A stretch of DNA of 64,000 nt from Fibrobacteria bacterium (GTDB taxonomy: Bacteria > Fibrobacterota > Fibrobacteria > UBA11236), in the NCBI GenBank assembly GCA_043745805.1, contig JAYTSD010000037.1, positions 32,001 to 96,000 on the forward strand, written 5' to 3'. Shown here in pieces: positions 1 through 64,000 of this stretch. The number at the start of each line of letters is the position of its first letter. The first letter of the stretch is position 1. The translations under genes were made by a program, and so were the position numbers. Under the pieces are notes generated by a model. It was not told where the DNA came from, made no database searches, and worked only from the letters and a program-made list of their open reading frames with translations.

Positions 1-1873
1 TAGCCGAAATATCCAGTTTGCCTTTGGCGCTAAATTGCAAATCCCCTTCAGTAGTAATGGATATTTTGCTTCCACCGACATCAATTTGCAGAGAATGCTT
101 GCCTTTACCATCTTGTAGAGCGATTAATTTTTTATCATCGTCCAGTTTTAATATGTGGCCATCTTTGGTTTGCACAGTCAGCGATTTAGAAGGATCATCC
201 AAAGTGACTTGATGCCCATATTTGGTTTTCAAAACCATTTTGGAATTTTTATTATCGAGTAAAATGGTTTGTCCACTCTCTTTACTGATGATAAGAATTT
301 GCTGTTCCTTATCATTAAAAACCAATTCATGGCCATCGGTGGTTTTCAAATGAATTTCTTTTTTGTCCGGATCATCATTCATCGACAATAAATGTTTACC
401 CGTAGTGGTCACATCAAAAACCGTTTTACCTTCTTTATCATCTAAGCGCATTTGGTGACCCGAAGCGGTGCGAATCACATTTTCATTACGATTGCGACTA
501 TTCACCGGGGAGACTGTATTAGGATTTGGCACAGCGCCCACAGCGATTGGTCTATCGGGATCCCCATCGACAAAGGACAAAATAATTTCTGTTCCATTTA
601 ACAAAGGAAAATGCATTCCAAAATTAGAACCGGCATAAGGTTGAATTAAACGAATGGCCTTGGTGGCTTGACCTTTATTTTTATCTCCCAAATCAAAAGG
701 CATTTTGGCGCGATAACGACCTTGATCATCTAGATATGCATATTTGCCTTCTTCGCCATCGACCTTTGCGGCAATCACACCATGGATAATTGGCTTTGGC
801 GTTTTTCGTTCGGGACGAAACTGGGTATCGACGGGAATACAAGCAAAAGAATTACTGTATAAGCGATTAGGTGTTTTGTTGGCATGGGCCCCTTCGCGTT
901 GATCACCATGATGATGCACTTCTAGCACAAGGTAATTTCCTTCAAAGGCGGGAACATGTGTGTCTTCCATCTTAAAGCGATAGCCAGAGCGCATAGGCCG
1001 ACAAACACTTTGACCTTCAAGAACAATTTTTTTGCAGGCAAAAAGTTCCGCATAAAGTTTTGCCAAACGATTTGCTTCATCTACGCTTTTAGTGTGCTGA
1101 CCAAATACATAATGTTCGCCTTGACCTTTTTGATTGGCATGGCCGATGACATTAGTGTCGGGGTAGCGATAATTATAATCTTTGACCATAGCATTACCCG
1201 TTACCATTTGTTGTTTGCGATGAACGGTAAAAATATAATCGTGTTCATCTTTGGTATTCATGTCCGTTTCGGGATAGAAACGAATAGTATCTTGGTGCGG
1301 AGTAGGTTTAATAGAAAGGGCTTGATTGGCTAAAACCAAAACACTCGCATCGCCTTCATGATTGAAAAAATAAAAAACACCTTCATCTTCCAATAGACGA
1401 TGTATAAATTGCAAATCACTTTCATTGTATTGCACCGTGTATTCGCGTTTGGGAAAATTATCCTTGGCATCGAATTTAAAATCGGCATCCGAAAAAGCAT
1501 TGTCTTTAAGGACTTCGGATACAATTTCTTTCACATCCATATTTTGGAAAACGCGGCTTTTGCTTCCATGAGCTAAAAGTTTAAATTTGGGCTCAAAAGT
1601 AATTTCATATTCCATGGCGCCATCGCCAATAGGCACTTGTTGATAATGCGTAACGATGCCTAAATGATGGGCATTTCCTTCAGATAAAAAAACCTTGAGC
1701 TTGACCGGCTTGCCCATAATTTTTTCATAATCGATATCGCCTTCTAAGCATATTGCGGTGATATGAAAGGAATAGCATTCCGAAATTTTTTCATGACCTG
1801 TCCAATCCAAAACCTTAAAAGTATCTGCAGGCAAATCGCCTACTTTTAAAGTGTAATGTGCTATTGCAGCCAT
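1..1873 (-). CDS. vgrG: Type VI secretion / contractile injection spike protein VgrG (TssI), 3' end truncated by window edge
   Basis: Missing from the ORF track because it runs off the edge. Manual translation from ATG at 1873 (MAAIAHYTLKVG...) stays open to the edge and contains REYTVQYNESDLQFIHRLLEDEGVFYFF, VKDYNYRYP, DDQGRY and FGMHFPLLNGTEIILSFVDGDPDRPIAVGAVPNP, followed by ~20-aa T-x-x-GH...DD spike repeats. Confidence 0.93.
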   Translation of the reverse strand, partial: MAAIAHYTLKVGDLPADTFKVLDWTGHEKISECYSFHITAICLEGDIDYEKIMGKPVKLKVFLSEGNAHHLGIVTHYQQVPIGDGAMEYEITFEPKFKLLAHGSKSRVFQNMDVKEIVSEVLKDNAFSDADFKFDAKDNFPKREYTVQYNESDLQFIHRLLEDEGVFYFFNHEGDASVLVLANQALSIKPTPHQDTIRFYPETDMNTKDEHDYIFTVHRKQQMVTGNAMVKDYNYRYPDTNVIGHANQKGQGEHYVFGQHTKSVDEANRLAKLYAELFACKKIVLEGQSVCRPMRSGYRFKMEDTHVPAFEGNYLVLEVHHHGDQREGAHANKTPNRLYSNSFACIPVDTQFRPERKTPKPIIHGVIAAKVDGEEGKYAYLDDQGRYRAKMPFDLGDKNKGQATKAIRLIQPYAGSNFGMHFPLLNGTEIILSFVDGDPDRPIAVGAVPNPNTVSPVNSRNRNENVIRTASGHQMRLDDKEGKTVFDVTTTGKHLLSMNDDPDKKEIHLKTTDGHELVFNDKEQQILIISKESGQTILLDNKNSKMVLKTKYGHQVTLDDPSKSLTVQTKDGHILKLDDDKKLIALQDGKGKHSLQIDVGGSKISITTEGDLQFSAKGKLDISA

Positions 1874-1930
1874 AGGACCACCATCCGGTTAAGGTTTTCC
1901 TTTAAAATCTAATTTTTCCGAAGCTTAGTC

Positions 1931-1946
1931 TGTGACCACGGTCACA
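1931..1946. promoter_or_regulatory. CRP/FNR-family-type palindromic site upstream of vgrG
   Basis: TGTGA-CCACGG-TCACA is a perfect TGTGA-N6-TCACA, 57 bp upstream of the vgrG ATG; an extra GTCACA half site lies at 1949-1954. Confidence 0.6.
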
Positions 1947-1981
1947 AAGTCACAAAAATATTATGCTGAAAAGGGCTCGAT

Positions 1982-3043
1982 TTAAATTTCCTCAGGAACT
2001 TGCATACTACTGCAATGAATGGCGCCTTGCCCAAATACTAAGGCCCTACAATCAATAGGGACAATTTTCCGATGGGGGAAATATTGCTTGAAGCATTCCA
2101 GCGTAGCTTGGTCACGGGCATCATGAAATACCGGAACTAATACGCCGCCATTGAGAATAAGAAAATTCAAATAGGTGGCTGGTGTGCGCAAATCGGCTTT
2201 GACCAAACGGGCTGGCATGGGAATTTCAATTACAGTTAAATTTCGTGATTGGGCATACTGTTTTAAAGCCTTTAAATTGTTTTGCAGTGGAGCATAATTT
2301 TCATCGAGCGGATCGGTTTCTACCGCACAAAAAATCGTACTTTCATTCACAAAGCGCGCTAAGTCATCCACATGTCCGTCGGTGTCATCGCCAGCGATGC
2401 CGCTTTCTAGCCACAAAACATCCGTAACACCTAGGTATCCGTTCAAAATTCTTTCAATGTCATCCCGATTATATTGGGGATTGCGATTTGGATTTAATAA
2501 ACATTGCTCAGTGGTGAGTAGTAGGCCTTTGCCATTCACATCAATCGATCCACCTTCCAAAACAAAATCAATATCTAACACTTCACGATCACGTTCTTGT
2601 GCCATGCGAGCAGGAACAGCATTGTCTTTATCCCAAGGTGGATATTTTCCACCCCAAGAATTAAAAGTCCAACTTAGGGTAATAAGTCGAGCGGTATCAC
2701 CCGTTACATTTTTAGCTTCTACGGTAATGCCACCATAATCACGAATCCAACTATCATTAGTAGGTACTTCCAATATATGCAGGGGAAAAGGTTTTTTTGC
2801 AAGGTCAGAGCCAAGTGCTTTTCGGGCCTCTTCTCGTTTCACCAAATTATTCACTAATAAATAGACGGGTTGAAATTCTAAAGCTGCGGAAATGAAGGCC
2901 ACATAAGCCATTTTTGCATCTTCCCAAACGGGCGTCCAAGTCTCTGCATTTTGTGGCCAAGTAAACCAGATGGATGCTTGTTTTTCCCATTCAGCGGGAA
3001 GACGTAAATTTTTATAAGGCGGATGAAAGGGTAAAGTTTTTAT
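1982..3043 (-). CDS. aguA: Agmatine deiminase (peptidyl-arginine deiminase family)
   Basis: Motifs DSWIRDYG, FNSWGGKY, LEGGSIDVNG, DDTDGHVD, ATYLNF, GAIHCSS. The conserved N-terminus RLPAEWE...WFTWP lies in frame upstream of the 2911 ATG, so the start is placed tentatively at ATA 3043. Confidence 0.9.
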   Translation of the reverse strand: MKTLPFHPPYKNLRLPAEWEKQASIWFTWPQNAETWTPVWEDAKMAYVAFISAALEFQPVYLLVNNLVKREEARKALGSDLAKKPFPLHILEVPTNDSWIRDYGGITVEAKNVTGDTARLITLSWTFNSWGGKYPPWDKDNAVPARMAQERDREVLDIDFVLEGGSIDVNGKGLLLTTEQCLLNPNRNPQYNRDDIERILNGYLGVTDVLWLESGIAGDDTDGHVDDLARFVNESTIFCAVETDPLDENYAPLQNNLKALKQYAQSRNLTVIEIPMPARLVKADLRTPATYLNFLILNGGVLVPVFHDARDQATLECFKQYFPHRKIVPIDCRALVFGQGAIHCSSMQVPEEI

Positions 3044-3924
3044 ATGCCAAACCTTTGCAATATGCCGCCATAAGCATCTATGCGTCGGTCACGCAAAAAA
3101 GGCCAAATGCGACGAGTGGATTCAATATTTTCAGTTTTACATTCTTGCAGAATAAAGGCGTCTTCGCCAGCAGGTAAATGCGCGAGTACCTCGCCTTCGG
3201 GACTAGTAACAAAAGAGTTACCCCAAAATTCCAAGTGGCCTTCTTGGCCAATACGATTCGCAGCAGCGACATAAACATTATTAGCGACCGCATGGGCACG
3301 ATGCATTACGGTCCAAGCTTGCACTTGCTTTTCTTTTAAAATAACGCTTTCAGCGTCAGAAAGGCCTTCCGATTCTTTAGCGTCCCAACCTATGGCGGTG
3401 GGATAAACTAATAGCTCACAACCCTGTAATGCCGTAATGCGAGCGGCTTCGGGATACCATTGATCCCAACAAATTAAAACGCCAATTTTTCCATAGCGTG
3501 TGGTAAAACTTTTAAATCCCAAATCGCCAGGTGTGAAATAATATTTTTCATTAAAACCTGGATCTTCGGGGATATGCATTTTTCGATATAAACCTAAATT
3601 TGTTCCATCGGCATCAAACACTACTGCAGAATTATGATATAAACCCGGCGCCCGTTTTTCAAAAAAAGGCAAAATCAAAACGATTTTTTTTTCGGCGGCA
3701 AGGCTTTGTAAAGCTTTAACCAAAGGGGTTTGTAAATCATGCGCTAGATTAAAATGCTCTTGATTTTCAGTGATGCAAAAATAATTATGCAAAATAAGTT
3801 CGGACAATAAAATGATCTGCGCACCCGCTTCAGCACAAGCAGAAATCTTAGCCACTAAAGATTTAAAGCGTTCGGGTTGAGCGCAATTTCCTTGGGTTTG
3901 AATCACCCCTAATTTAAAGGACAT
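3040..3924 (-). CDS. aguB: N-carbamoylputrescine amidase (carbon-nitrogen hydrolase family)
   Basis: Nitrilase triad E (LSEL), K (YRKMHIP), C (LICWDQWYPE); C-terminal WPFLRDRR; AAAGGAG RBS before ATG 3924; adjacent to aguA. Confidence 0.9.
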   Translation of the reverse strand: MSFKLGVIQTQGNCAQPERFKSLVAKISACAEAGAQIILLSELILHNYFCITENQEHFNLAHDLQTPLVKALQSLAAEKKIVLILPFFEKRAPGLYHNSAVVFDADGTNLGLYRKMHIPEDPGFNEKYYFTPGDLGFKSFTTRYGKIGVLICWDQWYPEAARITALQGCELLVYPTAIGWDAKESEGLSDAESVILKEKQVQAWTVMHRAHAVANNVYVAAANRIGQEGHLEFWGNSFVTSPEGEVLAHLPAGEDAFILQECKTENIESTRRIWPFLRDRRIDAYGGILQRFGI

Positions 3925-3963
3925 AGTTTCTCCTTTCGGAGGAGGAAAAGTAACAAAAAATAA

Positions 3964-3994
3964 AGGCCTTTTTTCGGGATTCGAAAAAAGGCCT
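3964..3994 (-). terminator. Probable intrinsic terminator after the OYE gene
   Basis: 13-bp inverted repeat AGGCCTTTTTTCG/CGAAAAAAGGCCT followed by a T-rich tract on the minus strand. Confidence 0.65.
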
Positions 3995-4032
3995 ATTACC
4001 ATTGTATTTCAAAGCGGGAAATGGGTCAGAGC

Positions 4033-5532
4033 TTAGGCGCTCGTGGGTGTGGTTGCTTTTAATTGCTCACGCTGCGCCTTCTTAATTTCTTTTACCAATT
4101 CAGCTTCCGGACGATTTTTATAATATTCATCCAGAGGGTAACATCCAGATTTCACACCATTACGCGGCGCGGTGGTACAATCCGAAAAGGTGCGGCAAAT
4201 AAATTTGGTTTCGAGTTCGCCGCGCTCCAAAGAATGCGCAATGATTTGCGGATAGGAAAGTACCATGCGACCAATACCAATGATATCCGCCCAGCCCTCA
4301 CGTACCAAGGCTTGGCCCACTTGGGGTAAAAATTCTTGTAAATAAGTTAAACCGGAACTGACCAAAGGAATACCCGGCGCACCGGCTTTTAATTCTTTCA
4401 CCACTTGCACTTGGCGAGCCAAATTAATCATGGGATCTTCAGCCGGTTGATAACCATCGGAAGGAGGATAAATGGCAGGACGTTGAATATGCGGATTATA
4501 ATATGGCGAACCACAGGAAATATTTACCGTCGCGACACCCCATGATTTCAACATATTTAAATACTGAATAGGTTCACGCAAGTCATATTCTAAAGGATTT
4601 GCAGGGTTTAAACCAAAACCATATTTATAGGGAAGCGCATGCGCAAATTCTTCCGGCATACCTGGACCTAAATTTCCTGGGGTAGCCAAAGCAGGATTAG
4701 GTTTAAAAGGCACAAAGTCAAAAGCACTTAAGCGCACACCAATGATTAAACGCGGAGCTACTTGTTGTATGCCTTGAATAATCTCGCGTGCGAAGCGCGT
4801 GCGATTATCTAAACTCTCGCCGCCATATGGGCCGGGACGGGTAAAAGCAGACAGAAATTCATGGCCCAAATAGCCATGACATTGCTTTACATCTATAAAA
4901 GGGATATTGGCTTTATCAACCAGTATTGCGGCTTTGATATAATGCTCAATTAAATTTTTAATATCATCATCCGTCATCACGGGATAATCCATAGGCAAAT
5001 TGAATTTGGGATTTAATACCGGATGCGCATACACCAATTTAGGTTCTAATTTCTTTTTGTCATTAGGACGGCAGAAGCGGCCTGAATGCGTAAGCTGTAA
5101 GCCCCAAAGTAAATCATCCGCCGTACCAAAGCGTTTAGCATGCGCTTCCAAAGCGACGTCGGCGGCTTTGCGAATATTACCTACCGTGTCAGGATTCATC
5201 ATCAATTGATTAGGATTTGCACGACCATCAGGACGCACGGCTACCGCTTCCATACCCCACAAAAACTTCGCGCCAGAGATACCAAAGCGCTCCCAGCGAC
5301 GAATCATTTCCTCAGTAGGTTGACCATCAGTAGTGGTATCCCAGCCTTCCATTGGATGAATGCAATAACGATTACCTACCTTAAATCCACCTATAGTTAG
5401 AGTTTGCGCCACAGGGGATTCGGGTGCCTTCAAAATAGTGTCATCAATTGGTAAATCGATGGCTAAAGCGGACAATCTTTCGCGCAAAGCTGCGGCTGTT
5501 TTAAAAGATGTCAGGCGTTTAATATCAGACAT
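4033..5532 (-). CDS. NADH:flavin oxidoreductase (Old Yellow Enzyme-like TIM barrel) with C-terminal Cys cluster
   Basis: IHPMEGWD, LQLTHSGR, CHGYLGHEFLS, YGGESLDNRTRF, GIGRM; C-terminal CRTFSDC...GC; GGAG RBS favours ATG 5532. Confidence 0.85.
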   Translation of the reverse strand: MSDIKRLTSFKTAAALRERLSALAIDLPIDDTILKAPESPVAQTLTIGGFKVGNRYCIHPMEGWDTTTDGQPTEEMIRRWERFGISGAKFLWGMEAVAVRPDGRANPNQLMMNPDTVGNIRKAADVALEAHAKRFGTADDLLWGLQLTHSGRFCRPNDKKKLEPKLVYAHPVLNPKFNLPMDYPVMTDDDIKNLIEHYIKAAILVDKANIPFIDVKQCHGYLGHEFLSAFTRPGPYGGESLDNRTRFAREIIQGIQQVAPRLIIGVRLSAFDFVPFKPNPALATPGNLGPGMPEEFAHALPYKYGFGLNPANPLEYDLREPIQYLNMLKSWGVATVNISCGSPYYNPHIQRPAIYPPSDGYQPAEDPMINLARQVQVVKELKAGAPGIPLVSSGLTYLQEFLPQVGQALVREGWADIIGIGRMVLSYPQIIAHSLERGELETKFICRTFSDCTTAPRNGVKSGCYPLDEYYKNRPEAELVKEIKKAQREQLKATTPTSA

Positions 5533-5687
5533 ATTCACTCCGGAAGGAAAAAAACCTCAAATTTCAATTATACTGTCAAGCCTATATATAAGGTCATAAT
5601 ATAGCACGAAAGTATAAAAACGCATTGCATTTTTTAAAAAAGGGGTATATTTTCTTCATAAATAGTTTTTTTAAGAAAAAGACCACT

Positions 5688-7100
5688 ATGCATCAGGCTC
5701 CTAAATTAAAAGTTCAAGATATTCATGTTTTTGCGCGGCAAATTAATACTCGTATGCCTTTTCGTTTTGGAAAAGCCGTACTGACGGAAATGCCGATTAT
5801 CCATGTAAAGCTCACTCTACTGAATGAAAGTGGCGAAACCGTCATTGGGGCTAGCGCAAGTGGAATTCCTCCGCTATGGTTTGATAAAGCTCCAGGCCGT
5901 ACTCATGATCAACAAGTTTCTGATTTATTGCTTTCGTTACGCATTGCTTCCGACCTATACATTGCAAGTAAATCCGCTTCATTATGGGATTTGCATAAAA
6001 GTGTGGAATCCGAAATCCGTCAACGCTGTAGGGTGACGGGTTTGAATGCACTCACTTCTGGATTTGGTATTGCCTTAATGGACAATGCCATGGTCGACGG
6101 CCTTTGCCGCTTAACGCGTAAAACCTTTCATCAGATCTTGCGTCAAGATTTATTGGGTTTAGGGGATGACTTTACCAAATGGGTGCCAGAAGCGCCTTTG
6201 GCTAGCATTGCCTTGCGTCATACGGTAGGCTTAGCAGATCCTATTTTTACTAGCGACATTGAAAAGCCATTGCGCGATGGCTTACCCGAGTCCTTAGAAC
6301 AAGTAGCCGATCAGTATCGTGCACGTTACTATAAAGTTAAAATTTCTGGGGATACACCTGCTTCTTTAGCCCGCATGGGTCAAATTGCAAAAGTGCTTGA
6401 TGAAAAGGCAGGTGACTACAAAGTTACCCTCGATGGCAATGAACAATTCGCCACCATGGATGCTTTTCTAGAATTTGTTAAAGCCGCGGTGGCGGAAAAA
6501 TCTTTGGCGGGTTTTTGGGATCGCATTTTGTGGATTGAACAACCCGTAGAACGTAGCGCAGCCTTGGATCCTGCTAAGGTGCAAGCTGCCTTGCAGGAAA
6601 CTAATAAATATAAACCGGTCATTATTGATGAAAGCGATGGCGATGATGAAAGCGTTGCTTTAGCTCTATCTTTAGGCTATAAAGGGATATCCGCTAAAAA
6701 TTGTAAAGGGGTTTTTCGTACCTTGCATAGCTATCGCTATTTAAAAGAATCGGGACAAAGCGATTTAATTTTTTCCAGTGAAGATTTAACCAATGTTCCT
6801 ATTTATCCTTTGCAACAAGATTGTTGTGTGGCCGCAGCCCTAGGTATTACGCATACCGAACGTAATGGCCATCATTATATTCGTGGCTTTCAATTTTTAT
6901 CTGCTGCGGAACGCGATAGTGCAGAGAGAGAGTTTCCTTCTTTATATCGCCCAGGCGCTGATGGTGTTTCAGTGTTACGTATCGAAAACGGCAATCTTTC
7001 CATGATAGACATCAACCGGTACGGTTATGGCACGCGTAGCTTGCCTGACTGGCCAAGTCTCAAACCCGTCTTATTACCGGATAGACGAGAACCCCTCTAA
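5688..7100 (+). CDS. Enolase-superfamily (mandelate racemase/MLE-like) enzyme, probable acid-sugar dehydratase or epimerase
   Basis: KxK motif (YYKVKISG) and metal ligands in LDGNEQF, WIEQP and IIDESD; N-terminal capping domain RMPFRFG. Confidence 0.75.
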   Translation: MHQAPKLKVQDIHVFARQINTRMPFRFGKAVLTEMPIIHVKLTLLNESGETVIGASASGIPPLWFDKAPGRTHDQQVSDLLLSLRIASDLYIASKSASLWDLHKSVESEIRQRCRVTGLNALTSGFGIALMDNAMVDGLCRLTRKTFHQILRQDLLGLGDDFTKWVPEAPLASIALRHTVGLADPIFTSDIEKPLRDGLPESLEQVADQYRARYYKVKISGDTPASLARMGQIAKVLDEKAGDYKVTLDGNEQFATMDAFLEFVKAAVAEKSLAGFWDRILWIEQPVERSAALDPAKVQAALQETNKYKPVIIDESDGDDESVALALSLGYKGISAKNCKGVFRTLHSYRYLKESGQSDLIFSSEDLTNVPIYPLQQDCCVAAALGITHTERNGHHYIRGFQFLSAAERDSAEREFPSLYRPGADGVSVLRIENGNLSMIDINRYGYGTRSLPDWPSLKPVLLPDRREPL

Positions 7101-7115
7101 AGAAAGGCAATTTTA

Positions 7116-8447
7116 ATGCAAGCAACATTACAAGCAAAATCTACTTCCAGCGCGCCTGCAAGTATGATGTCGGGATCCGCCAAATGGATGGCTTTAGCGG
7201 CCGCTATATTAGGTTGGATGTTTGATGGATTAGAAATGGGCATTTTTCCATTGGTAGGCCGACCTGCATTAACTGAAATGTTAGGCGGAGGCGATATTGG
7301 TCCTTGGTTCGGTCGCATTATTGCCGTGTTCTTGGTTGGGGCCGCATTGGGTGGCTTCGCCTTAGGCTGGCTTGGCGACAGAATAGGTCGTACTCGCGCT
7401 ATGGTGTGGAGTGTGCTCGCTTATTCCGTATTCTCTGGCTTAGGTGCCATAGTTACCAATCCATGGCAACTCGCAGCTTTCCGATTTTTGGCGGCTTTGG
7501 GTATGGGCGGACAATGGGCTTTAGGTGTGGCTTTGGTAATGGAAATTTTCCCCAATAAATCACGTCCTTTAATGGCTGGTCTTATTGGTGCTTCAGCGAA
7601 TATCGGCTTCCTGCTTATCGCCTTATTAGCTATTGGCCTTAGTTCTATTTTAGCCAGCCTTTCAACCGTTCTCCATGCGATATTACCTACTGCTTGGGCG
7701 ACTATCCTTTTGCAAAATGGAAGTTGGCGTTTATTAATGTTACTGAGTGCTACGCCGGCTTTACTCACCTTTGTCATTCGCGTTTTTGTTCCTGAATCAG
7801 AAATGTGGGAAGCCAATTCTAAAAAGGCTGATAGCAAAGTAGGGTTTGGTGATTTATTTACTCGAGGATTAGCCAAAAACACTTTTATTGGTGCTGGCTT
7901 AGGTGCGGTGGCTTTAATGGGTACATGGGCATCGGTGCAATGGATTCCCGCTTGGGCAGGAAAAATTTCAGCAGGCGTTCCTAATGTAGCGGCTAAAGTG
8001 CAAATCGCTTCAGCTATTGGTGCTATTGTTTTTAGCCTAAGCTTTGCCTTGATTGCTGAAAAATTTAATCGCCGCAGTACCTATTTTGCTTTATCACTAC
8101 TTTCTTTAATTGCTTGCTCCATTTTGTTTCGACTCAACATGTCCTTTGGCGGTGGATTTTTAGCATGGACTTTTTTAGTGGGTGGTATTACCGCCGGTTT
8201 TTATGGTCTGCTACCTTTGTATTTGCCCGAATTATTCCCTACACGCGTGCGCGCAATGGGTTCTGGTGTAACTTTCAATGCCGGTCGCTTGATCGCTGCA
8301 GGCGGTGCTATTTATGGTGGAACCTTGGTGAAATCTTTTGGTGGCGATATTGCTAAAATGTGCTCCATAGTGAGTCTGGTCTATGTATTCGGGCTTGTGA
8401 TCATCTGGTTCGCTCCTGAAACTAAGGGTAAACCTTTACCCGAGTAA
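7116..8447 (+). CDS. MFS transporter
   Basis: About 12 hydrophobic segments; motif A GWLGDRIGR; GMGGQW; ELFPTRVRAMG. Confidence 0.92.
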   Translation: MQATLQAKSTSSAPASMMSGSAKWMALAAAILGWMFDGLEMGIFPLVGRPALTEMLGGGDIGPWFGRIIAVFLVGAALGGFALGWLGDRIGRTRAMVWSVLAYSVFSGLGAIVTNPWQLAAFRFLAALGMGGQWALGVALVMEIFPNKSRPLMAGLIGASANIGFLLIALLAIGLSSILASLSTVLHAILPTAWATILLQNGSWRLLMLLSATPALLTFVIRVFVPESEMWEANSKKADSKVGFGDLFTRGLAKNTFIGAGLGAVALMGTWASVQWIPAWAGKISAGVPNVAAKVQIASAIGAIVFSLSFALIAEKFNRRSTYFALSLLSLIACSILFRLNMSFGGGFLAWTFLVGGITAGFYGLLPLYLPELFPTRVRAMGSGVTFNAGRLIAAGGAIYGGTLVKSFGGDIAKMCSIVSLVYVFGLVIIWFAPETKGKPLPE

Positions 8448-8490
8448 ACCAATGCTAGCCATAAGCAAACTGTTTGATTTTTTTTTGTTG

Positions 8491-8520
8491 AGAGCCCCGC
8501 ACCAAGCGCGGAGCTCTTTT
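8491..8520 (+). terminator. Possible intrinsic terminator after the MFS gene
   Basis: Imperfect GC stem AGAGC-CCGC...GCGG-GCTCT followed by TTT. Confidence 0.45.
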
Positions 8521-8598
8521 CCTTCTGAATTGCTTGGGCCAAACCCATCAGGTTTTTTTTCTCTAATCGAAAATTAACCGCTTCCCATATAGGTAAAA

Positions 8599-9135
8599 AT
8601 GTCTACCCATCAACCCCGTTACGATTTTTCTGTAATTCGCAACCTACGTAAAGCGCAGGGTTTTACCATTGCCGATATTGCTGATGCTTCTGGTATTTCT
8701 ACAGCTGTGATATCGCGTATTGAACGTAATCAAGCCGTACCAGAATTGGATACCCTAGCACGCTTGTCCAAGGCCTTTTCTATCACGGCTACCGATTTAT
8801 TAGGGCTAGCCGAATTTCGTATTGCACAAATTGCTCATGGACAACATTATGTGTCGGGCGGATTCCAATTTCAAAATATTAGTTACCCCAATGTTCAATG
8901 TTTTATGGGATCGGCCTTAGCAGGTGGCACCGTAACACGTCCGGAAGTGCATCATAATGATCATGAAGTACTTTGGGTGCTTGCAGGAAGTATTGAAGTG
9001 GTGATTAATGGGGAAGTGCATATTCTTAAAGAAGGCGAAGCCATTCAATTCGACGCGGTGCAAATGCATACCTATAAAGCCATCCAAGATTGTAAAATTT
9101 TATCCATTCATCTACGCAAAGGAAAGCGCGCTTGA
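8599..9135 (+). CDS. XRE-family HTH + cupin transcriptional regulator
   Basis: IRNLRKAQGFTIADIADASGISTAVISRIERN HTH; C-terminal cupin HH..HE...EGEAIQFDAVQMHTY. Confidence 0.88.
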   Translation: MSTHQPRYDFSVIRNLRKAQGFTIADIADASGISTAVISRIERNQAVPELDTLARLSKAFSITATDLLGLAEFRIAQIAHGQHYVSGGFQFQNISYPNVQCFMGSALAGGTVTRPEVHHNDHEVLWVLAGSIEVVINGEVHILKEGEAIQFDAVQMHTYKAIQDCKILSIHLRKGKRA

Positions 9136-10511
9136 TACATATAGACCATGCTCTAAAGGCCTCCGATCTAAATTCTAAAATCAAAAAACTCTGGGATTTG
9201 TCTGGAGAGAAAATCACAGCATTAGAAAAAGCATGGGATGTAAGCAAAGGCTCTCCCGTTTTCACGGTAGCTGGTAAATACAGTTCTAAAGGCTGGACCG
9301 AATGGACACAGGGCTTTCAATATGGCGCTGCGGTTTTGCAATTCGATGCCACGGGGGATGAAAAGTTTTTAGAAATCGGCCGTCGTCAAACCTTAAATGT
9401 GATGGCGGGACATATCACTCACATGGGTGTACATGATCATGGTTTTAACAATGTCAGCACCTATGGTAACCTTTGGCGTTTAGCCAATGAAGGTCGCTTT
9501 AATTGTGAAGAGTGGGAAAAGAATTTTTACGAATTAGCCTTGAAATGCAGTGGTGCAGTGCAAGCGCGTCGTTGGACGGATATTCCTAATAGTGGTTATA
9601 TCTACTCCTTCAACGGCCCGCACTCATTGTTCGCAGATACTATTCGCTCACTTCGAGCTTTAGCGGTGGCGCATCAATTAGGTCATTCTTTAATGGAAGA
9701 GAAAGATCGTGAAATTTCATTGCTGGAACGTATTATTCAGCACGCTCAAACCACCGCACGTTACACGGTATATTATGGCGAAGGTCGTGATGCCTATGAT
9801 ATTCGTGGCCGTGCAGCGCATGAAAGTATTTTCAATACTAATGATGGCAGTTACCGTTGTCCAAATTCCCAACAAGGTTATGCCCCGTTCAGCACTTGGA
9901 CTCGCGGATTAGCTTGGGTGGTATTAGGCTTCGCCGAAGAATTAGAATTTTTACAAACCATTTCTGATGCCGAATTAAAACCCTTAGGTGGACGTGCGGC
10001 GATTGAAGCGGAATTTTTAAAAGGCGCTATCGCCTGTAGTGATTTTTATATCGAACATACGCCAACCGATGGCATTCCCTACTGGGATACTGGCGCACCG
10101 GAGTTACATAAATTGGGGGATTATTTAAATCGTCCTGCCGATCCTTTTAATGCGCATGAACCTGTAGACAGCTCAGCTGCGGCGATCACGGCTCAAGGTC
10201 TATTGCGCTTAGGGCATTTTTTACAAGCAAAAGGCCGCACTGAAGAGGGTAACAAATACTGGCAAACCGGTCTCACGGTGCTGAATTCTCTTTTCCAAGA
10301 ACCTTATTTAAGTACCGATGCTGCACATCAAGGTTTGATTTTGCATTCTATTTATCATCGTCCCAATGGTTGGGATTATATTCCAGCTGGTTCATCTATT
10401 CCACGTGGCGAAAGCAGCATGTGGGGCGATTATCATGCTCGTGAAGCGGCGTTATATGTACAACGAATTGCAAAGCAAGAAAAATACTACACCTTTTTTA
10501 AGGTGAAATAA
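9132..10511 (+). CDS. GH88-like unsaturated glucuronyl hydrolase, no signal peptide
   Basis: WTEWTQGF, HDHGF, STWTRGLAW, PYWD, DSSAAAI, WGDYH; TTG start overlaps the upstream TGA (TTGA). Confidence 0.8.
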   Translation: MIHIDHALKASDLNSKIKKLWDLSGEKITALEKAWDVSKGSPVFTVAGKYSSKGWTEWTQGFQYGAAVLQFDATGDEKFLEIGRRQTLNVMAGHITHMGVHDHGFNNVSTYGNLWRLANEGRFNCEEWEKNFYELALKCSGAVQARRWTDIPNSGYIYSFNGPHSLFADTIRSLRALAVAHQLGHSLMEEKDREISLLERIIQHAQTTARYTVYYGEGRDAYDIRGRAAHESIFNTNDGSYRCPNSQQGYAPFSTWTRGLAWVVLGFAEELEFLQTISDAELKPLGGRAAIEAEFLKGAIACSDFYIEHTPTDGIPYWDTGAPELHKLGDYLNRPADPFNAHEPVDSSAAAITAQGLLRLGHFLQAKGRTEEGNKYWQTGLTVLNSLFQEPYLSTDAAHQGLILHSIYHRPNGWDYIPAGSSIPRGESSMWGDYHAREAALYVQRIAKQEKYYTFFKVK

Positions 10512-10514
10512 TTC

Positions 10515-11288
10515 ATGGCTAATAAAGTTGCTTTAGTTACAGGCGGAGCGCGCGGTATTGGCTTAGGAATTTCCATCGCTTTAGCTAAAGAAGGTTTTGA
10601 CCTAGCCATTTGTGGACAAAAGGATGCTGAAGCCGTTCGTCCGGTTATGGAATCCTTAAACGAATTAGGCGCGCGTATTATTTATGTGCAAGCGGATATT
10701 AGTCGCCGTGCCGACAGAGATAATTTGATGGCGGCGATTAAGGAACAATACGGCCAACTCAATGTATTGGTCAATAATGCAGGCGTAGCACCTGAGGTAC
10801 GGGCGGATATTTTAGAAGCCGAAGAAGCCAGCTTCGAAAGATTGATTCGTATTAATGTGCAAGGGCCTTATTTTTTAACCCAAGCGGCAGCGAATTTCAT
10901 GATTGACTTGAAAAAGGAAAACCCTGAATTTGAGGCTACCATAATTAATGTGGGTTCCATATCGGCTACCGTAGCCTCTGTATTAAGAGGCGATTATTGT
11001 ATTTCCAAGGCAGGCGTGGGCATGGCCTCGCAACTTTGGGCGGCGCGTTTGGGTGAATTCAATATCCCTGTTTTTGAAATTCGTCCGGGCTTAATTAAAA
11101 CCGATATGACTTCAGGAGTAACTTCTAAATACGATGCCTTGATTGAAGGCGGATTATTATTACAATCCCGTTGGGGCATGCCCGATGATGTGGGTAAAGC
11201 AGCAGCCATGTTGGCGCGTGGAGATTTGGCTTATTCTACCGGTCAAGTGATTCATGTGGATGGCGGCTTAACGCAAGCTCGCTTGTAA
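10515..11288 (+). CDS. Short-chain dehydrogenase/reductase
   Basis: TGGARGIG, NNAG, YCISK (YxxxK), IRPG, TGQVIHVDGG. Confidence 0.9.
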   Translation: MANKVALVTGGARGIGLGISIALAKEGFDLAICGQKDAEAVRPVMESLNELGARIIYVQADISRRADRDNLMAAIKEQYGQLNVLVNNAGVAPEVRADILEAEEASFERLIRINVQGPYFLTQAAANFMIDLKKENPEFEATIINVGSISATVASVLRGDYCISKAGVGMASQLWAARLGEFNIPVFEIRPGLIKTDMTSGVTSKYDALIEGGLLLQSRWGMPDDVGKAAAMLARGDLAYSTGQVIHVDGGLTQARL

Positions 11289-11375
11289 GGATGCCTATGA
11301 ATGTGTATGCAAGCAAGCGCAACCTATTTAAATTTCAACTTCAGTATTAATAGCAAATAAATTTAAGGCAAAACT

Positions 11376-12011
11376 ATGAGTTCTATTATCGATCAAATTC
11401 AGCAATTAAGAATACTTCCCGCCGTTATTTTAGATAAAGTAGAACAGGCCAAGCCTTTAGCCGAGGCTATGCGTGCTGGCGGTTTACCTTGTTTGGAAAT
11501 TACTTTTCGTACTGAAGCCGCCGAAGGCGCAATTAAAGCCTTGCAAGATGACAAAGAACTTTTAATTGGCGCAGGCACGGTACTTACGCTCGATCAAGCG
11601 AAAAGAGCTTTAGATGCTGGTTCGCGTTTTGTGGTAACACCAGGATTCAATCCAAAAATTGTGCAATATTGCCAAGATCATAAAGTGCCTATTGTTCCCG
11701 GTGCCAGCAATCCTACCGATATTGAAATGGCCTTGGAATATGGTTTAACGGCGGTGAAATTTTTCCCAGCAGAATCTTTTGGTGGCGTGAAAACTTTAAA
11801 AGCTTTTAATGGCCCTTATCCTATGATGCGTTATGTGCCTACGGGTGGCGTGAATATCAGTAACTTAAAAAGTTACTTGGAATTTAAACCGGTACTTGCT
11901 TGCGGTGGCAGTTGGATGGTGGCTCCAGAATTGATTCGTGCACAAAACTATACCGAAATCACGCGCCTTTGCCGCGAAGCCATTGAGGCGGCGGCTAGTG
12001 TGGGCCGTTAA
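11376..12011 (+). CDS. eda: KDPG/KHG aldolase
   Basis: LEITFRT, IGAGTVL, KFFPAE, PTGGV, ACGGSW. Confidence 0.95.
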   Translation: MSSIIDQIQQLRILPAVILDKVEQAKPLAEAMRAGGLPCLEITFRTEAAEGAIKALQDDKELLIGAGTVLTLDQAKRALDAGSRFVVTPGFNPKIVQYCQDHKVPIVPGASNPTDIEMALEYGLTAVKFFPAESFGGVKTLKAFNGPYPMMRYVPTGGVNISNLKSYLEFKPVLACGGSWMVAPELIRAQNYTEITRLCREAIEAAASVGR

Positions 12012-12078
12012 TCAGGTTAAGGTTGAAAACACTTAAATTAAACGTAACTTTTATAATACGTAACTTGCAGGAGAACAG

Positions 12079-13179
12079 ATGTCTGTATTGACAGTAAAAC
12101 CCAAAGACCAATGCCGTTTTGATATTCTTTCTTTAGGAGAGGTAATGCTTCGCCTCGATCCATGTGATATGCGCATTCGTACGGCGCGTCAATTTCGTGC
12201 ATGGGAAGGTGGCGGCGAATATAATGTGGCCCGTGGCTTACGAAAATGTTTTGGTTTGCGCAGCGCTTTAGTCAGTGCCTTTGCCGATAATGAAGTAGGA
12301 CATTTAGTAGAAGATTTTATTTTGCAAGGTGGCGTGGATATGTCCTTTGTGAAATGGATTCCTTATGATGGATTAGGCCGTACCGTTCGCAATGGATTAA
12401 ATTTCACGGAACGGGGTTATGGCATGCGTGGTGCCGTTGGTGTTTCGGACCGTGGTTTAACGGCGGCTTCACAAATGAAAAAAGGCGATATTGATTGGGA
12501 GCACATTTTTGGCGAACTGGGCGTACGTTGGTTTCATACCGGCGGTATTTATGCCGGCCTTTCGGAAACGACTCCAGGCATTATCGAAGAAGCCATGCAA
12601 GCGGCCAAGAAACATGGAACTATCATTTCTTATGATTTGAATTATCGTCCCAGTTTATGGAAAAATTTTGGTGGACAAAAAAAAGCACAAGAAGTAAACC
12701 GCAACTTAGCGCGTTATGTGGATGTGATGATCGGTAATGAAGAAGACTTCACGGCTTCCTTAGGCTTTGCTGTGGAAGGGGTGGACGAAAATCTTTCTGC
12801 ACTCGACACTTCACATTTCAAAAAAATGATTGGCGAAGTGGTTAAAGGCTTTCCCAATTTTAAAGCGATTGCCACTACTTTACGCACCGTAAAATCAGCC
12901 TCCATTAATGATTGGGGTGCGATAGTTTATGCAGACGGTAAATTTTATGAAGCGCCCATGCGTGAGAATTTGGAAATTTTTGATCGCGTTGGTGGCGGCG
13001 ATAGTTTTGCTTCAGGCTTAGTTTATGGTTTGATGGAAAAGGGTAGTGCGGAAGCGGCCGTAAATTATGGCGCAGCGCATGGTGCTTTAGCTATGACTAC
13101 TCCAGGTGATACATCTATGGCCACTTTAGCCGAAGTAGAAAGTTTAGTTAAAGGTGGCAGCGCGAGAGTACAGCGGTAA
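12079..13179 (+). CDS. kdgK: 2-dehydro-3-deoxygluconokinase (PfkB family)
   Basis: LGEVMLRL, GGGEYNVA, YDLNYRPSLW, GNEED, DRVGGGDSFASG; downstream of eda. Confidence 0.9.
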   Translation: MSVLTVKPKDQCRFDILSLGEVMLRLDPCDMRIRTARQFRAWEGGGEYNVARGLRKCFGLRSALVSAFADNEVGHLVEDFILQGGVDMSFVKWIPYDGLGRTVRNGLNFTERGYGMRGAVGVSDRGLTAASQMKKGDIDWEHIFGELGVRWFHTGGIYAGLSETTPGIIEEAMQAAKKHGTIISYDLNYRPSLWKNFGGQKKAQEVNRNLARYVDVMIGNEEDFTASLGFAVEGVDENLSALDTSHFKKMIGEVVKGFPNFKAIATTLRTVKSASINDWGAIVYADGKFYEAPMRENLEIFDRVGGGDSFASGLVYGLMEKGSAEAAVNYGAAHGALAMTTPGDTSMATLAEVESLVKGGSARVQR

Positions 13180-13204
13180 TTCGTTAAACTTTTTTATGAC
13201 TAAT

Positions 13205-13236
13205 AAAAAAGGCCAGCTATATTAGCTGGCCTTTTT
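13205..13236. terminator. Bidirectional intrinsic terminator
   Basis: A6-GGCCAGCTA-tat-TAGCTGGCC-T5 between convergent kdgK and peroxiredoxin genes. Confidence 0.88.
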
Positions 13237-13251
13237 GCTGTTAGGGAAAAA

Positions 13252-13887
13252 TTATTTAGGTTGAGGCGTTAAACGCAAATAGGATTTTATTTTTTTATAG
13301 CCTAAAGGAAAGCGTTGTTTCAAATCCTCTTCATCTTGCAAAGCAGGTGCTATGACAACATCTTCACCTTGTTTCCAATTCACCGGCGTAGCCACTTTAA
13401 ATTTATCCGTTAATTGCATGGAATCAATAACGCGCAAAATTTCTTGGAAGTTACGTCCTGTGGAAGCAGGATAGGTTATGGTTAAACGAATTTTTTTGTT
13501 GGGATCAATAATGAAAACCGAACGCACCGTCATTTTATCTAGGGATTGAGGATGTAACATACCATATAAGGTGGCAACGGATTTATCTTCGTCCGCAAGG
13601 ATAGGGAAATTTACCACACAATTTTGGGTTTCATTAATGTCATGGATCCAGCCCTTATGCGATTCAACTCCATCAACGGACAATGCTAATACTTTAACGT
13701 CACGTTTATCAAATTCTGCTTTAAGTTTACTGGTTTCACCGAGTTCGGTAGTGCAAACCGGAGTATAATCGGCAGGATGAGAGAACAAAATAGCCCAATG
13801 CCCATCGATATATTGATGAAAATTAATTTTTCCTTCGCTTGAGTCTTGGGTAAAGTCTGGCGCTATTGATCCTAATTGTAAAGACAT
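13252..13887 (-). CDS. 1-Cys peroxiredoxin (Prx6)
   Basis: FSHPADYTPVCTTELG, YPASTGRNF, ATPVNW. Confidence 0.95.
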   Translation of the reverse strand: MSLQLGSIAPDFTQDSSEGKINFHQYIDGHWAILFSHPADYTPVCTTELGETSKLKAEFDKRDVKVLALSVDGVESHKGWIHDINETQNCVVNFPILADEDKSVATLYGMLHPQSLDKMTVRSVFIIDPNKKIRLTITYPASTGRNFQEILRVIDSMQLTDKFKVATPVNWKQGEDVVIAPALQDEEDLKQRFPLGYKKIKSYLRLTPQPK

Positions 13888-14070
13888 AATTAACTCCTAG
13901 TTTAAGGTTTAGGTAAAAATTTAATAAAGCAAGGATAGCTATATGCCGGCGGTATGCCATGTAAAATAACCTATAGAAAACATTATCTCTTGTTATCCCT
14001 ATTTACAAATAAGACAATTTAACTTTATGACGCAAGCCAATTTAAAAACCGGAATAAGGTGCCCTAAGCT

Positions 14071-16224
14071 GTGAAATGTTTATTCATTAATACCTATTAT
14101 CCCGGATTTATGGAGGCTCATTACGCGCGTTATGCCGATTTAGCTAATCGCTCCTATGCCCAGCAATTAACTTCACTTGAGAATTGCATGTTTGGAGACA
14201 GCGATTTTTATTCTCGCGGTTTAAAATCGGCTGGTTGGGAGGCAGAAGACATTATCATCAATTGCCCTTCACTGCAAACTGCATGGGCAAGAGAACATGG
14301 TGGCCCTTCTGGTGAATTAGAAATCATGTTCAATCAAATTTTAAGATCCGCTCCCGACATAGTATATTTTCAAGATCTCAATCACTTTACTCCTGAAATT
14401 CTCCATGCTATTCGTCCCATGGTTAAATTAATAGTTGGACAAATCGCTACACCCATGAAGCCTGATTTAGATCTACAACCCTATGATTTAATTTTTTCAT
14501 CCTTTCCGCATTATGTGGAACGATTTCGCAAACAAGGTATTACGGCCTATTTTCAGCCTCTTGCATTTGAAGAACGAGTTTGGGATGCGCTTCGTTCTGT
14601 TCGTAAAGATATTGGTTGCTCTTTTGTGGGCGGGATTTCCAGTTTGCATGTTACCTCATATCATCTTTTAGAAATGCTTGCAAAGAAAACACCCACGCAA
14701 TTCTGGGGTTATGGATGCGAAACCTTACCTGCGCAATCATTGGTAAAAGTGCGTCATCATGGTGAAGCATGGGGCATGCAAATGATGGAAATCATGGCGC
14801 GCTCATTGATGACCATTAATCGGCATGGAGAAGTAGCAGAAAATAATGCCAATAATATGCGACTCTTTGAAGCTACGGGTGCCGGAACCTTATTGATTAC
14901 GGACTTTAAAGATAACCTCCATGAATTTTTTGAAATAGGCAAAGAGATAGTCGTATTTCATAATGCTGAGGAATGTTCCGCTTTAGTTAATTACTACTTA
15001 GCACATCCTGATGAAGCCGCACAAATTGCTATGGCCGGTCAAATGCGTACTTTGAAAGATCATACCTATAAAGTACGTATGACAAAAACCGGAGAAATTC
15101 TCGCACGTCACTTACGCAATTATGAAGAGAAAAATACTTTTGCAAGTCCCGACTATAATCGAATTTCGTATAACAAACAAGCTATTGATAAAAATCAAAT
15201 AACTTCTTCCATGACCGAAGCGTGGAAGGACAAAAATATACCTATGCGACAAAGGGCTTTAACTCAACAAGAACTGGGAATGATGTACGCGGGTAAACCG
15301 ATTCGTCCCTTTAATACCTTGGTTGAGTCACTTGAAAATTTAATTCATGCTAATGATCGAGTACTAGAAATCGGATGCTCCACGGGATATTATTATGAAG
15401 TATTAGAATATTTATTGCACAAGCCTCTGCATTATATCGGTGTCGATTATTCTGAAGCAATGATTGCTATGGCGCGAGATTATTATCCCAAAACAGAATT
15501 TCACATTGCAGATGGCGCACATTTACCTTTTGAATCAAATACTATTCCTGTAGTAATTTCTTCTTGCGTATTATTACATGTACCCAATTATAGAGATCAT
15601 ATTTTAGAAACGGGACGCGTGGCGAATAAATTCGTGGTTGCCCATCGCACACCTATATGTCGTCAAAGGCCTACCCATTTTATCAAAAAATTCGGATATG
15701 AAGTGGAAATGGTGGAATTAATATTTAATGAAAAAGAATTAATTCAGCTTTTTAATGAAGCAGGGTTAGATCTTATTCGCCAAATTGAAATAGAAGAATC
15801 ATCAGATGATTTATTCTCCATTAATTATATCTTCCAAAAAGGAAAACAAACTTATCTATCTATGTCAGTCGAAAAAAAAACCTCTATTGAAGAGGCGGAA
15901 AATCTTATAAAGGCTGGCCGACTTGCAGAAGGAAAGTTCGCTTTAGAAAAATTGGAAAGTATAGCAGATACTCGCGTGCTTAATGATTTAGCGGTAGTTA
16001 ATCATCGTATGGGCGATAAACAAAAAGCCTTACAGTATTTGTTAAAGTCGGTAAAAATAAACTCCATGGATCGACTTACCTTAATGAATTTATTGGAGTT
16101 AGGGGATCACATTTCCTTATTAGAAGCTATTACGGAATTAGTAAAAGCTTATTTAGCGGAAAACTCAAATGATGTGGAGATGTGCGATCTGCTGGAGAAA
16201 GTCCAGCGCGATAGACAAATTTGA
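14071..16224 (+). CDS. Fusion of CgeB-like glycosyltransferase, class I SAM methyltransferase and TPR-like tail
   Basis: NMRLFEATGAGTLLITD...HTY (GT); VLEIGCSTG, GVDYSEAMI, LPF...VLLH (MTase); helical tail with NDLAVV...ALQYL. Confidence 0.8.
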   Translation: MKCLFINTYYPGFMEAHYARYADLANRSYAQQLTSLENCMFGDSDFYSRGLKSAGWEAEDIIINCPSLQTAWAREHGGPSGELEIMFNQILRSAPDIVYFQDLNHFTPEILHAIRPMVKLIVGQIATPMKPDLDLQPYDLIFSSFPHYVERFRKQGITAYFQPLAFEERVWDALRSVRKDIGCSFVGGISSLHVTSYHLLEMLAKKTPTQFWGYGCETLPAQSLVKVRHHGEAWGMQMMEIMARSLMTINRHGEVAENNANNMRLFEATGAGTLLITDFKDNLHEFFEIGKEIVVFHNAEECSALVNYYLAHPDEAAQIAMAGQMRTLKDHTYKVRMTKTGEILARHLRNYEEKNTFASPDYNRISYNKQAIDKNQITSSMTEAWKDKNIPMRQRALTQQELGMMYAGKPIRPFNTLVESLENLIHANDRVLEIGCSTGYYYEVLEYLLHKPLHYIGVDYSEAMIAMARDYYPKTEFHIADGAHLPFESNTIPVVISSCVLLHVPNYRDHILETGRVANKFVVAHRTPICRQRPTHFIKKFGYEVEMVELIFNEKELIQLFNEAGLDLIRQIEIEESSDDLFSINYIFQKGKQTYLSMSVEKKTSIEEAENLIKAGRLAEGKFALEKLESIADTRVLNDLAVVNHRMGDKQKALQYLLKSVKINSMDRLTLMNLLELGDHISLLEAITELVKAYLAENSNDVEMCDLLEKVQRDRQI

Positions 16225-16283
16225 AGTAATAAAAATATTACCTCTTAAAACATAGCGGTTTTAAATTAATCCTTCTGACTCAC

Positions 16284-17165
16284 TTAAGCGCTTTGCAAGC
16301 GTGCGATACGAGTTTCTAAAGGAGGATGAGTGGACATTAACGCGAAAAACTTGCTAGGCTTGCCTGAGATTTTCATCGTGGCTAAACCCGCTCGGTCTGC
16401 TTCTTCGGGCACTCGACCGGAAAAACTTTGTAAAGCTTGTAAGGCCCCAATCATTTTAGCACGACCCGCAAATCGCGCTCCACCAGCATCTGCACGGAAT
16501 TCTCTTTGACGTGAGAACCAAGCAACTACCATATAGCCGAGTATACTCAAGGCAATTTGTAAAACGATCTCTGTGATAAAAAATACCATGCGGCGACTTT
16601 CCGCTTTTACATTTTGACTTAAGGCAAAGGCAATAATTTTTGCGAAGAACATTACAAAAGCATTAATCACCCCTTGAATTAAAGTCATGGTAACCATATC
16701 TCCATTAGCGATATGTGCAATTTCATGACCCAAAACCCCTTCAATTTCTGAACGGCTCATGCGATTTAATAAACCCGAAGATACGGCAACCAAGGAACGA
16801 CTCTTGGTAGGTCCGGTGGCAAACGCATTTACTTCAAGACTTTCATAAACACCCACTTCAGGCATAGCAGGCAATCCCGCTTGGCGTGCTAAATCATGAA
16901 CCGTACTAACTAAATCACCATATTCTCCGCTTGCATTAGGATTAATAACTTTAACGCCCATCATCCACTTGGCCATCAATCTCGACATCGCGAGAGAAAT
17001 GAACGCGCCACCCATACCCCAAACCAAACAAAATACCATAAGAGAGCTATAATCTATGCCATAGGTGGAAATATAATGACCTACACCTAATAGATTGAGA
17101 ACAAGAGAAATGGTTAATACCACCAATAGATTGGTTAATCCAAAAAGAATAATTCGCTTAAACAT
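16284..17165 (-). CDS. htpX: Membrane zinc protease HtpX (M48)
   Basis: MFKRIILF start; NAFATG, HEIAHIANGDMVTM, SRQREFRAD, THPPLETRI. Confidence 0.95.
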   Translation of the reverse strand: MFKRIILFGLTNLLVVLTISLVLNLLGVGHYISTYGIDYSSLMVFCLVWGMGGAFISLAMSRLMAKWMMGVKVINPNASGEYGDLVSTVHDLARQAGLPAMPEVGVYESLEVNAFATGPTKSRSLVAVSSGLLNRMSRSEIEGVLGHEIAHIANGDMVTMTLIQGVINAFVMFFAKIIAFALSQNVKAESRRMVFFITEIVLQIALSILGYMVVAWFSRQREFRADAGGARFAGRAKMIGALQALQSFSGRVPEEADRAGLATMKISGKPSKFFALMSTHPPLETRIARLQSA

Positions 17166-17364
17166 GTATTTGTACTCCTTGATATATAAGCTATCATTTT
17201 GTTGAATAATAGGCAAAAAAATATTGATATGGATTTCGTTTTAAAAAGAAACTAATACATCAATAATTTTCCATTTTGCAACACTTTGATTCCTTTGTCT
17301 TTCTTTAATTAGATAATGCAAAAACAAAGCCAAGAATAAATGAAATTTTTAGGAGAGAAAAAAA

Positions 17365-18105
17365 ATGTGGCATTGGGTAACTGATATGCAAATTTGGATT
17401 AGCCTAATCACTCTAACCGTGATGGAAATTGTTCTTGGCATAGATAATATCGTTTTCATTACAATTCTTGCCGGCAAGCTTCCTGCAGAGCAGCAATCGA
17501 AGGGACGCAAGCTGGGTTTAATATTGGCGTTATCTACGCGTATTTTATTATTGCTTAGTCTTTCGTATATGGTAAAACTTATCGAACCCTTATTCACCAT
17601 TTTCGATCATGGACTTTCAGGTCGAAGCCTTATTCTTATTTTCGGGGGTTTATTTTTATTGTATAAAAGTACGCATGAAATTCACGGGAAAATGGAAAGC
17701 TCAGAAGAGGGCCCAAAAAAACTTTCGCGTAACCCCAGTTTTATATCGGTGCTTATTCAAATTGCATTGCTAGATATTGTATTCTCTCTAGACTCAGTGA
17801 TTACTGCCGTAGGCATGGTTGATCAAATTGCGGTGATGGTTGCCGCCGTGATTATTGCGGTGATGATTATGGTTTTACTATCTGATCCAATCAGCCGTTT
17901 TGTAGATAATAACCCAACTGTTAAAATGTTAGCATTAAGTTTTTTATTACTAATTGGGATGACATTAATTGCGGAAGGTTTCGATAAGCATATCCCTAAA
18001 GGTTATATCTATTTTGCCATGGCATTTTCTGTGTTTGTCGAAGTATTAAATATTCATGCGGGTAAGAAAAAACTTGCCTCCAAAACCCCCAAAAGTAAGG
18101 CCTAA
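17365..18105 (+). CDS. TerC family integral membrane protein
   Basis: MEIVLGIDNIVFI, DIVFSLDSVITAVG, KMLALSFL, PKGYIYFAM; AGGAG RBS. Confidence 0.93.
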   Translation: MWHWVTDMQIWISLITLTVMEIVLGIDNIVFITILAGKLPAEQQSKGRKLGLILALSTRILLLLSLSYMVKLIEPLFTIFDHGLSGRSLILIFGGLFLLYKSTHEIHGKMESSEEGPKKLSRNPSFISVLIQIALLDIVFSLDSVITAVGMVDQIAVMVAAVIIAVMIMVLLSDPISRFVDNNPTVKMLALSFLLLIGMTLIAEGFDKHIPKGYIYFAMAFSVFVEVLNIHAGKKKLASKTPKSKA

Positions 18106-18139
18106 ATTCAGGGTTATCTCAAAAACACACAAATAATCT

Positions 18140-18168
18140 TTGCATTCTCAGACCATATCCTATACATT
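18140..18168 (+). promoter_or_regulatory. Sigma70-like promoter for the LRR gene
   Basis: TTGCAT-17 bp-TACATT upstream of an AGGAGG RBS and ATG 18197. Confidence 0.45.
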
Positions 18169-18196
18169 GGAAGTGAGCGATGAATAGGAGGCCATA

Positions 18197-19738
18197 ATGG
18201 GCCAGAAAAGCAAATTCCATTTAGAAGTAAAAAATAGTTTCTTGCGAATATTCACGCTCCTATTAGCGATACATATTTGTTCCTTTGCCCAAAACTATCA
18301 AAACGATTCCTTGGCAGTAAAAGCAATATTAAATGCCATAGGTAAAAATAATGTTGCCGTAGAAAATGTTAGCACCGTACATAATGGCCGCATCGACACT
18401 TTACGCCTGGCGAAACTGCAAATCACGGCTTTGCCCTCCGACTTAGCCAATTTAACTGGCTTACAAAGTTTGAATTTAGATTCGAATTTTCTCACAACAA
18501 TACCTGCCGGAATATTTCATTTAACCGCATTGTTAAGGCTGCAAATGCAGGCCAATCGCCTAACTCAAATTCCCGACAGCATTTCTCAATTAGTAGAATT
18601 ACGCATCCTCGATTTACGCCACAATGAATTAACTTCCATCCCCACTGTAGTTAGCGGCTTAAATAAATTAGTGGTATTGTATCTGGGAGACAATCGCCTT
18701 CAAAATCTGGATACTAATTTCGCGATTATCCAATTCGATACCGTAACCTATAAAATACATCCTCTCGATCTTTCCGAAAATCGTTTATGTAATTTACCTA
18801 CCGCGCTTAAAAATTGGGCACAAGCGTTCGATCCCGGTTGGGAGAGTAAACAATATTGTGCGGAGTATTTGAATGATTCCGCAGTAATACGAAATGTATT
18901 AAATAGCCTAGGCTTACAGGACTCAAGCCTTTCCGTTTATAGTCGACCGAGTGCAGGCCGTATACAGACTTTGCGCTTAGTGAATAAAGGGCTAACACTA
19001 GTCCCCGAAGCATTAATGCAGCTTACAGGATTGACCAGTTTGTTTTTAGATAGTAATCAATTAAGCACTTTACCTTCAACATTTTCGCAACTAAGTAATT
19101 TAAAAGCCTTGAGTTTAATGAAAAATAATTTCATGACTTTTCCAGAAACGATTACCCAATTAGTGAATGTGAAAATTCTGGTTTTTTCCGGGAATCAAAT
19201 TCAAGCTTTACCCAATGGTGTGGGAAACTTAAGAAAAATGACAACGCTGGTACTTAATCACAATAATTTAACGACTTTACCCTTTGAAATAGGTGCTTTG
19301 AATGGATTACAAATACTGGACATTGCTGCAAATCACCTGAATAGTTTACCCGATGAAATAGTCACATTAAAGCCGCAAATATTAGTGTTAGCAGGAAATC
19401 CACTTTGCGCGCTTTCAAGTTTGGTTACAACATGGGCAAATACCTATGCGGCAGGTTGGGCACCGGCAAATACTTGTTCAACAGTAATATTATCACAGAC
19501 CAGTTCTAAATCAGAACAAATTTATTGGACTAAAGTGGCCGAGGGTGTTCGCGTATCTTTTCCGAAGCCTATGCAAAAGGCTACGCTATATAAAATAGGT
19601 GGCGAAAAAATAGTATTACCCATTAACGGAGTGAAAAAAGAATTTTTATGGAAAACAAGTGAATGGCAAGTGGGACTGTATTTTTTGCAACTCCAAGGGG
19701 AAAATACTAGTGTAACCTTAAGGATACCTCGGTTTTAA
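18197..19738 (+). CDS. Secreted leucine-rich-repeat protein with two Cys-capped LRR modules and a T9SS-like C-terminal domain
   Basis: LxxLxLxxNxL repeats; signal-like N-terminus; duplicated NDS..V..ILN cap and N.LC.L...W...W...C cap; tail ...GLYFLQLQ. Confidence 0.85.
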   Translation: MGQKSKFHLEVKNSFLRIFTLLLAIHICSFAQNYQNDSLAVKAILNAIGKNNVAVENVSTVHNGRIDTLRLAKLQITALPSDLANLTGLQSLNLDSNFLTTIPAGIFHLTALLRLQMQANRLTQIPDSISQLVELRILDLRHNELTSIPTVVSGLNKLVVLYLGDNRLQNLDTNFAIIQFDTVTYKIHPLDLSENRLCNLPTALKNWAQAFDPGWESKQYCAEYLNDSAVIRNVLNSLGLQDSSLSVYSRPSAGRIQTLRLVNKGLTLVPEALMQLTGLTSLFLDSNQLSTLPSTFSQLSNLKALSLMKNNFMTFPETITQLVNVKILVFSGNQIQALPNGVGNLRKMTTLVLNHNNLTTLPFEIGALNGLQILDIAANHLNSLPDEIVTLKPQILVLAGNPLCALSSLVTTWANTYAAGWAPANTCSTVILSQTSSKSEQIYWTKVAEGVRVSFPKPMQKATLYKIGGEKIVLPINGVKKEFLWKTSEWQVGLYFLQLQGENTSVTLRIPRF

Positions 19739-21024
19739 AAGGGGTCGCGTGTCATACGACCCATATGGCCACCATGAATGCCTATATCATTTACGCTTTC
19801 GTCACGATTATTAAAACTTTTATTGACATGACCAGCATGTGTGAGTTTAGAGTAGCTAGAAAGTAAATAAGACCCTTTTCCCAAAAGCTCAAAAGGTTTT
19901 GCGGCTTTTGCCTTTCTCTTCCACCACTTTCCTCGCGCCTTTTTTTCCAACTCCGCAATTTGTGGATCTTTTACTAAATGCCCTGGAGTATCGAGATTCA
20001 AGTCATTTTGTTGTGCCAATTTAAAACCCGTGGAATTAAAAAAAAGCGGATCGGTCAACAAATTAAAATTAGCATCACAAGTATCATTATTTGGATTTTG
20101 ATGGTTTAAGCGTAAAATGTGAAATGGACATTTATAACAATGTTCTTCTCCATTATTGGCAAATGCATTATTTAATATTTGCACGTTTAAGCGACTATCC
20201 GACCAAATACCATAAGTTTTGTTTTCATAAAAAATATTATTAGCAATTTTAGGATTACTTTCTTCTGTATAAATTCCTGCACTTTGATTGCTGAGAAAGT
20301 TGTTATTGGTAATAATGGGTTTGCTTTTGTGTATCAAATAAATACCCGTATTATTGTGCAAAAAAATATTATGATGAATAAAGAAAGTGCTTTTTCGTAA
20401 ATGTAGGGCATGATGAGCATTCTTAAATGAAGCAAATCCAATTTCGACTTGTTCGGCGTTTTGGCCATAAAAACGTAGGCCATCCCATTTGGTTTTTGTG
20501 GAAAGCGTGTCCATGCTTTGAAAAATAACAGGTTGTTCTTCAGAACCTAAAACATAAAATGAACCTTCGATTTTAATACCGACATAAAGTGAATCTGCAA
20601 AGTCTTCAAATTTTGGTTTTGCCGGAACATCGGATTCTAAATCCTCTTCTGCTAGGCTTTTCTCTTCATGCTTGTCTGCAGATTTAGCCTCGATTTTTTT
20701 GGGGGAAGACTCGCCTTTATGGTATTTTTCTTTAGGGTGTTCTTTTTCCTTGGGTTGGTTTTCCTCAAGTTGTTTTTGCTTTTCGACTTCTTCGGCACAG
20801 GGTTTAGGGGAAGTAAAAAGTACCACTACACCGGCTTCAATTCTTAGCCTAGAATTTTCGGGAATAGTAATATCATTAGTGACAATATAAGGGGATTCGG
20901 CTAAAGTCCAATCGGTTGGTAAACGAATTTCGCCGCAGACTTCGGTTTTGGCAAATAATAGGGGCCACATGCCCAATGCTATAATGTTTAGGAATAGATT
21001 TTTTAACCACTTCATATCTCGCAT
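19735..21024 (-). CDS. Secreted right-handed parallel beta-helix (NosD-like) protein
   Basis: WTLAESPYIV, GSEEQPVIF, WDGL, repeated NN.F..N..GI, DPLF, DIGIHGG; signal-like N-terminus. Confidence 0.7.
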   Translation of the reverse strand: MRDMKWLKNLFLNIIALGMWPLLFAKTEVCGEIRLPTDWTLAESPYIVTNDITIPENSRLRIEAGVVVLFTSPKPCAEEVEKQKQLEENQPKEKEHPKEKYHKGESSPKKIEAKSADKHEEKSLAEEDLESDVPAKPKFEDFADSLYVGIKIEGSFYVLGSEEQPVIFQSMDTLSTKTKWDGLRFYGQNAEQVEIGFASFKNAHHALHLRKSTFFIHHNIFLHNNTGIYLIHKSKPIITNNNFLSNQSAGIYTEESNPKIANNIFYENKTYGIWSDSRLNVQILNNAFANNGEEHCYKCPFHILRLNHQNPNNDTCDANFNLLTDPLFFNSTGFKLAQQNDLNLDTPGHLVKDPQIAELEKKARGKWWKRKAKAAKPFELLGKGSYLLSSYSKLTHAGHVNKSFNNRDESVNDIGIHGGHMGRMTRDPF

Positions 21025-21060
21025 AGGCTACATTGTACGATGCCAAGCGGTGGTTTGCAA

Positions 21061-21792
21061 TTAAGTGGATTTAGTTTTACGCGATTTTATCCCTAAATTT
21101 TGCAGTTTCAAAATTTGCCCAGCGGCATAGCCTGCTCCAAAACCATTATCAATATTGACCACAGTAATGCCTGGTGAACAAGCATTAAGCATACTTAAGA
21201 GCGCCGCTAAGCCTTCAAAAGAAGAGCCATATCCCACTGAAGTGGGGACTGCAATAATGGGTTTATCTGTTAATCCACCGATTACACTAGGAAGCGCCGC
21301 ATCCATTCCTGCCACGACCACAATTACCGAAGCTTTTTTTAAAGCCTCAGTATGGGCTAATAAGCGATGTATTCCCGCTACACCCACATCATAAAGAGTT
21401 TTGATTTCACACCCCATCAATTTTGCGGTTAGGGCGGCTTCTTCAGCGATAGGAATGTCACTAGTGCCGGCGCAGACGAATAAAATATGGCCTTGCTTTA
21501 ATTGCCTGAGTTTTACTTGTTGAGCGCTTCCCGCATAGTAAATACAGTTTGCTAAAGGGTGATGACAAATAAGCGGAAATTTTTTTTGTAATTGCGCAAA
21601 AACTTCAGGTTGGGTTCGAGTAATAAGTAGGCGACCGGATTGTTGTAAAATTTTGAGCGCAATTTTTACGGATTGAGAAATAGTTTTTCCTTGCCCAAAA
21701 ATTACTTCTGGAAATCCTTTGCGCCTTTCTCTGTCCTGATCAATTCGGGCAAAGCGATATGGGGAAACCTTAAAAAACTCAGAAATAGTCAT
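21061..21792 (-). CDS. larB: Nickel-pincer cofactor biosynthesis protein LarB (AIR carboxylase-like)
   Basis: RKGFPEVIFGQGKT, AGTSDIPIAEEA, DVGVAGIHRL, PTSVGYG, VVNIDNGFGAG. Confidence 0.92.
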   Translation of the reverse strand: MTISEFFKVSPYRFARIDQDRERRKGFPEVIFGQGKTISQSVKIALKILQQSGRLLITRTQPEVFAQLQKKFPLICHHPLANCIYYAGSAQQVKLRQLKQGHILFVCAGTSDIPIAEEAALTAKLMGCEIKTLYDVGVAGIHRLLAHTEALKKASVIVVVAGMDAALPSVIGGLTDKPIIAVPTSVGYGSSFEGLAALLSMLNACSPGITVVNIDNGFGAGYAAGQILKLQNLGIKSRKTKST

Positions 21793-21892
21793 AATTTTAT
21801 CTTTTAATTTAAGAAATATATGCCGCCTAACCTTGGGATAGGCATTACAATTAAATAGAGAAAAAAAATTAGGAAGGAAACCTTAGGTTTTC

Positions 21893-22921
21893 ATGGCAAT
21901 TATTGATCTAAATCAGGTTCCAGTGCGCGTTTCGGAAATCAAAAAATATACGCCCAATACTCCTTTGGGTAAAAAACTTTTGGTAGTTTTCGAGTTAAGC
22001 TTAGAGCATCCTTTTATTCCAGCCTTGATATTTGGATCTTTGGTCCATGGCATACGATTGGCGATTCATTTGTTTTTGGGCGCGTCATGGCAAAGTTTTT
22101 TTCCGCATCAATCTTTGCTTTACCTTAGTTGGTTGCCCGAATTTTTATTGCCCTATTTAGGTTTAATATTCATTAATATCCCGCATAAAAAAATTAATGA
22201 AGCTATGCATGAGCGAATTTTAGAAGGCCTAGATCGCGGCAATGAAATTCAAAAAGTAAGCATCTTTGGATTTGCAAAAATTTCCGAAGTTCGCGATCCC
22301 GACACTGGCGATCATATTGTCCGCATGAGTCATTACTCCCGTTTGTTAGCTGAAGAGGTGGGCAAACTTCCTGAGTATGAAAGTTATGTTACGCGTAATT
22401 ATTGCGATGAAATTTTTATATCGGCTCCTTTGCATGATATTGGTAAAGTGGGTATTCGTGATGACATATTAAAAAAACGCGGGGATTTGAGTTCCGCCGA
22501 ATTCGACATTATGAAAATGCACACCATTATTGGTGGTGATTTATTGCATGAATTGGAAATGAAATTAGGCTGGCGCACTTTTTACTCGCTAAGTAAACAA
22601 ATTGCTTATCATCATCATCAGCGTTTTGACGGTACAGGTTACCCTAATGTGCTAGGATCGTCAAAGGCTATGTTCATCGATTCCGGCATTGGAGCTCCTT
22701 TAAAGGGCAAAGACATTCCTCTTTCGGCTCGTATAGTCGCTTTGGCAGATGTATATGACGCATTGTCCTCTCGCCGCTGTTATAAAGAACCTTTTCCTTT
22801 AGACAAATGCCGAGAAATGATAGTTGCCGATTCCGGTAGACATTTTGACCCCGAATTAGTCCAAGCCTTTTTACGCATCGAACCTGCTTTTATCCGCACG
22901 GCACAAGAATACAGCAAATAA
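21893..22921 (+). CDS. Membrane-anchored HD-GYP phosphodiesterase
   Basis: RDPDTGDHIVR, LHDIGKVGI, HHQRFDGTGYP, ARIVALADVYDAL, HFDP; two N-terminal hydrophobic segments. Confidence 0.88.
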   Translation: MAIIDLNQVPVRVSEIKKYTPNTPLGKKLLVVFELSLEHPFIPALIFGSLVHGIRLAIHLFLGASWQSFFPHQSLLYLSWLPEFLLPYLGLIFINIPHKKINEAMHERILEGLDRGNEIQKVSIFGFAKISEVRDPDTGDHIVRMSHYSRLLAEEVGKLPEYESYVTRNYCDEIFISAPLHDIGKVGIRDDILKKRGDLSSAEFDIMKMHTIIGGDLLHELEMKLGWRTFYSLSKQIAYHHHQRFDGTGYPNVLGSSKAMFIDSGIGAPLKGKDIPLSARIVALADVYDALSSRRCYKEPFPLDKCREMIVADSGRHFDPELVQAFLRIEPAFIRTAQEYSK

Positions 22922-23000
22922 ACGCCCTTTACAAAACTTAAATGCACCCCTTTTGGCGAGCGGTTTTTTATCTTAATCCCGTCAAAATAAAAGAGGGTTT

Positions 23001-23969
23001 ATGCATATCGTAGTAACAGGTGGTTGCGGTTTTATTGGGGCGAATTTCGTTCGCATGCTTTTACAAAATGATAAAGGTTGGCGTATCACCAATATCGACA
23101 AATTAACCTATGCGGGGAATTTGGAAAACCTTTCTGATTTAAGCGCGTCCCCAAATTATCGTTTTGTACAGGCGGATATTTGCGATAAAGCTAAGATGGT
23201 GGAAGTGCTTTCCGACAATGTGGATGCTGTGGTGCATTTTGCTGCGGAATCTCATGTAGATAGAAGTATTGATGGCCCCGAAGTTTTTGTGCAAACTAAT
23301 GTACTGGGGACGGCTGTATTATTAGATGCCGCAAAAAAAGGTAATGTGAAACGCTTTTTGCACGTGTCTACAGATGAAGTTTATGGTTCCTTAGGCGCTA
23401 CGGGTTACTTTTCAGAAACCACGCCGCTTTCGCCAAACTCTCCCTATTCGGCCAGTAAAACCGGATCGGATTTATTAGTAGCAGCCTATTTTCATACTTT
23501 TAAAATGGATACTGTGATCACGCGTTGTTCTAATAATTATGGCCCTTATCAATATCCCGAAAAATTGATTCCACTTTTAGTCACTAATCTTATCGACAAT
23601 AAACAAATTCCAATTTATGGCGATGGATTAAATATTCGTGATTGGTTACATGTAGCCGATCATTGCTCGGGCATTCTATTGGCCTTAGAAAAAGGTCGCG
23701 CTGGGGAAGTATATAATATCGGCGGTAATAATGAATGGACGAATATTAATATTGCTAAAAAATTATTAGGTCTTTTGGGTAAAGATGAAAGCAGCATACA
23801 TTATGTAGATGACCGTTTGGGTCATGATCGACGTTATGCTATCGACGCTTCTAAAATCCGCAAAGAATTAGGTTGGGAACCGAAATACAATTTTGAAACC
23901 GGCATTGTCGAAACCGTGAATTGGTATAAGGACCAAGAAAAATGGTGGCGACCTTTAAAGAAGGCGTAA
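23001..23969 (+). CDS. rfbB: dTDP-glucose 4,6-dehydratase
   Basis: TGGCGFIG, DKLTYAGN, AAESHVDRSI, STDEVYG, YSASK, GHDRRYA. Confidence 0.96.
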   Translation: MHIVVTGGCGFIGANFVRMLLQNDKGWRITNIDKLTYAGNLENLSDLSASPNYRFVQADICDKAKMVEVLSDNVDAVVHFAAESHVDRSIDGPEVFVQTNVLGTAVLLDAAKKGNVKRFLHVSTDEVYGSLGATGYFSETTPLSPNSPYSASKTGSDLLVAAYFHTFKMDTVITRCSNNYGPYQYPEKLIPLLVTNLIDNKQIPIYGDGLNIRDWLHVADHCSGILLALEKGRAGEVYNIGGNNEWTNINIAKKLLGLLGKDESSIHYVDDRLGHDRRYAIDASKIRKELGWEPKYNFETGIVETVNWYKDQEKWWRPLKKA

Positions 23970-23984
23970 ATTGTACGCTTGGAA

Positions 23985-24347
23985 TTAAATACTGAAATCG
24001 ATTTTTAAATTTTTTGCTAAAATTTTCAGCCGTTTATCTTCTGTCCATAGTTGGGATTGAAACAGAAACGCCGATCCTAATAAATTAATATCCGTCCAGC
24101 CTACACCTTTTCCAAAAAGACTGTGATGTTGAATAAAATGCAGAGTCTCCTCTAAATCCATAGTGGGAGCTTGTGGTAAGGTTTGTAATAGATCTAAAAC
24201 TTCACTGCGGTTTTTAAGAAACCCACAAGCAATTTCTCCAACTACAAAAGGGTGGCAGCATACATTGCCATCGATTAATAATTTTTTAAGCTCGTCGTTT
24301 CCTTCACGTAAATATTGAATCCAAATGGATGTATCTACGAGAATCAT
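23985..24347 (-). CDS. vapC: VapC-type PIN-domain toxin
   Basis: MILVDTSIWI, VGEIACG, GWTD, LWTEDKRL; ATGA overlap with the antitoxin. Confidence 0.9.
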   Translation of the reverse strand: MILVDTSIWIQYLREGNDELKKLLIDGNVCCHPFVVGEIACGFLKNRSEVLDLLQTLPQAPTMDLEETLHFIQHHSLFGKGVGWTDINLLGSAFLFQSQLWTEDKRLKILAKNLKIDFSI

Positions 24348-24541
24348 TTAGGCAAAGTATTTCTACGAGGGATAGCCTTTAAATTTTTTTCACTGCCTCC
24401 TAGCGCAGCCAGTCGCTTGCGGCTTTCCATTGCAATGAGCGATTCTAAGCCCATTCGTACCAAGGCGGTTTTTTCAGCAATACCCGTTAATTGGGAGGCT
24501 TTGGCTAAAACTGCATCGTCTATATTTAATGTTGTTCTCAT
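24344..24541 (-). CDS. vapB: VapB-type antitoxin
   Basis: MRTTLNIDD...LTGIAEKTALVRMGLESLI...LAALGG; start placed at ATG 24541. Confidence 0.88.
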   Translation of the reverse strand: MRTTLNIDDAVLAKASQLTGIAEKTALVRMGLESLIAMESRKRLAALGGSEKNLKAIPRRNTLPK

Positions 24542-24546
24542 ATGTA

Positions 24547-24573
24547 TTAGTATGCATAATTTATGCATACTAA
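24547..24573. promoter_or_regulatory. Probable vapBC operator
   Basis: Perfect 13-bp inverted repeat TTAGTATGCATAA-T-TTATGCATACTAA 5 bp upstream of the vapB ATG. Confidence 0.7.
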
Positions 24574-24672
24574 GCAAGTGAAAAATAAACCCAAAAATTT
24601 AAAATCCAGAACATTTGGTTTTGCACAAGTAGAGCTTGCCTAAACGTCACGCATTAGCCAATTTTCCAGCCT

Positions 24673-25614
24673 ATGAAAATCATTTTTATGGGAACTCCCG
24701 ATTTCGCCGTCACCAGCCTAGATGCTTTGGTAAAGGCTGGGCACGACATTTCGCTAGTCATTACACAACCGGACCGGCCTAAGGGTCGAGGCCAAAAATT
24801 AGCGGCCTCCGAGGTTAAATTAAAAGCTTTAGAATTAGGTCTTCCTGTTCATCAGCCAGAATCCTTGCGTACTCCAGAATTTCATGAAATCATTAAAAAC
24901 CAAAATGCGGATTTAATGGTGGTCGTGGCTTTTCGCATATTACCCGATAGTTTATTTCCGCTCACGCGTTTTGGAGCGGTGAATGTGCATGGCTCTTTAT
25001 TGCCAAAATATCGCGGCGCAGCGCCCATTCCTTGGGCCATTGCACAAGGCGATAGGTTTACTGGAGTTACGGTATTTCAATTGGATCAACAAATTGATCA
25101 TGGCCAAATTTTAGCGCAAACCTCTACGCCTATCGGAGAGTTTGAAACCGCCGGTGAATTGTATTTGCGCTTAAAAGAATTGGGCAAAGACGCTTTACTG
25201 GACGCTTTAGAAAAAATGCAACAAGGGAAAATTCTCCCTTTAGAGCAAAGCCATGCGGAAGCAACTCCTGCTCCCAAGCTCAAAAAAGAAGATGGTCTTA
25301 TTAATTGGACCTTGCCCGCTCGCACTTTATTTAATCGTTTACGAGCTTTTAATCCTTATCCCATAGGGTTTACCCATATAGGTAACATGGAAAATACCCC
25401 GCCTAAAACATTGCGTATTTCTCGCGCACAAGTTGTGGATGAACAAAGCCCTGGTCCAGGTAAAGTATTATTGTCCGCAGATCGCTTTCCTTTAGTGGGT
25501 TGTGGTGATGTGTGTTTGAAATTATTAGAAGTGCAGCCCGAAGGAAAACCCAAAATGGCCGCTAATGATTTTTGGAATGGTTTACAAAACCGTGACGCCA
25601 TAGTGTTGGGTTAG
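24673..25614 (+). CDS. fmt: Methionyl-tRNA formyltransferase
   Basis: IIFMGTPDFA, TQPDRPKGRG, NVHGSLLPKYRGAAPI, VQPEGK. Confidence 0.96.
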   Translation: MKIIFMGTPDFAVTSLDALVKAGHDISLVITQPDRPKGRGQKLAASEVKLKALELGLPVHQPESLRTPEFHEIIKNQNADLMVVVAFRILPDSLFPLTRFGAVNVHGSLLPKYRGAAPIPWAIAQGDRFTGVTVFQLDQQIDHGQILAQTSTPIGEFETAGELYLRLKELGKDALLDALEKMQQGKILPLEQSHAEATPAPKLKKEDGLINWTLPARTLFNRLRAFNPYPIGFTHIGNMENTPPKTLRISRAQVVDEQSPGPGKVLLSADRFPLVGCGDVCLKLLEVQPEGKPKMAANDFWNGLQNRDAIVLG

Positions 25615-25621
25615 GATTTAT

Positions 25622-26950
25622 ATGCAAGGTTTGGAATCTCGCGAAGCCGTTTTTAATGTGTTATGCGATCAGGAAGAAAAAGGACTTTTTTTAAAAGACT
25701 TGTTTCCACTTTATCTCCATAAATTAAGCGCTTTAGACCAGGGTTTGGCGCGCGAAATTTGTTTTGGATCCTTGCGTAACAAATATTTACTCGACTATAA
25801 TTTGGATTTGTATACGCCTAAGCGCGTACAAGATTTACCCTTGCGCCTAATTTTTCGATTAGCAGCCTACCAATTTTTTTTTCTGGACACTGTTCCCGTT
25901 TTTGCAGTCATAAATACTGCGGTGGAATTGGTCAAGACGCGTTTAGGACAAAAGAAAACCGGTTTCACCAATGCGGTGCTCAAAAAAATGGCCGCAGCGG
26001 GCTTGCAGAAAATGCCCGGTAATTCGCTTAAGGCCTTATCCACAAATACCTCGCATCCCTTATGGCTATTGCAAAAATGGAATCAATCCATAGGTGCGGA
26101 GAAAACGCAAAAAGCAGCCGAAATTAATAATACCGAAGCTCCCGCTTGGCTTCGTATCAATCCTTTTAAAAGTTCACTGACCGAAGTAGAAATTTTTTTA
26201 AAAGAAAATACAATCCCGTATAGCGTAACTGATGAGTTACCTAGCTATATTCAATTACAGAGTAAGATGGATGTTGCTTTACGATCGGATTTGTTTTCTC
26301 AAGGCGCTTTTTCCTTTCAAGATCCCGCAGCGTATCTAGTGGCATGCCTCACGGCTTGGAAACCCTCTCAATCCATATTGGATTTGTGTTCGGCACCCGG
26401 AGGCAAAGCGAGTTGTATTTTAGAAATGGCGGCAGCAGCGCATATGGACATATCGAATGCAAAAATATATTGCAATGATATTTCTTTTAATCGTTTACGT
26501 CGTATCAAAGATAATCGTGAACGTTTAGGTCATACGGCTCTTTTGCCATTAGTGATGAATCCTCAACAGAATGCGTTGCGGAAAAAATTCTCGCTCGTTT
26601 TAATTGATGCACCTTGCAGTAACCTTGGAGTACTACGTCGTCGACCGGAAGCGCGCTTTGCTCAAAAGCCCGAAGCCCTAAAAATATTGGCACAAAAACA
26701 AAAAGCCATTTTGGATCAAGCCGCACAATTAGTTGAGGAAAAGGGTTCACTTATTTATGCAACTTGCAGTCCCGAAGTAGAAGAAACACGAGATGTAGTG
26801 CAAGCCTTTTTGAAAAGTCATGCGGAATGGATTTTAGAGGATGCAGCAAAGTACTTGCCTGCTATTTGGGTAAAACACAAATGCCTCCACCTCTATCCAG
26901 GTGAAAGTCATTTCGATGGCTTTTTCGCAGCGCGCCTCACTAAAATTTAA
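25622..26950 (+). CDS. rsmB: 16S rRNA m5C967 methyltransferase RsmB/Sun
   Basis: NusB-like N-terminus; QD, DLCSAPGGK, DAPCS, YATCS, DGFF; follows fmt. Confidence 0.9.
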   Translation: MQGLESREAVFNVLCDQEEKGLFLKDLFPLYLHKLSALDQGLAREICFGSLRNKYLLDYNLDLYTPKRVQDLPLRLIFRLAAYQFFFLDTVPVFAVINTAVELVKTRLGQKKTGFTNAVLKKMAAAGLQKMPGNSLKALSTNTSHPLWLLQKWNQSIGAEKTQKAAEINNTEAPAWLRINPFKSSLTEVEIFLKENTIPYSVTDELPSYIQLQSKMDVALRSDLFSQGAFSFQDPAAYLVACLTAWKPSQSILDLCSAPGGKASCILEMAAAAHMDISNAKIYCNDISFNRLRRIKDNRERLGHTALLPLVMNPQQNALRKKFSLVLIDAPCSNLGVLRRRPEARFAQKPEALKILAQKQKAILDQAAQLVEEKGSLIYATCSPEVEETRDVVQAFLKSHAEWILEDAAKYLPAIWVKHKCLHLYPGESHFDGFFAARLTKI

Positions 26951-27052
26951 TATGAATTTGCCCAAAATTTGCTTTTCGAATCTGCGGAAAATTCACTAAA
27001 TATTATAATTTTAGCCCTGAATCGAATGGCTTTAGCTTAACCAAGGAAATCT

Positions 27053-27535
27053 ATGCAAGTCTCGAAAAATAAAGTTGTCGCCATGGAATATACCCTGACC
27101 GATAATAAAGGTGAAACTCTTGATAGCTCAGTGGGCGCCGATCCATTATTGTACATACAAGGTACTGGTCAAATTGTGCTTGGCTTAGAACAAGCTATGG
27201 AAGGAAAAAGTATTGGCGATGTTTTTAAAGTAGCGGTGTCACCTGAATTAGGTTACGGGATTCGCGAAGCGAAACTAGAACAAAAGGTTCCTCGCGAGGA
27301 ATTTGAAGGCGTAGATAATTTGGAAGTAGGAATGGAATTCCAAGCCGAAACCGATGCTGGCGTACGTTTAATTACCATTATTGCAATCGAAGGAGATATG
27401 ATTACCATTGATGGCAATCACCCGCTTGCAGGACAAACTTTAAACTTTGATATTAAAGTTATTTCTATACGCGAGGCTACCAAAGAGGAGCTGAGCCATG
27501 GCCATGCCCACGGTGAAGGTGGACATCATCACTAA
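27053..27535 (+). CDS. slyD: FKBP-type peptidyl-prolyl isomerase SlyD
   Basis: VAMEYTL, GLEQAMEG, DGNHPLAGQTLNF, His-rich tail. Confidence 0.95.
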   Translation: MQVSKNKVVAMEYTLTDNKGETLDSSVGADPLLYIQGTGQIVLGLEQAMEGKSIGDVFKVAVSPELGYGIREAKLEQKVPREEFEGVDNLEVGMEFQAETDAGVRLITIIAIEGDMITIDGNHPLAGQTLNFDIKVISIREATKEELSHGHAHGEGGHHH

Positions 27536-27563
27536 TTAATGCGGGCTTTTTTTAAGCCCTTTA

Positions 27564-29945
27564 TTATTTGGATTGCAGGAGGTAAATACCTTTTGCAATA
27601 TCCTTTTTGCTTTCGCTCTGTGAAGGTTGAGCCGACAAAATTTTTCGTCCACCCATATCATAAACCGTCAGTGTTTTTGTGCGATTCCAATCTTTAGAAA
27701 TGTTGCCGCCCCAAAAACCAATTTCCACATTGTTTTTATTTTTCAATAATTTGTTACGTGGCAGTATAGAAATGCCTTTAATTGGGCCAGTTTTGGTGAC
27801 CTGTGCTTTGGCAGGAACATCCATACTGAATCCATCATTGAAGGTTACTGTAACCGGTGCGCTACTTGGATTATACGCCGTATAACTACGCACGGCAGCC
27901 TTATCAAAAACGGCATAGCTAGGAATACTAGCCGTTACTTGGGTATTTAATAATCCAACCGCTTGCAGGCTTTTTAAGAGATAATAAGTATGCGCTGGAG
28001 TTTCACCGGCTTCAGGATTTGTTCCTGTACCATAATTAGCCACTGCTTTGTCGGGATCGGCAAAGGCAAGGTATTCATAATAAATATCCTTCCAAGAGCC
28101 TCCTGGGAAACCTTCTTCATAGTTGGGTAGGATATGATCGGGACGACGGCCTATATATAATGATCCTGCGGCAATGGGAAAGAAATTAATGGCTTGAATT
28201 TGACTGGGGTTATTAGAAAACCAAGTCGCATAAGTACCCCCATTACTCCACACCATACCCACAGATTGATGCGTGAAGGCGGCTGGGAATACTTGTTTAT
28301 CCACATCCCACCAATATTGTTCAATGGCGCGCGTTTCATTCACATACATGAATATGCCCATGTCACGTAACATTTTATTACCCGTATTCATGCCATATAA
28401 TATAAGTGCGGCATTAAAATTCATGGACTCGGAAGAGGACTCTTGATTATTTCCATCATTTTCAAAACCAATACCATCCGCCCAACCATGTCCTTCATAG
28501 GCGTCGAAATATTTAAAGCGTGCGAACATGGGATCATTATCATCCCAGCTATTAACATCACGGATTAGCATTTCCACCATACCGCCCCAATTACTCGTCT
28601 TCACCCAATCGGGATCCCAAGCTGCAATGGTGGCTGCGGCCATCAGAAAATACCCATAATGAAAATGATGATCCGCCAAGCGATCATCGGAATGAAAAGA
28701 AGCCGGGTAGCCAATTAAAGTGCTAAAACCTTTGTAGAAATAAAGTTGTTGATTGCCGCCAGTAGTGAACCAGCTTTCCAATCCTTTTTCTAAGGCTTTT
28801 ACTAATTCGGTTCGTTTAGCGGTATTTCCTCTCCCTTCTAAAATGGGAATAAGCGCCGCTAATCTTCCAAATGATTTGCCACCACTGTAGGAGTCGCCGT
28901 CTCCAGCAGAAGTAGGAATTTGACTTAATAATTTATCGAGTTGTGTGGGATCGGCGCCTACATTTGGTAAAGCGGGGAGAATGCCATTAAAAGCCATGGT
29001 AGTAGAAAAAGAAGTTCCCGTAGCCACTTTCATTTCACCACGTGCGCTTTTGTAGGTGTAATTGGTAAGCGGGGTGCTTGCAGCCATCCATTGATGCCGT
29101 AACAAAGCAAATACAGTACCTTGCTCGGTACCTTCCTTAACCTCGGTAATTACCGAATAGTTAGAAACCAAATTGGCGGTTGCTTCCACATAACCCCAAG
29201 TGACAACGGTTTTTTTCACAAAGGAATAAGCATATTTTTTATAGAATTCTAATGCAGCGGGAGTGCCTTCGGGCAAAGCGGCGATGGATAAATAATCTTT
29301 ACCTGCTAAGGAAGAGCTGAGCGTGGTGGTTCCAGTCCAAGTCGATCCCGTAGGTGCGAAAATGCCAAAGGCTTTTCCACCAATGCTCACGCCGATAACA
29401 TTTCCTTGATTGGCAAATTGTGTAGCTCCGGCGCCAAGAGTGATAACTGCGTTTCCGCCGGTAACCTTGAAGTAAACAAAGGGTAAGCCATGACCAAAGG
29501 TTGCCTCCAGTGTTTTTCCTGCCCCTTGCCAGCGCGAGGTAACCGAAAAATGCGAATACGAAGCCACGCGCGCGGCGTCAGCTGTTAAACCTTCTATGCC
29601 CACGGTGACATTCGCATTGTGTAAGGCGGCGAATCCGTTTGCCGTTGCATAGCCTGGTACTCCAGGATAACCTATTTCTAATCCCTTAGCGGAAGCTCTC
29701 ATAGAAAGAGGGTGAGAAAACATATTTCCAGAAAATTGTGAAGTCATCAAAGTGCTCCACCAATTTGGCGAGGTAATGGGCTGAGTGAAATCGGGGGTGA
29801 CCCAAGCTTTTTCACCAGGCACTTTGGTGCCATCAGCGGTTAAATAATTTCCCAAACCTACTGTTGTTTGACCGAAGGAGTGGATTGTAAAAAAAGAGCT
29901 TAAAAGTAAAGCAAGTGCCATTGTGCTTTTGAACCCAGCACTCAT
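27564..29945 (-). CDS. Secreted GH81 endo-beta-1,3-glucanase with T9SS-like C-terminal domain
   Basis: DHHFHYGYF, FDAYEGHGWADG, GNNQESSSESMN, GMVWSNG, WF; signal peptide; tail VYDMGGRKI...GIYLL; start probably ATG 29945. Confidence 0.9.
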   Translation of the reverse strand: MSAGFKSTMALALLLSSFFTIHSFGQTTVGLGNYLTADGTKVPGEKAWVTPDFTQPITSPNWWSTLMTSQFSGNMFSHPLSMRASAKGLEIGYPGVPGYATANGFAALHNANVTVGIEGLTADAARVASYSHFSVTSRWQGAGKTLEATFGHGLPFVYFKVTGGNAVITLGAGATQFANQGNVIGVSIGGKAFGIFAPTGSTWTGTTTLSSSLAGKDYLSIAALPEGTPAALEFYKKYAYSFVKKTVVTWGYVEATANLVSNYSVITEVKEGTEQGTVFALLRHQWMAASTPLTNYTYKSARGEMKVATGTSFSTTMAFNGILPALPNVGADPTQLDKLLSQIPTSAGDGDSYSGGKSFGRLAALIPILEGRGNTAKRTELVKALEKGLESWFTTGGNQQLYFYKGFSTLIGYPASFHSDDRLADHHFHYGYFLMAAATIAAWDPDWVKTSNWGGMVEMLIRDVNSWDDNDPMFARFKYFDAYEGHGWADGIGFENDGNNQESSSESMNFNAALILYGMNTGNKMLRDMGIFMYVNETRAIEQYWWDVDKQVFPAAFTHQSVGMVWSNGGTYATWFSNNPSQIQAINFFPIAAGSLYIGRRPDHILPNYEEGFPGGSWKDIYYEYLAFADPDKAVANYGTGTNPEAGETPAHTYYLLKSLQAVGLLNTQVTASIPSYAVFDKAAVRSYTAYNPSSAPVTVTFNDGFSMDVPAKAQVTKTGPIKGISILPRNKLLKNKNNVEIGFWGGNISKDWNRTKTLTVYDMGGRKILSAQPSQSESKKDIAKGIYLLQSK

Positions 29946-30622
29946 TTTTTCCTGAGGGTTTTTATTTTTCACTGCTAATCTCCTTTGCCCGCAATATACC
30001 ACACGATATTTTTTTGTGCTTGAGGAATATATTTTTGAGGGTAAAATAATCATCAAGAATGTTTTTTAGCATCCGTATTTCAGGATGTTTTCGTAAATCA
30101 CATCAGTCATAGATTCATAGTATAGGGTGGAATGTTAAGAAGAAAAGCAGGTTTTTTATTATTGATCAAAGATAATGCTGAGACATTAAAATTTCGCCAA
30201 TCGAGAGGATATGGAATAATGTATTTGCAAGTTACTTGTAAAATTTAGGCCTATATAATCACAAAAAAATTTTAACTCTGCCCCAAAGGAGTTACCTGTC
30301 TATAAACCATCGAGCCAAAGCTTCATGTCTTTTGTTTGAGAATAATGCCCGGCAAAAAAATGTTCCATAACAATTTTTGTTTATCTTACCAGTATAAAAC
30401 ATGGAAATTCTAATTAAAAAACGATGTTTTTCTTTTTTTTAACAAGATTTTTTTTTAAAAGCGGATTAGATTGGGGCTTCTAGGGGGATAAGTTATTTAA
30501 GTCGTAATTTTCACTGATTTTTATTGTCAGGTAAAAAATAGATCGGTAGTCTGCTTCCCTATCAATTTTTTCAATTATTTAGGTTTAACCTTTTGGAAAT
30601 TTGTTCAAAGGTGGGTGTTCGA

Positions 30623-31972
30623 ATGTCAAAAGCCAAATTGTTGCGATTAGTCGCACTTGGTTTGCTAATAGCGTGTCCCAAAATGATTTTTTCATCAGGC
30701 ATTGAGCGCGATCCATTAAAAGCCACGGCAATTTTTGATAATGGCCAATTCGACGCGGAAGGATTTCAACAACGGGATATTCAGGGGATTCAAAGAACAA
30801 TTGTAAGCATGTTCCAATCGGTTACCATTGAAGAAAGATTGCGGTTAACAGTCGGGATTGGTGGCTTATTCTATTATCCTTGGCCTACAGAAAATATCCC
30901 TCACAAAAGAACCAGAAAATTTGCGACCGGAATTCGTGAAGCCGATGCTGTTGAACTATTAGGAGACATTTCTGACCCTTGGGGTAAACTTCAATTTGGC
31001 GCTTTTCCTTTCAAATACAATCCTGATGCCGCAAATTTGGGAGAGTATATGTATCGGTCGGGAGCTTATCCCAATTATATACAAACCGGCGGCGGTACTA
31101 TTACCGATGGTGGTGGGAGTATAATCAATTCCGCGCAAGTGCTAAATCAAGGCATAAATTTTGAGGTGAATACTTTTTCAATTAAGCATAATTTTTTGTT
31201 CACACTTGAGAGTTCGATCGAGCCAATTCACGATATAACAGCGGCTTATTTTTTCTCTTTTAAATTCCGCAATATTTTCGAAATCGGGGGCGGGAGTTTA
31301 TGGGGACATCTTATATCAAGTCGATCTTCTTATACTACACCGACAGGTCCAACAGTTATTGATCCTGGACGGAAACCATTAAATCGATATCAAGGCGATA
31401 GTGTGGTTTTTAGCGATACGGTGAAAAATTACTCCAACTATACTTTTAAAAACACAAAATTAATGGGTCGAGTTGCATTAAATCTTCGTGGAATATTTGA
31501 TTCCGAATTAATGGGTGCGGATGAAGGCAAAATATATGGAGAAGTTGCAGTATTAGGAATAAAGAATTATCCATTTTATTACACCAATGTATTTAGTCGT
31601 ACACCATTTATGTTTGGGTTCAATCTCCCCACTTTCAAATTGCTGGATAGATTGGCTATAGAGGGCGAATATCATCACTTGCAATTTGCAGATGATTTTG
31701 AAGAAGCTTATTCAAACGGTTTGCCGTTACCCCCATTGCCGCAGGGTGTATATGCTGAGGCCGTAGCCGCTCATAAAGACCCTTCTGAAAACCAAAGATG
31801 GAAATGGTCTATTTATGCTAAAAAAACCATTATGCCGGGTTTTGTTACCTATTTGCAAGTTGCCAGCGATCATATGCGCGGAATCAATTATGACAAGGCG
31901 CCGCAACCTGATTTAATTACCAAACAACCCAGCGATTGGTATTTCCTTTTCCGTATTGAGCTTGGCATTTAA
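30623..31972 (+). CDS. Uncharacterised putative outer-membrane beta-barrel protein, paralogue 1
   Basis: Signal-like N-terminus, amphipathic strands, C-terminal WYFLFRIELGI; shares motifs with 31984 and 35791. Confidence 0.65.
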   Translation: MSKAKLLRLVALGLLIACPKMIFSSGIERDPLKATAIFDNGQFDAEGFQQRDIQGIQRTIVSMFQSVTIEERLRLTVGIGGLFYYPWPTENIPHKRTRKFATGIREADAVELLGDISDPWGKLQFGAFPFKYNPDAANLGEYMYRSGAYPNYIQTGGGTITDGGGSIINSAQVLNQGINFEVNTFSIKHNFLFTLESSIEPIHDITAAYFFSFKFRNIFEIGGGSLWGHLISSRSSYTTPTGPTVIDPGRKPLNRYQGDSVVFSDTVKNYSNYTFKNTKLMGRVALNLRGIFDSELMGADEGKIYGEVAVLGIKNYPFYYTNVFSRTPFMFGFNLPTFKLLDRLAIEGEYHHLQFADDFEEAYSNGLPLPPLPQGVYAEAVAAHKDPSENQRWKWSIYAKKTIMPGFVTYLQVASDHMRGINYDKAPQPDLITKQPSDWYFLFRIELGI

Positions 31973-31983
31973 TCCAAAATAGG

Positions 31984-33333
31984 ATGGATATGAAAATGAT
32001 AAACAATAAATTAGTGAGTGCTTTTGGAATTGGCTGCATATTAGCCTTTGCCGCACAGGCCGAAGTAAAAGTTGATCGGGCTCCTTTACAAATCGCCACA
32101 AATATTGAATTGGGACAAATTGAAAATGGATATAATGGATTAAAAGCATACACTTATCATGGTCAGGTGATACAAAGATTTGGTGTATCGCTAAATCAAG
32201 TTGCGACTATTAATGATCGATTTACTGTTAAAGTTGGGGTCGGCGGCATGTTTTTTTATGTCTCGCCAGAAGAAAAAAGTTTAAGTTCTTCACGAACAAC
32301 TCAATTTGGGCCGGGTGTTGGCCAGGCGCAAGGGATTTACAAATTGGGTGAGTTAGATAGACCTTGGACTTTCCAATTTGGACTTTTCCCCTACAAATAC
32401 AATTCGGATGCCAAAAATTTAGGCGAGTATTTGTTACGCTCAGGAACCTATCCAGGTTATTTAATTACCGGTGGTTGGAATATTATCAATAGCGCAAGCT
32501 ATGTCGCCTCGGGGTTAAGAATCAATAAATCACTTTGGGATGGAAAAATTGAATTCGATGGAAACTTTTTTCTGGAAAGAGATCTTGAACCCTTATATGA
32601 TCTCAGTCCCAGTTTTTTGATAAACTTTAAACCCGCACCATTTTTCGAGTTTGGCGCAGGGGTTAAGTTTTCTCATTTTATTCCAGCTCATTATGCTAAG
32701 GATACTCCTTCGGATTTGGATAATCAAATTAGAAATGGACGGCTATTGAATGGTCAAACTGATTCCGTAATAGCACTCGAAGATAGCCTAAAATTACCCA
32801 TTTCCTATTACACCTTTGCGGGAACAAATTTAGATGGACATGTGTCTCTTAATTTCGGTTCACTATTCGAAAACGAATTAATTGGAAAAAATGATTTGAA
32901 ATTATATGCGGAAGTAGCGCTTCTTGGCGTGGAAAATTACCCTTATTTTTACGAAAAAAGAATAGCCCGTATGCCCATAATGGCAGGCTTAAATTTACCC
33001 ACTTTTAAGACTCTCGATTTATTATCGATTGAAATGGAATACAGACGATGGGATTTCGCAAATGATATTTTTCAAGCTTATGATTCTGCTCTTCCTATTT
33101 GGCTATCAGGGGATGAAGCTAAAAAATGGAATAAAAACGGTATAAAAAGCAGAAATTATAAATGGAGCATTTACGCAAAGAAAAAAATCACCGATGGAAT
33201 ATCTCTCTTTGCACAGGCTGCGAGTGATCATATGCGAACCTTACGGCAAGGTGATTTTACTCCTGAAAGAGATGAAATCACTCGCACACCAAGTCAATGG
33301 TATTATTTGTTGCGCTTGGAAATGGGAATTTAA
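31984..33333 (+). CDS. Uncharacterised putative outer-membrane beta-barrel protein, paralogue 2
   Basis: Signal peptide (AQA), GLFPYKYNSDAKNLGEYLLRSGTYPG, C-terminal WYYLLRLEMGI. Confidence 0.65.
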   Translation: MDMKMINNKLVSAFGIGCILAFAAQAEVKVDRAPLQIATNIELGQIENGYNGLKAYTYHGQVIQRFGVSLNQVATINDRFTVKVGVGGMFFYVSPEEKSLSSSRTTQFGPGVGQAQGIYKLGELDRPWTFQFGLFPYKYNSDAKNLGEYLLRSGTYPGYLITGGWNIINSASYVASGLRINKSLWDGKIEFDGNFFLERDLEPLYDLSPSFLINFKPAPFFEFGAGVKFSHFIPAHYAKDTPSDLDNQIRNGRLLNGQTDSVIALEDSLKLPISYYTFAGTNLDGHVSLNFGSLFENELIGKNDLKLYAEVALLGVENYPYFYEKRIARMPIMAGLNLPTFKTLDLLSIEMEYRRWDFANDIFQAYDSALPIWLSGDEAKKWNKNGIKSRNYKWSIYAKKKITDGISLFAQAASDHMRTLRQGDFTPERDEITRTPSQWYYLLRLEMGI

Positions 33334-33388
33334 AAATGAATTTAAGAAGAACATTGTTCAAAAAAATATTTTGTAAAATGGGAGAGTT

Positions 33389-34015
33389 ATGAAAAAGGTT
33401 TGGATATTTTCGTTTTTATTTTTTGCCTATGCAAACTCCTTTGGAGGAGTAGCAAGCAATTTCGGTTTCGGTTTGAATTATTCCGGAACAAACTTTAAGG
33501 ATAATGATTCAGTTGGTAAGCATTCAGAGCCTTGTTTATCGGGCCAAATGGGGTACGATTATATTATCGGAGAATCTTTTTCTTTGGGTATCGCCTTAGG
33601 GTTAGAAACAAGTGGGGAAAATAGAAACTCGATATCAAGAGCGGGTAAATCCGATGCGAACCCCATTCCTGCAACTATTCGCTTAGGGTATTTGCGGCTT
33701 CCAATTTATGCCAAGTATATGCTTAACTTCGATAAAATTGGTATTCAAGGGGTCGGTGGTTTCGTGGTTTCGAAAAATGTGAATGCTGATTTTACATCAC
33801 CTGATACTTCATTCAAGAAAAACACGCTTATTGTAAATAAATATGATTATGGTTTAGAAGGTGGTTTCGTTTTCCACTTATTTTTCAATAAGTCCGATTC
33901 TTTTTACTTAAACCCTCTCTATTATTATGGATTAACTAAAGTGATGAAGGATGAGGGTCAGTCGGCACTGAGAAATTTCAAAATACATATTGGGTTTTCT
34001 AAACTAATATTATAG
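33389..34015 (+). CDS. Small outer-membrane beta-barrel protein (porin/PorT-like)
   Basis: Signal peptide, FGFGLNYS, LGYLRLPIYAKY, DYGLEGG, YYYGLT, terminal strand FKIHIGFS. Confidence 0.7.
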   Translation: MKKVWIFSFLFFAYANSFGGVASNFGFGLNYSGTNFKDNDSVGKHSEPCLSGQMGYDYIIGESFSLGIALGLETSGENRNSISRAGKSDANPIPATIRLGYLRLPIYAKYMLNFDKIGIQGVGGFVVSKNVNADFTSPDTSFKKNTLIVNKYDYGLEGGFVFHLFFNKSDSFYLNPLYYYGLTKVMKDEGQSALRNFKIHIGFSKLIL

Positions 34016-34317
34016 CTAATAAATTTATTAGTCGTGATTGTTGGTTGAAATAGATGAAACTCTCTAAAAATAGTTAGAACATTGCATTTATTTTGAGTTT
34101 ACGGCTGTTTTTTTAGAATCTAAAATATCGATACTTATTACTCTCCTGATACTATGATTTTTCCTTTAAAAGTAAAAATCATAGTTTTGACGCTAAATTT
34201 CCCTTAAAATTGTATTAAAAAGGCGAGATTTATATTAAAAATAAAAAATTAGAACGCGAGAAAATAGATACGACGGTATATATGAATATTGAAATTCAAT
34301 TTTTTTGGGGATTAATT

Positions 34318-35388
34318 ATGATTTTAAAACGTCTGATCACTGGGGCCATATTTGGGTGCCTTTCTTTAAGCACCGTAGCACATTCTGCTTTAAACAATGT
34401 TTTGATTTACGCTTATGCGGCAGGTTTTCCGCATAATCAAGGGATTCCTGATGCTGATTCATTAATCGTTAAGCAAGGTAAACTTTATAATTATACGGTG
34501 ACCGTAACTACTGACGTCAATTATATGACTTATACGAACATGAAGAAGTACGATCTTATTATTTTCAATAATACTACTGGAGCAGTACTCCCTAGCGCAA
34601 CCAATCAAGCAGATTTTATAAAATATATGAATGAAGGCGGTGGCTATTTAGGTTTCCATGGCGCTATGGATCATAAGGATTATTGGCAATGGTATACCGA
34701 CCAAGGCGTTAGTTTCAACGGCCATACGGGCGCTGATGCAATGGTAAAGCTCGACACAAATAAGGCTGTAAATAAGCCTGAATATGAAGACATAGTAAAA
34801 ATATTTCCCAAGATACCTTGGATGTGGAGAGAAGAATGGTATTCTTTCAAACAAAATCCACGAAGAAATTCCGATATTATTTTAACCGTTGACGAAAAAA
34901 CTTTTGTAAATGCACCAATAGACCCAAAACAAGTAATGGTCGATCATCCTGTAGCTTGGGCGCATAGGTTACCCGCTTTACCTGGGTCTAAAAAACAAGG
35001 CCATTATTTTTATACAGCTATTGGTCATGGCGGCTATGGTAAATGTTTCAAAACTGAAATATATGTCAATGAATTCGTATATCAAGCCATGCGTTGGGCT
35101 GCTGGAGAAAAAGATTCCATAGGCCCAGTTAGAATTAACCCTTCAAGGTTTTTGAATACATATAAAACGGATGCCATTTCTGCTGTTCCAGGGCAATTGG
35201 ACGTAGCCGTTTCGGATTTGGGAATCCATAAAGTCGATGTTATAAATATGCAGGGACAGCGCGTTAATGGCGCACAAGGTAACGGTCCAAGTACCCATAT
35301 TTTTACGAATTTAAATCATGAATCGGTTTATCTCGTACGAATTTACACTACTAAAAAGACTACTACGAAAAGAATTTTTATACAGTAA
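34318..35388 (+). CDS. Secreted ThuA-domain protein with T9SS-like C-terminal domain, paralogue 1
   Basis: Signal peptide (AHS), GFPH, FNNTTG, GGYLGFHGA, EEWYSF..NPR, DHPVAW, FYTAIGH, AMRWAA; tail INMQGQRV...VYLVRI. Confidence 0.82.
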   Translation: MILKRLITGAIFGCLSLSTVAHSALNNVLIYAYAAGFPHNQGIPDADSLIVKQGKLYNYTVTVTTDVNYMTYTNMKKYDLIIFNNTTGAVLPSATNQADFIKYMNEGGGYLGFHGAMDHKDYWQWYTDQGVSFNGHTGADAMVKLDTNKAVNKPEYEDIVKIFPKIPWMWREEWYSFKQNPRRNSDIILTVDEKTFVNAPIDPKQVMVDHPVAWAHRLPALPGSKKQGHYFYTAIGHGGYGKCFKTEIYVNEFVYQAMRWAAGEKDSIGPVRINPSRFLNTYKTDAISAVPGQLDVAVSDLGIHKVDVINMQGQRVNGAQGNGPSTHIFTNLNHESVYLVRIYTTKKTTTKRIFIQ

Positions 35389-35620
35389 GCCTTTCATCTT
35401 TAAAACCATGAGCTTAATGATTTGCCCATGGTTTTTATATTTTAAGCATTTTTTTATCCATTAAAAATCAGCTCTGATAATCTAATGCAAGGTGGTTTCG
35501 TCGAGTATGGTATGCCCCTAGGAGCAGATAAATTTCTAAGCCTCGATCAATTAAGATTTTAAACGGCTACAGCAAAATTTTTAACTGTCTAAGAAAAACC
35601 AGAATAAAACGCAAATAGGC

Positions 35621-35648
35621 TTGACGTTGGTTTTTTTGAAGCTAGATT
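35621..35648 (+). promoter_or_regulatory. Sigma70-like promoter upstream of barrel paralogue 3
   Basis: TTGACG-16 bp-TAGATT. Confidence 0.35.
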
Positions 35649-35790
35649 ATTGCCACAAAGATCTAAGAGAGAACTAAACTCAATATTCCCACTTAGTTTT
35701 TTTAAAAAATTGCAGAAGCAGTGACTAATTTTACTGTTGAATTAGCAAGCAAGAACCAATTTTAAAAACCACCCCTAACTAGGAGTCTAA

Positions 35791-37197
35791 ATGTTAAAGA
35801 ATTCTCTTATTTCTTATGGACTAATATTATCATTAGTCTGTGGCATTACTTTATCGCATGCTGATGAAGATACCATTAAACCTAAGCCTATGAAAATGTC
35901 CGCATCCGTGGACGCTGGACAAATAGTTAAGGGTTATGATGTTGAAACCTCTAAGGAGTATAAATTTCAAACCATTCAAAAAACCAATTTTTGGATTAGT
36001 CAAGAAGCAGTGATTAACGATCATGCAGAAGTAAAAATGGGCGTGTTTGGTACACTGTTTTATGTTCTTCCTGAGGTACAAGGTGCATCACATACTCGTT
36101 TGCCAAAATTTGTAATGTTTCCATCCAATGCTTCTCTCGCCTATCACTTTGGTGAACCCACTAATCCAATTTTAGATTTGCAGGTTGGACTTTTTCCTTT
36201 GAAGTATAATCCCGAAGCTTCGAATTTAGGGGAATACTTACTTCGCTCGGGAACTTATCCTGGATACTTAGTAACAGGTGGCTTTAATCAAGTCAATAGC
36301 GCCGGCTACCTTGTACAAGGCATGGGTCTTACCTTAAATCTGTGGGATGGAAAATTCAAAAATAATTTTTTATTGCCCATGGAAAGAAATTTTGCGCCAA
36401 TGCATAGCATTTCTCCTACTTGGATCACTACACTTAAATCTTCTCCTGCTTTTGAATTTGGGGCAGGTGTTTCTTGCAATCATTGCATCTCGGTAAAACC
36501 AAGCAATGAAAAAAATGGAATATACGAAAATGTTTCGCCTGACTATATGAAATGGCCTGGATCTATAATTACAGAAGTTCATATTCAAGATACAGCTAAT
36601 AAAGCGGATACAGTTCCGACTTTTGTTCACCGCGACACTACGAAGTTTTACACTTTCCAAGGCATTAAATTAATGGGTAGATTTACTTTTGATCCAAAGG
36701 CATATATTCAATCCGATCTATTTAATGCACCCGACTTGAAAATTTTTGCAGAAATAGCTGTTTTGGGTGTAAAGAATTATCCTTACTATTTCCCGGACAT
36801 CAAAAGAAGAATGCCTATTATGTTTGGTATGAATTTGCCTACGTTTAAGGCTTTAGATCTTTTATCGGTTCAAGGCGAATATTATAATTCTCTTTTCCCA
36901 AATGACATTAGTGGTTTGTTCGAATTTCAACGACCATATTGGACAATTCCAAATAATAATCCTGCTACAGACGGACCTGGCACTAAAGTCTGGGATGATT
37001 ATGTTGCTAAATTTTCTAAGTGGAAATGGTCGGTGTTAGCGAAAAAAGATCTTTCCAAAGCGAGTCGAGTATGGCTTCAAGTCGCGAATGATCATTTTCG
37101 CACCTCTGACTACAATATCAAGCCATCAACAACCGCAGTTACCAAGGGAAAAAGTGATTGGTACTATTTGTTTCGCTTAGAAATGGGTATTTTTTAA
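35791..37197 (+). CDS. Uncharacterised putative outer-membrane beta-barrel protein, paralogue 3
   Basis: AGGAG RBS, signal peptide (SHA), GLFPLKYNPEASNLGEYLLRSGTYPG, C-terminal WYYLFRLEMGIF ending in Phe. Confidence 0.65.
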   Translation: MLKNSLISYGLILSLVCGITLSHADEDTIKPKPMKMSASVDAGQIVKGYDVETSKEYKFQTIQKTNFWISQEAVINDHAEVKMGVFGTLFYVLPEVQGASHTRLPKFVMFPSNASLAYHFGEPTNPILDLQVGLFPLKYNPEASNLGEYLLRSGTYPGYLVTGGFNQVNSAGYLVQGMGLTLNLWDGKFKNNFLLPMERNFAPMHSISPTWITTLKSSPAFEFGAGVSCNHCISVKPSNEKNGIYENVSPDYMKWPGSIITEVHIQDTANKADTVPTFVHRDTTKFYTFQGIKLMGRFTFDPKAYIQSDLFNAPDLKIFAEIAVLGVKNYPYYFPDIKRRMPIMFGMNLPTFKALDLLSVQGEYYNSLFPNDISGLFEFQRPYWTIPNNNPATDGPGTKVWDDYVAKFSKWKWSVLAKKDLSKASRVWLQVANDHFRTSDYNIKPSTTAVTKGKSDWYYLFRLEMGIF

Positions 37198-37233
37198 GCT
37201 CAATTAACGCTAAAAATAACGTTGTTTATTATT

Positions 37234-37259
37234 AAAAGGAGGGATAACCCTCCTTTTTT
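37234..37259 (+). terminator. Intrinsic terminator
   Basis: AAAAGGAGGG-ataa-CCCTCCTTTTTT. Confidence 0.85.
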
Positions 37260-37519
37260 ATTTTGGTAAAATCAATAATTAATTTGCTTAAAAGACATGA
37301 TATTAAGACGTCAAAGTTATAGCGATACTTCTAGTTACAGTTACATTTCTAATGTGTACTTAATGGTTCGGTCATTTAAGCTTAACCTAAATAAAATCAA
37401 CACTTTCGAAGTAATTATTGTTTTAAAAACGTTCAGCTAAATTAAAAGGCTAGCCGTATATTAAATAAAAAATTGGATGTTCGTGGGAGCAGCCATCACT
37501 TTTAGCATATGAGGGATAA

Positions 37520-38596
37520 ATGAAAAATAAGTTTACCGAAACTTTATCTAGCAAAAAAATAGGACTTGCTCTGTCCTTAATTCTTTTAGGAGCATCTTTG
37601 GTAATGTCGCAAACCGCACCTAAATATAAAATATTGGATTTTAATGGAGTAGGTGGATTTCCTCATGATAGTCGTCCAGCAGCAAGTACTTTGCTCGATT
37701 CCTTAGGTAAAGCATTGAATATTCAAGTAGATCATTCCGCCCTAGCCTCTGTATTTACCGATGCCAACCTGGCGCAATATAAGGTGCTGATTATCAACAA
37801 TTCCACGGAATTAGGTAAAATCGCCACTACCGTTGAACAAAAAGCAGCCATCATAAAATTTATGAAATCCAATGGCTATTTAGGTTTTCATGGCGCAGGC
37901 GATACCAAGGTTTCCTTTCCTGAATACACAACTTATTTAGGTGGTGAATTAAGCACGCATGGTGGTGGCAACGCTACATTAAATTTGGATACTTCCAATT
38001 ATGCCAAAAATATCAGCTTCATTAATAAAGGATTATTGCCTCAATATATACTTGGTGGTGAATGGTATGCCTATAAAACAAATCCTCGTTTAGCTCCAGG
38101 GATTCAAATTTTATATGGCATGGATGAAAGCAGCTGCTCAGGTTGTGTAAAAATGGCCACTCCTGATCATCCCATAGCATGGGTGCATATCGAACCCGTA
38201 ACAGGTGGCCGTGCTTTTTATATGGCTATGGGGCATGAAAAGTCGGTATTTACTAATTACAAATGGATTAAGCAAATGGTGTCGAATGCACTTAAATGGG
38301 CTGCTCGTGAACCTGGAACCGAGGAAGTTGTTGGACCAGTTTCCGTACGTCAAACTGTTTTGCCAGGCAATAATAACTTCTTGGTTAAATCACAAAACGC
38401 TGCTTTAACTGTGGAGACCACGGAAAAAGGTGCTCATACATTTGAACTATTAACCTTGGATGGTAAGCGCGTGGGTTCACATAAAGGTGTAAATAGCGAA
38501 AGTTATACTTTCACCAATCTTCGCTCCAGTACAGTATACTCTGTGGTTTCTTATACCAAAAAAGGCAAAGAATCTCACTTAGTTACAGTGCAATAA
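37520..38596 (+). CDS. Secreted ThuA-domain protein with T9SS-like C-terminal domain, paralogue 2
   Basis: Signal peptide, GFPH, NNST, GYLGFHGA, EWYAYKTNPR, DHPIAW, FYMAMGH, ALKWAA; tail LTLDGKRV...VYSVV. Confidence 0.82.
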   Translation: MKNKFTETLSSKKIGLALSLILLGASLVMSQTAPKYKILDFNGVGGFPHDSRPAASTLLDSLGKALNIQVDHSALASVFTDANLAQYKVLIINNSTELGKIATTVEQKAAIIKFMKSNGYLGFHGAGDTKVSFPEYTTYLGGELSTHGGGNATLNLDTSNYAKNISFINKGLLPQYILGGEWYAYKTNPRLAPGIQILYGMDESSCSGCVKMATPDHPIAWVHIEPVTGGRAFYMAMGHEKSVFTNYKWIKQMVSNALKWAAREPGTEEVVGPVSVRQTVLPGNNNFLVKSQNAALTVETTEKGAHTFELLTLDGKRVGSHKGVNSESYTFTNLRSSTVYSVVSYTKKGKESHLVTVQ

Positions 38597-38615
38597 GAAA
38601 TTTTTTAAAATCGAC

Positions 38616-38652
38616 AAAAAAAGATGCGGGTCAAATGGCCCGCATCTTTTTT
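38616..38652 (+). terminator. Intrinsic terminator
   Basis: A-run-GATGCGGG-tcaaatgg-CCCGCATC-T6. Confidence 0.85.
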
Positions 38653-38671
38653 ATTATATAAGAAAAATAAT

Positions 38672-40762
38672 ATGCATAAATCAAACGGAAAAATATGGAT
38701 TAATTTGGCTCTTGTTTTAGGAGGGCCACTTTTTTTCCTCTTATTTTTAGAGGTCGTTCTTTGGTTTGTCGGAGTGAAGCCTCTTTATCTTTCCGAAGAT
38801 CCCTTTGTAGGGTTTGCTTCGGGACAGCCGCTTTGTGTTTTACAAAACCGCACTATAGGGGGTAATGTATACGTTACCAATCCTGCTAAAATCTCGCATT
38901 TTAATTGGCAAAGCTTTCCGCAAAAGAAAGCGGCCGGTACCTATAGAATTTTTACCGTAGGCGGCTCTACCACTTATGGGCATCCCTATCATGATCCCAC
39001 TTCTTATAGTGGATGGTTGCGTGAGTTGCTGCCTGTTGCCGATCCTAGCCGAAAATGGGAAGTAATCAATGCGGGTGGAATAAGTTATGCGAGTTATCGC
39101 GAAGCGAAATTGATGGAGGAATTAATTGAATACAAACCGGATTTATTTGTGGTATATAGTGGTCACAATGAATTTTTAGAAGAACGTACCTATAGAAAAA
39201 CAGTCAAGTTACCGGCATTTATTCGCGAAACTAGTGCTTTACTGGATAAAACCAGAACCTATACAGTATTAAGAATATTAATACATAAATTAATGGGAAA
39301 ATCGGACATTAAAAAAAACAAAACACCTACACTTGCTTCCGAAGTGGATGATGTTTTAGCAAAAACCATAGGGCCAACATCCTATACCCGAAATGATACC
39401 TTGCATACCGAGGTGTTGGAGCATTTTAATAATTCCTTGGAACGCATGGCGCGGTTGGCGCATTCGGTGGGAGCAGAAATTATTTTTGTGACCACTCCTT
39501 CGAATGAAAAAGACTGTTCCCCTTTTAAAAGCGAAGTAACAAACGGATTGACATCTGCTGAGATTGAAAAAGTAAATGTCTATTTGCAGCAAGCGCATAC
39601 ATTGATACAAGCTAGTCAAAAAGAGTTGGCCTTAGTGCAATATGCGAATGCATTAAGTATCGATAATCGCAATGCGGATATTTATTATGCAGCAGGCAAA
39701 TTAGCCTTTGAGCTAAAACAAGGTAAGGTAGCCAAAAAGTATTTTCAAAAAGCTTTGGAGGAAGATATTTGCCCTCTACGCGCCTCACCTCGTATGGCGG
39801 AAATGATTAAGCAGATTGCAATAACAACGCATTCGCGCAGTTTGGATTTTGTGGACACTTTGGAAAAACAAATGCAAATGCAATATCAGCATAATTGTTT
39901 GGGCGAGCCGGATTTTCTCGATCATGTGCATTTAGATATTCCTGATTATAAACATTTAGCTTTAGGCTTGATGGATGAATTGATACGTATGAATGTTTTG
40001 CATACACAAAAAACATGGGGAAAAGAATCTATTGATCAGGTGGATAAAAAAATTATGAACCAAGTTGATACGCGAGAGCAGGGCATAGCTTTACATAATT
40101 TAGCGAAGGTGATTAATTGGGCCGGTAAACATGAGGATGCCGCGGTGATTGCGGAAAAGGCCTTAGCAAAGGACAGTACTAGTTTGGAAGCGATTTGGGG
40201 ATCCTTATTTGTAGGTGCAGCGCGCGAACGCGAAGGGAAAGAAACGGAAGCTATTATTCATTATTCGCGAGCGGTAAAATTAGATTCTAATAATCCCAAA
40301 TCGCGAGGTTTTTTGGCGGGGGCTTTAATGCGTTCTGGAAAAAATACGGAAGCAACGCAACAATTATCTGCGGCCTTAGAATTAGAACCAAACAATCCGG
40401 AAACCCAAGCGGAACTGGGGCAACTTTATTTGGGTTTAGGAAAATATGCAGAAGCGGCTGAACATTTAGCATTGGCGGTGGAAAAATTACCACTACGTCC
40501 AGATTATCATTATGCTTATGCGGTAGCTTTACTGAAGAGCAATCAAATAATGAGAGCAGAAGCGGAGTTCCGGCAAACTTTAGCTTTAAATCCTAAAGCA
40601 GCACAAGCCTTGGTAGGATTGGGATTGATTGCCAAAAATCAGGGTAACATGGGTGTTGCTATTCAATATTTTGCACAAGCTTTGCAAATGCAGCCGGACT
40701 TAGTAGAAGCGCAGAACGCTTTAAGTCAAAGCTTGGGCGGCATGTCGGGAATGAAACCTTAA
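38672..40762 (+). CDS. Membrane-anchored SGNH-like domain + TPR protein
   Basis: One N-terminal TM; RIFTVGGSTTYG, EVINAGGISYAS, YSGHNEF, FLDHVH; many C-terminal TPRs; start moved to ATG 38672, after the terminator. Confidence 0.78.
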   Translation: MHKSNGKIWINLALVLGGPLFFLLFLEVVLWFVGVKPLYLSEDPFVGFASGQPLCVLQNRTIGGNVYVTNPAKISHFNWQSFPQKKAAGTYRIFTVGGSTTYGHPYHDPTSYSGWLRELLPVADPSRKWEVINAGGISYASYREAKLMEELIEYKPDLFVVYSGHNEFLEERTYRKTVKLPAFIRETSALLDKTRTYTVLRILIHKLMGKSDIKKNKTPTLASEVDDVLAKTIGPTSYTRNDTLHTEVLEHFNNSLERMARLAHSVGAEIIFVTTPSNEKDCSPFKSEVTNGLTSAEIEKVNVYLQQAHTLIQASQKELALVQYANALSIDNRNADIYYAAGKLAFELKQGKVAKKYFQKALEEDICPLRASPRMAEMIKQIAITTHSRSLDFVDTLEKQMQMQYQHNCLGEPDFLDHVHLDIPDYKHLALGLMDELIRMNVLHTQKTWGKESIDQVDKKIMNQVDTREQGIALHNLAKVINWAGKHEDAAVIAEKALAKDSTSLEAIWGSLFVGAAREREGKETEAIIHYSRAVKLDSNNPKSRGFLAGALMRSGKNTEATQQLSAALELEPNNPETQAELGQLYLGLGKYAEAAEHLALAVEKLPLRPDYHYAYAVALLKSNQIMRAEAEFRQTLALNPKAAQALVGLGLIAKNQGNMGVAIQYFAQALQMQPDLVEAQNALSQSLGGMSGMKP

Positions 40763-40766
40763 GTTT

Positions 40767-42527
40767 ATGTATGTTCTAGGCATCTCGGCTTTTTTTCATG
40801 ATAGCGCGGCCTGTTTATTACAAGATGGTAAACCCATAGCGGCTGCCGAAGAAGAACGCTTTACACGCAAAAAACATGATTCTGCTTTTCCAAAACAAGC
40901 CGTGGCATATTGTTTGCATTCGGCCGGAATAACTATTTCTCAAGTAGAGGCCGTTGTTTTTTATGAAAAACCTTTTATAAAATTCGAAAGAATTTTAGAA
41001 ACCTATTTAGCTTATGCGCCGCAAGGTTTTCGCACTTTTGCTAAAGCCATTCCACGTTGGGTTAAAAAAAATATTTGGATTCGTAAAACCATTGCAGAGG
41101 AATTGAATTATACAGGAAAAATCTTATTTCCTGAGCATCATGAATCCCATTCTGCTTCGGCATTTTTTGCTTCTCCTTTTGAAAACGCAGCTATTTTGAC
41201 TTTAGATGGTGTAGGAGAGTGGGCAACTACAAGTTACGGTATCGGCAAAGGAAACCATATTGATTTACTCGCGGAAATTCGTTTTCCACATTCCCTAGGC
41301 TTGCTGTATTCCGCATTTACATATTACACAGGTTTTAAAGTGAATTCAGGTGAATATAAAGTTATGGGTTTAGCACCTTATGGTAAACCCCTGTATAAAG
41401 ATTTGATATATGAAAAATTGATCAAGGTTAAACCAGATGGTTCTTTTCGTTTGAACATGAAATATTTTTCCTTCGCGACAGGCCTCACCATGACGGAAAA
41501 ACCCTTTCATGATTTATTTGGGGAACCCCCACGAAAACCCGAAAGCCCTTTAACACAAAAAGTGATGGATATTTCACGATCGATACAAGAAGTCATAGAA
41601 GAAATTGTTTTGCTCATGGCAAAAAATTTGCATGCCATAACCGGATCGGAAAATCTTTGTTTGGCAGGTGGCGTGGCTTTGAATTGTGTCGCGAATGGTC
41701 GCTTATTACGCGAAGGCCCCTTTAAAAATATATGGATACAACCCGCTTCTGGTGATGCTGGTGGGGCACTAGGAGCTGCATTGGTGGCTACGTATCATTA
41801 TTTCGATTTGCCGCGAACGGCTAATAATTTAGAAGATAAGCAAAGCGGATCTTTGCTTGGGTCTGAATATTCCGCTTCTGAAATCCGCGCCGAATTAGAT
41901 AAACAAAATGCAAAGTATAAAGAACAGTCTTGGGAGCAAATTCCTCTCATAGCTGCCGATTTAGTAAACGAACAATATGTGATAGGTTGGTTTCAGGGAC
42001 GTATGGAATTTGGGCCTCGTGCTTTAGGTGCACGTTCTATATTAGCGGATGCGCGCAATCCGCTAATGAAAGATAGAGTGAATGAAAAAATAAAATATCG
42101 CGAACGCTTTCGGCCTTTTGGGTGTTCAGTGCTAAAGGATAAAATCAGCCATTATTTTTCCATGCAAGACGAAAGCCCCTATATGCTTATGGTGGCAAAA
42201 GTTTTAGGCGATCCTGTAACATCCCCGATACCCGCGGTGACTCATGTTGATGGATCGGCACGTATTCAAACGGTTACCCCAAAAGAAAGCCCATTGTTTC
42301 ATGCTTTATTAAAACATTTAGATGAAAAGCATCACTGCGCCGTTATTTTAAATACCTCCTTTAATTTACGCGGAGAACCTTTAGTATGTTCACCGGAAGA
42401 CGCCTATCGTTGTTTTATGCGTACGGGCATGGATTATTTAATAATCGGAAATTTTCTTTTGGATAAAAAAGCACAAATTCCTTGGCCGGAAGAAATTGAT
42501 GAAAGCGAAATGTTAGAGGCCGATTAA
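40767..42527 (+). CDS. O-carbamoyltransferase (NodU/CmcH family)
   Basis: LGISAFFHDSAA, EEERF, EHHESH, TLDGVGE, GEYKVMGLAPYG, AGGVALN, EFGPRALG, THVDGSARIQ, NTSFN. Confidence 0.95.
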   Translation: MYVLGISAFFHDSAACLLQDGKPIAAAEEERFTRKKHDSAFPKQAVAYCLHSAGITISQVEAVVFYEKPFIKFERILETYLAYAPQGFRTFAKAIPRWVKKNIWIRKTIAEELNYTGKILFPEHHESHSASAFFASPFENAAILTLDGVGEWATTSYGIGKGNHIDLLAEIRFPHSLGLLYSAFTYYTGFKVNSGEYKVMGLAPYGKPLYKDLIYEKLIKVKPDGSFRLNMKYFSFATGLTMTEKPFHDLFGEPPRKPESPLTQKVMDISRSIQEVIEEIVLLMAKNLHAITGSENLCLAGGVALNCVANGRLLREGPFKNIWIQPASGDAGGALGAALVATYHYFDLPRTANNLEDKQSGSLLGSEYSASEIRAELDKQNAKYKEQSWEQIPLIAADLVNEQYVIGWFQGRMEFGPRALGARSILADARNPLMKDRVNEKIKYRERFRPFGCSVLKDKISHYFSMQDESPYMLMVAKVLGDPVTSPIPAVTHVDGSARIQTVTPKESPLFHALLKHLDEKHHCAVILNTSFNLRGEPLVCSPEDAYRCFMRTGMDYLIIGNFLLDKKAQIPWPEEIDESEMLEAD

Positions 42528-42955
42528 TGAGAATGGATGATTCGGAAAATCCAATTGTTGCACTTGAGCGAACTCCGCGGCAATTAAGAATTTTTGCTTT
42601 ACGAGTTTTGATTTTCTGTACCATTTCAGGATGGGTACTTTTTCATAAACATGCTTTTCGAATGTTTATATGGTGGGGTTTAGGGGGCACCTTTTTTTTA
42701 AGCGCACTTTGTTTCCCTAAAGTTGCCGCTCCATTGCGAGAGAAATTACATGGCTTACAAAAAGTATTTGAAAAAGTATTAACATTCATATTGTTAGTAA
42801 TAATATTTTACTTTGTATTTACTCCATTGGCTTGGGGTGCACGTAAAATCGGAAAGAAATTTTTGGATTTAGCAATAAACGGCGATGAAAAAACTTATTG
42901 GATACCTAAAGAAAATCGTAGCCGAGATAAATCGTCTTATGAAACGACTTATTAA
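42527..42955 (+). CDS. SxtJ-family membrane protein
   Basis: Three hydrophobic segments, LRIF, IFYFVFTP, TYWI; directly after the carbamoyltransferase. Confidence 0.7.
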   Translation: MRMDDSENPIVALERTPRQLRIFALRVLIFCTISGWVLFHKHAFRMFIWWGLGGTFFLSALCFPKVAAPLREKLHGLQKVFEKVLTFILLVIIFYFVFTPLAWGARKIGKKFLDLAINGDEKTYWIPKENRSRDKSSYETTY

Positions 42956-42996
42956 TTAAGTAAGGGCTGGAGATTTAAAACGGAAATTTATCTGTT

Positions 42997-43149
42997 TTAG
43001 AATAGTGAATAGATGAATGGCGCTAAGGTTGCGCTTTCGGTAAAAAGAATAAGCCCCGCTAAAAGCAAAAGCATTACAACAATGGGAAGTAGCCACCATT
43101 TTTTGCGGGATTTTAAAAATCCCCATAATTCTTTAAGCATTAAACTCAT
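42997..43149 (-). CDS. 50-aa SxtK/DUF5989-like small membrane protein
   Basis: Below the ORF-track cutoff; manual translation MSLMLKELWGFLKSRKKWWLLPIVVMLLLLAGLILFTESATLAPFIYSLF*. Confidence 0.85.
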   Translation of the reverse strand: MSLMLKELWGFLKSRKKWWLLPIVVMLLLLAGLILFTESATLAPFIYSLF

Positions 43150-43206
43150 TATGCAAAGTTAATTGGAAAGCGAAAAGCCTACAAGCAATTGAGCATTATG
43201 GAGAAT

Positions 43207-44061
43207 TTAATTTGTCCAAATCATGGCGGATTCTTTTATAAGCGCAAATTGTGTAAAAGTGCTGGGAGAATAAACCACACTATTTTTTGTAGAATTTGCC
43301 TTAAATTCCAAAAGATTTAAAGCATGAGACTTATCAACCTTTATGGGTTTTTCTGTGTTTTCAATAGGCTGGAGTTGTATTTCATGGATAGTATTTATGG
43401 TCTTGGAATTCAGTAACTTTTTGAAAGACTCACTTAAGAATTCCCAAGTGGCTCTTCGTAATTCATGCACATTATTAATTCCCATTAGATTTAAAGCCAA
43501 AATATTTTGAGGGGTAAAATTAGGGAGCTGTTGCAAATTAATTTTTTGCAGTAAAAGCGTATTGTCAAGCGCCGTATTGTAAACGCTAACTCCGGTTTTT
43601 TGCAAATGCGCTATGGTATTGGCAATGGACGCATAAGTTGCATTAGGACCCAAACCAATGGAAATATTTAATCCAATACATTGCTTAATTTCTTGTTTAA
43701 TGCGCCAGCCAATATCTAAAAGGGATTCTAAGGGATAAGCGATATCCAATAGTATTTTGTCGACAGACATTAATTTTATTCCGGTGGAGTAATTTTGAAA
43801 AATATGCCGTATACGAGCAAAAATATTCCAATAAAGAGAATAATTCGCTATTAATAATACAGTATTATTTTTATTACTTATCACTTGGGCCTCGTGATAA
43901 TTGATTCCATTTTTTAACCCCAAAATTTTCGCTTGAGGAGAACCGCAAATAATATATCCCGAGCTATTATTTAAAATGGCGACAGGCTTTTCGCGAAGTG
44001 AGGGGTTGAAAATTTTTTCGCAGGCTAAATAAAAAGTTCCAAAATCTACTAATGCATGCAT
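43207..44061 (-). CDS. umuC: Degenerate, truncated UmuC-like Y-family polymerase
   Basis: ALVD..FY..CE..F.P.L..KPV and ISIGLGPN are recognisable; SIDE is replaced by SVDK; 284 aa with no evident little-finger domain. Confidence 0.75.
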   Translation of the reverse strand: MHALVDFGTFYLACEKIFNPSLREKPVAILNNSSGYIICGSPQAKILGLKNGINYHEAQVISNKNNTVLLIANYSLYWNIFARIRHIFQNYSTGIKLMSVDKILLDIAYPLESLLDIGWRIKQEIKQCIGLNISIGLGPNATYASIANTIAHLQKTGVSVYNTALDNTLLLQKINLQQLPNFTPQNILALNLMGINNVHELRRATWEFLSESFKKLLNSKTINTIHEIQLQPIENTEKPIKVDKSHALNLLEFKANSTKNSVVYSPSTFTQFALIKESAMIWTN

Positions 44062-44064
44062 GAT

Positions 44065-44481
44065 TTAAACCTTATGGAGAACGAAGGTGACTTTGCCCCA
44101 AATTTCGAAATCGGATCGATTGGAGACGTCTAAAGGAGGGTAATTTGCATTGGACGGCTGGAGAACAATATTGTTTCCATTCTTTAAAAACCGCTTAATG
44201 GTAAAGGCTCCATCCAAAATGGCAATTATTACATCTCCCGATTTCGCTTTCAAGGATTTATCAATAACTAGAATATCGTCATGATAAATTCCTGCACCGA
44301 TCATGGAATCACCTTTACAACGGCATAAAAATGTGGAAGAGGGGTTGCGAATTAAATGTTCATTGATGTCGAGATTCCCATCTAAATAATCATCTGCAGG
44401 ACTGGGAAATCCGGCCTCAATGCGACCAGCAAAAAATGGAACCGAGACTAAATTTGTGGGAGTAGCTTGAAAGAATTTCAT
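44065..44481 (-). CDS. umuD: UmuD (S24 peptidase)
   Basis: AGFPSPADDY cleavage region, GDSM, FTIKR, IWGKV; start placed at ATG 44481. Confidence 0.92.
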   Translation of the reverse strand: MKFFQATPTNLVSVPFFAGRIEAGFPSPADDYLDGNLDINEHLIRNPSSTFLCRCKGDSMIGAGIYHDDILVIDKSLKAKSGDVIIAILDGAFTIKRFLKNGNNIVLQPSNANYPPLDVSNRSDFEIWGKVTFVLHKV

Positions 44482-44488
44482 GGAATAA

Positions 44489-44514
44489 ATATACTGCACA
44501 TCAGGGCAGTATAT
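44489..44514. promoter_or_regulatory. LexA (SOS) box
   Basis: Minus strand 44495-44508 reads TGCCC-TGAT-GTGCA, matching Fibrobacter-type TGCNC-N4-GTGCA. It is nested in ATATACTG-N10-CAGTATAT, immediately upstream of umuD. Confidence 0.8.
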
Positions 44515-44556
44515 CAAGGATTTTAATTAAATTTTATTTGCTTAAATCTAAGGATC

Positions 44557-44630
44557 TGCACCAGACAGGAGTCGAACCTGTGACCTTCGCCTTCGGAGGG
44601 CGACGCTCTATCCAACTGAGCTACTGGTGC
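44557..44630 (-). tRNA. tRNA-Arg (anticodon CCG)
   Basis: GCACCAG acceptor, D arm TAGCTCAGTTGGATAGAGC, anticodon arm TCGCC-CTCCGAA-GGCGA, T arm ACAGG-TTCGACT-CCTGT; CCA not encoded. Confidence 0.97.
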
Positions 44631-44698
44631 AATTCCAAAGGGGATTAAAGTTAAATCAAGCCCCTTGCTGCGGCAAGCAGTAGCGATTCATTAAATGC

Positions 44699-45967
44699 TT
44701 AGAGTATTTTGTATTGCAAACCTAAGGCGAGAATGAAAGTATTCTTTCTTAAGGTAACATCCCCTATATTGGGAATCGTAGTTTTATCTTCAAAATAAAA
44801 TCCATTTCCAAAACCAAAATTGATATTCACTTTAGCCGTAGGATGATATGCGAAACCACTGGCAACAGTGCATCCATTTAAACCTGGATTTTCAGGGGAA
44901 TAGGATTCGGGTTTAGCTCCAGTGCTATAGTAAAGAATGCCCGTACTTAAAGCCCATTGTGGGTGAACTTGTGCTTCTAAGGCGAGTCCAGATTCCCAGC
45001 CATCATTATGCTTGTCTTCAGCTCCACCCCAATCAGAAATTTTATTCATGAAATAATTAAAGGATAAATCAGTGCGCCAAATAGGATTGAATTGATAACC
45101 CAAACCTAAACCAATTTCGGGAGGAATATCATGATTGAATTTGGATCCCTTGGTTTTTAAGGATTGGCGTAATAGACCTAGATAAGGAACCCTATTTGGA
45201 TTGCTAGCCAATTCTGTTTCAAAATTCAAATCACTTTTATCAACTTCATATTCCATTTTCACAATAGTTTCAAAACGTAACCCAATAGTTAAGGCTTCGG
45301 AAGGAGTAATATTAATACCAAAAGCGCCACCCCATCCAGAAGCAGATTCTTTATGATCGATAGCTTTGGTGGCTCCGTTGCTTAACGGTTTTCCCGCATC
45401 CACTTCAATGGTGGTTTGCGCATAAACGTATTTTAAGCTCGCAGCAATGGAATACATTTTATTAATAGCATAAGCTCCACCTAAGGATGGGGCTATTGAA
45501 GTTATCGCTAACTTTACATCGGTAGTGTAATCGGGATCACGTGCTAATAAAGCGCTTCTTAAAAGACCGGTTGACACAGTACCCTCTTGATAATCCAAAT
45601 TTCCACCGCCAATAGGAAACGTGAGCGTAGAGAATATGGACCAGTCATCATGCTTGAACACAATAAAACCTGTTGGCAAAATGAAACTGGTTAAATCGGA
45701 TTTATAGGACGGTTGATTAGGAGCAATTTGGCGATTGAATTTTATTAATGTTTGATTATTCGCATTAACATAAAGTCCATCTTCCAGTTTCATGACACCT
45801 GCGGGATTATATATAGCCGCATCGGCGCTATTGGTAGCGGCATTGCGACTTACTGTGCGAATATATTCGGCACTAAAATTGGTGCGATTGTCTACCGCGC
45901 CACCCATAACCAAATGTGCGGCCAAGCCAATAAACATTGAGGCAAAAGCATATAGTTTGGTTTTCAT
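44699..45967 (-). CDS. FadL/OmpP1-like outer-membrane transporter
   Basis: Signal peptide, RNAAT..ADAAIYNPAG hatch motif, GGG, terminal LGLQYKI. Confidence 0.75.
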   Translation of the reverse strand: MKTKLYAFASMFIGLAAHLVMGGAVDNRTNFSAEYIRTVSRNAATNSADAAIYNPAGVMKLEDGLYVNANNQTLIKFNRQIAPNQPSYKSDLTSFILPTGFIVFKHDDWSIFSTLTFPIGGGNLDYQEGTVSTGLLRSALLARDPDYTTDVKLAITSIAPSLGGAYAINKMYSIAASLKYVYAQTTIEVDAGKPLSNGATKAIDHKESASGWGGAFGINITPSEALTIGLRFETIVKMEYEVDKSDLNFETELASNPNRVPYLGLLRQSLKTKGSKFNHDIPPEIGLGLGYQFNPIWRTDLSFNYFMNKISDWGGAEDKHNDGWESGLALEAQVHPQWALSTGILYYSTGAKPESYSPENPGLNGCTVASGFAYHPTAKVNINFGFGNGFYFEDKTTIPNIGDVTLRKNTFILALGLQYKIL

Positions 45968-46210
45968 GGGGTCTCCTTGGCTGAGTAACTTTAAGACTTC
46001 CTATACCATTTAGGAATAGAAAGGAATAAAAGATTGAGGCATAATATAAATTACCGAACAGGCTTTGCCAAAAGGCCAAGAGGGAAAATGCTAATTTTTT
46101 TCTCACAAGCCTCTTGTAAGAATTTACATTTACCGACTATCGATTTGAGAAGGATAGTAATGTCTTCCAAATATTCACGATTAACTTCAGTTAAGTAAAC
46201 GAGGCGAGAA

Positions 46211-47461
46211 ATGAAAAAATCATTCGCAAAACTAACTCTTTTAAGCGCTTTTATTTTTTGGAATTGCGTCGATGTTAATAATTCGGAGCGCAAAGAATCC
46301 ATAAATGACGAGAGTGTTATCTATGTGGCTTTGGGCAATAGTTTAACAGCGGGAATGCAAAACTCAGGATTAAAGCAATCTTATCAACTCGCGAGCTATC
46401 CAGCATTATTAGCAAAGCAAATGGGCGTTGAAGAATTTAATATGCCCATTATTGATACACCAGGGATTAGCACTACGCCTGGTTTCGGCCCTTTAAGAAT
46501 TGATTTTTTAAAGGGAGGACTTACTCAAGATCCGCTTACTGTTAAACCTGAAAATATGCTGCTCAATAAATTTTCACCCAAACCCTATAGTAACTTGGGT
46601 ATTCCGGGCGCTACAACAAAAGATTTTTTATATGCAACGGGATCCATAAACCCTAGCAACTCGTCCTTAAATGCAAGAGACACTTCCAATAAATTCTTTG
46701 ATATTGTACTGCGTGGAAATACTACTTGTATTCGCCAAGCTATTGCACAAAAGCCGAGCATCATCACGGTATGGATGGGTAATAATGATATTTTAGGTGG
46801 CGTATTAGCAGGGACTATAATTGAAGGGGTAACAGTTACTCCTTCAGCTATTTATGCTAATTTGATGAATCAAATAATAGATTCCTTAATAAATCAAACT
46901 TCTGCACAAATTTTTATTGCGACAATTCCCGACATTACCACAATTCCTTTTGTAACAACAGTGCCACCAATTTTGTTGGATTCTTTAATGCACCCAGTAG
47001 TAGTGGATAGCCATTATGTTCCTTTGCTGACCGAAGAAGACTCTGTAGTTTATGTAACATTACTTGCATTAACCAAAATAAAAGGAGATACATTAGGTAT
47101 CCCGAAAGCTTTTGGTGGTAAAGACAAAAAAATCCCAGCCTATTACACATTGACTAAATCTGAAGCGGCAACCGCTTCGCGTTTGGTAAAAGAATACAAT
47201 GATCACTTAAATACTTTAAAAAATGATAGAGTAACGATTGTGGATATGAATCAATTATTAAAGAACATAGGGGCTAATCAAATTGCGAATGTAAATGGGT
47301 TTTATCCTTTGGCCGTTCCCACTACAGTAACTTCAAAAAGTATTTTTAGTTATGATGGCGTGCATCCCAATTCACTGGGGTATAAATTAATTGCGAATGA
47401 ATATTTAAAAGCTATTAATGCGAAGATGAAAACGAATTACGTTTCAATACCTTTAAACTAA
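46211..47461 (+). CDS. SGNH/GDSL hydrolase lipoprotein
   Basis: Lipobox-like FWNC; blocks ALGNSLTAG, NLGIPGA, WMGNND, DGVHP. Confidence 0.88.
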   Translation: MKKSFAKLTLLSAFIFWNCVDVNNSERKESINDESVIYVALGNSLTAGMQNSGLKQSYQLASYPALLAKQMGVEEFNMPIIDTPGISTTPGFGPLRIDFLKGGLTQDPLTVKPENMLLNKFSPKPYSNLGIPGATTKDFLYATGSINPSNSSLNARDTSNKFFDIVLRGNTTCIRQAIAQKPSIITVWMGNNDILGGVLAGTIIEGVTVTPSAIYANLMNQIIDSLINQTSAQIFIATIPDITTIPFVTTVPPILLDSLMHPVVVDSHYVPLLTEEDSVVYVTLLALTKIKGDTLGIPKAFGGKDKKIPAYYTLTKSEAATASRLVKEYNDHLNTLKNDRVTIVDMNQLLKNIGANQIANVNGFYPLAVPTTVTSKSIFSYDGVHPNSLGYKLIANEYLKAINAKMKTNYVSIPLN

Positions 47462-47465
47462 GCCC

Positions 47466-48770
47466 TTAAATTTTAGGAATTCGTTCTAAAATTTTCTGCA
47501 ATCTTAAAAACTCATTATCCCTTGGAAATATTTGTAATCCAAGGGACGAGCTACTCAAGGCTTCCGTAAATTTTCCGCTGTGCGCCAACAATAAAGTTTT
47601 TAAAAGCCACAGAGTTCGTTGAAAATCATTATCGGTGGGAAAAATTTCTAAGTCTTGTAAATGCTTTAATCCATCTGCAAATCGATTCGCCGTCAAATCC
47701 AATTGCGCTAATGTGAGTAAGGCCCATGCTGAGGGTTTTCTACAGCTTTTTGCCAATCGAGTAGCCTTGGAGGCGAAAAAATCGCATAGTGTATATGGGA
47801 GCTCTAGCCGAGAATTATATTCGTGAACAAAAGCTAAATGCCCCCATTGTTCGTCATGATTAATATTTATACTACTTAAATTTTCTTTTACATCCCTATT
47901 TATAATTTCAAAAATTTTTTCAACTCGATATTTTGTTAAATGTTTGTTTTGTACTAATGCTTGTCCTGATCGAGCTATGGCCTCGGCTGCTTGTGGATGC
48001 ACTTGCGCCCAATGAATTTTTTGGATTAGATCTTTGGCATTTCCTGCTTCATAAACCAAATAGTCGCGGCCTATTTCTCCAATTTCATTATGCGAATGCG
48101 AAAGACTATCCGTAATTAATAAAGCGCCACAACCCATGGCTTCAAAAAACCGAAAATTTAAATCATCGGCAACCGATTGATTAAATACTATACGTGATTG
48201 CTGATAAGTTTGCGGAGCATTGCCTTCAAAGCCATGAATAACTAGGCCATGATCTTGTATCTGATTTATAAGTGATGCGCGTTGTGGATTTAAATCTGCA
48301 TTTATGAATCCGATGAATGACAGTTCAAATTTTCTTTCGACCCAAGGAATAAATTCCAGAGAGAGGGAAAAACATAAAGGCAGCCAAAACACATTGGGCT
48401 GAAAGCTTTGTAAACCGGAAACTTGATTGCTTTGCGCGCAAAACACCCAATCAAAAATAGGCGCATAATGCTTATGCCAATGACTATGTAAATGGGAATC
48501 TATGGCAAACCATATTTTGGGGATTGAAAACTCTTCTAATCCAAGATGAATCAATGGTGTTGAATTATCGACGAGAAAAATGAGATCCGGATTAAATTTT
48601 TCAACCCAACTGGAAATTATTTCGCGTGCTAATTCTGGGTTTTGAAAAAAATCAATATTGAAATCAAGCGGCGTATCCCCTGTTCTTCCAGGACAAAGTG
48701 CAATAACTTCATGTTTTAAGGTTCTTAATTCTTGTACAAATAGGCCCAATCCAATATTAAGAATGCGCAT
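47466..48770 (-). CDS. CgeB-like glycosyltransferase with TPR-like tail
   Basis: WFAIDSH, FDWVFCAQ, WLPL, SRIVFNQSVADDLNFRFFEAMGCGALLITD. Confidence 0.8.
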   Translation of the reverse strand: MRILNIGLGLFVQELRTLKHEVIALCPGRTGDTPLDFNIDFFQNPELAREIISSWVEKFNPDLIFLVDNSTPLIHLGLEEFSIPKIWFAIDSHLHSHWHKHYAPIFDWVFCAQSNQVSGLQSFQPNVFWLPLCFSLSLEFIPWVERKFELSFIGFINADLNPQRASLINQIQDHGLVIHGFEGNAPQTYQQSRIVFNQSVADDLNFRFFEAMGCGALLITDSLSHSHNEIGEIGRDYLVYEAGNAKDLIQKIHWAQVHPQAAEAIARSGQALVQNKHLTKYRVEKIFEIINRDVKENLSSININHDEQWGHLAFVHEYNSRLELPYTLCDFFASKATRLAKSCRKPSAWALLTLAQLDLTANRFADGLKHLQDLEIFPTDNDFQRTLWLLKTLLLAHSGKFTEALSSSSLGLQIFPRDNEFLRLQKILERIPKI

Positions 48771-48777
48771 GGGTACA

Positions 48778-49710
48778 CTAGTTAGGCGCGTGTGGAATAC
48801 GATGCAGTTTTTCTAGTAAATATTTATGCACGGTTTCATTTGTAGCAATGATGCCTTTTAAATGCGTAGGATCTTCGGTGCGGAATTGCAACGGATGTCC
48901 ATGATAATCGGTAATTCGTCCGCCGGCTTCTTGCAAAATAATTTGCGGGGCGCATAAATCCCAAAGACTCATAGAATGGCTTAAGGGAGAAATAAAAGCT
49001 GTGAAGTTTCCGCATGCCACTTCATTTATTTTTAGCGATCCATTTTGATGGGTAACCTGTGGATGCTCTAAAGTTTTAATTAAAAGCATTAACTCTTCGC
49101 TTTGTCGACCTTTAGAAAGTACCAGTTGGACAGTATGAATATTTGTTACGGAAATTTTTTGTGCGTACTGGGTAGCTTCCGATGCTTGATAAGTGGCTAA
49201 TTCGCTGATTAAGGAAATGCGGAAGCAACCTTCGTCTTGGGCAGCAAAAAAAATTTCTTGCTTTTCGGGTTTATAGGTGATTCCCAAAACGGGCTTACCT
49301 TTAAGGGTTAATCCGATGATAACTCCATAATCTTCACCACCGCTCACATAGCTCGATGTGGAATCAAGCGGATCGATAATCCAACAACGGTCCATAGCAA
49401 ACCACGGATTTTCAACGGACAAATGCTGATAGGTTTCCTCATTTAAAATGCCGTCCTGGGGAAAAGCTTTCTCAATTGCTCTATCCAAAAAAGCGGCGCA
49501 GGCGTGATCCACCTCGGTTACTATGGAATTATCCGGTTTTCGTCCCACGGTAAATTGGGTTTTCCTTTGTTCCAACAAAAAAGTTCCGGCTTCTTGAATC
49601 AGGGGATAGAGTACTTTCCATTCCGCATGAAACTTTGACTCCGCAAATAAAGGTGGTAAGGGAATTAGCTTTGGCTCAGGATGCGCTTGCGCTTTAGGGG
49701 TTTGGGACAT
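48778..49710 (-). CDS. Inositol monophosphatase / CysQ-family phosphatase
   Basis: VTEVD, LNEE, WIIDPLDST, WDLCAPQIILQEAGG; start probably ATG 49710. Confidence 0.88.
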   Translation of the reverse strand: MSQTPKAQAHPEPKLIPLPPLFAESKFHAEWKVLYPLIQEAGTFLLEQRKTQFTVGRKPDNSIVTEVDHACAAFLDRAIEKAFPQDGILNEETYQHLSVENPWFAMDRCWIIDPLDSTSSYVSGGEDYGVIIGLTLKGKPVLGITYKPEKQEIFFAAQDEGCFRISLISELATYQASEATQYAQKISVTNIHTVQLVLSKGRQSEELMLLIKTLEHPQVTHQNGSLKINEVACGNFTAFISPLSHSMSLWDLCAPQIILQEAGGRITDYHGHPLQFRTEDPTHLKGIIATNETVHKYLLEKLHRIPHAPN

Positions 49711-49955
49711 GGAGGAACTATACACTTTTTTATTACCAATGTCTCGTACGGAAAAGAAGTTAAAATAATTTGAGAAATAGCGAACATTTTGCCATGCTGA
49801 TGCGTCCAAGTATACAACAATATAGAACATACCTAGGTTTGTGTGTTCGGTAAAAAAGAGCGGTTATTGGCGCCGCCGAGGTTGCGATGGGCAACAGAAA
49901 AAATGATTTTTAATCACATTAAGTTTTACGGGAATATTAAAAAATACGTACCCGC

Positions 49956-50019
49956 GTAACGCCCCTCCACACCTTCGTTTCCCATGGACGCGAAGGTGTG
50001 GATACGGGGAATGGGTTAC
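49956..50019. repeat. GC-rich intergenic stem-loop of unknown function
   Basis: 12-bp perfect inverted repeat TCCACACCTTCG (49966-49977)/CGAAGGTGTGGA (49991-50002), extended by CCCC/GGGG and GTAAC/GTTAC. Confidence 0.7.
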
Positions 50020-50043
50020 AGCACCCCTTTCAATTGTTAAATT

Positions 50044-50607
50044 TTGCCCATGCTCAAAATGAATGCTGAAGATCTATGGAATCTTCTAAAAACTGAATCC
50101 TTGCCTTTATTAGGTCCGCAAAAACGAAGCGAAGCTTTAGCGCATGAGGTTTTATCAGAAAAGATTGCTCCAGAACATTTACCTGTGTTTGCAACAGAAG
50201 AGCAAAGAGATATTTTGCGAGGAGTTATTTTGCTTTGGCATGATGATTTAGAAAGCGCTCATGCGGTGGCTCAAGCCTTAGAGGGTGATCAGGATGCCGA
50301 CTTGCTGCATGCCATTTTGCATCGGCGTGAATCCGACTATTTCAATGCCAAATATTGGTCTCGTCAAGTAGGGAAACATGCCTGTTACATCAATTTAGCG
50401 CAGGAAACGGCGATTCGTTTGCGCGATTATCCAGTATGGAGAAATCAGTTATTGCCCAAAGGAGAATGGGATGGAAGTGTTTTTGTGGATTTATGTGCAG
50501 AAGTGGCTAAGCGCAATCCACAAGAACCTGATTATCGTGTACTGCAAGAGTTGCAAGGCATAGAGATACAAGAGTTTCTTAAATATTTAATGACGGGGCT
50601 GAAATGA
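50044..50607 (+). CDS. Conserved-looking hypothetical protein
   Basis: 187-aa ORF with LWHDDLESAH...HAILHRRESDYFNAKYW; ATGA overlap with the next gene; the start may be a few codons later. Confidence 0.7.
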   Translation: MPMLKMNAEDLWNLLKTESLPLLGPQKRSEALAHEVLSEKIAPEHLPVFATEEQRDILRGVILLWHDDLESAHAVAQALEGDQDADLLHAILHRRESDYFNAKYWSRQVGKHACYINLAQETAIRLRDYPVWRNQLLPKGEWDGSVFVDLCAEVAKRNPQEPDYRVLQELQGIEIQEFLKYLMTGLK

Positions 50608-51701
50608 CTTGGCAAACAAAAATCGTACCGGGATTTGGTTCGGAAAATGAACCGATACTTTCTGTACTCTGTAAAAGAACTTATGTATTTGCCAATGGTA
50701 AAATGGCTTTGGTGGATGCGAATGAACAAATTCCGTTTCATGAACAAGACAGTTTTTATGATGATAATGATCCGAAAAAAGATGCTCCCAAACATGAAAC
50801 CGATTTAATCGCCTATAAGCCATTAACCGATGTGATACTGCATGCCTCAGCAAAAGCTCCGCAAGGCAAAACGGCCTATTATTTGGATGTGGGTATTATG
50901 GTGGGTCAGTCGCAAAAGTTAGCACGAGTATTTGGGGAGCGGCATGCAATTATTACCGCTTCGGGATTAGCATTTTCTCAGCCCGAACCTTTTGATACGA
51001 TGCGTTTAGATTATTCCCGTGCTTATGGGGGCAGTGATTTGAAGTCTGCGCCAGGGACAGTTTTCACTTATGCGAAAAATCCTATTGGACAAGGATTTGT
51101 GATTAAAAATGATCCCGCTAGTTTACAAGGATTGCGATTACCCAATTTGGAGGATCCCTTTAAGTTGTTAACTCCTGCCAATTTGGTTTTAGGGAAATAT
51201 GAAAATTGGATGCAATTTCCCGATCCCGTTGCCTTTGGATTTTTACCCCGGAATGCGCACCCACGGTTTTTATTTGCGGGAATGTTACCGAAAGAAAAAT
51301 CCGATGCTGAAAATCATAGCAAGGTACATACCGAGGCTAAAGAGGATGTTGGGGATTCGGCAAGAGCTGATAGCGCTCCGCAGCCTATGATGAATTCTGA
51401 ATATTATAATGGTGCCTCCGCAGGTTTAAGGTTACCGTACCTTGAAGGTGACGAAACTATAAAGTTACGTTTTATGGATGCTCTTTTTCCGGCTTTTGAA
51501 TTTCAAATGAATTCCGAAAAGCCAACGCTTTGGCTCAATGTGGGCAAAGGGCAACAGTTACTAAAGCCAATTTTGCAAACCGTGGAAATTTTTAAAGAAA
51601 CCAATCAATATACAGTGATATGGTCTGGTTCCTTGCGGTATGGGGGAATTGAAACTTTGAAGGATTTACCACAACTAGATTTTGGGGTTACTTCTCAATA
51701 A
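50604..51701 (+). CDS. DUF2169-family T6SS accessory/adaptor protein
   Basis: ETDLIAYKPLTDVILHASA, ARVFGER, YSRAYGG, NPIGQGF, LPNLEDP, PVAFG, YYNGA, LEGDETI. Confidence 0.85.
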   Translation: MTWQTKIVPGFGSENEPILSVLCKRTYVFANGKMALVDANEQIPFHEQDSFYDDNDPKKDAPKHETDLIAYKPLTDVILHASAKAPQGKTAYYLDVGIMVGQSQKLARVFGERHAIITASGLAFSQPEPFDTMRLDYSRAYGGSDLKSAPGTVFTYAKNPIGQGFVIKNDPASLQGLRLPNLEDPFKLLTPANLVLGKYENWMQFPDPVAFGFLPRNAHPRFLFAGMLPKEKSDAENHSKVHTEAKEDVGDSARADSAPQPMMNSEYYNGASAGLRLPYLEGDETIKLRFMDALFPAFEFQMNSEKPTLWLNVGKGQQLLKPILQTVEIFKETNQYTVIWSGSLRYGGIETLKDLPQLDFGVTSQ

Positions 51702-51703
51702 AA

Positions 51704-52261
51704 TCAAAGGTTAGGGAAAAAACGATGTTGCAAGGCTATCGGTAATGCCAAACCTGCCGCTAATTTAATTCCACCCGCTATTCTCTCGAAAGCAGGAATA
51801 TCACTACCTGTTACCAATATTTTTTTAGAATCAGCTCCAATTTTTGCTTCGATAATAACGGTCGAAGCATGTTCATCGCCCGTATACATATCTTCCAGTG
51901 CATAAAAATGCTCTTCTTCAAATAAATCGAGCAGCCGAATAAGTACTTCTACGGATATTTTTCCTTCGTGAATTTCCGGTTGCGCTTTGTAATTTTCCGC
52001 ATAGGACAGCTTTACTTTCCCGTCTCCAGAGATGGAAATTTCTTGCTTTCCCATGCCTGTTTTTGCGGAATGGAAGGAATAGGAAATGAGGATGCCTGGA
52101 TAATCTTCTAATTTTAAACCAAATGGTAAATACTGTATTTGCTTATCCATTTTATTTCCTTTTGTGTGATTATTGTTTGCCGCTGCGGGAATCGAAATAA
52201 AAAAAATAAGTAATAAAAAAGTTCCCAGAATTTTTTCTTTAGTTAATAACATCTTTTTCAT
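51704..52261 (-). CDS. Small exported protein, DUF6438-like; candidate immunity protein or protease inhibitor
   Basis: Signal peptide, ISISGDGKV...GKIS...LLDLFEEEHFYALEDMY; ATGA overlap with the upstream metalloprotease-like gene. Confidence 0.55.
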   Translation of the reverse strand: MKKMLLTKEKILGTFLLLIFFISIPAAANNNHTKGNKMDKQIQYLPFGLKLEDYPGILISYSFHSAKTGMGKQEISISGDGKVKLSYAENYKAQPEIHEGKISVEVLIRLLDLFEEEHFYALEDMYTGDEHASTVIIEAKIGADSKKILVTGSDIPAFERIAGGIKLAAGLALPIALQHRFFPNL

Positions 52262-54429
52262 ATAGAGATTTTAAACCTTTTGGGAATAATATAACTGCTT
52301 CCAATGACGATTTTCGGATCAGTAATTGTCGAACCTTTTCCTAAAGATCCTGAATTGAAATATTTATTTCGATTATAAAATTCTTCTTTGTATTTAATTA
52401 GTACGCCGGCATCGTTTTTACCGAATGCATCAAATAACTGATCAATTGTGAAAAATTGTTTTTTACTCACATCAATATTTTTTAAATCTTTTGTCGCAGT
52501 AAATTTTCGTGATCCATCGAGATATTCATAACCACATTCTATGTTAAATTTTTTGAAGGTTTCGGCGATTTTACTCAGCCCATTTAATTTTAAGTCTTTC
52601 CAGTTATTATAAAAATCGAATATGGTATGTGGTTTTCTGAGATTATAGGTAAATGCTGGCCAAAATCCATCTTTTAACAAAAGGTTATTGATTTTTAGAA
52701 TATGCCACAGGGCTTCTTGTATGCTTCCTTCGCAATGTGGTCCGGTAGTTGTATTATCGGTATCGAGATACATGTCTAAAAAAGCATCGTAACCGTCATG
52801 ATAATGCGGATCATCAGATAAAGCGCAGGACAAAAAGGTTGCATGCCCTTCATCCCAAGCAGATTCATAATGTTCTTCAGTTGTTGGCCCATGTCCAGGT
52901 TCATCGTTGTATAGGTAACCGGCACTGCCTAAACCTCCTAGAGCGTGAAAACCAATAAAATGACCGTACTCATGTAAGATAACATCACGATCTTTTAAAT
53001 CGAGTTTTAGTAACTGCATTGTTTTGGAGGCGTTCGAAACGCTTTTTTCCGGTTCTGGATAATTTATTTTACATAGCGGCAAATCGTATTCCACCAGTTC
53101 TTTCATTCGTTTATGGCCGAACCAAACTGTTTTGTATGCGTCGCAAATATCAATAAAATGATCTTTTTTTATTTCGGTTTTTCCCAAATCCAGATTAGGA
53201 TTTTCTTTACTCCATTTGGAAGTATCTAAATCAAATTCATACCAAACAACTTCATTTAATTGAATATGAAAATCCGAATCTTTGAGTGTATTTGACAACC
53301 CTTGGACAAGTACAACCGAATTATCCCGATATTTTAAGTGGATTCTCAGGCGAGTTTTAGTAATCGCATTTATTTCCTTAAATTCGAATTCCCCATCATC
53401 CGACAAAAAAGTTGTAGAGTGTAAAATAAATTTTCCCGAGGGTTGATTCTCTAAATAAAGTTCACAATAGGCTCCGGGGAGTAATTCTTCTATTGCAGCA
53501 ATAACTTCGGTTTTAGGTAATTTTGGCGCGGTATTGTAATCCCATATCCGATTATAAAAAAGGCTGCCCGTTAGGGTAAACTTATTCGACTTCACCTCAC
53601 CTTCACATCCACAGCCATGAGCAAGATTATCGAAGAAAAGACATTGAAAGCTATCCTGATGCCTTGGTGTTTTCGGTTCCATGAGTTTTTTACAAGGAGA
53701 CATGTCGCCCAGCTTGCAAGGGATTTGTGGAAATTTTTCAGGATGAAAGAGAAAAAAGGAAACGCGGCGATTAGGTTCAAATTTTTCTTCGGTATTGACG
53801 ACAGGATTAAATTCACCGCAACCCATATATTTGGGTTCTAAAAATTGTTCGGCATCAATTTTAATATCATGCTTGCCACTCATATATTCACTAAATAGTA
53901 ACTTGCGAGTTTCCTTATCCGCATGGCCACTTTCGCTTAAGCTCCAAGATTTTTGAAACTCCTTAACAGCGGCTTGGGTTTTAGGTCCATCTTCACCATC
54001 AGCCAGGCCGGGTTTGTATCCCAGATCAATAAGCATTTCTTGAATAGGCCTTAAGCCCCAATTTTCTTTATTATATAGGTCTTCCCAGACATCCGTATCA
54101 TTTGTGATGAAGGCTAAGGCACTGTGGGCGCGGCGTTCGCTCAGTTCTTTATTATAACTGTCGCTGCCTACTTTGTCCGTATGGCCAAAAACAAAAACTC
54201 GCGCTAAGGGATGTTCTAAAAAAGCCGCTTCTAATTTTTTTATTTGGTCAACGACTTGTGGACGAATAAAGCTTTTATCAAAGGCGAAGGTAACTCCTGG
54301 TATACAAACGCAAGCAAGCACTTCCCAAGTTTTGGCCACAATTTGATATTTTCCAGCTGATAAAGCAATACCTTCATGCAGGCCATGAATATCGGAAATT
54401 ATTTTAACGCTTGAGGTATCTTTTCCCAC
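52258..54429 (-). CDS. OmpA C-terminal-like domain with inserted peptidoglycan-binding domain and C-terminal HEXXH metallopeptidase-like domain
   Basis: FAFDKSF, FGHTDKVG...NKELSERRA, NRRV (OmpA); LGYKPGLADGEDGPKTQAAVKEFQ (PG-binding); VILHEYGH...AWDEGHATF; no signal peptide. Confidence 0.78.
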   Translation of the reverse strand: MGKDTSSVKIISDIHGLHEGIALSAGKYQIVAKTWEVLACVCIPGVTFAFDKSFIRPQVVDQIKKLEAAFLEHPLARVFVFGHTDKVGSDSYNKELSERRAHSALAFITNDTDVWEDLYNKENWGLRPIQEMLIDLGYKPGLADGEDGPKTQAAVKEFQKSWSLSESGHADKETRKLLFSEYMSGKHDIKIDAEQFLEPKYMGCGEFNPVVNTEEKFEPNRRVSFFLFHPEKFPQIPCKLGDMSPCKKLMEPKTPRHQDSFQCLFFDNLAHGCGCEGEVKSNKFTLTGSLFYNRIWDYNTAPKLPKTEVIAAIEELLPGAYCELYLENQPSGKFILHSTTFLSDDGEFEFKEINAITKTRLRIHLKYRDNSVVLVQGLSNTLKDSDFHIQLNEVVWYEFDLDTSKWSKENPNLDLGKTEIKKDHFIDICDAYKTVWFGHKRMKELVEYDLPLCKINYPEPEKSVSNASKTMQLLKLDLKDRDVILHEYGHFIGFHALGGLGSAGYLYNDEPGHGPTTEEHYESAWDEGHATFLSCALSDDPHYHDGYDAFLDMYLDTDNTTTGPHCEGSIQEALWHILKINNLLLKDGFWPAFTYNLRKPHTIFDFYNNWKDLKLNGLSKIAETFKKFNIECGYEYLDGSRKFTATKDLKNIDVSKKQFFTIDQLFDAFGKNDAGVLIKYKEEFYNRNKYFNSGSLGKGSTITDPKIVIGSSYIIPKRFKISI

Positions 54430-54461
54430 CGTTTAAAAATAAATGAATTCTTTGATAAAAA

Positions 54462-54477
54462 GGTGAGGGTTGTCACA
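54462..54477. promoter_or_regulatory. CRP/FNR-family-type site
   Basis: GGTGA-GGGTTG-TCACA, 9/10 match to TGTGA-N6-TCACA, 32 bp upstream of the 54429 start. Confidence 0.45.
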
Positions 54478-54606
54478 ATCTAACCGGTTTTTTTTGGAGA
54501 AACAATTTATCTTCAACCCATTGGAAGTACAAAGCTTGATATGTTATTATTTACACAGGAGAGTTAAATTTATCTCTCCTCATCATTAATTATAAAAGGA
54601 GATCCT

Positions 54607-54708
54607 ATGGGCAAGGAAAAAAACACTCAAAAAGACGTCAAAAAACCAGCCGCGAAAACTCTTAAAGAAAAACGCGAAGAGAAAAAAGTTAAAAAAGCTG
54701 GCAAGTAA
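54607..54708 (+). CDS. 33-aa lysine-rich small protein
   Basis: AAAGGAG RBS, ATG 54607, MGKEKNTQKDVKKPAAKTLKEKREEKKVKKAGK*, followed by a terminator; not in the ORF track. Confidence 0.8.
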   Translation: MGKEKNTQKDVKKPAAKTLKEKREEKKVKKAGK

Positions 54709-54725
54709 ATAAATCTTTTAGATTT

Positions 54726-54756
54726 AAAAAAAGGGAAGGTTCGCCTTCCCTTTTTT
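54726..54756. terminator. Bidirectional intrinsic terminator
   Basis: A7-GGGAAGG-TTCG-CCTTCCC-T6. Confidence 0.9.
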
Positions 54757-54768
54757 ATGTCGGTGAAC

Positions 54769-57369
54769 TTAATGTTCTTCGGCAATAGCTTGTTTGGGGC
54801 AAAGCCATTCTAAACAAAAAGGTAAAATGGTGAACATAATCACCAAACCCGATCCAATGCCTAAGGTGGCAAGCAACCCAATAGTTTGCATTCCTTTGTG
54901 GGAAACAAAGCATAAGCCTACAAAGCCAAAAGCATTATTGAGCGTTCCGGTAAGCACTGCCGAGCCTGTTGTGTGAATGAGTTCGGTGAGTTTGCCTGCA
55001 CCTAATTCCATGCGTCGATGATAGAGATGGATAACCGAATCCACCGATACCGATAAAATAGTGGGAACTACTACGAGATTATACATGCCTAATTTTAAAC
55101 CCATTATACCCATGATTTTATAAGTCCAAAATGCAGACAAGCTGATAAATCCCACCGTAATGGTTACGCCTCGCCAAGAACGCATGTCGAGCCAAGTAAT
55201 AATAATGAGAAATAAAAGTGTTACTCCTCCTAAGTAATAACCATCTTTTTTAACCATGCTGACAACATCGGCATAAATGAATCCGCTCGATGCGACCATA
55301 ACCGGTCCAGTAGACGAAGGCAAGCTTCCAAAGCGTGATTGAAACTTTGCACTTTCTACTGCATCACTTTCGCGGAGTGACCCATATAGATAACCTAAAC
55401 GTCCATGCGTTCCATCCGCTTCAGATAAAAAACGTTGTGACCAATCGGGTAATTGTGCAAAACCAAAACTATCGGGATGAGCGTATTTACGCAGTAAATC
55501 AATGCCTTTTTTGCTTGTGCTGTCCACATTGTCCAAGGCTCTTGCAGTTAATAATTCATTAATTTCTATGAGCACAGCTAAGCGTTTTTGTTGTTCCTGG
55601 GTGGAGGGGACAAAACTTTGAATGGTGGCGAAACTTTCCATCATACTATCAGCAGGTTGACCAAATCGCTGTACCAGGGAATCATGTACCGAACGCATTT
55701 GGGCTTCATCTTTTCCCAGTATCACCGAAGGCGACGTGTTACGCCCCGCGCCTACAGCACGGCCATAACTAATTCCCGCACTAGTACTTTTCCCCCGCAA
55801 ATTTTTGAAATCATTTTCGAAACCAACTTTGGGACCAAAAGCAATTATCAAGGTTACTAAAATACCTATTCCAAAAACCCATTTTCGGAAATTGCCATCG
55901 AAAGGAATGCGTGGTAATAATATTCCACCACCCACATTGGTGCCTTGCGGTAATAACCAATCCACTACTTTTTTCAGTCCCGGAATGGGTTTGGCTTTGA
56001 TACCCAACCATTCGCCTATGCGAATGAATAGAAAAAACACTGGAGGAATAACTAACCACGTAGAGAGTAAGCACAGAACAATGCCAATGCTAACCACAAT
56101 ACCATATTCATTGAAGCCTTTGAAATGTCCAAATTGCAAACTTAACATGGCAAAAATATTGGTAGCGGCACCCGAAATTAAAGCCCTTCCTGTGGCGGTA
56201 AGCGCCTCTACCATGGCTTCCAAGCCATTCTTACCTTTGCGACTTTCTTCCGCCCAACGAGAATATAAATGCACCGTGTACTCAATACCTAAACCTAAAA
56301 TAAGGGCCAGGATAAAAGCGGTGAGCATGGTGAGTCGATGATAAACTAAAAAGGTCATGCCAGATGCCCATGACATGGCCACAAAAAGTGGAAGAATGAT
56401 CAACATTAAATTGAGGGGGCGACGTACAAAGAACCATAGCAATGCTACCATGAGAAAGAAGGAAATGGAGCTGGCGACAACGATATCTCCTTGCACTTGA
56501 TTGATCTCGCTGAAATTACGATACGCGCCAGCTACCTTAGCAACCATGCCTGCTTGGTAACTTGCAGGTTTCATGCTTGCTATGAGGTTTTCGCCTTTGT
56601 GATAAATACTCTGCGCATAAATGGCATCAGTAGAAGGCTTTTTTAATTGCGCCAAAACCACGCCTACCCAAACTTTTTTCTCTTCATGCCAACCCATAAG
56701 GCGGCCTTTTAAAGAGTCGGGTTTTGCAGGGCCTGGCGTTTCCGTTTTTGCTTGCATGCCTGAATCGGATGGATTTTTTTCTGCTTGAATTTTAGCGAGT
56801 AGGCCATCTACAATATCTTTTGGTAAACCCTGTCGACGTAAGGATTGGGCATTGGGCCAACCTTCGAGTGATGGCTTTTCGGCATCTTCTTCACCTAAGT
56901 CCATTAAAAGGGGGTTGGCTTTGGTGAATTTTCCACCAATCATGCCCGATAGTCTGCTTTTCAAATCTTCTAATTCTTCAACGGGCATATAGAGCAAAGC
57001 CTGCTTTTCAAAAAAGCTGCGATCTTGATCGTATTGCGCCCAAACTACATCCGGCCATTTTTTCAATGAGTCTGCAAGATCTTTTTGAATTTTTCCTACG
57101 GCATCCGCAGAAGGTGCCTCGAAAGCAATGGTAAATAAATCGGTACTTCCCATGCGCTTCTCGGCTTGTTGCAAAGCCATTTTGGAGGCCGTTCCATCGG
57201 GTAACAATACGCGTAAATCGGTATCAATGCGAAGACCCGTGGCTAAGTGAGTAAAGAACCACGTTAAGCAAATCAAAAACAGAATGGGAATCCAAGGATA
57301 GCGAAAGCTAAAGCGGATATAGGCTTCTGCAATAATATGCCAGAGTCCTTTTTTTGACGATGAAGCCAT
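54769..57369 (-). CDS. MMPL/RND-superfamily transporter
   Basis: 1+5+1+5 TM pattern with two periplasmic domains; LGLGIEYTVHL and SVDSVIHL; TGRAL and TGSAVL. Confidence 0.85.
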   Translation of the reverse strand: MASSSKKGLWHIIAEAYIRFSFRYPWIPILFLICLTWFFTHLATGLRIDTDLRVLLPDGTASKMALQQAEKRMGSTDLFTIAFEAPSADAVGKIQKDLADSLKKWPDVVWAQYDQDRSFFEKQALLYMPVEELEDLKSRLSGMIGGKFTKANPLLMDLGEEDAEKPSLEGWPNAQSLRRQGLPKDIVDGLLAKIQAEKNPSDSGMQAKTETPGPAKPDSLKGRLMGWHEEKKVWVGVVLAQLKKPSTDAIYAQSIYHKGENLIASMKPASYQAGMVAKVAGAYRNFSEINQVQGDIVVASSISFFLMVALLWFFVRRPLNLMLIILPLFVAMSWASGMTFLVYHRLTMLTAFILALILGLGIEYTVHLYSRWAEESRKGKNGLEAMVEALTATGRALISGAATNIFAMLSLQFGHFKGFNEYGIVVSIGIVLCLLSTWLVIPPVFFLFIRIGEWLGIKAKPIPGLKKVVDWLLPQGTNVGGGILLPRIPFDGNFRKWVFGIGILVTLIIAFGPKVGFENDFKNLRGKSTSAGISYGRAVGAGRNTSPSVILGKDEAQMRSVHDSLVQRFGQPADSMMESFATIQSFVPSTQEQQKRLAVLIEINELLTARALDNVDSTSKKGIDLLRKYAHPDSFGFAQLPDWSQRFLSEADGTHGRLGYLYGSLRESDAVESAKFQSRFGSLPSSTGPVMVASSGFIYADVVSMVKKDGYYLGGVTLLFLIIITWLDMRSWRGVTITVGFISLSAFWTYKIMGIMGLKLGMYNLVVVPTILSVSVDSVIHLYHRRMELGAGKLTELIHTTGSAVLTGTLNNAFGFVGLCFVSHKGMQTIGLLATLGIGSGLVIMFTILPFCLEWLCPKQAIAEEH

Positions 57370-57495
57370 TTGAATTTAGTCCTTAGCTACGTGTGGAAGT
57401 ATGATGTTACGATGATTAAATCACAAGCTCAAGAATATAACAAATGGAAGACTAAAACTTCCCTTGCAAGGCGACGGAAGAACTATTTTATAAGC

Positions 57496-58464
57496 ATGAT
57501 TCGTGGATTTATTTTAAAGGATGACAAAACTTCTTTTCCGATCACCGGGTTGGCAGCCTTTGATGCTTTATCACAAGCCGAGACTCAATTTTTATGGGTT
57601 GATATTTTTGGAGACTTACCTGCAGAAGCGGAAGCGCTTTTTTCTGATAATTTGGGTTGGCATCCCATTGTAATTAAAAATCTTCGAGAAAATAGTTCTC
57701 GACCAAAGCTCATTAATTTTGATAGTTATAGCCAAATCACTCTACATGCTTTGAATCTATTGGCGATTCATCAAAAAGATGAAAGTACCATTGAAATAGA
57801 TATCGTGATTTCCAAAAACCTTTTGCTTACTTATCATAAATTTCCGGTACTAGGCATTGATGAAACCCTCAGTCAATTTGAAAGTCGCAAGCAAGAATGG
57901 GGTGGCGCGGATGCTTTATTCTATCAAATCATTTCCAGCTTGATTGAAAAGTATGTGCCTGAGGTGGCTGATAAAGAGGGCTTGGTGGCGGCTTTACAAC
58001 AAGAAGCTTTATTTGATCCTAAAAACGAATTATTGGAACGCATTGTTTTGATGCGCGATGAATTAATTGAATTAGGGCGCGCTTTAGTTCCTCAGCAATT
58101 GATAGTGGCGCAAATGGCTTCGGGTAGTTGTAGTTATATCGGACCTTTTATTCGCCCTTATTTTCGCGATGCCGAAAATCAATTTCGTAGCCTGATCGAT
58201 GATGTGCAAAGCTTTAAAGAAGTGATGACAAATTCTTTAGAGCTTTATCGTTCGGCGATGTCATCCAAAACTAATGATGTGATGAAAATTTTCACGGCGA
58301 TTTCCACTCTATTATTACCGCTTACTTTTATTACCGGCTTATATGGTATGAATGTGCATATTCCGCTAGCCGATCATCCACATATGTTTAACACCATTTT
58401 GATTATTTGCGCTGGGATATTTATTGGAATGCTGTATTATTTCCGCTCGCGGAAATGGTTTTAA
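57496..58464 (+). CDS. corA: CorA-family Mg2+/Co2+ transporter
   Basis: NDVMKIFT, PLTFITGLYGMNV, terminal RKWF; start probably ATG 57496. Confidence 0.92.
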   Translation: MIRGFILKDDKTSFPITGLAAFDALSQAETQFLWVDIFGDLPAEAEALFSDNLGWHPIVIKNLRENSSRPKLINFDSYSQITLHALNLLAIHQKDESTIEIDIVISKNLLLTYHKFPVLGIDETLSQFESRKQEWGGADALFYQIISSLIEKYVPEVADKEGLVAALQQEALFDPKNELLERIVLMRDELIELGRALVPQQLIVAQMASGSCSYIGPFIRPYFRDAENQFRSLIDDVQSFKEVMTNSLELYRSAMSSKTNDVMKIFTAISTLLLPLTFITGLYGMNVHIPLADHPHMFNTILIICAGIFIGMLYYFRSRKWF

Positions 58465-58488
58465 AATACGCTTAATTTTTACGCCAAA

Positions 58489-59715
58489 TTAAGCGTAAAA
58501 TAAACGACCTTGCTCCAAGCAAAGGCATAACTCGCGATATACTTCCAGCCAGCTTTTACCTTTGTGCATGGATTTACGAATACGTTCGGCTAAATTGCCT
58601 CGTTCCAAAATGTGCGCTAAAACGGGGTGGAAAACATAACTTTCGAGGGAAGCCTCGCGTGGAAGCACTCTTCCTAATACCGCAAAAAGAAATTGTCCAA
58701 TGGTGTATTCTTTGGGCTCTAAGCCAAAAATGGCGGTGGGATATTGTCTAGGCAATTTAGCGAATAAACCTTTTTCGGCCGATTCTAAAAATAAAGCTTT
58801 GAGTAACCCAGGTGCTACGGATTGATGTATCGCATGTAGATTAGGGTTTTGGACAATTAAAAATTTAAGCATAGACACGGCAGCATGACAAATAGCCAAA
58901 TCGGCCACGGGCGCTTCTTGATTATCCATACAACGAATTTCAATAGCATTTCTATCGAAGCGTGCAATGGCCGCGCGTGAATTGAGCCATTCATCTTGCA
59001 ATAATTCTTCGGGATCAAAGGGAGCTATTTCTTTATACATGGGTGCCAAAATAAGATCGCGATACTCTTGTTCGCTGGCAATAGGCTCAGGAATTATGCC
59101 TCCAATAATGGAAGGGAGTCGGCGTTGATTGCCTACATAATGAAAGAGGCGCGTGTCCAACCAAGCGTGGGGCTGACCTTCGAGTAGTGGTGTGCTTGCC
59201 GCGAGCGCTGGTAATAAAGGCAATATTAAACTAATAGCATTATGTAATTGGGAAAATTCTTGATCATTTGCAAACGGCAAATTGAGATGCACGCTTTGCA
59301 AATTAAACCAACCATGCCCGCGACAACCAAAGACTCGATCATAAGTGGCATAAATTTCTTTATCCTCATGCGGCCAAAGAAAAGATTCTTTTTCGGGTTG
59401 CATAGCCGGATGCATTCCGGTAGGCATGAGCTGGGCTTGCAAGGGCTGAAGATTATTATTGACGAGGGATACAAAGTTCTGAAAATCTTGTGCTTGATCA
59501 ATTAAGCTGGTGCAAGGCTTGGCGCATTTGATTTCTACAACGTGAGCGGCTAGCTCATTGTCGGCTTCAGTATTGCCTTGCAGCGGATGGCCGTTAGGAT
59601 CACCACATAAAGTGGTTAATAATTTGTCGACAATGGGGGTAACGGCTAAGTCACTTTGGCGCACCACGGCATATTCAATTTCGACACCGAAAACTTCGAA
59701 TAAGGAATAGGCCAA
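58489..59715 (-). CDS. Glutamate-cysteine ligase family 2 (GCS2) carboxylate-amine ligase
   Basis: FGVEIEY, NELAAHVVEIK, MPTGMHP, NLQSVHLNLPF, LAASTP, NSRAAIARFDRNAIEIR. Confidence 0.88.
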   Translation of the reverse strand: MAYSLFEVFGVEIEYAVVRQSDLAVTPIVDKLLTTLCGDPNGHPLQGNTEADNELAAHVVEIKCAKPCTSLIDQAQDFQNFVSLVNNNLQPLQAQLMPTGMHPAMQPEKESFLWPHEDKEIYATYDRVFGCRGHGWFNLQSVHLNLPFANDQEFSQLHNAISLILPLLPALAASTPLLEGQPHAWLDTRLFHYVGNQRRLPSIIGGIIPEPIASEQEYRDLILAPMYKEIAPFDPEELLQDEWLNSRAAIARFDRNAIEIRCMDNQEAPVADLAICHAAVSMLKFLIVQNPNLHAIHQSVAPGLLKALFLESAEKGLFAKLPRQYPTAIFGLEPKEYTIGQFLFAVLGRVLPREASLESYVFHPVLAHILERGNLAERIRKSMHKGKSWLEVYRELCLCLEQGRLFYA

Positions 59716-59867
59716 TCAGTACTCCAGCAAAAGATCAAAAGTTATAATTTTTACGGTGCACTTTCTGCTTTTATCACCAAAAATAATGAAGATAATTTGA
59801 GGTCAAAAAGTTACGCACGTTTTAAAATCACACTAATTTAATGTATTACTATAATTGGCAATAGTGT

Positions 59868-61385
59868 TTATTTGCAGACCTGTAAATTCATCATGCGCAC
59901 TGCTTCTACAGGCACAACGGTATCTTTGCGGATTTTTAGCTTGTCAATGCGACTGACAAATTCTTCCATAATGGTCGCGTATAATTTATCTTTAAGTACT
60001 TCATCTTCCACGCCACTATCAATATTGGGATTGTCATTTACTTCTACTACATATGGCTTATTATTCAAAATTTTAATATCCACACCATATAGCCCCTCGC
60101 CAATTAATTTTGAGGCTTTTAAAGCCGTGGAAATAATTAAGGGATCCACTTCTTCTACGGGAAAGGTTTCATGCGCGCCGGTTCCGGTTTTACCGTCATT
60201 TTTGTGATTATAAATTTGCCAATGATTGCGTGACATAAAATATTTGCAGGCAAATAAAGGACGTGAGTTAAAAATTCCAATACGCCAATCAAATTCAGTG
60301 GGCATGAATTCTTGGGCAATAATATAATCCGAGCGTTTGAAATATTCCTTGCAAACACTATGGAGTTCGCCCTCATCGGAAACCTTAACCACTCCGCGAG
60401 AAAAAGACCCGTCGGGGATTTTGATGATAATAGGAAAAGACAATTGTTGCATGATATTCGCCACATTATCTTCGCTTAAGATAATGGTTTTAGGTTGCGG
60501 AACACCCTCGCGTTTAAACAACTCATTCATAAAAATTTTATTGGTGCAATACAGTATGCTTTTGGGATCGTCTATTACCACCATATTTTCTTTGGCGGCT
60601 TTTTTAGCAAAGCGATAGGTATGATGATCGATGGCCGTGGTTTCGCGAATAAATAAACCATCGAACTGAGTTAAATGGCCAAAATCTTTTTTCTCAATCA
60701 CTTCCACCGATAAGCCTACATTTTTTCCGGCCTTGATGAATTTTTGAATAGAGGATTCGCTGGAAGGTGAAAATTTTTCGGAAGGATTAAATAGAATGGC
60801 TAAGTCATAGCGTAAGGATTCATTGAGTTTACGTATACCCCAACGATGACCGCTGAACTCCACCAAGGCTTCTTGAAAAACATCAATATGCGATTCAGGA
60901 ATTTTGTCGAGAGAGATACTTTTAATGGAACTTAAAATCCATTGTTTTTCTTTTACAAAATAAACTTTGAAAAAAGGACAAGGGAATAAATTAAAAAACA
61001 TACGCGACATTTTTTCGTATTTCTTGGAAACATTTTTTCCAAAATAAACACTGAGTTCAAATTTATTGTCGGTAATGTTCGCTAAGTCTTTTTGGATTTC
61101 AGCATTTAAATCATCGGTTTCGATGAGATAAAATTCCTTTTTACTTAAGGCCTGCATAGTGGAAATATTAGGAATCACTTTATGTCCGCGCGCTTCAGCG
61201 ACCAAGGACACATAATACCCCGAGCCTAAATAGCCATAGTTGCGCGCCATATTGATTATTTTTAATTGACGCAAATCTTGATAATCTTTGCCGAATAAAT
61301 AATCCTGCACGCTGACAAATTCTAATTGGGGAAGCTTCTTTTTCCACAGCTTCACATTTTCCACAACACAAATATTACGGATCAT
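59868..61385 (-). CDS. RimK-like ATP-grasp ligase with N-terminal RLAN domain
   Basis: YLGSGYYVSLVAEARGHKVIP (RLAN); FIRETT, KIPDGSFSRGV, QEFMPTEFDWRI, YGVDIK, EVNDNPN. Confidence 0.9.
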   Translation of the reverse strand: MIRNICVVENVKLWKKKLPQLEFVSVQDYLFGKDYQDLRQLKIINMARNYGYLGSGYYVSLVAEARGHKVIPNISTMQALSKKEFYLIETDDLNAEIQKDLANITDNKFELSVYFGKNVSKKYEKMSRMFFNLFPCPFFKVYFVKEKQWILSSIKSISLDKIPESHIDVFQEALVEFSGHRWGIRKLNESLRYDLAILFNPSEKFSPSSESSIQKFIKAGKNVGLSVEVIEKKDFGHLTQFDGLFIRETTAIDHHTYRFAKKAAKENMVVIDDPKSILYCTNKIFMNELFKREGVPQPKTIILSEDNVANIMQQLSFPIIIKIPDGSFSRGVVKVSDEGELHSVCKEYFKRSDYIIAQEFMPTEFDWRIGIFNSRPLFACKYFMSRNHWQIYNHKNDGKTGTGAHETFPVEEVDPLIISTALKASKLIGEGLYGVDIKILNNKPYVVEVNDNPNIDSGVEDEVLKDKLYATIMEEFVSRIDKLKIRKDTVVPVEAVRMMNLQVCK

Positions 61386-62086
61386 TTGTGATTCGTTTCT
61401 GGGGATATTACCAAAAGATTTTCATCATAAGTTAAAACACCTAGCATGACGGCATTGGTAAATTTTGTAAAGGGTAACATATATGTTCCGGTCTCTGAAA
61501 AAGGATTTTTGCGCATAGGATCGTGAATGGCCACTAAGCGTTTGGCTCTATCCCAAGCCGAGACCACTGCGAAATGGCCCACAGGTCCGCCGATAATATC
61601 ATTCTCTTCATTATCGGGAGTTTCTCGCATGCTTTGATAGAGATAGGTTGCACTAAGTCCCACGATGATAGGTTTTTTTTTGGAAAAGAGTTTGTCGAAT
61701 AAATCTTCATCTAAATCGTCAAACTTAAGAATACCGCCTTTTCGTAGAAAATCAAGATAAAAGCCAATTACTTTTTTTTGCTTTTTGCTGCGTGTGCGCT
61801 TGCGACTGAGGTTGAGTTTGTTTTGTAATTCTTTGGAATTCAACTTTTTCCAAGTGGGATCAAAAAGCTTAATATTATACGGATAAATTTCCGCATTAAA
61901 TCCAGAGTTTAAAGCATGCCTTCCCAAATTTACACTTACCGTACCACCTGTTTGCCAATGTTCCACTTCGGATTTTAAAGTCTCTAAGGGGATTTCATTT
62001 CCATAGTAACGGTAAATAGCTTGTAGGCAAGTAATGCCACAGCTTTCATCATCAGGTTGTTTGGAGACGGTAACGTTTAGTTGCAT
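61382..62086 (-). CDS. Papain-like C39-type peptidase
   Basis: QPDDESCGITCL, GHFAVV, IHDP; ATGA overlap with the RimK-like gene. Confidence 0.82.
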   Translation of the reverse strand: MQLNVTVSKQPDDESCGITCLQAIYRYYGNEIPLETLKSEVEHWQTGGTVSVNLGRHALNSGFNAEIYPYNIKLFDPTWKKLNSKELQNKLNLSRKRTRSKKQKKVIGFYLDFLRKGGILKFDDLDEDLFDKLFSKKKPIIVGLSATYLYQSMRETPDNEENDIIGGPVGHFAVVSAWDRAKRLVAIHDPMRKNPFSETGTYMLPFTKFTNAVMLGVLTYDENLLVISPETNHK

Positions 62087-62146
62087 GGAAGAAGTATTAA
62101 ATTTGGATTAAAGTTTGCAATGTGTGAATGAAAAATACAAATGTGC

Positions 62147-63616
62147 TTAAATTTTAAGCGTGGTAGACATGAAAATTCCGACTTTAAAGGCATAAAAACT
62201 ATGACGAGGATATTGTGCAGCATCCGTTTCATTTGCAAGTATTTGAGGTTTTCCAAATTTATCATAGATCCAATTTAAATGATTAATATTAGCTTGTCCC
62301 CAAGCTGCATTGACACCAAAACGTGATTCTGTGTATTGTTTGTCAATTCCTAAAGCACATGTTGCCCCTAGGTAATGAATGCTACGATTCCAACCTTTGG
62401 GATTACTATCATAATGACCTTGTCCCTGACTAATATCGGTGTAGCCCCCTACAGTAAGCGAATAGACTTTGTTTAACCGTAGGTCTAATCCACCCGAAAG
62501 ATTTAAGACCGGGCTTTTTATAATGGAATAGGAATTTTTTTGAGGGATAAAAGCCTCAAATCCAGAACGTGCTGAACTATCATCAATCGGAGAATAGGTG
62601 GGATAATCATAATCTATCCCAAACAAATAATCAGCCTGACCCGTCATCATTAAAATAGGAAATATCTGCCACGAAAATCCTAGTGAAATACTTGGAGGAT
62701 GCCATTCAGTATATTTTGAGGTCTTACTGAGACTATAGGACCATATAGCTTCGGTTTTAGCTCTAATCGAATCCCCTTCTTGCACCAGTTTATCGTTTTG
62801 AAATTTATTTGAATGTTGCTCAATTTGCTGCTCTATCCAAACCAAACCACCAGGTGTTCCCCTAATTCCAATGGAAAAAAGTGGATGTAGACGAATCAAG
62901 ACTCCAACTATTCCATCAAAGCCCAATCCATTCTGACTTATTGTAGCCGAAGCTGTTTCCTCATAAAACTTAGCGATATCCGCATTATTTTCGGAAAGGT
63001 AATTCCCCGTCCATTTTTCAAAACCGGTTTTTTTTATTTGTGTACTATATACGCCAAGAGTAGTAATCCCAATAGAAATATTATCACCTAGTTTAAATGC
63101 CAGGCTTGGGCCAAATAAATTGCTTTTGTTTACTTCATAATAATTAAGGTTGATATGTTGAAAAAGCGGTATTGATGTCGCACTATCGATGAAGGGAGCG
63201 TCAATGTTTTGCTCTCCACGAAATAAATCATTTTGCGGTGTCACAATACTAAAGCCATAAGCCCAATTACCCATGCGCTGCGAAAAGCAAGTAATAGAAG
63301 GACTAAAATCTAAAGAGTTATAGGGAAGTAGTGTATTCGGAGCGATTTGAATTTCTTGTTTTTGATATTGAATAATTTGCGCGGAAACATCGAGCTTTAC
63401 ATTTTGTATTTGTGTAAGTCCAGCCGGATTATAATAAGTGGCGGTGGCATCATCTGCCAAACCCGTAAAAGCACCACCAAGGGCAGCGCCTTTATTGCCT
63501 ATTAATATGGTTTTTTGATTGAAATTATCGGCCTTAGCTAAAATGACCAAACTCAGTATTATACAGGGTATGGTTGTGAGAGTTGTAATTTTTTGATTCA
63601 CCACTCTATTTTTCAA
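62147..63616 (-). CDS. FadL/OmpP1-like outer-membrane protein
   Basis: Signal peptide, GAALGGAFTGLADDATATYYNPAGL, beta-strand pattern. Confidence 0.72.
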   Translation of the reverse strand: MKNRVVNQKITTLTTIPCIILSLVILAKADNFNQKTILIGNKGAALGGAFTGLADDATATYYNPAGLTQIQNVKLDVSAQIIQYQKQEIQIAPNTLLPYNSLDFSPSITCFSQRMGNWAYGFSIVTPQNDLFRGEQNIDAPFIDSATSIPLFQHINLNYYEVNKSNLFGPSLAFKLGDNISIGITTLGVYSTQIKKTGFEKWTGNYLSENNADIAKFYEETASATISQNGLGFDGIVGVLIRLHPLFSIGIRGTPGGLVWIEQQIEQHSNKFQNDKLVQEGDSIRAKTEAIWSYSLSKTSKYTEWHPPSISLGFSWQIFPILMMTGQADYLFGIDYDYPTYSPIDDSSARSGFEAFIPQKNSYSIIKSPVLNLSGGLDLRLNKVYSLTVGGYTDISQGQGHYDSNPKGWNRSIHYLGATCALGIDKQYTESRFGVNAAWGQANINHLNWIYDKFGKPQILANETDAAQYPRHSFYAFKVGIFMSTTLKI

Positions 63617-63691
63617 TTTTGTACTTTGGTTTGCAAACTATTTCTATTTTATAAATTCAGCTTTCACCTTCAATTTTCATTTAGGATAAAT

Positions 63692-64000
63692 ATGCGATAC
63701 TTACTTCTCTTAGGTTTTTCTTTAGCTCTTTTGGCTTGCAGCACCGAATCTAAAAAGGAAACTATTTTTTATACTGGCCCCGCTATAACTCTGCTGGTAA
63801 ATGATACCTCCGCCGTTTTGACATTTTCTAAAACCTCATTTGACGCGAATGGTCGAGAAAGTTCTCATGCCACCACTAGCTTTGTTTTAAAGAGTATGGA
63901 CTCCAGTATTGTGGATATTGCGGGACAAAAAGTGGTATTAAAAAAATCCGAAGGAACCCAAATTTGGGCGGAAGCCGGAAAACTTATCTCCGAAAAAGTT
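63692..64000 (+). CDS. Lipoprotein, truncated by window edge
   Basis: AGGA RBS, MRYLLLLGFSLALLAC lipobox; frame open to the window end. Confidence 0.75.
   Translation, partial: MRYLLLLGFSLALLACSTESKKETIFYTGPAITLLVNDTSAVLTFSKTSFDANGRESSHATTSFVLKSMDSSIVDIAGQKVVLKKSEGTQIWAEAGKLISEKV

What the first reader, a model, noticed from the sequence alone, without database searches (positions are those of the whole stretch)
27564..38596. Candidate SusC/SusD-independent glycan-utilisation locus: GH81 plus repeated [barrel -> secreted ThuA] units
Seen: a secreted GH81 beta-1,3-glucanase is divergent from barrel-1, barrel-2, a small OMP, ThuA-1, barrel-3 and ThuA-2. All seven products carry signal peptides, the barrel-then-ThuA order occurs twice, and there is no TonB-dependent receptor, SusD or ABC transporter. 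Known: Fibrobacterota degrade polysaccharides without canonical PULs or cellulosomes and their outer-membrane uptake route is unresolved; ThuA domains are associated with sugar and keto-glycoside utilisation. Inference: an undescribed outer-membrane system in which a lineage-specific barrel family imports oligosaccharides, or exports or anchors the CTD-bearing enzymes, together with ThuA partners. Terminators between genes show it is not one operon, so the linkage rests on synteny.
Basis: partly seen in the sequence, partly recalled or inferred. Interest (0 to 1): 0.82.

Follow-up and report, generated by a model that had tools for sequence, protein, structure and literature searches.

The report
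Porin-like barrels paired with secreted ThuA
An undescribed family of porin-shaped outer-membrane proteins in environmental Fibrobacterota almost always sits beside a secreted ThuA- or DUF1080-type sugar-pathway protein, which suggests a dedicated uptake module, whereas the neighbouring GH81 glucanase is there by chance.

Summary
At the stated coordinates lie a GH81 gene, three paralogous ~450-aa barrels, a small OMP and two ThuA proteins.

The barrels:
- They match no Pfam, NCBIfam or PDB sequence.
- They fold (pLDDT 86.9) as a 16-stranded porin (Z 18-19.6 to OmpM1, chitoporin, OprB).
- Their best-conserved stretch is the L3-position loop.

The [barrel→ThuA] unit is real and widely conserved:
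- In 75 loci from 33 other Fibrobacterota MAGs, 51 of 66 fully visible barrel arrays touch a ThuA gene. The usual order is barrel-barrel-ThuA with short gaps.
- 49 of 62 ThuA partners carry a T9SS type A sorting domain.
- A deep sister clade of barrels pairs with DUF1080 proteins as D-B-B-B. There are three such clusters in this genome. Elsewhere it runs on into a CUT1-type ABC importer.

GH81 is not part of the system. It has no homologue in any of the 75 loci, and its four orthologous loci in relatives have no barrel, ThuA or DUF1080 gene nearby.

Best reading (about 0.5): a substrate-specific porin set coupled to a surface-exposed carbohydrate-processing partner. Main rival: the barrels anchor the T9SS cargo. 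Neither binding nor transport was shown.

The parts
30593..31972 (+). barrel-1: porin-like outer-membrane barrel, ThuA-associated clade, orthologue of position 1 of barrel-barrel-ThuA modules. The likely start is the Met at about 30623.
   Evidence: E 4e-155 to the family profile; groups with the first barrels of L016-L020.
31984..33333 (+). barrel-2: porin-like barrel, orthologue of position 2 of barrel-barrel-ThuA modules
   Evidence: (AF2 pLDDT 86.9, 16 strands)
33389..34015 (+). small OMP_b-brl_2 outer-membrane protein inserted between barrel-2 and ThuA-1; not a conserved member of the module
   Evidence: PF13568, 1.6e-8; no homologue in the related loci.
34282..35388 (+). ThuA-1: signal peptide, ThuA domain (residues 39-273) and a T9SS type A C-terminal sorting domain
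   Evidence: PF06283, 128.8 bits. (TIGR04183, 28.4 bits against a cut-off of 23).
35791..37197 (+). barrel-3: porin-like barrel of a different subclade of the ThuA-associated clade
37234..37257 (+). terminator-like GC hairpin with a T tract just after barrel-3
   Evidence: 10 pairs, 5 of them GC
37520..38596 (+). ThuA-2: signal peptide, ThuA domain (residues 37-261) and a C-terminal tail homologous to the sorting domain of ThuA-1
   Evidence: 114.3 bits; end-to-end alignment with ThuA-1, 1e-39. No direct hit to a sorting-domain model.
38617..38652 (.). palindromic terminator-like hairpin after ThuA-2
   Evidence: 14 pairs
27564..30056 (-). GH81 beta-1,3-glucanase-type gene with a weak T9SS tail, divergent from barrel-1. 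It is a neighbour only and not part of the conserved module. The likely start is the Met at about 29945.
   Evidence: (TIGR04183, 16.7 bits, below the cut-off)

Best explanation
The window holds two copies of a conserved Fibrobacterota envelope module: barrel-1, barrel-2 and ThuA-1 (with an inserted small OMP), then barrel-3 and ThuA-2.

The barrels are 16-stranded, classical-porin-like diffusion channels of an undescribed sequence family. Tandem paralogues probably work together, either as mixed oligomers or as channels with different specificities.

The ThuA partner is exported by the type IX secretion system to the cell surface. There it binds or converts a carbohydrate or glycoside, and the product enters through the dedicated porins. 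A sister clade of the barrels does the same with DUF1080 proteins (3-keto-glycoside lyase/hydratase family), and in some genomes it is followed by a CUT1-type ABC importer that completes the route.

Shown here: gene order, conservation, fold, sorting domains, and co-variation of barrel clade with partner type.

Inferred: channel activity, the substrate class, surface location, and any physical contact.
For: 1. Conserved synteny
- 82 barrel arrays lie in 75 loci from 33 MAGs.
- 66 arrays have both flanks visible. Of these, 51 are immediately beside ThuA, 5 beside DUF1080 and 10 beside neither.
- 30 of 33 MAGs show at least one barrel-ThuA adjacency.
- Gaps are operon-like: barrel to barrel median 10.5 nt (70 of 70 are 100 nt or less), barrel to ThuA median 34.5 nt (30 of 40 are 100 nt or less).

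2. Barrel phylogeny tracks the partner
- The tree of 153 barrels splits deeply, with support 99, into a DUF1080-associated clade (42 rows) and a ThuA-associated clade (111 rows).
- First and second barrels of a pair form sister clades in several subclades.
- In this genome the window trio forms one clade (100/100) against the 9 DUF1080-linked paralogues.

3. Fold
- AF2 gives pLDDT 86.9 and pTM 0.85.
- The best structural matches are 16-stranded porins: OmpM1 Z 19.6, VhChiP 19.1, DcaP 18.8, OprB 18.5 (Foldseek).
- Long and short loops alternate as in classical porins. The 35-residue loop between strands 5 and 6 is the most conserved segment (3.6 bits, 5 aromatic residues).

4. Carbohydrate context
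- DUF1080-barrel-barrel-barrel is followed by SBP_bac_1/8, permeases and an ATPase in L068, L073 and L077-L080.
- Other recurrent neighbours are CBM6-like, malectin, and GSDH/DUF7133 propellers.

5. Partner export
- TIGR04183 is found in 49 of 62 ThuA partners.
- The C-terminal part of the ThuA-partner profile matches gingipain sorting domains in the PDB.
- SprA is present in the genome above its cut-off.

6. Literature
- ThuAB and DUF1080 are tied to periplasmic 3-keto-glycoside catabolism (PMC8121099 and bioRxiv 10.1101/2024.03.25.586180; passages read).
Against: - No transport, binding or expression data exist.
- The biochemical role of ThuA without ThuB is unknown. No Gfo/Idh/MocA partner is a conserved neighbour.
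- A T9SS-exported enzyme acts outside the cell, whereas the known ThuA and DUF1080 chemistry is periplasmic.
- 10 of 66 arrays have neither partner.
- In one sampled family the barrels are common (26 of 39 genomes) but Pfam-detectable ThuA is rare (3 of 39).
- HupE/UreJ-like membrane proteins recur beside ThuA, which could point to a non-sugar solute.
- In the window the module is loosened: gaps of 266-402 nt and a hairpin between barrel-3 and ThuA-2.
- The loci were retrieved with motifs taken mostly from the ThuA-linked clade, and several come from the same MAGs, so the 77% figure is not an unbiased phylum-wide rate.
- Genes were called with my own simple ORF procedure.
Confidence: 0.5

Rival explanations
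1. The barrels are outer-membrane anchors or docking partners for particular T9SS cargo, as PorQ holds PorZ, PorV holds PorU, and PorP/SprF-type barrels serve neighbouring cargo genes (recalled knowledge). They would hold the ThuA or DUF1080 protein on the surface by its C-terminal domain and would not import solutes.
For: - Nearly all partners carry a T9SS sorting domain (49 of 62).
- Partner type co-varies with barrel clade.
- The partners differ in catalytic domain (ThuA, DUF1080, CBM6-like) but share secretion.
- The genome has SprA, PorU-like and PorV-like genes.
Against: - The fold matches 16-stranded diffusion porins (Z 18-19.6) far better than FadL-type barrels (Z about 9-10), which is the class of PorV and PorQ.
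- No PorV, PorQ or PorP model hits the barrels at E up to 0.01.
- The most conserved segment is the L3-position loop expected for a channel eyelet.
- The DUF1080 type runs on into ABC importers.
Confidence: 0.2
2. The family is simply the general porin set of these lineages. The ThuA and DUF1080 genes ride in the same envelope operons without any coupling of substrate.
For: - There are 12 copies in this genome and up to 14 matches in relatives.
- No other classical porin family was found over its cut-off with the one model tried (Porin_4).
- Flanks are mostly housekeeping genes.
Against: - Adjacency to ThuA or DUF1080 in 56 of 66 arrays is much tighter than expected for housekeeping porins.
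- The deep clade split by partner type points the same way.
- Both the barrels and ThuA were not found in 56 of 56 genomes of one large family of the same class. A general porin would be expected there too.
Confidence: 0.12
3. One reading: a GH81-centred beta-1,3-glucan utilisation locus in which the barrels import laminari-oligosaccharides released by GH81.
For: - GH81 is secreted, has a weak T9SS tail and is divergent from barrel-1 across a 536-nt spacer.
- The porin fold is compatible with oligosaccharide uptake.
Against: - GH81 has 0 homologues in the 75 related loci.
- GH81 is found in 5 of 16 genomes of the family, against barrels in 12 of 12.
- All 4 loci that hold a 58-61% identical GH81 in relatives lack barrel, ThuA and DUF1080 genes.
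- No shared motif longer than AT-rich 9-mers occurs in the four long spacers.
Confidence: 0.06
4. The barrels export a polysaccharide, in the manner of AlgE, Wzi or PelB.
For: AlgE, Wzi and PelBC appear among the structural matches (Z 13-16).
Against: - These matches score lower than the diffusion porins.
- No polysaccharide synthase or export gene is a conserved neighbour.
Confidence: 0.03

Closest known systems
Substrate-specific 16-stranded porins encoded with their uptake or catabolic genes (Vibrio chitoporin VhChiP, Pseudomonas OprB, Acinetobacter DcaP)
   Same: - 16-strand barrel with long extracellular loops and a long loop after strand 5; Z 18.5-19.1.
- Encoded next to carbohydrate-pathway genes and, for the DUF1080 type, next to an ABC importer.
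   Different: - No sequence relationship is detectable: Pfam at E up to 1 and PDB sequences at E up to 1 give nothing.
- The genes occur as tandem sets of 2-3 paralogues kept in order.
- The fixed partner is a T9SS-secreted protein, not a periplasmic binding protein.
ThuA of the rhizobial thuEFGKAB trehalose/sucrose system (ThuAB 3-ketoglycoside dehydrogenase) and structural-genomics ThuA-like proteins (PDB 4jqs, 4e5v)
   Same: - The ThuA domain scores well above the Pfam cut-off.
- The ThuA-partner profile hits 4jqs at 3e-35 and 4e5v at 1e-16. His, Glu-Trp-Tyr and Gly-His motifs recur in the hmmsearch alignments, fully in 4jqs and only in part in 4e5v.
   Different: - Here the domain carries a signal peptide and a T9SS sorting domain.
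- No ThuB-type Gfo/Idh/MocA oxidoreductase is adjacent.
- It is paired with porin-like barrels.
DUF1080 / 3-keto-disaccharide hydrolase family (BT2157; 3-keto-glucoside lyase and glucal hydratase)
   Same: Partners of the sister barrel clade match PF06439 (1e-4 to 1e-8 in this genome; 6e-19 to 6e-24 elsewhere).
   Different: - They are secreted, and one carries a T9SS tail.
- They are encoded ahead of three barrels, not within a dehydrogenase/isomerase operon.
T9SS barrel-cargo pairs (PorQ-PorZ, PorV-PorU, PorP/SprF next to SprB-type cargo)
   Same: An outer-membrane barrel gene lies next to a gene for a protein with a T9SS sorting domain.
   Different: - The fold class differs: a 16-strand porin, not a FadL-like barrel.
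- There is no sequence match to T9SS barrel models.
- The sorting domain is type A, whereas PorP/SprF-type barrels serve type B cargo (recalled).
SusC/SusD polysaccharide utilisation loci
   Same: In concept, an outer-membrane channel is paired with a surface-exposed carbohydrate-handling protein.
   Different: - No TonB-dependent receptor or SusD is present.
- The channel is a passive porin-type barrel.
- The partner is secreted by the T9SS and is not a lipoprotein.

Membership tests
Classical 16-stranded diffusion porin (structural class) | 16 antiparallel transmembrane strands | tested here: met
   The AF2 model has 16 strands of 6 or more residues, with long loops alternating with short turns. 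Z is 18-19.6 to solved 16-strand porins.
Classical 16-stranded diffusion porin (structural class) | Loop L3 between strands 5 and 6 folds into the lumen as the constriction | tested here: inconclusive
   The loop at that position is 35 residues long, the most conserved segment, and holds a short helix and 5 aromatic residues.
Classical 16-stranded diffusion porin (structural class) | Trimeric assembly and measurable channel conductance | not testable with these tools
   No oligomer was modelled. This needs biochemistry.
Known porin sequence families (Pfam Porin_1, Porin_4, Porin_5, OprB, Porin_O_P and others) | Match to a curated family model | tested here: not met
   0 Pfam or NCBIfam hits at E up to 0.01 for the three barrels. 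0 porin families at E up to 1 for 40 family members. 0 PDB sequences at E up to 1. The ESM Atlas lists porin clusters only at a feature score of 0.93.
ThuA (PF06283) | Domain score above the gathering threshold | tested here: met
   128.8 and 114.3 bits against a cut-off of 33.4. 59 of 62 partners in other loci also match.
ThuAB 3-ketoglycoside dehydrogenase system | Adjacent ThuB-type Gfo/Idh/MocA oxidoreductase and a thuEFGK-like ABC transporter | tested here: not met
   None among the window genes scanned. Neither family is among the 25 commonest in 124 flank ORFs.
T9SS type A cargo | C-terminal sorting domain (TIGR04183 / PF18962) | tested here: met
   ThuA-1 scores 28.4 bits against a cut-off of 23. 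49 of 62 partners match at E up to 0.01. ThuA-2 has no direct hit, but its tail aligns with that of ThuA-1. GH81 scores 16.7 bits, below the cut-off.
T9SS type A cargo | A T9SS is present in the genome | tested here: met
   SprA scores 456 bits, over its cut-off. A PorU-like gene scores 409 bits (cut-off 420) and a PorV-like gene 89 bits (cut-off 250).
T9SS accessory barrels (PorV, PorQ, PorP/SprF) | Match to the family models, or a FadL-like 14-strand fold | tested here: inconclusive
   No NCBIfam hit at E up to 0.01. FadL-type chains reach only Z 9-10 against 18-19.6 for porins. A family that is not listed is not thereby excluded.
GH81 | GH81 catalytic C-terminal domain | tested here: met
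   PF17652, 174 bits. Catalytic residues were not examined.
Polysaccharide utilisation locus (SusC/SusD type) | Adjacent TonB-dependent SusC-like and SusD-like genes | tested here: not met
   None at 21893-49830. The 6 Plug-domain genes of the genome lie on other contigs.

The most novel reading that the evidence does not exclude
The barrels and their T9SS-delivered partners form a previously unknown kind of outer-membrane nutrient-acquisition machine. A hetero-oligomeric porin is built from the position-specific paralogues. It docks a ThuA or DUF1080 enzyme through its sorting domain, so that 3-keto-glycoside-type chemistry at the cell surface is coupled directly to import. This would be a TonB-independent, SusCD-independent counterpart of PULs in environmental Fibrobacterota.
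Probability: 0.2. Interest if true: 0.8.

Novelty: new variant of a known kind. Interest (0 to 1): 0.62.

Why it matters
How Fibrobacterota take up sugars across the outer membrane is poorly understood, and the biochemical role of ThuA is still open.

This work defines a sizeable family: 957 clusters at 50% identity, at least 58 of 151 sampled genomes of the phylum, and no Pfam or NCBIfam model. Its gene context gives it a testable function.

It also links two enzyme families of the 3-keto-glycoside pathway to dedicated outer-membrane channels and to type IX secretion.

It gives clear targets for electrophysiology and enzyme assays. It also corrects the idea that the locus is built around the GH81 glucanase.

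Tried and rejected
- Complex prediction of barrel-3 (residues 25-468) with ThuA-2 (residues 31-358), each with its alignment: score 0.00 in both runs, so no verdict. This is evidence neither for nor against binding.
- Sequencing runs: 4 DNA holders from one sediment study and no RNA holder listed. Expression could not be examined, and read laying was not used.
- Shared regulatory motifs: the four long spacers share only AT-rich 9-mers. Direct repeats in 29900-38700 are the paralogous coding regions themselves. A 15-nt AT-rich match lies 29 nt upstream of the ThuA-1 start and 43 nt upstream of the ThuA-2 start (repeat D17). I judge it to be chance.
- My first gene maps contained a spurious 'family' of Arg/Gly/Ala/His-rich ORFs. 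These were antisense ORFs over barrel genes in GC-rich MAGs. I redid gene calling giving priority to HMM-matched ORFs.
- The TPR/GDSL gene after ThuA-2 looked like a recurrent neighbour, but it shares only TPR-repeat similarity with the TPR genes beside modules elsewhere.
- Earlier findings of this scan: nothing near this place, by sequence or by words, bears on it.
- Literature: searches for ThuA + Fibrobacter, ThuA + type IX secretion, Fibrobacterota/porin/ThuA, ThuA-like/secreted and Fibrobacteres/type IX secretion/porin listed no paper on this barrel family or module. I saw titles and abstract starts only. Subscription journals and supplements were not searched.
- Not tested: whether the family occurs outside Fibrobacterota by genome search.

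Full report
**1. What is at the coordinates**

Pfam gives these results:
- 27564-30056 (-): GH81 C-terminal domain, 6e-51.
- 33389-34015: OMP_b-brl_2, 1.6e-8.
- 34282-35388 and 37520-38596: ThuA, 4e-37 and 1e-32.
- The three ~450-aa ORFs (30593-31972, 31984-33333, 35791-37197): nothing.

NCBIfam adds a T9SS type A sorting domain on ThuA-1 (28.4 bits, cut-off 23) and a sub-threshold one on GH81 (16.7 bits). ThuA-2 has no direct hit to a sorting-domain model, but it aligns with ThuA-1 from end to end, tail included (1e-39).

The three unknowns are paralogues, 35-39% identical.

The neighbourhood is not PUL-like:
- Upstream genes are housekeeping: formyltransferase, RsmB, FKBP.
- Downstream lie a GDSL/TPR protein and a carbamoyltransferase.
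- There is no TonB-dependent receptor, SusD or ABC transporter.

A strong hairpin with a T tract follows barrel-3 (37234-37257), and a palindromic one follows ThuA-2 (38617-38652). None separates barrel-1, barrel-2 and the OMP.

**2. What the barrels are**

*Sequence searches*
- A search of 5.8 billion proteins found 812 relatives. The 120 listed have no Pfam domain. The few that are named are 'hypothetical protein' from Fibrobacteres or Fibrobacteria MAGs.
- A profile search of 1.84 billion representatives gave 957 clusters at E up to 1e-3, and 839 at E up to 1e-10.
- No Pfam family reaches E 1 in a way that suggests a porin, for 40 members.
- No PDB sequence matches at E up to 1.

*Structure*
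- AF2 on a 40-sequence alignment gives a confident barrel: pLDDT 86.9, pTM 0.85.
- Foldseek ranks OmpM1 and OmpF/OmpC-type porins first.
- An exhaustive structural comparison ranks these chains:

| Chain | Z |
|---|---|
| OmpM1 | 19.6 |
| Vibrio chitoporin | 19.1 |
| Omp-Pst1 | 18.9 |
| DcaP | 18.8 |
| OprP | 18.5 |
| OprB | 18.5 |
| Wzi, AlgE | 15-16 |
| Maltoporin | 13.5 |
| FadL-type barrels | 9-10 |

*Topology*
- The model has 16 long strands.
- Long loops alternate with short turns, as in classical porins.
- The 35-residue loop between strands 5 and 6 sits where L3, the eyelet loop, lies in classical porins. It is the most conserved segment of the family (3.6 bits per column) and carries five aromatic residues.

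**3. The pattern in the genome and beyond**

*In this genome*
- There are 12 family members in four clusters of three.
- The other three clusters (contigs C20, C4, C46) are each three tandem barrels. Each is preceded on the same strand by a ~400-aa secreted protein matching PF06439 (DUF1080, '3-keto-disaccharide hydrolase'). One of these has a T9SS tail.
- A tree of the 12 puts the window trio in its own clade (100/100) against the other nine.

*In other genomes*

I fetched 75 loci with up to 10-kb flanks from 33 other Fibrobacterota MAGs. I called ORFs, built HMMs for the barrel, ThuA, DUF1080 and several neighbour families, and mapped gene order.
- The dominant unit is barrel-barrel-ThuA on one strand. 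Variants are barrel-ThuA, ThuA-barrel(-barrel) and three barrels followed by ThuA.
- There are 82 arrays, and 66 of them have both flanks visible. Of the 66, 51 touch a ThuA gene: 33 downstream on the same strand, 12 upstream on the same strand, and 6 upstream and divergent. Another 5 touch DUF1080 and 10 touch neither.
- 30 of 33 MAGs show the barrel-ThuA adjacency.
- Gaps are short: barrel to barrel median 10.5 nt, barrel to ThuA median 34.5 nt.
- Of 62 full-length partners, 59 match Pfam ThuA and 49 match the T9SS type A sorting domain.
- The C-terminal part of the partner profile matches gingipain sorting domains in the PDB.

*The DUF1080 type*

This type appears as a large Ig-repeat protein, then DUF1080, then three barrels. 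In L068, L073 and L077-L080 it runs on into an SBP_bac_1/8 binding protein, two permeases and an ATPase.

*Tree of 153 barrels*
- It splits with support 99 into a DUF1080-linked clade (42 rows) and a ThuA-linked clade (111 rows).
- Within several subclades the first and second barrels of a pair are sister groups. So the pairs are old and kept in order.
- Barrel-1 and barrel-2 are orthologues of positions 1 and 2 of the modules in L016-L020.
- Barrel-3 belongs to another subclade. Its nearest relatives are single barrels followed by a CBM6-like secreted protein.

*Phyletic pattern across 151 sampled genomes of the phylum*

| Group | Barrels | ThuA |
|---|---|---|
| All sampled genomes | 58 of 151 | 37 of 151 |
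| Window's own family | 11 of 11 | 11 of 11 |
| Largest sampled family of the same class | 0 of 56 | 0 of 56 |
| One other family | 26 of 39 | 3 of 39 |

The last row fits the existence of the non-ThuA clade.

**4. GH81 and CAZymes**

- GH81 has no homologue among all ORFs of the related loci, and neither does the small OMP.
- GH81 occurs in 5 of 16 genomes of the family, counting this one.
- Four loci in three relatives hold 58-61% identical GH81 genes. None has a barrel, ThuA or DUF1080 gene in the 12-20 kb fetched.
- I scanned a random 124 of the 139 immediate-flank ORFs; ORFs over 1200 aa were excluded and the residue cap applied. The commonest families are AAA/ClpB, SBP_bac_8 (5), TPR (4) and DUF1080 (4). 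No glycoside hydrolase is among the top 25.
- Representatives of the recurrent flank clusters are ClpB, IMPDH, acetolactate synthase, an ABC-F ATPase and a sigma-54 regulator. The rest are carbohydrate-related or putative sugar-dehydrogenase proteins: GSDH, DUF7133, malectin, CBM6-like.

So the module is self-contained. The GH81 adjacency in this window is incidental.

**5. Mechanism**

The best-supported reading is a dedicated porin set working with a surface-exported carbohydrate-handling partner.

*Support*
- The porin fold and the conserved eyelet-position loop.
- The operon continuity with CUT1-type ABC importers in the DUF1080 type.
- The carbohydrate flavour of optional neighbours.
- The published link of both partner families to 3-keto-glycoside catabolism. 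ThuAB is described as a periplasmic 3-ketoglycoside dehydrogenase and BT2157 (DUF1080) as acting on 3-keto-trehalose (PMC8121099, passages). DUF1080 enzymes are described as 3-keto-glucoside 1,2-lyases and glucal hydratases (bioRxiv 10.1101/2024.03.25.586180, passages).
- The ThuA partners keep the family's conserved His, Glu-Trp-Tyr and Gly-His motifs, fully shared with PDB 4jqs and partly with 4e5v. This suggests an active site and not just a scaffold.

*What is not shown*
- Channel activity.
- The substrate.
- Where the partner ends up.
- Whether partner and barrel touch.

*Rivals*
- The main rival is that the barrels anchor T9SS cargo. It explains the universal sorting domain and the clade-by-partner co-variation. 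It fits the fold and the importer linkage less well.
- A 'general porin' reading fits the copy number. It does not fit the tight adjacency or the joint absence from one whole family.

**6. Caveats**

- Gene calls are my own simple procedure.
- The loci were retrieved with two peptide motifs typical of the ThuA-linked clade.
- Several loci come from the same MAG, and kin are not independent.
- The FastTree topology is not bootstrapped.
- Signal peptides were judged by eye.

**7. Verdict**

I found no description of this family or module in the searched literature (listings only). I rate it a new variant of a known kind, namely a substrate porin with pathway genes. There is a roughly 0.2 chance that it is a new type of porin-enzyme surface machine.

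Noticed in passing
G000 contigs C20:25751-31681, C4:174635-180392, C46:62402-67814 (L013-L015): Three further clusters in the same genome. Each is a secreted DUF1080-like protein followed by three tandem barrels of the sister clade.
   Followed up: yes
L021, L029, L030, L046, L048, L052, L077: A ~200-400-aa membrane protein lies beside or within two genes of the ThuA partner in 7 loci. The one member scanned has a HupE_UreJ_2 domain (PF13795, 2e-47). It hints at a metal or other non-sugar link that I could not explain.
   Followed up: partly
L037, L054, L055, L056, L063, L075 (about 575-637-aa ORFs beside ThuA): A secreted ~590-aa protein family recurs next to ThuA-barrel units. It has a T9SS-type tail and weak DUF7133/SGL beta-propeller similarity. 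GSDH and DUF7133 propellers also lie within two genes of modules in L022, L025, L041, L082 and L090.
   Followed up: partly
L070, L076, L078-L080: A giant (1076-1717 aa) Ig-repeat (Big_2, Big_13, PKD) secreted protein precedes the DUF1080 and three-barrel unit. Together with the ABC importer this makes a long one-strand cluster.
   Followed up: partly
window 30623-30680: From its internal Met, barrel-1 has a lipobox-like L-I-A-C at the end of its signal sequence. The other two barrels do not. I do not know whether it is lipidated.
   Followed up: no
window 38624-40762: A 712-aa protein with a GDSL-like N-terminal part and C-terminal TPR repeats starts 27 nt after ThuA-2. TPR proteins also follow modules in L022, L025, L056 and L063, but the similarity is confined to the repeats.
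   Followed up: partly
window 44699-45967 (-): A FadL/Toluene_X-type outer-membrane protein (PF03349, 2e-12), unrelated to the barrel family, lies 6 kb downstream.
   Followed up: no
L035, L036, L040, L043, L048: Contigs labelled 'uncultured Bifidobacterium/Bifidobacteriales' MAGs carry typical Fibrobacteria barrel-ThuA modules. The bin labels are probably wrong.
   Followed up: no
G000:C44:28594-29259 and C45:39180-39830: The genome's two other ThuA genes are not beside barrels. One lies in a 1007-aa open frame, so it may be a multidomain protein.
   Followed up: no
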